Assembly: GCA_051942165.1 (NCBI GenBank)
Contig: JAVECS010000032.1
Span: 1 to 37,835 of the forward strand
Direction: 5' to 3'
From: Circinaria calcarea
Taxonomy: Eukaryota
Length of the DNA: 37,835 bases
Shown here: one piece after another, positions 1 through 37,835 of the stretch
Position numbering within the stretch: position 1 is the stretch's first letter
Layout of the letters: every line of letters begins with the position of its first letter
Notes under the pieces: generated by a model
The model's input: the letters and a program-made list of their open reading frames with translations, nothing else
What the model was told of the DNA's origin: nothing
Databases searched by the model: none
Program-made: the position numbers and the translations under genes

Positions 1-50
1 GGGAAGGGAAGGGAAGGGAAGGGAAGGGAAGGGGAGGGGAGGGGAGCGGG
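1..50 (+). repeat. (GGGAA)n / (GGGGA)n polypurine microsatellite
   Basis: Six GGGAA units followed by GGGGA units at the window start, about 250 nt past the TUP1 stop; may be truncated by the window edge. Confidence 0.95.
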
Positions 51-303
51 AGTTGGACCTTAGTCCCGCTTATATACAGTTCGTTGATCGACGGGTACGA
101 AGGAAGAAGCAATAGAGTCATCGTGGTCAGGGCAGCTGCCAGACAACATTCGGCAAGGAAGCCGGGACCTGATCGCGACACTATCAAGGGACTCGTTGCC
201 ACCGGCCCGAAGTCTACTTTGTTCCTCCAAACACCAGACTCTTCCCAGCCCCACAAATGGAGTAGGAGCAAACAGCCTCCTTCGAAACCGCCGGGCTCCC
301 CTA

Positions 304-2739
304 TCATCGTCCATCCCAAGGCACATATCTAGTAATGTCACATTTATTAGAGCCGATCTTGAAGACGAGCAACGCCTGGATACAGACCTCCAAATCCGTG
401 CACGCATGTCACCGCTGCCTGTAGCAAAGAGCCCGCCGGCAGGACTGGGAGCCACCGAGATGACTAGATATGAAAGTTCGGTAATTAGTCCATCACCCCT
501 TGTCTGTGTTTTCCTGTCTCTTCGCCAAGCGGGAGAGTCACGTGAACTCACCGGAATTCTTGTGGCCTTGGAGCATCAACTGCGTGTCTCCGGTTCTCGG
601 ATCCCAGAATTGCACCCCTCGATCTTTTGAGCCGCTGAGTACCCATGCGCCATCAGGAGTGAGTGCAACACTGAGGACAAAATCCTTCGGTCATGTTAGC
701 GGACCATCCCACAGCAGCTACCCGTGCAAAAAGCTCGATCAACCTCACCTTATGACCCTCGAATGTTCGCACGCATTTACCTCCCCGGGCGTTTTGGCCG
801 TTCATCATACCGCCGCGATCGCCACCCAGCTCCCACATCTTGATCGTTTTGTCAAGACTGCCGCTAACCAAATCTCTTCCATTGGGTGCAAAAGCCACTG
901 AGTAAACGCTGTCTTTATGGCCTTCGGGCCCGTCGAGTCTCTCAACTATATAACCGGTGCGAGCATCCCAGACCCTCACGCTTTTGTCAAGTGAACCGGC
1001 TGCTACATATTGTCCATCCGGAGAAATAGCTACGGTCGTCACCCCGTCTTCAATGCTCATGTTAAGAACCTCGCGGTCGGCCTCAATGTCCCAAACACGC
1101 ACCGTGCGGTCGCCACTGCCAGAAGCGATGTGGCGACCATTGCGAGCAAAATCCAGAGAGTATATGTCTTGTTCGTGGCCACTAAAGGTCCGCCTTATGG
1201 TTTTGTTTGCTATGTCCCAGACCTGAAGCGATGAACAATCAATATCGTAGAGCTTGTGTGATGGATCATGCACATGATTGGCTTACCCTAATCTGCTTAT
1301 CTTCTGCCCCGGTTGCTAAGTATTTTCCGTCCGGACTAAAGCACACACTGCGAATATAAAGGTCGCCATCCTTATCGACAGAGTCGTCTTGCAGATGCTG
1401 GACCTGTTTTCCTGTATTGACATCGAAAATTTGTGCCGAGCGATTGCAGCCGGTCGCAACGTATCTTCCATCCTGACTGAAACGTACACAACACACTACG
1501 CTCTCGTGCTGTAAGTTATGCACAAGGCCAACATCTAGGACACGAGGTACGCGCGGGTTGAAAACAGCAAACCAATCTTCCCCTTCACGCTTCTGATGCG
1601 GGCCTAGACGATCTGGATCCAGGTCCGCCAGCATATTCCCAACGTCGAGGACCCGGGATTGCTGTGGCGGAGGGGTGGGTCTCGGCATTTGTGGAGAAGG
1701 CCGAGCATCTGGGTACGGGGCTTGTTGATTCTGTTGTGGTGTAGCAGGACCAGGAGGACCACGGTTAGGTCGTCCTTTCCCCGGACCTGGTGACGCAGTC
1801 GATGGTGGAGGTTGTGAGCTATATCCTAGGCTATGTGTTAACCTTGCCCAAGAATGATGGAATACTCGCTAGCCTAGAATCAAGACATTGTCACGTCGGC
1901 GGCCAAAAAAAAAGAACCTGCAACTCGTATCGGTTGCTGTACGTAGGCACTCACCGTTTGATATCGGGGGTGGACCGTATCCTGCAAATTGAGGTGGTTG
2001 TGGTTGTTGAGGCCCTTGCTGCGGCTGCGGCATTTGGTGCGGTTGAGGGCCTTGTTGTTGCTGCTGATCTTGAGATGGGGGCGCTAGACCTGGCCCACCT
2101 TGACTCGGGGGATTAGTCATGATAGTACCGAAAAGTGTGCCTTGCCCATTGCCTATGTTTGGCGGCTGTGGGTGTGAAGGACCGGCATGCGGTGGTAAAC
2201 CACCCATATGAGCCGATGGACCGCCGCGAGCTTCCAACTCATGGCGAAGGCGAGCTATCTCTTCATCATATCTGCAATACAGACAGTCAGAAGTGAAGGG
2301 ATATTGGATCGACCTGGGTCAGTACCTCGTTTTGATCGCCAGCTGGGTTTGTTCCAGGCTGTATACCTTTTGCCTGACCATTTCCATTTCTTGCATTTGG
2401 GCCGCCACTAGGATATCAAGATCAGCCATTGGCCTGCAAGAGTCGATCTCCATGACTTCGTCCGTGGTACATCAATAGGGTTCCAAGATTCTCCTTCTCG
2501 ACAGATGGTGTAGTAATAATGGTTTTAAATCCGCAAACCCAATCACGCATGATAAAGGCGCGGAAGTATACAGGTTCCGGATCGTATAGCAAATAAGTGA
2601 ATCCAAGAGCAAACTTACTCTGCTGTTCATATTCCCCCGTCCGGTTTTGCTGGTTGTCAAATTCTGCGCGCACCTGATCTAGGAGCTCGGTCAAGCGATT
2701 GTTGGGCGCGGAGACCATCCCACGGTGGGCGTTGTACAT
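304..2739 (-). CDS. TUP1: General transcriptional co-repressor Tup1/RcoA (Tup_N coiled coil + WD40 repeats), 8 exons
   Basis: ATG 2739 [21 protein letters not shown], then [17 protein letters not shown] (Tup_N); WD repeats [80 protein letters not shown]; last exon YVPWDGR, TGA 304-306; 7 GT-AG introns keep frame. Confidence 0.96.
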
Positions 2740-4930
2740 TTTGCTTTGTAAACTATTGACAGGTCGAAGAGACAACGTGATTATTGCTGCGCTCGCCCAA
2801 AGGCACCGTGATGCCTGAAGGAGATGGAGAGTCGGCGGTCAACCGCCTGTAAGGGTGGGAAGGTCGGCAAGTTGCTTGCGAGCAGGCTACGACTGTCCGA
2901 ACGTGTCAAAGTAGGGAATGCTGGAAGGAGCCTCTCGATGTGCGTCCCCGGCGCGTATGTATGCGCAGGCAATGTGAGATCGTGGTTCGCCGGTCGGAGT
3001 TTTGGAAGCGAAAGCGTGTCGTGCGCAATAAGTGCGGATAGTCCAGTATGAATGCGGAGGTAGCCTCAGATGAGGCGTTAATGACAATGATGATGACGAT
3101 GACGGGCGCCGTGACCCCTCGGCAAGTCGTTTGGCCTCAGCTGAGAAGAGGGCAATTACTATAGGAAATGAGATTGTCTGGCGAGGTCGAGGGCGCAGGT
3201 GTAAAGAATGGTTACTCTGACGGGCGTAAAGTGAAGGTGGATACGAAGTACGGGGACTGGGAATTGGGATTGGAACTAGCCCACGTCCCAGTCTCGCCCA
3301 CAACACCGTAATTTGGGGGGACACGAGCTCTCTAAAAAAAAAAAAAAAAAGAGAAGGCTGGAGCACGGGCCTCCCTACCTCGTTCTAAAATACACCTAAG
3401 GCAGACGTGCCTTTACTGGCGCCCTCGGTCCGATACACGCTACTAGCACGGGGGGGAAATTCCCATCATGATCGAGATTCCCTACCTATTCCCTACCTAT
3501 TCCCTGCTCCGTTTCATTTGGCGGTTCCTGAGCTATCGTCCGACTTGCCGAGTCTCACGGACACAAAGCCGACAATGCTAAGGGAAAAGCCTTCGGCTCA
3601 AACCCGATCCAGTCTGTCATCTACATTCGATCTCATCATCTTCCTGTCGAATACGCAATGGAGATGAGGATCGCGGTACGGGGAGTAGTCTGACGGCTTT
3701 TCTGGGCAGATGAATATGCTTTCGGCCAAGATTTCACGGAAATCACGTTCACGTGACACATAGGGAAAACATTTGATTGCGTGTAAAATGAAATACGTTC
3801 CCAAGTGGTTAGAGTCGTTGCGGGATAAAGATGGTTGGATAAGAAGGGCTCCCCTACTCCTATAAAATGTACTCGAGGCCGTCTTGGACCGAATACCAAC
3901 GCTTGGGCAGTTGATCTTCTGATCTTTAACAACACATTGATTTTGCAGAAAAGATGCCCTGGGTCGGAGAACTTTCTTTCGCAGTCACTGCCAGTCATCT
4001 ACCTGCCACATGCGCGAAAGCCGACAGAGAGGCGTGTAGAACATATACGGAGCGTGACCCGAGTACCGCAGACACTTGGGGCCGTTTCGGTGATTCCTAC
4101 AAGGAGTTTGTTATGTACGGCAGGCTGGCATCGATACTCGAACCTTGATGTCGTAAAGTCTACGGTGGTCGCAGGCATAATAGCTGTTGGTGCGGTTTGG
4201 GACAAACCCTTGTATACTCGGCCGAAACAGCATAAAATCCGAGGAAAAAGGAGCTTTGATATTAAGGGTATCCTCCAGGGGCCCATTCCAATTTCCTGTC
4301 TAAAATTTGATATAAAGTATACATGTACAATGAAGCTATGTAAAGCTAGGCTGGGGTTCTTTCCGTGCACGTATGTATTGGCCGAGTCCAATTATTCCGC
4401 GCCTACATAATATCGTCTGATAATTGACAAAGTTCGCTAAATGCCCCAAATGTAGCTACATAAAATTAGATGGGGGGCTCCCTTCCACTCAGGATGTTTA
4501 CTGGCTGGTTATTCCCCTTTTAGCCCCAGCTGCAAAGTCCATTTTACTGGTTTTTGTGTCATTATTTGTAGTAGTAGCCTCCTAGGCCTCCCACATGCAA
4601 AGCTGAATGGCAGAGGCCGCTGCCGAAATAGCACCAAACCCTAGGATGATCCCCACCTACAAATCCCACACCTCTATGTACTATGAAGCCGCCAAGATGT
4701 AATCCAATGCCTAATCGGTACGGGGTCCAATCCCTCTGCCTGGTAATGAATCTTGCTCGCTAGCCCTGATGCTGCGGCCGCCGATAACGGAAGATTCACA
4801 GGAGCTGCGGTGTACTCGCCGCATAGTACTCAAACGATTGTGTTGACGAATTTTGTATTCACCGCCCCAGACCATGGTAAAAAGAGCGGGATATGAAACC
4901 TGGGAGAATGTCCTCTGCATATGCCAAGGG

Positions 4931-5959
4931 CTACTTACCCTTCGCTCCTACTAACCCGGGTAGATATAGCTTAGTATTCTCATATGCTAGGAAAGTAACA
5001 CAACTGCTAGGAATCACCCGCAGCAGATTTGGCCCCAGCCCTTTGTAGAAACCTGATATGCCCTCCCGCTTCCAAATTTGGCCGACCACATCTCGCGCAT
5101 TCTTGTATGTTTTGTCGGCATCGTAAGTTTGCAGCCTGGCTCTGATAACCTGGTAGGGGTAGGTGACGCTCCCAGCAACGAGCTTGCTTGTTCCGCTGCA
5201 GATTAAGAAGTCTATGTTGCTCAGGTTCTTGTACCCTCCAGCAACGCTGGGCCTGCGGTACTTCTTCATTTGCTCGTAAGCCATGAACTGAATTGCTCCA
5301 TGCGAGACTCCATATAGGGACGGCACAAGGCCACGATAAAACCCTTGGAGACCCTCCGACCGAAAAATACGCCGAGTACCGTCAGATATGGACCTGTACG
5401 CCCCATGGTGTGCCGAAGAGGTAGAGAGCAGGCGGGTCTTGATCACCCAGATCGGGTTCGTGCAGACAGATGTCAAAGCTCCTGAAGACAGATTAGCGTG
5501 AGGATCTCACACCACCGAAGGTGTGAAAGACCTGCTGCTCCGGACGCCAAGAAGAAGTCATAATACGAGAGACCATCTTCGGTGGTACCGTGGAATGCAG
5601 AAAGTGCGCCCTTGACTTGACCATACCACAGAAAGTACAGGGCCCAGCTCACGGAATTCCCAATGAGATTAGATGCAAGTCCCCGGTAGAAAGCTGACAA
5701 TCCGCCCTCGTTGCGTAGGATATTCTGGGCAACGCCGATAGAACTGCCAAGTTGAGATTGAGATGTGTTATTGACTAAGTTGGGTCAAAAGAGTCAACGG
5801 GAAGAAATCTCCCCGGGGGAAGGGGCACTTTAAACTCATACCTTGGAGACGGGTCTTGATTAAATCGAGCGGATGCACGATTATCGTAGTCACACCGCCG
5901 GCGGTGAGCCCGGCAATAGTTTCGACCAGCGGTTGTGGCAACGCTTCAAGATTATTCAT
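4931..5959 (-). CDS. FLX1: Mitochondrial carrier, FAD/folate transporter (Flx1/SLC25A32-like), 3 exons
   Basis: Three carrier signatures HPLDLIKTRLQ, NPIWVIKTRL, YPYQVIRARLQ; SWALYFLWY and GVSHGAIQFMAYE are typical of the Flx1/folate carrier subfamily. Confidence 0.85.
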
Positions 5960-6401
5960 ATGTATCCGTGATAGAGTTTCGCGATTCCAAGTTGCGGATT
6001 AATCATGCCAGATAAGCCGGCGGCAGCAATCACATGTTGTCATGGACGGAGTTGAAGATCTCTCCCTTGCACTTTATAGTTAATTATTATTACTGAAGCA
6101 GAACTATTAATAGGGTACTTTTCTTTTCGTACATGGCATTTCTTCAAGAGCGAGGATCGTCCACAGGTCAATTGAATCTTTAGCCCTCAGGGCGATTGGG
6201 TGTAATCTCACAAAAGACCAATGTTTTGCGCCAGTAATATAAGCTCCCTTGAACCGGCTGAGTAGATATCCCCTCGAGAACTACTATGATACATATCGAA
6301 TAACCGGTGCGTCTGTGCCTTAATCCATAACCTATCCGTAATAAGCACCCTCATTCCTCTGCTACGTTAACCTTTTCCGCGTGGCTCCTATTGATGCCAG
6401 A

Positions 6402-6789
6402 TTATGCGAGAGGAGAGAGAAGTCTGGGCCGTTGGGATTAATCGGTTGTGCTGGGCAGGTTGGTCAGAGATAGGCTACGTACCGGATGAATGGCGGCTTT
6501 GGATCGCTGCGAGTATAGCCTAGCAAAGATCAACAATCTCACGATGGACCTACAAGTCAGCTGTACATACCAAGGTAGATGATTAGAGGAAGATAGCCAC
6601 TGGTTGGTGTCAGCCAACTGATCTCTCGGCTTCTGATCACTGTGTATACTAATGTATGGCGATCCGTGAAATGTCGATAATTTTTGTAATGCGCTCCTAT
6701 GTCGACGTTTAGTGTCCGTAAACACGTGAAAGTGTCCAAAGGTAGAGGTAGAAGCATCATACCTTTGATTCCTCCGAGAGTTGGAACAT
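6402..6789 (-). CDS. TOM7: Mitochondrial outer membrane translocase subunit Tom7, 5 exons
   Basis: Not in ORF track. Joining five exons across four GT-AG introns gives [53 protein letters not shown] with the Tom7 hallmark [12 protein letters not shown]; ATG 6789, TAA 6402-6404. Confidence 0.95.
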
Positions 6790-6985
6790 AATTGCGAAAC
6801 GAGTTGATCCTGGGTGCTGTTGAAGTCAAAACAGTTGTTGGAGATGACGGATTACTGCGTGTTAAAATGGAAAAATCCTGGACGCTTCAAACCGCGCTAA
6901 CCTAGACGCGAATCCGCTTATTTCTGTCTCATCGTCAACCTCAAGGCCCGGAACAGATTTATATTGGAGACGTGATATTTCCTAC

Positions 6986-8095
6986 ATGATGTCTGGAGCC
7001 AGACACTGGTGAGATTTTACTGTATATAAATGGAATTAAACTGAATCTGCGTACAGGGAACAAGATAAAGAGGCTACAGTTTATATCGGGAATCTCGATG
7101 AACGAGTCACTGACAGTCTTGTCTGGGAGCTGATGCTGCAGGCCGGGCGTATTGTCAACGTACATCTGCCAAAGGATCGAGTCACACAGACGCATCAAGG
7201 TTATGGATTTGTCGAGTTCATCAGCGAAGAGGACGCAGAGTATGCGGCCAGAATTATGAATCAGGTCAGATTGTATGGCAAGCCTATTCGCGTGAACAAG
7301 GCATCGGCAGACAAACAAAAGACCGTAGAAGTTGGTGCCGAGCTCTTCATAGGGAATCTGGATCCCATGGTTTCTGAACAAACGCTCTATGATACCTTCA
7401 GTCGTTTTGGTAGCCTCATATCGGCCCCCAAGGTAAGTCGTGCCATCATGTGCCATGGATCTTAGCTGACTTTGGTTATTTAGGTTGCGCGCGATGATGC
7501 AAACCTTTCCAAAGGATATGGATTTGTTTCGTTTTCAAACTTTGAAGCATCCGATGAAGCGATTGCTAACTTGAACGGACAATACCTTATGAACAAAGAG
7601 ATCTCGGTGCAATATGCGTACAAAAAGGACGGCAAGGGGGAGCGTCATGGTGACGAGGCTGAACGAATGCTGGCAGCTCAGGCAAGGAAGCACAATGTAC
7701 AACCCTTAAGTCAGCCGCTCCCTGCCGGCTTGTTCACCGGAGCGACGCCAAGTGCCCCGGCAGCAATGATGGATGGCGATAGTGTTCGCATTATAGGTGG
7801 AATTCCTTCATCACCGGCCATATTCATGGGTGGACGCGGCGGATTGCCCAACGGAAACTACGCAAATGTACCTCCTCCGCAACAACGACCTGCTCTTTCG
7901 CCGCAGCCTCTGCCAACCCCTCCTTCAGGCTTACCAGCAAGGCCTCCTCCTTCACAGGCAGGTTATGGTGGTCCTCAAGGATTTCTTCCACCGGGATTCA
8001 ATTCCACGCAGCCCCCTGGATTCGCACCTCCACCGAGTGCTCCCCCTGGACTTCCGCTGGGTTTCCAGCCTACACCTTTTGTAAGGAATCGATAG
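6986..8095 (+). CDS. HSH49: Splicing factor 3b subunit 4 (Hsh49/SAP49), two RRMs + Pro-rich tail, 3 exons
   Basis: (M)[87 protein letters not shown]. Start is ATG 6986 or 6989. Confidence 0.95.
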
Positions 8096-8530
8096 GGTAT
8101 AAACTCAGAGAATTGTAGATACGACGCAGGATGGGGGTTATGTTTCGAGACTGAGGAGAAGAATCAATAGTACGTTCATCGTGATCTCCAGGAATCAAGT
8201 CAAGGATGTAAGTTTGATGAATGACGACACTGGGTTTAGCATCCATTGACTGCAATTAGAGACTGTTGGTAGGGTATCTGGCTCTCTAGCTTAAAAAGCA
8301 GTATCTGTTATGAGAAGCCTCGAAGTTTTGTGGTATTGCCTTTTCTAGGATACTAACTGTCCAACTGAGTCAGTCCGAGGGTGTTCTGAAGTAACATGAG
8401 ACCTGAATATCGGTACGGGCAAGTAGTTTTCGATGATTAGCAAACGTAGTAGATTGAAACCTTAGTAACCCATGAAAACAATCACCATCCACCACACTGA
8501 GATGAAAAGCCGTCCATCGCTCTACGCCAG

Positions 8531-8956
8531 TCAAGAAAAAGATACAAATTTGGGATCTCTAGGTCTACCATCGGGTCCAATATTATTCCTCGCAAAATTC
8601 CTCTGGGTATAGAGCCTTCTTGCTTCATCGAAGCCCACCCGATTGCTCTTCATAATCTTTCCAATTTCCTTCTTACCCTGCTGATCAAGACCAGCACGGG
8701 AGTCTCTTGAAGCTATGTTTCCTGCAAGATCAAAGTCGCTTGATGTAAAGCCGTCTTCGATATCGTGAGCAAAGGAGGACGGGAGGCGCTCATAGAGGTA
8801 GTTCGGAACGGTGATGTGGTGGAGCCAGCGGTCGCGGGTGAAAAAGAGTCCTGCCTGTCTCAGACAGATGGACAGGCATAAGAAGCGTTCTGAAAACCTA
8901 CCGGTTGCGAGTACGAGGCAACAGAAGGAGATTGTATATAGGAGGTAGCTGGCCAT
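8531..8956 (-). CDS. UPF0357/DUF2015 family small membrane protein, 2 exons
   Basis: N-terminal hydrophobic helix; SFxxDIEDGFTSSDFDL, DSRAGLD, C-terminal NNIGPDGRPRDPKFVSFS; one 51-nt in-frame intron. Confidence 0.85.
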   Translation of the reverse strand: MASYLLYTISFCCLVLATGRFSERFLCLSICLRQAGLFFTRDRWLHHITVPNYLYERLPSSFAHDIEDGFTSSDFDLAGNIASRDSRAGLDQQGKKEIGKIMKSNRVGFDEARRLYTQRNFARNNIGPDGRPRDPKFVSFS

Positions 8957-9250
8957 GTTCGCTGTTCGCTTTCCAAATTTGAGCGTACCACGTTTTGTGA
9001 TGCCCTATGTCTCTCGATTTATGATGAGATGCGACCCTCTTCACACCGGCTGTGGAGAGTAACGGGCCATGGTGATGGATGGAAGAACTGTTGGCTGGAG
9101 GTTGTATTCATTATTTAGAGGAGTCAGATGATAAGCACACTAATGGCGGGCTAAGGGTACAGTCGGTGCCCGAAGTGCCTGCCAAGGTTCTCAGCTTCTC
9201 AGCGCCCACAAATCAATCGAGTGTCAGCAATACCAAAATCAACGACAGTC

Positions 9251-9970
9251 ATGAGTGACCATCACCACTCAAACGTGTCTGCGGACCTGACCTGGGAGAT
9301 TGCGCGTATGCGCCTGGTTGGCGTCGGGAGGTGTACATGTAGCTGATTTGGTCCTCGTAGGCTCCAACAACTCATACTTGGTGAAGAGGAAGAGTGGAGG
9401 CGGGTCGCAGTTCTCACGAGATCCTCTCAATCTGATCAACAAACACTCAAGAAAGGTGCGTGTACTACGAGTGCCCGGGCGTTGCCACTCTTATGGCCAT
9501 CCGGCTAAGACTTGACTGCAGCATGCTGGCTTCGTCAACGATAAGGTACATCCACCCCTATCTTCGGGCATCTCTAGCAGTAAACTGAAAACTTCGCTGA
9601 CGGGGACGCTCAATGAAGGCCGTCGGGATCCACGCAGGGGAGAAGGGTGCAATTGTATTGACTACGAAGAAGACCAAACATGCCAACCGCCCAGGTGCAA
9701 ACAAGAATGAAATTGCTTTTGCTGGGAACAAATCAGGACCAAAGTCAGTGTGGACCAAACTCGGTCTACCCTCCCATCACTGAAACACATCTTCACAGAA
9801 TCTATAAGGGGATCGTCAATTACACTGCGAAGCAAGGATACCGGCCAGATCTACGCCGGGAGGCAGTCGCTCGTGCCAGTACTCTCCGTCAGATATCACG
9901 ACCGAAAAAGGGCATGGCGGAAAAGAAGCTCCGTGGGTCGAAAGCGAAAAAGGCGGCGGACAGCGAGTGA
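9251..9970 (+). CDS. RPL28: 60S ribosomal protein eL28 (L28e), 5 exons
   Basis: MSDHHHSNVSADLTWEIAR|SNNSYLVKRKSGGGSQFSRDPLNLINKHSRK|HAGFVNDK|AVGIHAGEKG..GYRPDLRREAVARAS; metazoan-type L28e naming. Confidence 0.93.
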
Positions 9971-10378
9971 ACAGCATATCTCCCGCAGTGTTGGGGTCTA
10001 GGATGTGCATAGATAGCCTCTAGAAATCCTAGCATCCAATTGTTTGCTCGAGTCAGCCAGGCAAGTGAAGTGCTGAACCGCTTTACGTACCCTGTGCCGG
10101 CCCAAGATTGTATACCTTCTTCGAACCGTCTCCAAGCGTCGTTTCCCTGTACCGGAGTATCGGATTAACTGCTAGCCGGTCGCTGGTCTTGCTGCAAGCG
10201 ACCCAAAAGCGCCTGTCCAGTAACCCCGCTTGGTGGGGCTGCTCCCATTCGGTCATAAGTGCCGGGTCCACTGCCAACTTACCGTCGTACTTCCTCATCT
10301 TCAAGCATCCCACATTTCCCACCACCGTTTTCTAGACAGAAGTGCAATCTTTATTTGCGTCTTTCCGCTATAATCATC

Positions 10379-11768
10379 ATGGTCAAAGTTGGTGGGCATT
10401 CGGACGTCTAGCCGTGCATATACGGACAGTCAACTGAAACTTTCACAGTGGTATTAGGAGCATCCGGTGGCATTGGCCAGGTCAGTCCTTGGAAACGGCC
10501 AGGCAAAGGCTGAAAAAGGAAGGGTGCCGTGGGAAAGCTGACCGGACCATCATCAGCCTCTCTCGCTTCTCTGCAAAGCTTGCCCCCTCGTTGACGAGCT
10601 ATCCCTCTACGATGTTGTCAATACCCCTGGGGTCACCGCCGATCTCTCGCATATCTCATCGATTGCAGTAGGCGCAGGCAATGTCTTCTAGTGTCTCCCA
10701 GATCTAATCGTTGACAGAAAATCACCGGGTACCTTCCCAAAGATGATGGCTTGAAGCACGCCCTTACAGGAGCCGACGTTGTACTTATCCCGGCCGGGAT
10801 TCCCCGTATGTTGTATGCCATAGCCGACTAGTGAGATGACGCTCATCAGAGATCAGGCAAGCCTGGTATGACCCGGGATGATCTCTTCAAGATAAATGCC
10901 GGAATTGTCCGTACCCTCGTTGAAGGGGTTGCGCAATACTGCCCCAAAGCGTTTATCCTGGTTATCTCGAACCCAGTAAACTCGACGGTTCCCATTGCGG
11001 CCGAGGTCATGAAAAAGGCTGGCGTCTTCGATGCCAAGCGTCTGTTTGGTGTGACGACTCTTGATGTGGTCCGAGCTGAGACTTTCGTTCAGGATATCAC
11101 TGGGGAGAAAGATCCGTCAAAGACCGTTATCCCAGTGGTTGGTGGGCATTCCGGGGAAACTATTGTGCCTCTTTTCAGTCAGGCAAAGCCAGCTGTTAAG
11201 ATTCCCGAAGACAAGCTTGACACCTTGGTGAAACGTGAGTCAACTAGTATTTAGCATAAGTACTGCGGTCTAATATTTTTGAAAGGTGTGCAATTCGGCG
11301 GAGACGAGGTTGTCAAAGCAAAGGATGGTGCCGGCTCTGCAACCTTGTCGATGGCATATGCTGGATTCCGGTAGGGCCTCCTGACCGAAATCATGTTCAT
11401 CGAAAGGGTCACTGACAAATCGTCTATTCAGCTTCGCGGAAAAGATCATCAAGGCTATTAAAGGCGAGAGAGGGATCGTTGAGCCCACATACATTTATTT
11501 GCCAGGTGTCTCCGGGGGGGAAGCTATCGCAAAGGAAACTGGAGTAGATTATTTCTCAGTACCGGTGGAGCTTGGTGTAAGTCTTCAGGCAGCAAAACAT
11601 GATTCGTTGCATGACTAACCCATACAGCCGTCCGGTGCAGAACATGCCAATAACCCGCTTGGGTCGGTAAATGAGTTCGAGAAGAAGCTGCTCGAAGCCT
11701 GTATTCAAGGTCTCAAAGGCAACATTGAAAAAGGAGTTGATTTCGTGCACAACCCGCCTCAAAAGTGA
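10379..11768 (+). CDS. MDH: NAD-dependent malate dehydrogenase without AUG-initiated mitochondrial presequence (cytosolic/peroxisomal type), 8 exons
   Basis: [90 protein letters not shown]; ends VHNPPQK, TGA 11766-11768. Alternative end at 11944 (see findings). Confidence 0.96.
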
Positions 11769-12147
11769 TTCACCCTTCTGGTGTCTATCCGTTTGGAGTT
11801 TTCTATTTCTTTCCTTCATACATTCTGCTGCTTCCCTTCAGAACGATCCCAACAACCTGATTCCCCATCGAAAGCAAAGACATGATACATAGCGGCTTTT
11901 GATGGAACTATGCTGATCAACGGCGTGCCCTAGGTAGGCTTTGAGTTGGAGGAAGCAGTGGGAACACGGAGCGTACTAGTCAACTTGAGCAGCTACATAA
12001 TTTGATAGCTCCTACCTAAGACAAAACTGATTTCCAAGTATGCACTATCAACAAAGCTATTGAAGAGTGTGGTTTTGGGTGGAGGTCTGAATCAAAGTTA
12101 ATCGTTGAGCCAGGCGGTATAAAACAAGCACTCAGAATCAGCAAGTG

Positions 12148-12993
12148 CTATGATTTGCCCGTTATAGTTTTAATCTGGAAAGTAGCGCCAGGTAGCTCGG
12201 ATGTCTCCGCTTGTACTGTCGCGTTGATGCCCATACTGGCCAGAGCACCTCGGATTACTCCACAAGGAAACCAGAGGAACTATATCGGTCAGCAGGCAAA
12301 TTACCTCATGCATTGTGGAGACCGCATACTGGCTGAGCTTGTGAAGTGGCCTCTGCAGGTGACTGCATGCTCATACGTGAGAAAGGCTTAAAGGTGTTGT
12401 CTGTAAGAACGTAGACACCCTGAATGGATGCAATTTCCCGCTTCAGCACTACCCCTGCCACCGCGGGAGGAGCTCTCATACCCGGTGATTTGTCTTCAGG
12501 TTGTCAATCTGCTTCTTGAAAAGCAGTGTCCACAAATCCTTGCACAGAAACTTGATCACATCCAGTGTGTCGAGGAAGCGTGGCCGATCCCTCGAGAATC
12601 TAGGTGGAGGAGAAGAAGGAGGCAAAGAGTCAGCAAAGCGCTTCACCCCTTGCGTCTCCAGCGGTTTTTTTCCCGGGCCGGTCCATCATTCCCCGATCGC
12701 CACGGGGTGAGTTCTTCTTCACGTAGCGGAAAAAGACAATCTCACCTCTCGACCAAGCCCTGGCCGACCCGGTATCCCAATGTCTCCAAGCGTCGAAACG
12801 CAGCTTCCCTCTGCCCGTCCTCTTCCTCCCCCTTCGCCTTCTCTCCGTTTCCCGCGGCGACTGAAAGTTCGCGGGCGAGTCGGTAAGCCATGGGCACAAT
12901 CTCAATCAGGAGAAGGTCCAGACAGGAGCTGTTAAGGAAGTTTGCATGAGGATCGGAAGCATTATAGGGTTGAAGGGGCGTATCGAAGGACAT
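12148..12993 (-). CDS. TRS33: TRAPP complex subunit Trs33 (Bet3 family), 4 exons
   Basis: [88 protein letters not shown] 12148-12150. Confidence 0.93.
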
Positions 12994-13472
12994 GAGCGTT
13001 CTTCGCGGATCAGTCTCTTTGGTTCGCTGCTCGTCTCATGTCGCGTTGTTCCGTGGGTCGGCTTGCACGATTCTGGAAAAGAGGGTCGGATGGTCTGTCG
13101 TCGGATTTAAGCATGCATTGATCAAGAACAGTCACTTTTCATGCGTGGAGCGAGCGCTGCCTTGGTATCATAGCTAGTCATTACTAGGATTTGGGGGTAT
13201 GTTGTGAAGTACATCAGAATGCGGCCCTGCCAACCCCAACTCGCCGTAGCGTAGTTTTCCATGTTCCAACGCCAAGCTTCGTGCCAGTAGCCGCGCCGGG
13301 CTGCCAAATGCGGCATGCACGAATGCCTTTCTAAGAAGACGCCAACGATCGAAGCGAGATCTTCCGCTACCACCGGCTTCGACCATTGCAGGCACATCCG
13401 AAGCAGACGCTTGAAAGTGATCTCCTCGACAGGGTGGATTCGCAAAAGTTTACAGCAGAGGGTCTGGAGAAA

Positions 13473-15602
13473 TTATCGCGATACATCAAAAGCGTAGTTT
13501 GGTGGACCGGACGGCGGCCTTGCAGGATTCAGCTTCGGAAGATTAAAGCTCGTCCCGTTTAGTCGATCTGAAAGTGCTCCCGGTCCGTCCGTCGAAGTAC
13601 TATAGGCATGAGGCGGGACTCGCGGCTCAATCTGACTCGACTGCCGCTTAGGAGCTCGAACAGGCTGGTCTTCCTCATCGCTGCTGAAAGTAAGGTCTAT
13701 GACTTGACCTATCGGTCTTTTGCCATTCACGGACCGTGGCGCTGCGGAGGCAGTAGACTGTTCCCTTGATGAATATGGCGGTGTCCTGGTCATTGATCCG
13801 GGTGTGAAAACGGCTTCGTCTTTAATTGCCGCCAGTCGAGGCATATCATGGATCTCGATCAAATCGTCATCTTCGTCGCTTTCTGAATGAGCTCCACTTC
13901 TTGCCTTGGGATTGGATGAACCTTCATTAGGTGAGACTTGCGACCATTCTCCATTCGGTTCAATCGTGACCTGATCGACAGATGATGGTGTAGATCTCAG
14001 TATATCGTTAACGTATCTGCTGCGTGTTAGCAGCTTCGACATGCCCCCACGTATTTGAACATACTGGTCGACTTCGAGCGCTTCAAAGGAGATAATCTTG
14101 TTGCAAACCGGGCAAGTCCATGTAGGAGCTTGCTCCTGGAGCTGGAGGAAAGACAAAGCATCGAAACATTGATTGTGAGTACAGATCGTAGATCGACATG
14201 GGATGTCAATGCGCAAAGTTGAGAGGGGACATTTTAAGGACATTATTGACGACGTAGCTACAATATCGCTATCTTGAGCTTTGCTAATCACTGTTTATGA
14301 TTAGGATATCATCTTCTCCGTTTGTGCCGCCGATAGGAATAGAGCCTTACTCTCACGAATTACTTGTTCTTTCGAGATAGATTTGCCTGTTTTCAGCTTT
14401 TTCACCAGCTCTTCCGGAGGGATCTGCTCAACAAGATTGACGACGATATAGAACTTCTAGAAAGCAGAGTCAGTATCTTCAACATGCTCGAGTCGTTGGT
14501 AGGATGATATATAGGAATCCATGGATTTATCCCACGTACGTGAATGCTGCGTTTTGGGTATCTGGAGCACTCACTTTGGTGGTCAGGGCATACGTCACCG
14601 TCATAGAGTTATCATACCCTGGACGCTTTCGAAGCATATAGGTGATATCCGCGGGTCTTGTTGATCCCGGCTTATTTTTAAGCCCTCTCAGATTCGCCTT
14701 TACTTCATCGAGATTAACTTTAATCTCGACTTGATGTGGAAATGCAATGTCGACCTTTGAAAACGGAGATATGGGATCCGAAGCACAGTACACCATCGCT
14801 TTTAGGTTCAGGGTAGTATTAAGTAGCTTCTCGGTTACGCTTTGCTTGAGGGTGATCTTGCATTCCAGTGTATCCCGGGTATTTTCTCGTACTGAATTGG
14901 GCTGGTCAATGTCTGACCCGCAATATGAGTATAAGGTAACAAGGAGACCGTGAACATTATGTACCTTTACATTCCAGAACAGGTGTAAGGGGTTCAACAA
15001 TCGAATAAAAGGGGCTATCCTTGAAATTTGGCCGTGCTGATAGAATAATTAGTAGCGCTCGCCTTAGAATGATTTGAAAAGACTTGTATCCAAGTACCAT
15101 GGGCGTATGCGGTTGAAGGCATTACAGGTGCAAACGAGTTCGGGAGTCTAACAGCTCCGCCAGTAATCGGTGCTTGCGGTTGAGTGGCCGGCGTCAGTGT
15201 GCTATTGTGGAAGGTTCGAGGAAGATTCGATGGAGTGGTATCAGGGTTGTAGACCAGGGCCTTCACTCGGTTGAACCCATCAACATCGCCGGAGCGCGCG
15301 TACCCAAATAAATCTTAAATGTGGAAAAAGTTGAATTAGCGGCGGGCCACCAAACGTATAGAGTAATTGAGCTCGGCGGCAAGGGTCTTTATGGTAGACA
15401 GAGGCATAGAGGACGAGCCAAAACGTCAAGGCATTCAATATAATCGCCAGAACCTACGTGTGATGATGCGCTCTTGCATGGTAGCTTTTACCCCTGATAC
15501 CGCGAGGCCCTCTTTCCTCAGGATTGTTTTCAACTGTGCATTAACGAGTGTCTTCACCTTTGCGGCTACATTCTGGGGATCAAGTGATCCAGCAGAAGCC
15601 AT
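13473..15602 (-). CDS. SIZ1: SIZ/PIAS-type E3 SUMO ligase (SAP, PINIT, SP-RING/MIZ), 7 exons
   Basis: SAP-like LVNAQLKTILRKEGLAVSGVKATMQERI; PINIT region FPHQVEIKVN..NLRGLKNKPGSTRPADIT; SP-RING SLKCPLSTLRIDIPCRSTICTHNQCFDA..WTCPVC; SIM VIDLT. Confidence 0.92.
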
Positions 15603-16004
15603 TGCTGGCGCTGCGTGCAGCTAGGGATGAGGTCACAAAAACCCAGGGTCTTCTAGGAACGCTTGGTTGGTCGCCTGACTTGAATGCATGGAGGAGGGAG
15701 GTTTTTTTGGGTGGTTAAGTGTTGACCTTTCCTGACGTTGAAGGAAGGTGATGTTGGCGCGAGGCGGATAACGGCCCAAAATTTCGCGAGTTGCGGAGTG
15801 AAGGTTTTCTGAGAATCCACTCCTTGCAAATTCAACACCCATCTCAACCGGACTCAGACTTATCCGCCGAACATGACCCACGATGTACTCTGAAGACAAC
15901 CACTGTCAAGGGTCTCAGTATATGCGCTTATTTGTAATCTCCCCCACAAGATCGAGTCCACCGTCAGACCAGAGGAATCATACCAGGAAACATACTACTC
16001 ACAT

Positions 16005-16575
16005 ATGGCCAAGGGACTACGCTCTAGTACGAAAAAAGCAAACAGGGTCAATCTGCGCACGACAGTATTCGGTCCGGTGGAGGATGCCAGAACGGAGAGA
16101 CTCTCGAATAAGCTACTAGAAATCGCATCCAAGCCACGACCGAAGAATAAGGTTGATATGGACATGGATGAGAACCGAAGAGGTAACCCTCGCTTTCACC
16201 GCTACCTCCAATTCATGAAGCTAGCGTATAACAAAGTGCATGTCTAGAGGAGAATAGCCCAGCGATGCGAAATCGAACAGATCCGTTGACAGCTACAACA
16301 TCTCTAGTATCAGAATCTAGTAAGCTCATCACAAGCTTCTTCAACTAGTTCACGCTGATAACCTTGTGATCATAGCAGCTATGGAACTTGATGACAATAC
16401 GAGCGTCTCGAAGACGGCGACACGGCCAGCGTTGAAAACCGGCCATATACCAAAGAGAAAGCGGGGGAAAGTCAATGCTTCAATGGTTTTTCCTTTTCGT
16501 CATCAAAGAAAAAGGCTACGGACGAGCAGGACATCCAGACAGCCAGCAGGAAGTCGTGCTTTCCCCCCGCGGTAG
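16005..16575 (+). CDS. DUF2423 (YBL028C-like) small basic protein, 3 exons
   Basis: MAKGLRSSTKKANRVNLRTTVFGPVEDARTERLSNKL is the characteristic N-terminus; two GT-AG introns join it to a Lys/Arg-rich last exon. Confidence 0.82.
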
Positions 16576-17461
16576 CTTCATCACACCTATCGCTTTATTT
16601 CACGATGAGGCATTCGTAATGATAGAATCGTGTAATCACCGTTCCATCTAGACCGGCTCACAACCAAACATCTGAAGTCATTCCTAGAGTCATGCCGGAA
16701 AGAAAGGGTTATGTCACAATAGCCTCAACCACTCTGCTTTCCCCATTCACCCCTTGGCTCGGTGGTGCGACGTGTTGAGGTTACGACTTTAATGGTAAAC
16801 ATGCCACAGTTTGGCAACTCCGATGGTAGACCCGACTTCCACGATAGACCCCGGTTAATAAACTGGGTTTGATTACCAACCTACGGTAGAAATCCATACG
16901 CGACCACGATAAAGTTACCAAGAACACTATCGTTTTTCTATATATACACCTGCACAATGATCTGTAATATAGGATTATCCTTTAAAGAAAATACGGGCGA
17001 CCATTATGGTGTGGCCACCATAGAATATGCTAGGGAATATGAAATCTCTATATGACTGTATACGGAGTAATATCCATACAATATTCGACCTCCTGCGCAT
17101 GCGAATAGACTTGGCAACCGATTGAAAAAGCAGGGGGAAAGGAAGATAGGTGGAATTCACTGGGCCCTATGGTATGCCCTAGATGCTCAATATATTATTA
17201 TAAAGTCGGTAATAATACGACCACCTATGTTGATAAAATCGCGATCCTTTCCAATTCTAAGGAGAAGCACCGTCTAATTGCATCGTGTACGCATATTAAA
17301 TAGTGTTGTGGCTTAGTAATAAAACACAGACTTTCAATTTATGCTGGTGTTTTGGGGCCGGCCGATTAAATGATAAGGCTAGCCCCGGCGGTAGATTGAC
17401 GACTTAAGCGTATTAGGCGCAGTTACAATTATTCCCGAACTGTATTTAATTGTATAGATAC

Positions 17462-17487
17462 TGTTGTTGTTGTTGTTGTTGTTGTTG
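17462..17487 (+). repeat. (TGT)n microsatellite just upstream of the GPI7 start codon
   Basis: About 9 TGT units ending 11 nt before ATG 17499. Confidence 0.9.
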
Positions 17488-17498
17488 TCCACGGTAAA

Positions 17499-20400
17499 AT
17501 GTCCAATGCCTTTCTATGCATCTCATCACAGTTGTCTTTTGGACTACTGACACTTGCTAACCTCCTCATTCCGATCGCCATCTTGACGTTTGCAGCTGGG
17601 TTTTTCCCTTACAAACCTTTCCTTGCAGGCAGAGCGCTCTACGATGTGGATGAACTTGCCCTGGCGAGAAATGCCCCATTCAACAAGGTCATATTCATGG
17701 TTGTCGATGCGCTCAGGAGGTGTGCTTTCGGGAGTCAATCGTCTCGGGTACTTGAACTAATCATGGCAGCGACTTTGTCTACTCCAATCATTCAGGGTTT
17801 CTGTTCACCCAAAGGTACTTGCAAACCAGGTAGACTGTTTCAATCCATAACGCTACTGAACATCCGACAGTCTGATCAGGTCTGGGGCTGGAATACCCTT
17901 CACGGCGCACGCGAATCCACCAACGATCACCATGCCGCGTGTGAAGGCTATCACCACCGGCTCTATACCGTCTTTCCTCGACGTGATCTTGAATTTTGCT
18001 GAGTCCGACTCTTCGTCGAGCTTAGCACATCAGGATAGCTGGCCTACCCAATTGCAATCGAAGCCAGGAGGACGGCTGGTCTTTTACGGGGATGATACTT
18101 GGCTTAAGCTATTTCCCAATGCCTTCTTCCGCGCTGATGGTACATCAAGCTTTTTTGTTTCGGTTAGTGCCACTGTTTGTCTAGCAATGTGTACAATAGT
18201 CTAAGTTGTAGCTAAGTTTCTGATGCTAGGATTTTACTGAAGTGGACAACAACGTGACGAGGCATTTACCGTATGAGCTAGATCAGAGTGACTGGGACGG
18301 TTTGATCATGCATTTCCTTGGACTCGATCATATTGGACACAAGTCCGGCCCGCGAAGGTATATCCACATGGACGATTGGGAAACAAGAATATACTGACGG
18401 AGTAGTTCACATATGTTGCCCAAGCAGTTGGAAATGGATGGGATTGTCAAGCAAATCTATGAAGATATGGAGTCTAAGGACCATCTTCGGTCAACGTTGC
18501 TTGTTCTTTGCGGCGACCACGGAATGAACGATGTAGGTAACCATGGAGGGTCCGCCTCCGGGGAAACATCTCCTGCTCTTGTCTTCATCTCTCCTCGCCT
18601 GCGGAGCATCTCGTCCGGGTTCAAATGCCCTGCGATTATACCGACGAATGAATTCCAATATTATAAGGTAGTTGAACAATCCGATATAGTACCAACCCTT
18701 GCGGGTTTATTAGGGTTTCCTGTGCCGCTAAATAACCTAGGGGTTTTTATACCCGATCTTCTGCGGCTCTGGCCGAATGGTATGTGGCACCTCGGTATAG
18801 AGGATAATTTTTCATGTCTTATTGATATTGATAGAAAATCATCAAGCTCGAATACTATATCAGAATGCGAGACAAGTCCTGAATCTTGTCAAAACTGCAT
18901 TCAATAGCACAGCCTTCGACGACCGATGGAACTCTACCGACTGTTCTCAAATTTCCTCCAATGCATTATGTTTGCAATGCCAGTGGAGTTTTGCGAAGAA
19001 ATCGTTTGATAGTAAAGTTGTTAGTACCGAAATGAAGTTGGATGCGTTATTTAAGGTAAATTTGCTCGAACGAGGAAATATTAGGACATTCGCTAAGTCC
19101 GCAGTTTCTCCATAGTGCTCAAGATATCATGAGCGTTGCCGCCAGCAGCTACGACATCGCAACATTACAAGCAGGTATTGTTATTGCCGCACTGGCCACA
19201 TTTGTGGCTATCGCTATGTGCGCTACGAGCACCGAGAGAGCAAGTTCGACGAGCTCTGTATTTTTATTTTCGGTGCTGGCGTATGGTGCAACGATGTTTG
19301 CGAGCAGCTATGTTGAGGAGGAACAGCACTTCTGGTATTGGATGACGTCCGGTTGGCTGGCATGGCTTGGTCTCAAGGTGTAAGCGTTAGTCCGTGTCTC
19401 GAGATTTGGGAGTATTGCCAACGTGCCAAATATAGTTATTCTGATCGGAAGCATATGACCAAGGCTCGTTTCTGGCTTGCCGTCGCCTTACTTATTACAA
19501 CCCGTATTGTACGCCGCTGGAACCAGACAGGTCAGAAGCACGCCGGAAGCCCGGACATTGCTGGAACGTTTCTGACAGCCCATTGCTCAACACTGTGGAT
19601 ACTCATCATAGCATTGTACCTCGATCTGGCTCGTCGCATATCTTCAAGCGGCCTGCCGGGAGCTCCTCGTCACGTCTCTAAAATCGTTGCGATTTCAATC
19701 TGCCTTGCTGCCTTTGGTTTCAAAGTCAAATATACACACGCAGATGCTCCGGAGCTTTTACCTGGGTTTGAGAAAATGTTTATGAACGTTATGGAAGAGG
19801 CTTCGCTAAATACTCAGGCTCGCTCTGTCTTTCTTAGTCTAGGAATTTGCTCGACTTGGATCATTTTTCAGAGATGCCGTCGGCAGTTGCAATCGAAGTC
19901 GAAAACAACTGGGCTAGGTACGTACATTTGAATCGCCTTCCGGTCTTTCCAGTCTTTCTAATTGGAATAAGCAGAGCTCGCCGGACCGTTTCATGATCTA
20001 CTAACCCTCTTTCTTGTAACACAATCTCGAGTCAATAATATTCCGTTATTCCTGATATTTGAGTACCAACTTCAAATCCTCAGATCCCTCCAGCTCAATG
20101 CCGCCGATATCACGCTGACCTCACTCCTTTTCCAGTACACCTCATATTACTCGTTAGGGGGATCCAACGCTATATCCTCTATTGACCTCGCAAATGCTTA
20201 TAATGGCATAAGCGGCTATAATGTCGTCGCGGTTGGGTTCTTAACGTTCGTCAGCAATTGGGCCGGTCCAATCTGGTGGTCATCCGCGGCTTGCCTGCTA
20301 CTTCTCAGGCATCCTAACCGCCGACAGCAAAGAATTCTCAAAAGACACCTCACGACGTGTACCTTGTTCACGGCATGCAGCATTCTATCCGTCATGCTTG

Positions 20401-20546
20401 CCTGTATGGTTCTTAGGGCGCATCTCTTCATTTGGACGGTGTTTTCGCCAAAGTATTTGTATAGCATGGCGTGGAGTTTGGGGCAGCATCTTTGCATGAA
20501 TGTGCTGTTGACCAGCCTATACTTCTGGCTCGCGCCTACCTCCTAG
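17499..20546 (+). CDS. GPI7: GPI ethanolamine phosphate transferase 2 (Gpi7/PIG-G), 9 exons
   Basis: GFFPYKP; IFMVVDALR|SDF; PTITMPRVKAITTGSIPSFLDVILN; FYGDDTWLKLFP; DFTEVDNNVTRH; HFLGLDHIGH; GDHGMN; SSYVEEEQHFWYW; HLFIWTVFSPKYLY. Confidence 0.95.
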
Positions 20547-20673
20547 ACTCATCAACACACGAGTAGAGGGCCTTGTTAAGGTGTCAGGGCGCCAACCACA
20601 CGTAGCTAAGGCTACTCGGGCGTGATTTTCCCAATCGAGTTGGAAACGACAGGAAGGATGATGTAGAGATAGC

Positions 20674-21405
20674 TTAGTTTAACGCATTGAACAGTTTATC
20701 AATGGCATCTCTACCTTTGCCCTTTCGCTTCCCCATATCCCTTGACGGCCTTGGGGTATCTTGACAACTGGTCGCCACCCGAAAACCTCTAATCAACTTC
20801 AGGGAATCATCCATGCTAGAAGGGCAATGTTGACTGTCGTCTCGAACTTGATGCCGAACAGCGACCTCGTCCTCGGCCTTCGCGTTATCAAGTAGTCCCG
20901 GAGTTCCCGTAGCCAGCAGAAGCCGATTCACACATTTCCCCAGATCCTCTGGTGGCGCAACACCCGGACCGAGTGTCACCAGCGAAAAGTCCTGTGCCGT
21001 GTCTTCGGGATGAAGGCCGACCTTGCGGAGAAGAGATCGAACGATGGACTGCAGCACCGCAAGAGTAGAAACGAGGACGAGTCCCACAGGAGAGAACTGA
21101 GTGTCGGCCACCAGCTGCGTAAAGGCTCTACAAGGCATGAGTGGTCAGCGAACAGCCATCGCGGACATGACTCGGTCCAAATGTACCCACCGATAACAGC
21201 GGGGGATCACGGTCGTTTGCATATGATGCATTCTGGTCCTGACCTGTGCCGCTTTCAGGTCGACGTGCTCCAGTCGGGCCACACAACGCCTCAGCATGGA
21301 TAGCTGTCTCCACCAATTGGTGACACGGTGCTGGTTCTTATTGCGCCGATATACAAGCTCTAGCAGATTTGATACTTCGTGTAGTCCGCTCGGATCGGCC
21401 ATCAT
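20674..21405 (-). CDS. RMP1: RNase MRP protein subunit Rmp1, 2 exons
   Basis: LELVYRRNKNQHRVTNWWRQLSMLRR; IPRCY|RAFTQLVADTQFSPVGLVL; basic tail ending DAIDKLF. Start is ATG 21405 or 21402. Confidence 0.85.
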
Positions 21406-22031
21406 TATTCCCACAGACGGCTTTCATATATGCGATAGGAAACCTAATAGGACTATGTATATTCGAAGAAACAGAGTTGAAGTCTTCACCAGTAGATGAG
21501 ATTCCAATGTAAATCTCGGCGCTTTTCTTTCACTGCAGCAAAAGCTTTCCTAGTATTACTGAGCTATCTACCAAGCGACATAGCCACACCTTTAGGCCAG
21601 CGCAAAATCCTCCGTCATTCCACCACCATTACCCTTTCCTTGCTATCTTCGAGACATCTTTCGAGAAGCAGAGTTGTCGCCAGAAGTGAGCAATACTGCT
21701 AGTATCCGAGCGCGGTCAGCAAAGCCGCATCTCATATATAGCCTTTGGACTTTCGTCCGAGGCCCTCTAACCGATAATACGTTCGCTCAAGTAACCTTCT
21801 GCGTCCCGGCAAACCATGAATGCCCAAATCAAGCGTGAATCACTACACCGGCAGGCTGCACAGGATATTGACAAAAAGAGTGTGCCAATGTAGCCCAAGA
21901 CCAATCTAATAGTCCAAATCAAAGGTAATGCTCCTGGGCTGGTGCTGCGAATACTAGGTCAACATCCCCCAGCTTACTCTTGCCACTCAACGTACATTCG
22001 ATTAACTAGGTCGTCGGCTGCGTATCTTTTT

Positions 22032-24979
22032 CTAGTATCCCAGATGACGGGGGCCGTGGTAACTTCCCCGGAACTGAAAAGCGCCGCCGATGCGATGGTA
22101 CGAAACCCCACTTTGACGCTGGTACTCCTCGTAATCGCAGCAGTCCTCCATCTCAGCAAGGCGAGTCCCACGGTCGTACTGTGAGCGGCGACGACGTTGC
22201 TCGTCTCGAAAGTGCTGCCCAGCTCGAGGAGCAAACAGCCCTAGATTATTTTAACTTTAGTCTGTGTTCCAGCCTAAGATTTCATATAACATCCACTGAC
22301 CGACGTGCTCTGCATTTTCTACGCTTCGGCGCATTTTAGATGGGTTGTCGGGGCCTGGGAAAGTGTCTTCCTCACCAGCCAGAGCACCTGTGCCTGTGCG
22401 AAAGATCTACATAGCGTTATTGTCCGGATCATGCCACTCGGTTAAGATTAACTGACCTTAGGACGAAAAGAGGGATGTTCCAGCATTACAGAACTATTGC
22501 GGAACTTCTGCACAAGGCAATCTTTCCCTTGAATTGCTCCACTTACGTTTTAGTACAATCTCCTTGACAGAAATAATCTTGACTTACTGGCGTACGAGAC
22601 TTCCGCGACCTTATCGCTATTAAATCGATTCCTAACAAAATGTCAGTCTATGCGAGTTCGAACAGTTTCATTGTGACCGTGCCAACGATGTCCTGCGCGG
22701 GCATTGACAAACTATTATGAGTGTCAGCGAAGTAAATTATTTTTGTCCGGAAAGATCAGTATACATCACTAATAAACCATGGCTGCGATCTTGGGTCAGT
22801 TCAAATTCCAGGTCCAAAAGCATAGTTCACAGCTTAACTCACATCCTCAAAGTTAATGAAAGCATAGCCAACGCTAGGAAGGTCAGATACTAGACGCTGA
22901 GTGTAATGAGTGCTATCCGCAACTCACTTGCAGTTATTAGCAAAATCTATGCAGTAGTATTAGCAGGACCATGTGACTGGTTCTGGGCGAACAAACTTAC
23001 CTATGCGAAGATACATGAAATCATACTTGCCACGGCTTGTTTCGTCAACTATTTCCTTCAGCATAGCCTAGTTCCGAATAAGTCGAACGTTTTCTGATCA
23101 GAGATGGAACACTTACTTGGTCGATTTTGTTGGGAATATTGCGAAGCATAATCTATAAATGAAGTTAGTATTGTGGGCCTATAACTACTGAAATGACTGT
23201 GTGAATCTTACAGTAGTACGCACATCAAGCCCTTTGCGGATACGCTCAACGTCGACAACATTGTGATGACCAGAAGCATAATCGTTGTGATGACGAGCGC
23301 TAGGCCTGGAGGTGACCTGCTGTTGTTGGAGGAGTGGACCATTGCGAGCTCGATACGGAGGACTCACGACACGGGCTTGGCCGACCCCTCTTGGAGTGAT
23401 TGATTCCCATGGAGTTGTGTGGATCTCAAAGCCTGGGTACTCACTGAAAGACGAGCTGCTATACCGAGCTCGTTGAAACTCGGTGTCAGAGTAACCTGGA
23501 GAGTAGGATCCAACTGGGGAGATCATATAGTGTTCATCGTGGTCTAGTCCCAGGGACGACAAGCTTAGGTTCGGACTCAGACCAAGGTATGAAAACGGCA
23601 ACATTGAACCTGGTGCATCGACATTGAAAGATCCATGGCCGCCGGTAAAGTTCGCATGGCCTAGGGCGCTGTCATGACAAGGATCTTCGTTACCAATGAT
23701 CAAAGGGCCACTATCTTTTGCCAGAGATGATTGGTGGGGTAACTCAATGTCGGGTACATAGTATGTAGCGGTCATTGTATAGGCCTGAACGTTAGTGAGC
23801 AGTAAACATGGAGATCGACTCCGACTCACCGCCACAGTCGTTCCGTTCAACCGTTCAACAGCAGTGGTTGCAGCCATAGTGTCAAAGAACTGAACTCGGA
23901 ACGATACTTTTGGATACACGGAAGGACCAACATCGAACGACATAAGATCCCCGAAGCTCTGTAAAAGCTCCTTGACAAGATGACCGATAGTATTGGTGTC
24001 GAAACGCTGAAGTGGACCATGGTAAAACGCCGTAGTATCAACCTGGGCTTCATAGACTGACGTGTGCTGGTAATTGTAGGGCTGTATTTTGAGAACAAAA
24101 TGCTTGGGTCCAATGAACTGCACATGCCAGTCTTTACGGACACCTTGGAGGTTTACGAAGGACTTCCTGGCCTCTCTGATATCGGTGTAGGCAACATAGA
24201 CGATGCCGGTGGTATTCAGCTCTGTCAAGAGGATGGAAGTAGGCATTGAGAAATCAGGAGCCTTTTCTTATGAGCCAATTTCAAGCTAATCAGGATCATG
24301 AGCTTACTGTGAAGATATCATGGAGCTCCTGTGGGGTAGTGGTTTTCAGAACTTGACTAATCATTAGGTATCTTGAGCAATCGCCCATGGTTTTCGAAGC
24401 ATCTTCCTTCATGGCCGGCGCAATTGATACCGGGACGGCTCGTGGACCAATTGGAGAGAGCAATTGATCTGGAACATTGGAAAGAGTATCCCTGACCTTT
24501 GCAGCCTTCCAGGTTGTGTCAGGTACCGAAGTAGCTGTCAGATAGCTCACAGTGTCGATACCCATGGGATGGTGATGGGTGTGGGCAGCTGATGATTGGG
24601 AACCACTGAAGGGTAATTTCTTGATGGCTACCGATGATGGTGTAAAGCTCGTAGCTACCGGTGACAATTTGGGTGCTGCCAAAGTGCTACCGTTGATGGT
24701 AACCATACTAGGGGTGGTGGTGAATGGATCATGTGCTCCAAGATTGGTGGATCGGGTAGCTTTGCCATTGGGACTTCCTTTGATAGGAACACCATGAAGC
24801 GTAAAGGTTGGTGGCTGATGGACTTTGACACCACAGTTGGCCATGACCTTGGGCTCGTCACGAGCATCCTCGGGGGAAAAGGTGGTGAGCTTCGTGGCCG
24901 GGGTACCATGGTCAGAGGAAGCGCCTCCTGATGAACAAGGGCTGCTACTTGACGCGGTGGGGGAGTTGAAGTCAGCCAT
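22032..24979 (-). CDS. mei2: Mei2-like RRM RNA-binding protein (meiosis regulator family), 13 exons
   Basis: C-terminal RRM assembled from small exons: DVRTT|IMLRNIPNKIDQ|AMLKEIVDETSRGKYDFMYLRI|DFANNCN|VGYAFINFED|PWFISD|FVNARAGHRW|NRFNSDKVAEVSYAT|IQGKDCLVQKFRNSSVMLEHPSFRPK; TAG 22032-22034. Confidence 0.93.
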
Positions 24980-25974
24980 GGCAGCCTAGTTGGCGGGGAT
25001 AGTGGGTGATTTGAAGGCAAAGAAGCTTGAAAAGATGGTGGAAATGCTGATTCTTGCCGGCCAGGAGAGTCCTGCTGCAGAGCGTGTGTAGATGAAACCT
25101 TCCCAAGTAGATGGCTATCAGTGTGAACAAATGTGAGGGATGAACGCAATTGGATGAAAATAGTACGTGGAAGAGGATGAGTGAACGAGATGAGAAGAGG
25201 AACGAAGAGGGATCTTATACCGTCTCCTTCGAGGGGAAAAAGCAACTAAGGTCAAAAAGGGAAACAAAGTAGCCAACCTCCTTATTTCCGATGGGAAAAA
25301 AGCTGACGCAGAGATGGCGTTAGGTCCAATGTGATCTAGGCTTGCCCTAATTCCGCACCTCTTAGGGCCTTGGCTTTCGTTCCTGGCTCAGAAGGGCAGC
25401 AGCGCAACGCAGCAGGTGCAAGAGCGACCGACATGGACATTGCAGGCCTCTTCTTGTCTGAGAGTGACGTAGGGCAGCAAATCAACCGGGCAGAAATGAC
25501 CATGGTGTCTCCCTACACATTCTACGCCAGCACGAAAGGGAACAATGTGGCGCTTCTTTCATTGCCTTGCTGCTTAATGGCTTGGTATGGGGCAGAAGAT
25601 AGTAGAGGGAGGCACGGTGATGTTGAAGAGTTCCCCTACCTAAGTAATGGATGAGTGGCATCCCGATGTTTATCCGGCAACTATACGCGATGGATGCAAA
25701 GAGTCCAGGAAAAGGTAAACACACCATCAAATCAAAAGTTTACCAACAGAAAGTGTTAGCTCCAGATGTGGGTCCCCTGCTCCTTGGCGCCACAGCCCTA
25801 CCGGTTCATCCCACGCCAGCCGTACCTATCAACGTTGAAGTACTCCATACTAAATATAACGAGGCCGTACCGACTGCTCGTGTAAGCTACCACCGACTCC
25901 CTTAATATCCAGAAGAATATGGCAGGTAAGGATCGGTCCTGGAAGACGCAGCCATAGTAGCAATTGAGGTGGAA

Positions 25975-28797
25975 ATGCCTGCTGTTGTCGACCCTCGTAG
26001 TGACCTGAATTTCGCTGTACAACAGGTTAGAGCTACCTACGCCGAGGATTCGAATCATCTCCACTAACCCTACTGTCGTCAGATCGTACTCTCGCCTTCT
26101 GAGAATGAGTTCTTCGATCAACTCATAACGGCGGTTGGCGATGCCAGTCGAGACGGGAGGGGGCACCAGCTCCTTCAATCCTTGGCCCAGTATTCCGACG
26201 ATCGAGAATTCGAGATCGAGGCAATGTGCAACAGCAACCATCAAGAATTTACCTCATCCGTCAACCAACTGCTCAAAGTCAGGCAGGCTACGGTCAACCT
26301 CACGTCCGAGATTCTGGGCCTGAACGAGTCCATTCAGTCAAGCACTGAGACGCTCGCTCGGCATAAAAAGGCCCTCGTTGAATCTCGTGGAGTGCGACGG
26401 AACATCGACGGCGCCACTCAAGCTCTGCATGACTGTTTAGAGGTACTAAGCCTTGCCAATCAGGTCCATGACCTGTTGGGAAAGAAAAGCCACTATGCCG
26501 CTCTCCGAACGCTCGACGAACTTCAAAATGTTCACCTTCGCGAAGTCACGCAGTACAAGATTGCCGAGATGATGCAGAAATCCGCTCCGGCAACGAAGAG
26601 AATGATAGCTGAAGCCGTCATGACGGATCTCAACACGTGGTTATTCCGAGTGAGGGAGATATCCCAATTCCTGGGCGAATTCGCCTTCTATAACCTTGAA
26701 CAGCGGAGAAACAGGCAGAAGGAAAGGGCAGAAAAATATGAGTACCTTAACAGCTTCAAGTTAAACTCTGCCATCGAGCAGGTCTCCGATGAAATTGTCG
26801 AGTTCGACGTACTTGATAATGATGATATACAAGTCGATTTCACACCTTTATTCGAGTGCCTGCACATTCACAGTGCCCTGGGTCAGCATGAAAAGTTCCG
26901 GTCAGACTACGCTGCTACCCGAAGGCAGCAAAAGGAGCTTTTATTGCCTCCCTCCATTAGCTTGGCTGACCCCGAAGGATCAGACCTCAGTGAGCTACTG
27001 GAAGGGATAGCTGGGTTTGCAATAGTAGAGAAGGCAACGCTGAAGAAAGCACCGGAATTACGTTCCATGGCCGATGTCAGTGATATGTGAAGATCAAGTT
27101 GCTGCTGAAACCCCTGGTTAACGCTCGCAGGTTGACGAGTTATGGGATTCCATGTGCCAGTCAGCAATCGTGCTGATTTCGAAAGCTTTACATGAGGTCG
27201 ATAATGCTGAGCTGCTACTAAAGATCAAGGGCGTGATTGCACTGTTTATTCAAACTATGGAGGTGGATGTTAATCTTCAAGGGTGCCCTTGGATCACTCG
27301 CTGACATACACTACCAGTCTTGGGATTATCCGGTTGGCGCACTGGATGGGTTTCTTCTGACACTTTTTGGGAAATACGCGGAGCTCTTGAAGAGGAGATT
27401 CGGTGACGATTTCCAAGAGGTCCGTCAATCCAATGGAGACATGATCGTCGCTAATCACCAAATCAGATTGTTGCCACAGATGATTATATGCCAATGCCGA
27501 TTAATAATCTGGACGAATACGATAAAGTGGTCAATGTCAGCTGGTACACACCGGCTAAAACGCGCGATCAACTAAGGTACAAATTGCGCAACTCACCTTC
27601 CAGCGGCTTCATGTTGTGACTAATACGAGCCAGGTTTCCATGCGTCCTTCCATTCTCTCAAATGTACCCTTTGTGTTGCATCGATATTCGAAATTTTCTA
27701 AATCAGTTCTATTTCTTCGCGGACGACCATTTCCAACATCCTCGGGTCATCGATGACACTTTGAGACAAGTATGGCGTTCTCCGATATCGGGACTCGAAT
27801 AGTGTTGCTAATACCAGCCTATTAGTCATTGGACGAGTTGCTATTAGAGAATGTATGCCAATCCTTAGTAGAACGTCTCAGCTCGCAATATCTCGGTCAG
27901 ATTGTTCAGATTCTGATAAACCTGGAACATTTCGAAACTGCATGTGGGGAGTTGGAGCAGCTGCTTGTCGACGCGAGATCGTCCAGCTCAAGTGGTGGCA
28001 ACGTCACTCTGAACGTGACAGAGGCGTTTCGCAGCAATAAGAAGACGGCCGAGAAGCGAATTTTTGAGTTGGTCAACTCGAAAATTGACGACTTGATTGA
28101 GACTGCGGAATACGATTGGTACCGCTCCCTTCCCAGATACCATTCTGATTTGGGTCTTCGACAGACTACTAATCTTGGCTCTTTGTACCTGTATAGGACC
28201 GCTCGCACTCTCGAGAAGGAACCTAGTAATTACATGCAGACCTTAACTCAATATCTTTCAAACATTATGAATACGGTACTCCTCGGGTTGCCAACGGAGA
28301 TAAAAGAACTGATATACTTTGATGCCTTAAGTCACGCCGCAAATAAGATTCTGGTAGCACGATCTCTGCCCTTTTTGTTTAGTACGATTGACTGATCGTT
28401 TGCTCCCTAGTCACTGCCGTTATCTCCTGAGGTGAAAAGGATTAACCCTAACGGTGTCGCCGCCCTTGCAAAAGATGTGCAGTATCTCTCGGACTTCGTG
28501 GACACCCTACGAAACCCTGTGCTACAACAGAACTTGGAAGAACTGCAGCAGACGATTGCCCTTATGCAAGCAGAGAAGTCGGATGAGTACTATGATGTCT
28601 CGACTAGGAACAAGAAGTATGGTAGAGTTGATGCTCTGAACGGCCCGTTACTCCTTGAAAAGTATAATTCCGATCAACTCTACCATCTGCTTGTAGCACG
28701 AACAAACTAACGTCGTACCAGACTTACATACACGACCCAGAGCCCCACCAAAGCGGATAAGTTCACCACTTTGTCCTCCCGATTCGGGTATCGTTAA
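25975..28797 (+). CDS. SEC15: Exocyst complex component Sec15, 10 exons
   Basis: MPAVVDPRSDLNFAVQQ|IVLS..EIEAMCNSNHQEFTSSVNQL; VDFTPLFECLHIH; FPCVLPFSQMYPLCCIDIRNF; QIVQILINLEHFE; AEKRIFELVNSKIDDL; TAA 28795-28797. Confidence 0.95.
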
Positions 28798-28975
28798 TGC
28801 CTCCAGATTCTGTGTTTATGCCAATTGCTGGCCAGTGTACTAGTTGGCAGTCTTCCATGACCTTTTATACCATCCTCAAATCGACCTTGGCCCGGCAAAT
28901 GAATAGACATCTTCTTCGGCCAAACTGATCATCGCAGAGGAAGGCGATGTGTTCTTCTCTACTCGCAACCACAGA

Positions 28976-30332
28976 TCAGCCGACTTCATAATCCCGTTCG
29001 CCCTCTGCGTCCGCCTCTCCCTCGCCGCCATCATGTCTCTGGTAGTGGTGTGCTGTGTCCTGCGCCCCGGATGGATCTTGACTTCGTGGACCGACTTGAT
29101 ACATCTGTGGATGAGGTTAGCCTGCGATGCCACGCATGTAATGTTGGGCCCTTGGCCACTCTCAACCCCAGTTCCTAGGTCTAACTATAGAGCTGTTATG
29201 TGGAAGGAACGTGGTTTACCTACCTGTTGGGTGGGCATCTGAGGATACGCATACATCTCCCCGAACATTTGGCTCGGCGGCTGCCCATAGCTGCTCGTGT
29301 GATCCGGTTGTACCTGTGGTGCATACATGCTCGGCGGTGGTCGATAATCTTGTTCTGGTGGCATTGGATTATGTCCCAAGGACGAATAGTCAGGGGGCCC
29401 CATGGGGTGTTGCTGTGGCTGCGGTTGATGGCCAGAATGAGGCTGTTGAACGACGCTGCTATGCGTTGGAGGCAACTGACCACTCGAGGCGGATGACGAC
29501 TGGGCTGCAGCGGAAGAGCTACCACCCTGGCCTCCCGATCGTTTGGCATGGCTCGCGGCCTCTTCCCGAGGTACAATGTCGATGAGGAAATCGAACATGT
29601 CTGATTTAGCAAGTGCGGAAGCAATGTCAGAACGTTGGAGTGTGCGCCGCTTGTTTTCTTCAGCGTGGATCCATGCACGCATTGTCAGTTCCGTAATGAA
29701 AATATCGCAACCTTTGGCAAACAATATAGGTGCTTCAGCAGATATCATTTTGACTTCCGGGTCAGCCTTCATAACCTTTTTTATCCGTGCAAGAGGCAGC
29801 TGGTGAAGCTTGTAGTCATGCGTATCATTCTCGAGATGTGCAATTGTTTGCTGCCAGTATGTCATGAGTATGTCGCGATAGTTGCCGTGCAAGCCTTGGT
29901 TGACCTTCTCCAGTTCCGTCAGTCTCAAAGTCCAGCGGTATTCCATTGCAGTCCGATGCACCCACATTTGCCCACGTCCCTTGATACTGATCCGATCCAG
30001 GAGCGCCGCCTTGTGCCGCGAGCTGTTGTGACCATCAGTGATGCCATTGAGCCAGAGCAAGTCTATCGGGCTGTGTGGAAAACCATGGGTAACATACAGC
30101 AGCACTCGCGCCTGCATTCACCTTCCGAATTAGCCATGTTTCTCGGGTTCGGAAGGGTGACGTCGACAGTGGACGACTTCCTCCCGACTCACGCAGCAAA
30201 GCGGTTCCAGCGATTGCTGAGACATGAGTCGGAGAGAAGTGGGAACGTACCGTAGTGTCCACCATTAGCAGGGTCATACTTCGGCGCATGGGGTGGCTGC
30301 TGGTGTCCGGCCCCTGGCTGTTTATGTTCCAT
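28976..30332 (-). CDS. hapE: CCAAT-binding complex subunit HapE/Hap5 (NF-YC), 5 coding exons
   Basis: [34 protein letters not shown]; histone fold [57 protein letters not shown]; last exon ends [16 protein letters not shown] 28976-28978 (last exon less certain). Confidence 0.94.
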
Positions 30333-30340
30333 GATTCACC

Positions 30341-30740
30341 CTATTTGCAAAAGGTTGGTAAGATGATAGTGAGAAAGTAGGCAGCACACAACGAATAGTA
30401 AACAATTCACGGCATGGGCATCATTCGACGGGCCATGTGGACGAGCTGCGCGACGAGTCGAATGCTGATTGAGGTAGCAAAGGGCGCATGCAGAGGGCTA
30501 GAGCTGATTCTTAACAAAGCTGGCTTGCGCAGATTGTCGCAGATGTCCCAGCGCGACGGCGAGTGCAAGAAAAGTCCCACCAGCAGCCTGTGCGAGGTTG
30601 GTGGGGAGCCACGGTAATGATATCGATCAAGGCGATTGTGTTCCACACCATGATGAGTGATGGCTGAGTAGGCAAACCATTCTGATCCTGGTGCTCATCG
30701 ATGCCTACTGGTATGCACCATGGTGATGCTTAATGCGTAC
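30341..30740 (-). other. Probable 5'-UTR intron of hapE
   Basis: AAG|GTACGC donor at 30740; pyrimidine-rich tract and TAG acceptor 8 nt before ATG 30332; no transcript support. Confidence 0.5.
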
Positions 30741-31793
30741 CTTGTTCTAATAGTGTGCTGCTCGACTATTCGGATGTGGATAGTTTGAGGCAGCTGAAGC
30801 GCAGACGACAGCGAATCAGGCAGCCGGTTGGGTATCGATTCTATCGTTTGTCTGGGGTGGGAGCGCCGGTGTTTGTTGCAGCGAAACAGAGAGCGTCTGG
30901 GAAGCTGCCTAGGAACTAGGAGTCTACTACGGCAGGAGAGGGCCAGATCCGATAGCGTTCTGGTATCTACGGCGATAAGGGCGCGCCTCAGTTGAAGGTG
31001 ATAGGTATGCCTGATCCAGGGCCCGTGGTCAGATCAATTATAGCCAACGGTCCTCGAAAGGCGACAACACCACAATACGGAGCAGATGCCAGCCACTCTC
31101 GCGAGGCAACGTGGAAAGGGAATTGGGAATACTCCCTCGTGTCCGAGCATGGAGAAGGAGTGGGCCAGGGGACAGCAGTAGCGTAGTTGTGGAGGACTTC
31201 GTACATACTATCATTGAATACAGGCTTTGTGATAAGCGCAAGTTGGCGTCCGCCCACTGTGATCTCCTAGCAATGCATATCTCTTAATATTGATTGGGGC
31301 TCTATCCAGTAAGAGTTTGCAGGAACTACTCTAGCTCTCTCTCTCTCTCTGGCCGTGAACAGCTTCACGAAAATATTGCGCCACTCGGTACAGGCCTCGC
31401 TGGCAAACCGTCATCAGGTACTTTCCCCTGGCTATTCCGAGACTGGCCTTTGACACTGCAGGGAGACTTCACGGTTCCACCGGTAGACCGAAGGTGTCCC
31501 TACCTAACTGGGAACGAGTGTAGCGCGCCTAATGCAGTCATCGCCTTCGATGAAGCAATAGGATTACATCTGACCGATGCTCACCATTAATTCCTATGAA
31601 GTATTGACCGTACTATACGAAGTATTCCGTAGGAGAGTTTTTTCAGCGTGAAAAATACCGGACAACCCCACACTACCAAACAGACCAATCAATTTCCGAC
31701 TCTTCCGCCGAACCTACACATTCAGGTGCTCCCGGATTTTCTTTGGCTTCCCCAAGGTGTCTACCTCACCTACCCTTCGTGCCCGATCTTACA

Positions 31794-32788
31794 ATGGTGC
31801 AGCGTGCGGTTACGGCCCGAACTCGGGCACCGGTGCATGAGGTGTTGCAGGACTGTGATTTCACGGATGAGCAAATCAAGCAATTACTACGGAATGCAGA
31901 GACTCGTCTCAAAAGTTCGGAGGATTCGAAGACGGAGGTCATAGGTACTGCAAGCCCTAACTCTATCAATAGTCTTGTTGGGTACGCTGCGTCTTTAACG
32001 CCTTGACGCATCCATCCCTTACATTCTGATGTTCTCAGGTTTCCAAGACTCGATCCTGGGAAAATCACCAAACCCTATGTGGCTTCGCTCGGAGATATCG
32101 CCCGAGCAGATTCCGTTCGACTGCTGGATGAGCAAGCCCGGCAGCTATCGAACATGGCCCGCAGGGTAGAAGATCCCGTCCCTGTCAAGATCAAATTGGG
32201 CGAGGTAAGCCTTGCAATCTCATTCCCTTACCAAACCCATGAGGAAAACTTTCCAATCAACACTTGAAGCAGAACTATTCGGCCCCGTGTTGGGTGTCGC
32301 ACTGCAAGAATGAAAGTATCTAAACATAGTTACTCTGAGGCTAAAGATCATTACCCTATATCTGATTTACAATGCTCGTTTGGAATACTGGCTGATAGGA
32401 TTTAAAGTCAAAGAAGGCCACCGCAGGCGAGGACTGGTTTAATCTCCCACGAACAAATCTCACACCAGAGTTAAAAAGGGATTTTCAACTACTTAGAATG
32501 AGATCTGTATTAGACCCCAAGAGGCATTACAGGAAGGACAACGGGAAAGTGAAAGCCGCCGAGTTCTCGCACGTTGGCACGATTGTAGAAGGTCCCACCG
32601 AGTTTTATAGCTCCAGACTTCTGAAAAGAGATCGCAAAAGCACTTTTGTCGGCGAGATTCTCGCCAGAGAGGCGATGACCCGGCGTTTCGAAAGCAAGTA
32701 CCAGAACATACAAACCAAAAAGATCAGTGGTAAAAAGGCTTTCTACAAGGCGTTGAAAGAAAAGAGATCGAAGGGCATACACAAATGA
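31794..32788 (+). CDS. FCF2: rRNA-processing protein Fcf2, 3 exons
   Basis: TAGEDWFNLPRTNLTPELKRDFQLLRMRSVLDPKRHYRK..VGTIVEGPTEFYSSRLLKRDRK is the Fcf2 domain; ATG 31794. Confidence 0.92.
32236..32341 (+). ncRNA. snR63: Intronic box C/D snoRNA, snR63/U46(SNORD46)-like
   Basis: Inside the 203-nt FCF2 intron 2 (32205-32407): box C ATGAGGA 32239-32245, box D CTGA 32335-32338, preceded by CATAGTTACT complementary to LSU rRNA AGUAACUAUG. Confidence 0.85.
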
Positions 32789-32829
32789 ACGACAGCTATG
32801 CAAGGAATTTCTTAAAAGCCTGGTATCTA

Positions 32830-34100
32830 CTATGAGCGTGTTAGGTCTAGGATAAAGCAACACACTAGTTCCTTCTATTCATCAGCATTATGACAACTGT
32901 AAGGATTGAATACGCTATCACCAACCTGCATGTCCTTGACTGCTTGTCGACTCGCCTCCAATACTTCTTCGTGATTTGCCTTCCCTTTCTCAAGCAATCC
33001 CACTAGGTCTTCACTGCTTGACTGCAGGAAACGGGCATCATCTCCTCTAGGCCCCGTCTCCAGGACTACATTATTGGTTACCAGGCTAAGGGCAAGAATA
33101 CGGATACCACTATGTCGAGCAACAATTATCTCCGGCACAGTAGACATCCCAACGAGATCGGCTCCGAGACTGCGCAGCATACGACATTCTGCCCTGGTCT
33201 CGTAACTACCTCATTAATACCTTCGGCATTTAACATGAGTAACTACTTACCTTGGACCGCCTACAAATGCATATACTCCCTCGTGGAGTTTTCGATTGCT
33301 AGGGCTAGTTTTCGAGGTCATCCATGCCCGATGCGCTCTCGTTCGTAAGTCAAGGTCGTACGCGTCAGACAGTGGAGGAAAGCGAAGACCAAAGTCCTCC
33401 AAATTTGGGCCGCGCAATGGATGCATACCTGCAAGACCGGCAAGATTTAGATGCTGGGCGAGATTGAGCATGACTGAGCCGCAAACCACCATAGTACTTA
33501 CATCGCTCAGCACCACGAGATCACCCACCGCATAATTGGGATTGAGTCCACCGGCCGCATTGGTCACTGTGCATGATCATCAGCAACAGCCAAATACAGC
33601 TATCTAAAGACAGTTGGGCCAGTACCGATCAATATTTCTATGCCAAGCAGTTTAAGAACACGAACGGGAAAAGTGATATCTCGCATTGAGTGGCCTTCAT
33701 AGAAACTGTGGTTACATGAGTTTTTCTTCCACTGTGGCTAGCATGAACGTCATACTGACTGTGCTCTGCCCACCATCAAAACAACCGAACACCTGTTCGG
33801 TCCAAGTAATCCGAAAAGGAGCTTTCCTGCATGGCCTTCAACTGCATGTTGCCAATCAGCCATATACCCTAATGGAACTTGACGGTCCAGATCAATACCG
33901 GTGCTCTTAGGGAAGAAGGGAATGTCTGAATACGGTACTTCCACACGGGGATCAGACACGGCACCGGCAAAACCACCTAGGCCAGATCCACAGATGACAC
34001 CCACTCGAGGTCGTTTGAGTGTATCAGGGATGCTATGTCGTAGAATTTGGACGGCTTCTTGCACTTGCGAAAATAACTGCGCGCCGTTCAGATCATTCAT
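32830..34100 (-). CDS. PNP1: Purine nucleoside phosphorylase, 7 exons
   Basis: [73 protein letters not shown] 32830-32832. Confidence 0.96.
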
Positions 34101-34463
34101 GGTGCCTTACTTTACGCTTAGCGTGTTCTAGTTGCTTCCTATTAATCACCGTCATGGAAGGGAATCTAGGTTATTTTGTGGGCCTCACAAAATAGGTCGT
34201 AGTTGGTACTCGACGGGCATGAGAGGCACAGCAGTAGGTACTAAAGATGCTTACCTCGGTACGAAAGAATGTTGACTGAAATAATGGTGTCTGCTGGACC
34301 AGTGTACGCATTCCTTTGCATATGTCGTAGAGGGGCACGAAAGATGGCGGGTAAATAATAGTCTTATCCTGCTGTCCCGTAGCGCAAGCGCTCGGGTATT
34401 AGGACACATTGTCCAAATGGAAACCATTGAATAACTTAAATTTATTTGAAGCACGAAGGCTTC

Positions 34464-35456
34464 ATGGCTTTGCCTGTTCATATACGTTCGCCCTTTGGTG
34501 TTGCAAAGCTTCTCCAGATTGAGACGGCCAGGAACTCCCCACTGATTGTCCTTTCTCGGCTTCAGGCCAAGTCCAATTCTCAGATTGTCAGTAGAATCGA
34601 CTTCACTACATACTCGTACAATCGGCAAGCTGATCTGCGGCCTACACCGCTACTCCCGTCAGTCTAGCCACCGAAGAGCCGTGACAGTTGTCCATGGCTG
34701 CCCTCGCTGACGTTTTAACAGCCCCGATACCCGGGTGCAGGATCAAATCACCGTGTAGGGTTTCTCGGCCAAACAACTTATTTCGATATTCTGACGTGAC
34801 GATAGAAACCCCTCAAACACACAGTTCGTCTGTGAACCAACCCTACGGCTCCCACGCAGCGTTCAAGCTATTTACCTACGCCCGTTGAAACGACACGCGC
34901 AGTACGGTTTGCCAGCCTGCGATTTGCAGCTACGATCTTACAACGTACGAAATGTCGAATTCTTTGCGGATTTCGCGTTACGTGCCGCGTACTATCTGAA
35001 TCTGCCTGCTGCTGGCCCAATACCACTGCCTCGCATCATTGAGAGATGGACGGTACCGCGGAGTAATTTCGTCCACAAGAAGAGCCAGGAGAACTTTGAG
35101 AGAATCACCATCCGCAGGCTGATTCAAATACAAGACGGCCATCCAGAGACTGTTCAGATATGGCTAGCTTTCCTGAGGAAGCACGCTTATTACGGAGTTG
35201 GTATGAAGGCTAACGTATGGGAGCATGAGAAGCTGGGTTCGTTACCGTGCCTCATTCTCAAGGAGTTGATACTAAAAATCCATTAGGCGTCGGGAAAACA
35301 ATGGATGTAAGCCTGGAGAATTTAAAAAAGGTTTTGAAGCCGAAATGGGCGCATTTTGGGAGGAAGAAAAATATGGACACGTCGGAAAAAGCCATCGAAA
35401 TAATAAATAGCGACCAGTTCCGAAGCACTGCGGATGGCCCATTAAATAGTATATAG
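34464..35456 (+). CDS. RSM10: Mitochondrial small ribosomal subunit protein uS10m, 4 exons
   Basis: RLPRSVQAIYLRPLKR; CDLQLRSYNVRNVEFFADFALRAAYYL; ERWTVPRSNFVHKKSQENFERIT; basic presequence-like N-terminus from ATG 34464. Confidence 0.92.
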
Positions 35457-35648
35457 TGCTTTTAAAAATTCATAATTTATGCATTTCACTATTCTGTTTA
35501 TAAATTGGTGAGAGAACATATATTATTATATAAATATAAATATATTTCTTAATAAAATTCAAGTATAAAATAACCTGCTAATTTAAAATGACTTGCTGAA
35601 ATAAATATATTTGCTGTGTAAAGATAAGCGGTTTAACATACGTTCAAA

Positions 35649-37039
35649 ATGCTCGCCGCAGGTCGACGCATTATAAGGTTCCGCGGCCTATGCAAGAATA
35701 CTAATCAGAAGCTTATTAAGACCGATATTCCTCTTTTTGCGAAATCTGTCAATCTTTGCCATCACTCAAGCTTAACTGGATCGACCAATCCTGTCATTTT
35801 TTCCGGCATCCAACCCACTGGTATACCTCACCTGGGGAATTACCTCGGCGCTTTGCAGCAATGGGTCCGGCTGCAGGATTCTGTTTCGCCATCCACGAAG
35901 TTACTGTTTTCCGTCGTTGACCTCCATGCCATCACCATAAGACAGGAACGTGAACATCTGAGAAAATGGAAAACGAAAACACTGGCAGCTCTACTGGCGG
36001 TCGGTCTAGATCCCAGGAGGTCCACGATCTTCTTTCAATCCGATGTATGCAATCTTCAATATCTCGCACTCCCTCGTGCTGTATGGATACTAACGTTCCG
36101 AAGGTCCCAGCGCACACCGAGTTGATGTGGATCCTAAGCTGTGGCGCATCAATGGGTTCCTTGTCCAGGATGACGCAGTGGAAGGTATGCAGGCATTCCT
36201 ACCCTTCCTCGTGACCTATGTCAATGCTATCATCTGACGGAACCAGAGCAAGATGGCGTTACTAGAGTCGACAACTCCGTTCGGGGAAACCTCAAAGGCG
36301 GGGCTAAAATTGGGCCTCTTTTCCTATCCCGTCCTACAGGCAGCAGATATACTGGTACATGGGTATGGAGGTAATCCTCAGGTATCACGGCTGGTCTCAT
36401 ATCATCTAGGGCTACCCATGTGCCTGTGGGAGAGGACCAAGTGCAGCACTTGGAATTTGCACGTGAATGCGCCGAAAGATACAACAATACGTATGGGGAA
36501 ACTATACTAGTACCACCTGCGGCTATACTCTGTATGTCCGGCACTCCACTATCACAAAATATTTTGACTGACAAACCATAGCTCCTGCGCGTCGAATTAT
36601 GTCGCTCAAAGAGCCATTATTAAAGATGTCCAAGTCCCACGACGATTCCCGGTCAAGAATTTTGCTTGGAGATAGTCCGGAAGACATCCGGGAAAAAGTA
36701 AAGCAGGCGCTAACAGATTCGATACCTGGGATCTCTTACGATCCGGCAGGACGTCCGGGTGTTTCTAATCTACTTGAAATCCTTAGATACCTTACCGAAG
36801 ATGGGAGGAGTTGCGAAGACATTGCCGCAGAATGTGGGACACTGAGCCTGCGAGCGTTCAAAGAATATCTCGCGGACAATATAATAGAAAGACTGGCTGG
36901 TTTTAGATCTGAGTTCCTTCGCTTGACACAGGGTGAAAATAAGAAGAATCTCAAAGACCTAGCGATGGCAGGAGCGGAGGAGGCGCGTACGAATGCTGAT
37001 GAGACAATGGTTCGTGTACGAGAAGCAATGGGGCTTTAG
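35649..37039 (+). CDS. MSW1: Mitochondrial tryptophanyl-tRNA synthetase, 5 exons
   Basis: FSGIQPTGIPHLGNYLGAL (HIGH-like); RMTQWK; GLFSYPVLQAADIL; VPVGEDQVQHLE; KMSKS; RPGVSNLL; Arg-rich presequence. Confidence 0.96.
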
Positions 37040-37158
37040 CCTCCAGATTCAAATACGGAGCTCTGTATTTATATACATATAGCATGTTGTCAAGCATTGA
37101 GTGTAAGCGGCATATAGAATATCGGCGAATTACTACTTTGCCCCCTGAGGGTGCAATT

Positions 37159-37835
37159 CGTCACTCCCATAACCGTGCCCCACTAAGCTTCCGCTTAGTG
37201 CCCAACAGCTCAACGAGAATCACAGCTCAACAACAAAATTTTTAATTATTTTCCACATTACCATTCAGAGTGTTACTATTCAATAACGAATATACCGGAC
37301 ACATATTATGATATTGAAGATCGAATTCATGAAGCTATTAACACTATTCAACGCGATCAGAAGCCTAATATCTCGAAATTAGCGCGCGATTTCAACGTCC
37401 CTACGCAACAACTTCGTGAAAGATGGAAAGGACGTCCATCTAAAGAGGAGCGCATACCCTCGAATCGAGTACTTTCTACTGCACAAAAACTTGCACTATA
37501 CCAATTTCTAGATTAAATAGATCAAGGTGGCCTTAAAATAAAGCGTAAATCAATAGCAATCACGGCCAATACAATAATAAAACAAAATCACACGGCTGAA
37601 ACCCCCGCACCTACCGTATCGTATGTGTAATTATTACGTTTCCTCCAACTATAAGAATCCTTTACGAATAATATAATAATTTTACGATAAAGGTCGGTAA
37701 ATATAAGGGCGCTGCAATTCTTGGGGCCTATTAAGAAATATAATAAATCCCGATTAATAATAATACGGTTATATAAAATATAATTAAATTATTATTTTAA
37801 ATTTATTATAATTCCATAAATATATTATATTATTT
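37159..37835 (+). mobile_element. Degenerate pogo/Fot1-type (Tc1/mariner superfamily) DNA transposon 5' part, RIP-mutated, grading into AT-rich DNA
   Basis: Frame from 37292: (ATA)PDTYYDIEDRIHEAINTIQRDQKPNISKLARDFNVPTQQLRERWKGR..NRVLSTAQKLALYQFLD*IDQGG..IAITANTII..PTVSYV*LLRFL, resembling HTH_psq plus CENP-B HTH. Left boundary is approximate. Confidence 0.85.

Follow-up and report, generated by a model that had tools for sequence, protein, structure and literature searches.

Here we report that the cytosolic-type NAD-malate dehydrogenase (MDH) gene of the lichen-forming fungus Circinaria calcarea, contained in a 37,835-nt stretch of genomic DNA (hereafter the window), carries a terminal intron that overlaps its stop codon and ends in two candidate acceptors 4 nt apart. 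We put at roughly three in four the probability that this intron is an orthologous alternative 3' splice-site switch between a cytosolic enzyme ending in -QK and a peroxisomal enzyme ending in -QKL. The gene was identified directly, removal of the intron was seen in RNA contigs of a close relative, and the whole module was found to recur among metagenome loci.

Background

Several published systems provide the context for this intron. In Yarrowia, the YlMDH2 gene has a pair of 3' splice sites separated by 4 nt that lead to C-termini of PAN or AKI; cDNA and RNA-seq each recovered both junctions, the short/long ratio varying from 0.9 to 5.05 and the distal junction making up 17-53%, and the isoforms were reported to be cytosolic and peroxisomal, respectively (PMC3372373, DNA Res 2012;19:231). 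The first-pass annotation of the window had named this precedent, and that report bears it out. The Yarrowia acceptors are written UAGCUAG in a later study, which describes intron retention as lost there (PMC7491326). According to the same study, the MDH gene of A. fumigatus produces three mRNAs: a form with the intron retained, which is the most abundant, a form spliced at the proximal site, which encodes the same protein, and a form spliced at a distal site 4 nt away, which adds one amino acid and completes a PTS1 termed "putative" (PMC7491326, RNA 2020;26:1464). The three-mRNA arrangement is read by those authors as ancestral and older than 590 million years, and for the MDH of Lipomyces starkeyi they describe a terminal intron whose removal creates the PTS1, retention giving the cytosolic enzyme (PMC7491326). 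In budding yeasts, they report, such a splice switch and a second MDH gene with its own encoded PTS1 exclude each other (PMC7491326).

The mechanism is thus already published for the orthologous gene, and the window represents a further case. The novelty implied by the first-pass annotation falls away, since the same event is in print for the A. fumigatus orthologue (PMC7491326) and for Yarrowia (PMC3372373).

Results

The MDH gene and its public annotation

Primary analysis of the window yielded an MDH model, built in frame, with a 993-nt coding sequence and a 330-residue product whose C-terminus is NPPQK (Table 1). The seven introns of the coding sequence measure 50-76 nt, and G is present at +5 in all seven. 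The deposited protein of this gene, P0004 ("MAG: hypothetical protein [Circinaria calcarea]"), comprises 245 residues that are identical to the last 245 residues of the model, and it scores 305.5 bits against NCBIfam TIGR01772 (eukaryotic/gamma-proteobacterial MDH), for which the cutoff is 273.05. Exon 5 of the window gene is 82-92% identical to fungal relatives, compared with 61-64% for three non-fungal rows, and the fungal MDH relatives returned by the exon 5 protein search are mostly 328-333 residues long. By sequence comparison, the gene is orthologous to the cytosolic-type NAD-MDH that carries the switch in A. fumigatus and Yarrowia.

The start of P0004 is an internal Met encoded by exon 5, so that the first 85 residues are absent. 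The four exons upstream of its start (10379-10856), which encode these 85 residues, are backed by transcript contigs of a relative and by 330-residue orthologues, and the public annotation of MDH is therefore truncated.

The genes that neighbour MDH in the window (Table 1) are ordinary fungal housekeeping genes and have no link to the MDH finding. Two of the relatives, P0057 (868 aa) and P0083 (627 aa), both from Arthoniomycete MAGs, have histone-fold domains (PF00808, PF00125) fused to MDH domains, probably because adjacent genes were joined into one model; in the window itself, a histone-fold ORF lies 17 kb from MDH.

An intron across the stop codon with tandem acceptors

From the sequence, the first-pass annotation had proposed a cryptic intron across the MDH stop codon, and each of the elements on which it drew was recovered: CAA AAG TGA at the end of the coding sequence (11760-11768), a donor GTGATT starting at 11765, GCTGAT at 11912-11917, and TAGGTAG at 11931-11937 followed by GCTTTGA. 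Its reading of the three C-termini is likewise correct. Unspliced RNA encodes PPQK and a stop; splicing to 11933 gives AA/G TAG, which is again PPQK and a stop; and splicing to 11937 gives AA/G CTT TGA, which is PPQKL and a stop. The first base of the intron is also the third base of the final Lys codon. Its donor has T in place of G at +5, which makes it a weak site unlike those of all seven coding-sequence introns, and the 169-nt terminal intron (173 nt in the distal form) is two to three times as long as the other MDH introns.

Table 1. Coordinates of the MDH gene, its terminal intron and the neighbouring genes in the window
Feature	Position	Strand	Basis
NAD-malate dehydrogenase gene, cytosolic type	10379..11768	+	eight coding exons, model built in frame
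MDH coding exons	10379-10391, 10449-10480, 10557-10667, 10718-10805, 10857-11234, 11286-11370, 11432-11576, 11628-11768	+
5' splice site AA/GTGATT	11765..11770	+	joint 11764->11934 in RNA contigs
TGA stop of the unspliced mRNA, within the 5' splice site	11766..11768	+	sequence
Intron, proximal form, 169 nt; removal gives AA/G TAG (PPQK-stop)	11765..11933	+	RNA contigs
Branch-site-like GCTGAT (CTRAY), its A 17 nt upstream of the proximal acceptor	11912..11917	+	sequence; conserved block in alignment
Proximal 3' splice site TAG	11931..11933	+	sequence and RNA contigs
Second TAG: stop codon after proximal splicing and candidate distal 3' splice site	11935..11937	+	sequence
G CTT TGA: G completes the Lys codon, then Leu codon and stop; read after distal splicing only (PPQKL-stop)	11938..11944	+	sequence
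3' untranslated exon, followed to this point at least in contigs of the relative	11934..12048	+	X2 record 6 to 12048, X4 record 15 to 12046
WD40 repeat protein	656-1868	-
MIZ/SP-RING zinc finger	13476-14294	-
PIGO/PIGG GPI ethanolamine-phosphate transferase	19317-20543	+
Exocyst Sec15	26068-27087	+
Histone-fold ORF	29188-30117	-

In the proposed mechanism, both retention and proximal splicing would give the cytosolic enzyme ending in PPQK, and after proximal splicing the second TAG would terminate translation. Were the spliceosome to choose this second TAG as acceptor, a purine would complete the Lys codon, a Leu codon and a stop would come next, and the distal product would end in [P/Q/A/S]-K-L, a tripeptide of the PTS1 type (QKL in the window). 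Pex5 would then carry the -QKL form into peroxisomes, where MDH would have a role in the NAD+/NADH malate shuttle and the glyoxylate cycle. Later work on Lpx1 of S. cerevisiae, discussed below, reportedly showed Pex5 dependence.

RNA contigs from a close relative

The RNA evidence comes from four metatranscriptome runs (X1 to X4), each of which shares 0.07-0.08 of sampled words; as the runs belong to a single study, they were taken as one observation. The runs are present as assembled contigs, which keep the major variant and drop rare ones, and these were placed on 10379-12150. The contigs stem from a relative rather than from the organism of the window: record 6 of X2 has 46 mismatches in 971 exon letters, an identity of ~95%. 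Six of the introns in the coding sequence appear as joints in the contigs, and the first appears in all four runs as loose ends reading into exon 1.

A joint 11764->11934, which skips 169 nt with GT..AG ends, is present in three of the four runs, with 24 letters beyond it in X1, 115 in X2 and 113 in X4; the contigs of X3 end by 11755, short of the joint. In the assembled, and thus major, transcript the stop-spanning intron is therefore removed at the first TAG. The intron across the stop codon that the first-pass annotation had claimed is accordingly a real RNA event, observed in a relative with ~95% identity. That annotation had also named two junctions to be sought, of which 11764^11934 was seen and 11764^11938 was not among the contigs of the four runs, a form of data in which minor variants are lost; since contigs keep major variants only, the missing distal joint is to be taken as silence rather than absence. 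Contig cover is also missing inside the terminal intron, and on retention or minor forms the contigs are uninformative.

The presence of just the proximal joint, in three of the four runs, is what one would see if the intron were real but, in this lineage, spliced at the proximal TAG only, with the second TAG merely a stop and peroxisomal MDH supplied by another gene or by piggy-backing, as S. cerevisiae Mdh2 is reported to enter peroxisomes (PMC7758625). The contigs cannot exclude a minor junction, however, and with the conservation of the acceptor region described below we regard this explanation as unlikely.

The module in metagenome loci

A metagenome scan with P0004 identified 370 confirmed relatives, and the best 80 of these 370 loci were kept. 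The C-terminus was located by tblastn in 75 of the 80, and all 80 were classified. Twenty-five of the best 80 are unspliced and have a G/T donor over the stop and two AGs 4 nt apart, which give K-stop and then K[L/M]-stop. Seven (L011, L015, L030, L032, L041, L042 and L057) have a single acceptor giving KL-stop. Four are transcript-like, spliced at the proximal site, with a latent KL-stop or KF-stop behind the TAG; a further four have a K-TAG end with no latent signal, 15 end directly in K[LMIF]-stop, 19 were placed in a class of other arrangements and six were not classifiable. Within the class of direct K[LMIF]-stop ends, the transcript-like contigs L002, L021 and L024, from other species, terminate in NPPQKL-stop, and many of the remaining loci have only 48-62% identity; these low-identity loci may be paralogous MDH genes. 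Below ~65% identity the "mRNA-like" flag is unreliable because tblastn can bridge short introns, and match lengths were used instead. A search among the best 80 loci for same-species pairs in different splice states yielded nothing but duplicates and pairs in which both members are unspliced.

The seven loci whose single acceptor lacks a proximal partner lend some weight to the explanation by proximal splicing only, since they indicate that the architecture can change. Two of them, L032 and L057, share the GTGATT donor of the window.

One transcript-like locus, L012 (around 1234), has an NPPQK TAG end behind which the latent distal reading is KLT, without an immediate stop; it is possibly an exception or a decayed module.

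The module also persists in loci that have no other intron over the matched region. The last 245 codons are free of introns in L001, L003, L005 and L008, as are the 243 matched codons in L004, L006, L007 and L028, as judged by matches of 735 or 729 nt in genomic contigs of up to 59 kb; all eight keep the terminal intron with tandem acceptors.

Chance controls

For comparison with chance, an eligible set of 40 sequences was defined, comprising the window and 39 loci in which the last residue is K, the stop overlaps a G/T and at least 100 nt lie downstream. The first-pass annotation had proposed a comparison of orthologous 3' regions. In this set the stop-overlapping donor, tandem acceptors and K[L/M]-stop occur together in 25 of the 40 sequences, against 0.09 expected from 12000 mononucleotide shuffles. 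Any acceptor leading to K[LMIF]-stop was found in 32 of the 40, against 4.5 expected from shuffles. Had the second TAG served only as a stop, as splicing at the proximal site alone would have it, an excess of tandem modules of this size would not be anticipated.

In the window alone, a single K[LMIF]-stop acceptor arose within the 615 nt downstream in 915 of 5000 mononucleotide shuffles (18%), and by itself is unremarkable; the tandem pair, K-stop followed 4 nt on by K[LMIF]-stop, arose in 16 of 5000 (0.3%). The first of these figures would suit the notion that the acceptors are a chance resemblance, that no splicing takes place, and that any peroxisomal form is made by stop-codon readthrough, as in animal MDH1 with its TGA CT context (PMC4207609). 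We consider this extremely improbable. The absence of splicing is refuted by the joint 11764->11934 in RNA, and readthrough was rejected as a route to a PTS1: the stop context is TGA TT rather than UGA CU, and the 41-codon extension in frame ends in KAKT, which is no PTS1. Animal MDH1x and LDHBx (PMC4207609; PMC5133446) resemble the window in that a PTS1 is hidden at the C-terminus and, for MDH, one gene supplies a minor peroxisomal isoform; they differ in relying on translational readthrough at UGA CU.

Anatomy of the module

Twenty-four modules, including that of the window, were compared after exact duplicates (L038 and L047) had been dropped; L006 and L007, which are 99% identical, were both kept. 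The proximal site is TAG in 14, CAG in seven and AAG in three. It is followed in all 24 by the spacer [AG]TAG (ATAG in 15, GTAG in nine), and this in turn, again in all 24, by a purine, a Leu or Met codon and a stop. The added residue is Leu in all but one module, encoded by TTG (7), CTG (5), CTT (4), TTA (3), CTA (3) or CTC (1), and Met in the other; the final stop is TGA in 13, TAA in 10 and TAG in one. The protein tail before the added residue is most commonly PQK (11), then PPK (6), PAK (5) and PSK (2). A branch-like motif lies 6-19 nt upstream in 17 of the 24, and the stop of the unspliced RNA (T[AG]A or TAG) forms part of the 5' splice site. Terminal introns range from 47 to 222 nt in length, and nine of the 24 have the consensus donor GTGAGT.

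Two groups can be discerned in these lengths. Short introns of 47-84 nt (17 of 24) have mostly consensus donors (GTGAGT, GTAAGT, GTAAGC); in long introns of 138-222 nt (seven of 24, the window among them) the donors are weak (GTGATT, GTAAAG, GTAAAC, GTAATA, GTAGTC, GTAGGT).

When the intron of the window was aligned with those of five long-intron loci, conservation was confined to three parts, namely the end of the exon, the branch-like CTRAY block and the acceptor module. The Leu and stop codons turn over synonymously amid otherwise unalignable sequence, a hallmark of selection acting on what is translated from the distal junction. Were the Leu (or Met) codon and the stop behind the second TAG never read, as splicing at the proximal site only implies, their preservation through synonymous changes in all 24 modules would be left unexplained. 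The module is strongly conserved across many Pezizomycotina, and among environmental ascomycetes it is common and under selection.

It could also be supposed that both acceptors are used but that the choice between them serves the fate of the mRNA, that is, its stability, its export or the avoidance of a retained intron behind the stop, the Leu being incidental. Retention and proximal splicing do encode the same protein, so that some of the splicing is without coding consequence. Nevertheless, the Leu or Met is kept through six different Leu codons with the stop always directly after it, a C-terminal Lys is found in the great majority of the proteins (see below), and the Yarrowia isoforms localise differently (PMC3372373). 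This makes an incidental Leu quite improbable, and the coding switch remains our preferred reading.

C-termini of related proteins and the QKL tripeptide

The exon 5 protein search returned 120 relatives which, by their source names, are mostly Lecanoromycetes, Arthoniomycetes, Dothideomycetes and Eurotiomycetes. A recognisable C-terminal motif is present in 105 of them, the other 15 being truncated or mis-modelled. Ninety-five of the 105 end in K (PPK 25, PQK 18, PAK 17, PSK 7, others 28), seven have other C-termini, and three are modelled with a KL end: P0028, P0042 (named Malbranchea cinnamomea) and P0063. P0028, ending in PPPKL, is 98.4% identical over 314 residues to P0020, ending in PPPK, as would be expected if a single gene, or its counterparts in close relatives, gave rise to both isoforms. 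The deposited P0004 misses the -QKL form, in keeping with the earlier prediction of an isoform that standard annotation does not see.

Measured against the strict PTS1 consensus (S/A/C)-(K/R/H)-(L/M/I), as quoted in PMC2173120, the K and L of QKL fit and the Q at -3 is off. The same tripeptide ends Lpx1 (Yor084p), a peroxisomal matrix protein of S. cerevisiae, where it was proposed as a PTS1 derivative (PMC2173120); the protein is unrelated to MDH and its upstream context differs. PMC2448379 was also considered as a source for QKL and set aside, its main text being without QKL.

Discussion

The closest parallels to the window are those of Yarrowia and A. fumigatus. As in Yarrowia (PMC3372373), two acceptors lie 4 nt apart, the distal one of which would create the PTS1. 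However, the frameshift between PAN and AKI alters the last residues of the Yarrowia enzyme, whereas the two forms encoded in the window would differ by an added Leu only, and the tripeptides themselves differ (AKI in Yarrowia, QKL in the window). The A. fumigatus MDH, an orthologous gene, is closer still in arrangement: proximal splicing gives the same protein as retention, and a distal UAG adds one residue (PMC7491326). The differences are that the proximal site is AAG in A. fumigatus and TAG in the window; that the retained form is the most abundant in A. fumigatus, whereas in the relative of the window the proximal spliced form was assembled and the intron was without cover; and that the window combines a weak GTGATT donor with a long intron. 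The seven single-acceptor loci among the best 80 resemble the state described for Lipomyces starkeyi (PMC7491326), while the window has both acceptors.

We infer that the distal site is used in C. calcarea and that the -QKL form is imported into peroxisomes. In the literature searched, import has been demonstrated for Yarrowia only (PMC3372373), and no localisation of a Pezizomycotina MDH -xKL form was found. For an MDH splice switch in filamentous fungi, that literature offered two primary reports of the splicing event, PMC7491326 and PMC3372373, along with reviews, but no report on lichen-forming fungi and no survey of the module across Pezizomycotina. The present analysis adds transcript support for the intron from a relative of a lichen-former, a tally showing the module to be common and under selection among environmental ascomycetes, and the description of its variants, tandem or single in their acceptors and short with strong or long with weak donors. 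In metagenomes, many uncultured ascomycetes share this compact signal, with a stop embedded in the donor and a second acceptor that is also a stop codon.

More speculatively, the stop-spanning module might be the general means by which Pezizomycotina, lichen-formers included, supply peroxisomal MDH, kept even where all other introns in the 3' two-thirds of the gene have been lost, and existing in two tunable designs (short introns of 47-84 nt with GTRAGY donors, long introns of 138-222 nt with weak donors) around a fixed core, the TAG with its double duty. We offer this generalisation tentatively and think it doubtful at present.

Conclusions

These findings indicate that a lichen-forming fungus very probably encodes a peroxisomal MDH isoform which is one residue longer than the -QK form and invisible to annotation. 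For annotation, they imply that Pezizomycotina MDH models ending in -xK should gain a second isoform ending in -xKL. For biology, they add breadth to an observation made in one Aspergillus species and open no new question. If the wider generalisation is true, the two intron designs could set different balances of retention, proximal and distal splicing, and hence different ratios of cytosolic to peroxisomal MDH, possibly in response to the carbon source.

Follow-up and report, generated by a model that had tools for sequence, protein, structure and literature searches.

Evidence for a conserved snR63/U46-type box C/D snoRNA in the second intron of the ribosome-biogenesis gene FCF2 of Circinaria calcarea

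In S. cerevisiae the box C/D snoRNA snR63 is independently transcribed and has as its target Am2256 in helix 69 of the large-subunit (LSU) rRNA. It is absent from the intron-encoded yeast snoRNAs named in the consulted parts of PMC9351541. The vertebrate snoRNA SNORD46/U46 (RF00218) has the same target, there Am3739, and is intronic in the ribosome-related host RPS8; its consensus shows the same CCGUCUUGG loop, guide and box D as the locus described here, for which the host is FCF2. The relevant portions of published tables equate yeast Am2256 (snR63), human Am3739 (U46) and Dictyostelium Am2522. Am2256 is located in intersubunit bridge B2a, where according to the pertinent passages of PMC2794176 the loss of a single modification alters yeast translation accuracy. 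For N. crassa the corresponding sections of PMC2780460 describe Nc CD33 (EU780957), a cloned, intronic RNA of 102 nt, as a guide for 26S-Am2218 and list it as snR63/U46 homologue; term searches of this paper and its 7 supplements returned no name for the host gene. S. pombe snR63 (AJ617334) is also intronic in the account given by the consulted parts of PMC4138321, the searchable supplements of which name no host, and it is a double guide, 25S-Um930 (the 3' target of yeast snR40) being the site assigned to its D' guide (PMC4138321 Table S2). Given the intronic location in both N. crassa and S. pombe, it is budding yeast that represents the exception. The first-pass annotation of the present locus had contrasted an intronic snoRNA co-expressed with an rRNA-processing host with the independent yeast gene; the contrast marks budding yeast, not this fungus, as the outlier, and the co-expression would be of a general kind.

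The window, i.e. the whole stretch of DNA analysed here, comprises positions 1–37,835 of contig JAVECS010000032.1 (37,835 nt) of Circinaria calcarea, a lichen-forming ascomycete. All coordinates refer to the + strand unless marked otherwise. FCF2 consists of three exons (31794..31981, 32039..32204 and 32408..32788) separated by intron 1 (31982..32038, 57 nt) and intron 2 (32205..32407, 203 nt, phase 0). This model yields a protein of 244 aa that is identical to database protein P0001, the source label of which is Circinaria calcarea. The Pfam Fcf2 domain was detected in P0001 with an E-value of 1.3e-36, and exon 3, containing the domain and the stop codon, matches PF08698 with an E-value of 1e-37. 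The snoRNA is located in intron 2, which is delimited by the gene model as well as by splicing of an orthologue. It starts with the donor GTAAGC at 32205, has a branch site GCTGAT at 32391..32396 (branch A at 32395), ends with an AAG acceptor at 32407, 12 nt past the branch A, and contains stops in all three frames. We rejected a TAG at 32398 as acceptor since only 3 nt separate it from the branch A, in comparison to 7–25 nt in orthologues, and P0001 uses 32407. The acceptors at 32413 and 32416 are candidate in-frame alternatives. Intron 2 had been described as about four times as long as a local norm of roughly 50 nt. With respect to intron 1 this is close (203/57 = 3.6), while for the window as a whole the motif survey was too noisy to establish a norm. 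The genes around FCF2 are ordinary: a CBF/NF-Y histone-fold factor gene (29185-30117, − strand), a phosphorylase-superfamily gene (32875-33210, − strand) converging on FCF2 at about 90 nt from its stop codon, and a ribosomal S10-family gene (34795-35286, + strand).

From box C to box D the snoRNA comprises 100 nt (32239-32338). We compared it to its orthologues in an alignment of 41 sequences (A1), consisting of the window copy and 40 of the 49 distinct copies found in other FCF2 loci (see below); the truncated copies L002 and L033, the interrupted copy L062 and the near-duplicates L014, L027, L046, L053, L054 and L069 were omitted. Box C is present as the variant ATGAGGA (32239..32245). Its GA-G positions are invariant in 41/41, the fourth base being G in 23 and T in 18 of the sequences. 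The variant is also seen in N. crassa CD26, in contrast to the canonical UGAUGA of CD33. Box D (CTGA, 32335..32338) is invariant throughout and is directly preceded by the D guide CATAGTTACT (32325..32334). Within the guide the columns D+2 to D+10 are invariant in all 41 sequences, whereas D+1 (32334 in the window) is free (20 A, 17 T, 4 G), which is the signature expected of a methylation guide. At D+11 (32324) the window has an A in place of the pairing T found in 35/41 sequences. The same A occurs in L001, L003, L005, L012 and L049, making 6/41 copies with a guide that is one pair shorter; judging by the tree described below, these copies appear to belong to lichen-type lineages.

Between the two terminal boxes a box D' (TTGA, 32264..32267) takes a conserved place right before an internal stem formed by GCAG (32269..32272) and CTGC (32302..32305). 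All four pairs of this stem are formed in 41/41 sequences, including 5 double changes from G-C to A-U. The stem carries a hairpin-loop element with a CCGT core (32285..32293; YCGT in 40/41) and is followed by a degenerate box C' (ATGAAAG, 32310..32316), which we assigned by its position; the majority of sequences have TGA after the stem. Upstream of box D' lies a 5' element anchored to box C (32251..32256, consensus TCCCAA, CCA core in 37/41). The ends of the RNA are joined by a terminal stem (32234..32237 and 32339..32342), of which 3/4 pairs are formed in the window and the two arms of which covary over the 41 sequences. For this stem we counted 51 double-change cells compared to 20.1 +/- 4.6 after shuffling (0/500 shuffles as high), a count that kinship can inflate; the slid controls were clearly lower in paired cells as well as in covariation score (at most 0.22, compared to 0.61 for the stem and 0.23 for shuffles). 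The folding energy of the 100-nt RNA is no better than that of shuffled sequences (z 0.58), as is usual for C/D RNAs. When the window was compared to the other members of a 38-sequence intron alignment, identity amounted to 100% for guide and box D, 84% for box C and 77% for the loop, 51% for the region between C and D', and 29–30% for the spacers. Box C, box D, terminal stem, D'/C' and an rRNA-complementary guide, the features that define the box C/D class, are all found, the guide being at the low end of the usual range of about 10 nt or more. The distance from the end of box D to the branch A is 57 nt, in agreement with the roughly 55 nt noted at first between the guide with its CTGA and GCTGAT. 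In orthologue introns this distance is 48-62 nt in 41/45 rows; the remaining 4 rows have an absent, mis-picked or outlying branch, and the simple motif rule used also chose a wrong donor in several cases. By eye, the order of elements in CD33 is the same (box C, CCCA, D', GCAG stem, CCGU loop, guide, box D), and S. pombe snR63 shares the layout, the loop motif and the D guide, as far as its published description was consulted.

The first-pass annotation had proposed to inspect the introns of FCF2 orthologues. Of 87 FCF2 loci confirmed in metagenome contigs we examined the best 80. In 71 of these 80 the guide and box D, with one mismatch at most, precede the last exon by 64-91 nt. The 71 carriers collapse to 49 distinct copies. 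At L060 the contig starts at the exon and contains no upstream DNA. Five loci (L006, L024, L031, L035, L063) read through the junction in an open frame, as a spliced transcript would. L006 corresponds to L007 minus its 229-nt intron, with 1080/1080 identical bases downstream, which demonstrates for one relative that the orthologous intron is spliced out. For L024, L031, L035 and L063 we infer that they are transcripts as well. The remaining loci L076, L077 and L080 encode divergent intronless proteins outside the main clade and are probably derived from budding-yeast relatives. None of the nine loci lacking the motif gave a match to the covariance model described below. In a tree of the FCF2 C-terminal domain (126 columns, midpoint root, rough placement) carriers group with named proteins of Eurotiomycetes, Dothideomycetes, Leotiomycetes and lichens. 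The carriers L071, L073, L074, L075 and L078 form a long-branched clade outside the main group; the association of FCF2 and snoRNA therefore probably predates the filamentous ascomycetes. In L058 and L066 the sequence 5' of the host intron is by eye unlike the usual coding exon, and their exons may be arranged differently or an additional intron may be present upstream.

A covariance model was built from 30 orthologues, leaving out the window. It matched the window once, at the snoRNA, with 82.6 bits (E 6.8e-16) and recovered near-complete copies at 61-97 bits. The exact guide 14-mer occurs a single time in the window; copies with 2 mismatches at 3207 and 19431 are not matched by the covariance model and were discarded. 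The search against Rfam that had been suggested as a check gave a different outcome: no family reached its gathering score, neither in the whole window (0 matches) nor in 20 FCF2 loci. Below threshold the best score in the window was 17.5 bits for snoR442, and the same guide is found in each of the sub-threshold families snoR442, GlsR7, DdR4 and SNORD46. RF00218 matched L078 with 19.5 bits and L073 with 20.4 bits, compared to a gathering score of 40, and left the window unmatched; no family named snR63 was among the matches. Matches to SNORD93 (32338-32410, E 0.16) and STnc390 are sub-threshold, lie outside the conserved unit and were attributed to chance. These Rfam models leave the present fungal branch uncovered, and the window stayed below the gathering scores of RF00218 and related models. 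Homology outside of the guide is provided by the loop motif, which is common to the SNORD46 consensus, S. pombe snR63 and N. crassa CD33, in the latter two by eye.

In order to assess the target we used eukaryotic-type rRNA contained in many public prokaryote assemblies (at least 21 stretches, L081-L101) as proxies standing in for C. calcarea's own rRNA. All 7 stretches examined were classified as eukaryotic LSU by Rfam. L082, L095 and L096 look archaeal, and viral contigs gave no rRNA when scanned. The D guide forms 10 contiguous Watson-Crick pairs with the loop of helix 69, the partner proposed at the outset, and this is its best match in the complete proxy LSU; the guide of the window is short, with 9 bp plus D+1. 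The duplex is the same as the one published for the D guide of CD33 in the pertinent section of PMC2780460. At D+5, T32330 faces the final A of AGUAA, the position of N. crassa Am2218 and yeast Am2256, which is the D+5 assignment of the family. The original choice of the Am2256-equivalent therefore stands, with the correction that this nucleotide is not the second A of AGUAA but the last, i.e. the second of the AA pair. By analogy to these systems the snoRNA very probably guides methylation of the A2256-equivalent.

We considered two readings under which the window would not contain a working guide of its own. That the motifs arose by chance in a long intron would agree with the lack of an Rfam match at threshold, a reading already refuted by conservation and covariation and one to which we assign next to no probability. 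The window copy might also be decaying or inefficient in this lineage, with a working guide elsewhere in the genome, as could be suggested by its variant box C, by the AAG acceptor and by a guide that lacks one pair present in most orthologues. This is very unlikely: most sequences have the variant box C (23/41), the A at D+11 is common to five other loci, all invariant columns are intact in the window copy, and the 68-97 bits scored by full-length orthologues include its value. We are thus highly confident that intron 2 of FCF2 contains a genuine, conserved snR63/U46 box C/D snoRNA, and family, target, host gene and the places of the elements proposed for the intron 32205..32407 were all correct.

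The D' slot needs to be considered separately. Box D' near 32264 had been pointed out as possible, with a guide lacking an assigned target, and its position and conservation are borne out. A search for D'+5 targets of the 41 sequences in 14 proxy rRNA pieces detected no common site. If the RNA was still a double guide, its D' slot would direct a second methylation, either of Um898-type or at another site. S. pombe snR63, which has the same layout, has two listed targets (25S-Um930 and 25S-Am2343), and the CCCAA core is retained in the copies of filamentous fungi. Of the 37 sequences with the CCA core, 35 have it 7-9 nt downstream of box C, while its distance to D' varies between 5 and 14 nt, which breaks the D'+5 register. 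In addition, the site of the best in-register match changes from species to species, and these matches look no better than those of shuffled guides, a U898-type site in the D'+5 register, as in fission yeast, was not found in the proxy rRNAs, and the consulted part of the N. crassa paper gives only the D target (PMC2780460). In L078 the D' slot (479-497) is complementary to 18S helix 34 over 9 bp and resembles the Gm1271-type Rfam guides snoZ221_snoR21b and snoMe18S-Gm1358; the guide may have been switched in this early-branching lineage, which we mention as a lead only. Overall we judge a second methylation to be rather improbable. A 9-bp in-register complement near position 274 of a proxy LSU was observed for the D' slot of L071 (156-173), and changes of target have been described for fungal snoRNAs (PMC5824354, relevant passages).

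Alternatively, the 5' element and the loop could act as an rRNA-folding chaperone away from helix 69, methylation being only part of the job. Both the 5' region and the loop are conserved well above the spacers (51% and 77% vs 29–30%), and the Dictyostelium DdR4 consensus also has CCCAAA right after box C. In scans of five proxy rRNAs with the 5'-element profile the top-ranking site varied and no single site stood out; the U898-type site was fourth in one of them and outside the top five in two others containing the site. We consider this function unlikely. Most likely, we infer, the D' slot is a decayed Um898-type second guide that is kept for some pairing role: the 5' element is a probable relic of this guide, could pair with the snoRNA's own loop, and the slot has probably lost its methylation-guiding role in the filamentous fungi considered here.

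The conservation of the YCGT loop exceeds what the stem needs, and the CCGT motif recurs in the Rfam SNORD46 consensus and in fission-yeast snR63. The loop is complementary to rRNA ACGG four bases 5' of the guide duplex, and the eight-base context of this site is identical in 16/21 of the rRNA loci, themselves drawn from at least 21 stretches. In 12-nt windows the pairing energy of the site is within the top 0.1% (L094) and top 0.3% (L090) of rRNA. This test was run after a looser scan (24-nt windows, 11-column loop), in which helix 68-69 was outside the top six and the best site for L090 was elsewhere, in a lineage-specific stretch; the rank is therefore partly post hoc and suggestive only. 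In the window the loop pairing amounts to 4 contiguous pairs. Judged by these complementarities, the loop probably pairs with the rRNA just 5' of the target as extra base-pairing; its conservation could instead come from protein binding. In the main text of van Nues et al. (PMC3116282), as far as consulted, human U46 is listed among the snoRNAs with extra base-pairing and yeast snR63 is not.

Following the route published for orthologues, FCF2 pre-mRNA would be spliced and its last intron debranched and trimmed to an RNA of about 100 nt, the ends of which would be closed by the short terminal stem. Published orthologue work likewise suggests that it would bind Snu13, Nop58, Nop56 and fibrillarin, that its D guide would pair with the loop of LSU helix 69 in bridge B2a and that fibrillarin would 2'-O-methylate the A paired to D+5 (yeast A2256). 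The D'-C' hairpin would present the CCGU loop, probably pairing four bases 5' of the duplex and thereby aiding snoRNP loading, and the D' slot would probably no longer methylate in filamentous fungi.

Hosts connected to the ribosome are ordinary for such snoRNAs, with RPS8 for SNORD46 and NOG2 for snR191 as examples. Yeast NOG2 is a large-subunit factor. As described in the portions consulted, NOG2-snR191 is also a ribosome-biogenesis gene hosting a helix 69 guide, but snR191 is of the H/ACA class. Fcf2 is a small-subunit processome factor according to the literature consulted in part, and the guide acts on the large subunit; the link is thus one of general co-expression, as for NOG2-snR191. 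In full-text searches no paper contained both snR63 and fcf2. Papers combining Fcf2, snoRNA and intron were, by their listing and the passages retrieved, not about a link between FCF2 and a snoRNA, and the searched portions of papers including PMC8216456, PMC5033589, PMC10085805, PMC8817022, PMC5025248, PMC5934358 and PMC10068337 did not give FCF2 as host. The host assignment thus appears to be unreported in the papers searched; supplements on fungal snoRNAomes, Mitrovich et al. 2010 and genome browsers may record it. The snoRNA family itself is long known and the window copy is a new member of it; no new mechanism is revealed. The locus fills an annotation gap, the branch being missed by Rfam and recovered by the new covariance model. 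FCF2 is a host that is stable across many ascomycete classes and a marker for snoRNA-driven intron retention, and FCF2 of Aspergillus or Neurospora offers a simple test bed for extra base-pairing and second-guide loss.

A more far-reaching scenario is possible, though less likely than not. FCF2 would have hosted the U46/snR63 guide before the radiation of filamentous ascomycetes, and intron loss would go with relocation of the snoRNA in budding yeasts. The RNA would combine one constant job, serving helix 69 via guide and loop, with an exchangeable D' slot that is of Um898-type in fission yeast, 18S Gm1271-like in L078 and a detached, non-methylating pairing element in filamentous fungi, and in at least one lineage (L062) the guide would be split by a nested spliceosomal intron. 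If this is true, full-length guiding at helix 69 in that lineage would depend on a second, ordered and possibly regulated splicing step.

At L062 an intron-like insert of 59 nt (1854-1912) splits the D guide inside the FCF2 host intron (1720-1994). It has the donor GTAAGT, the branch site GCTAAT and the acceptor TAG. Its removal restores the guide and reduces the 275-nt host intron to 216 nt, a length similar to that of its orthologues; next to box D the guide comprises about 8 pairs unspliced and 10 spliced. From these signals we regard the insert, present in 1/49 distinct copies, as a putative nested spliceosomal intron. In the C-terminal-domain tree L062 is unresolved within the main clade and can be assigned to Ascomycota only. 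A similar case is snR51 of Euascomycete cluster III, for which the consulted part of PMC3596301 describes an intron B inserted at the guide/box D end of the intronic snoRNA. The snR51 host is non-coding and intron B lies between guide and box D, whereas in L062 the guide itself is split and the host is protein-coding.
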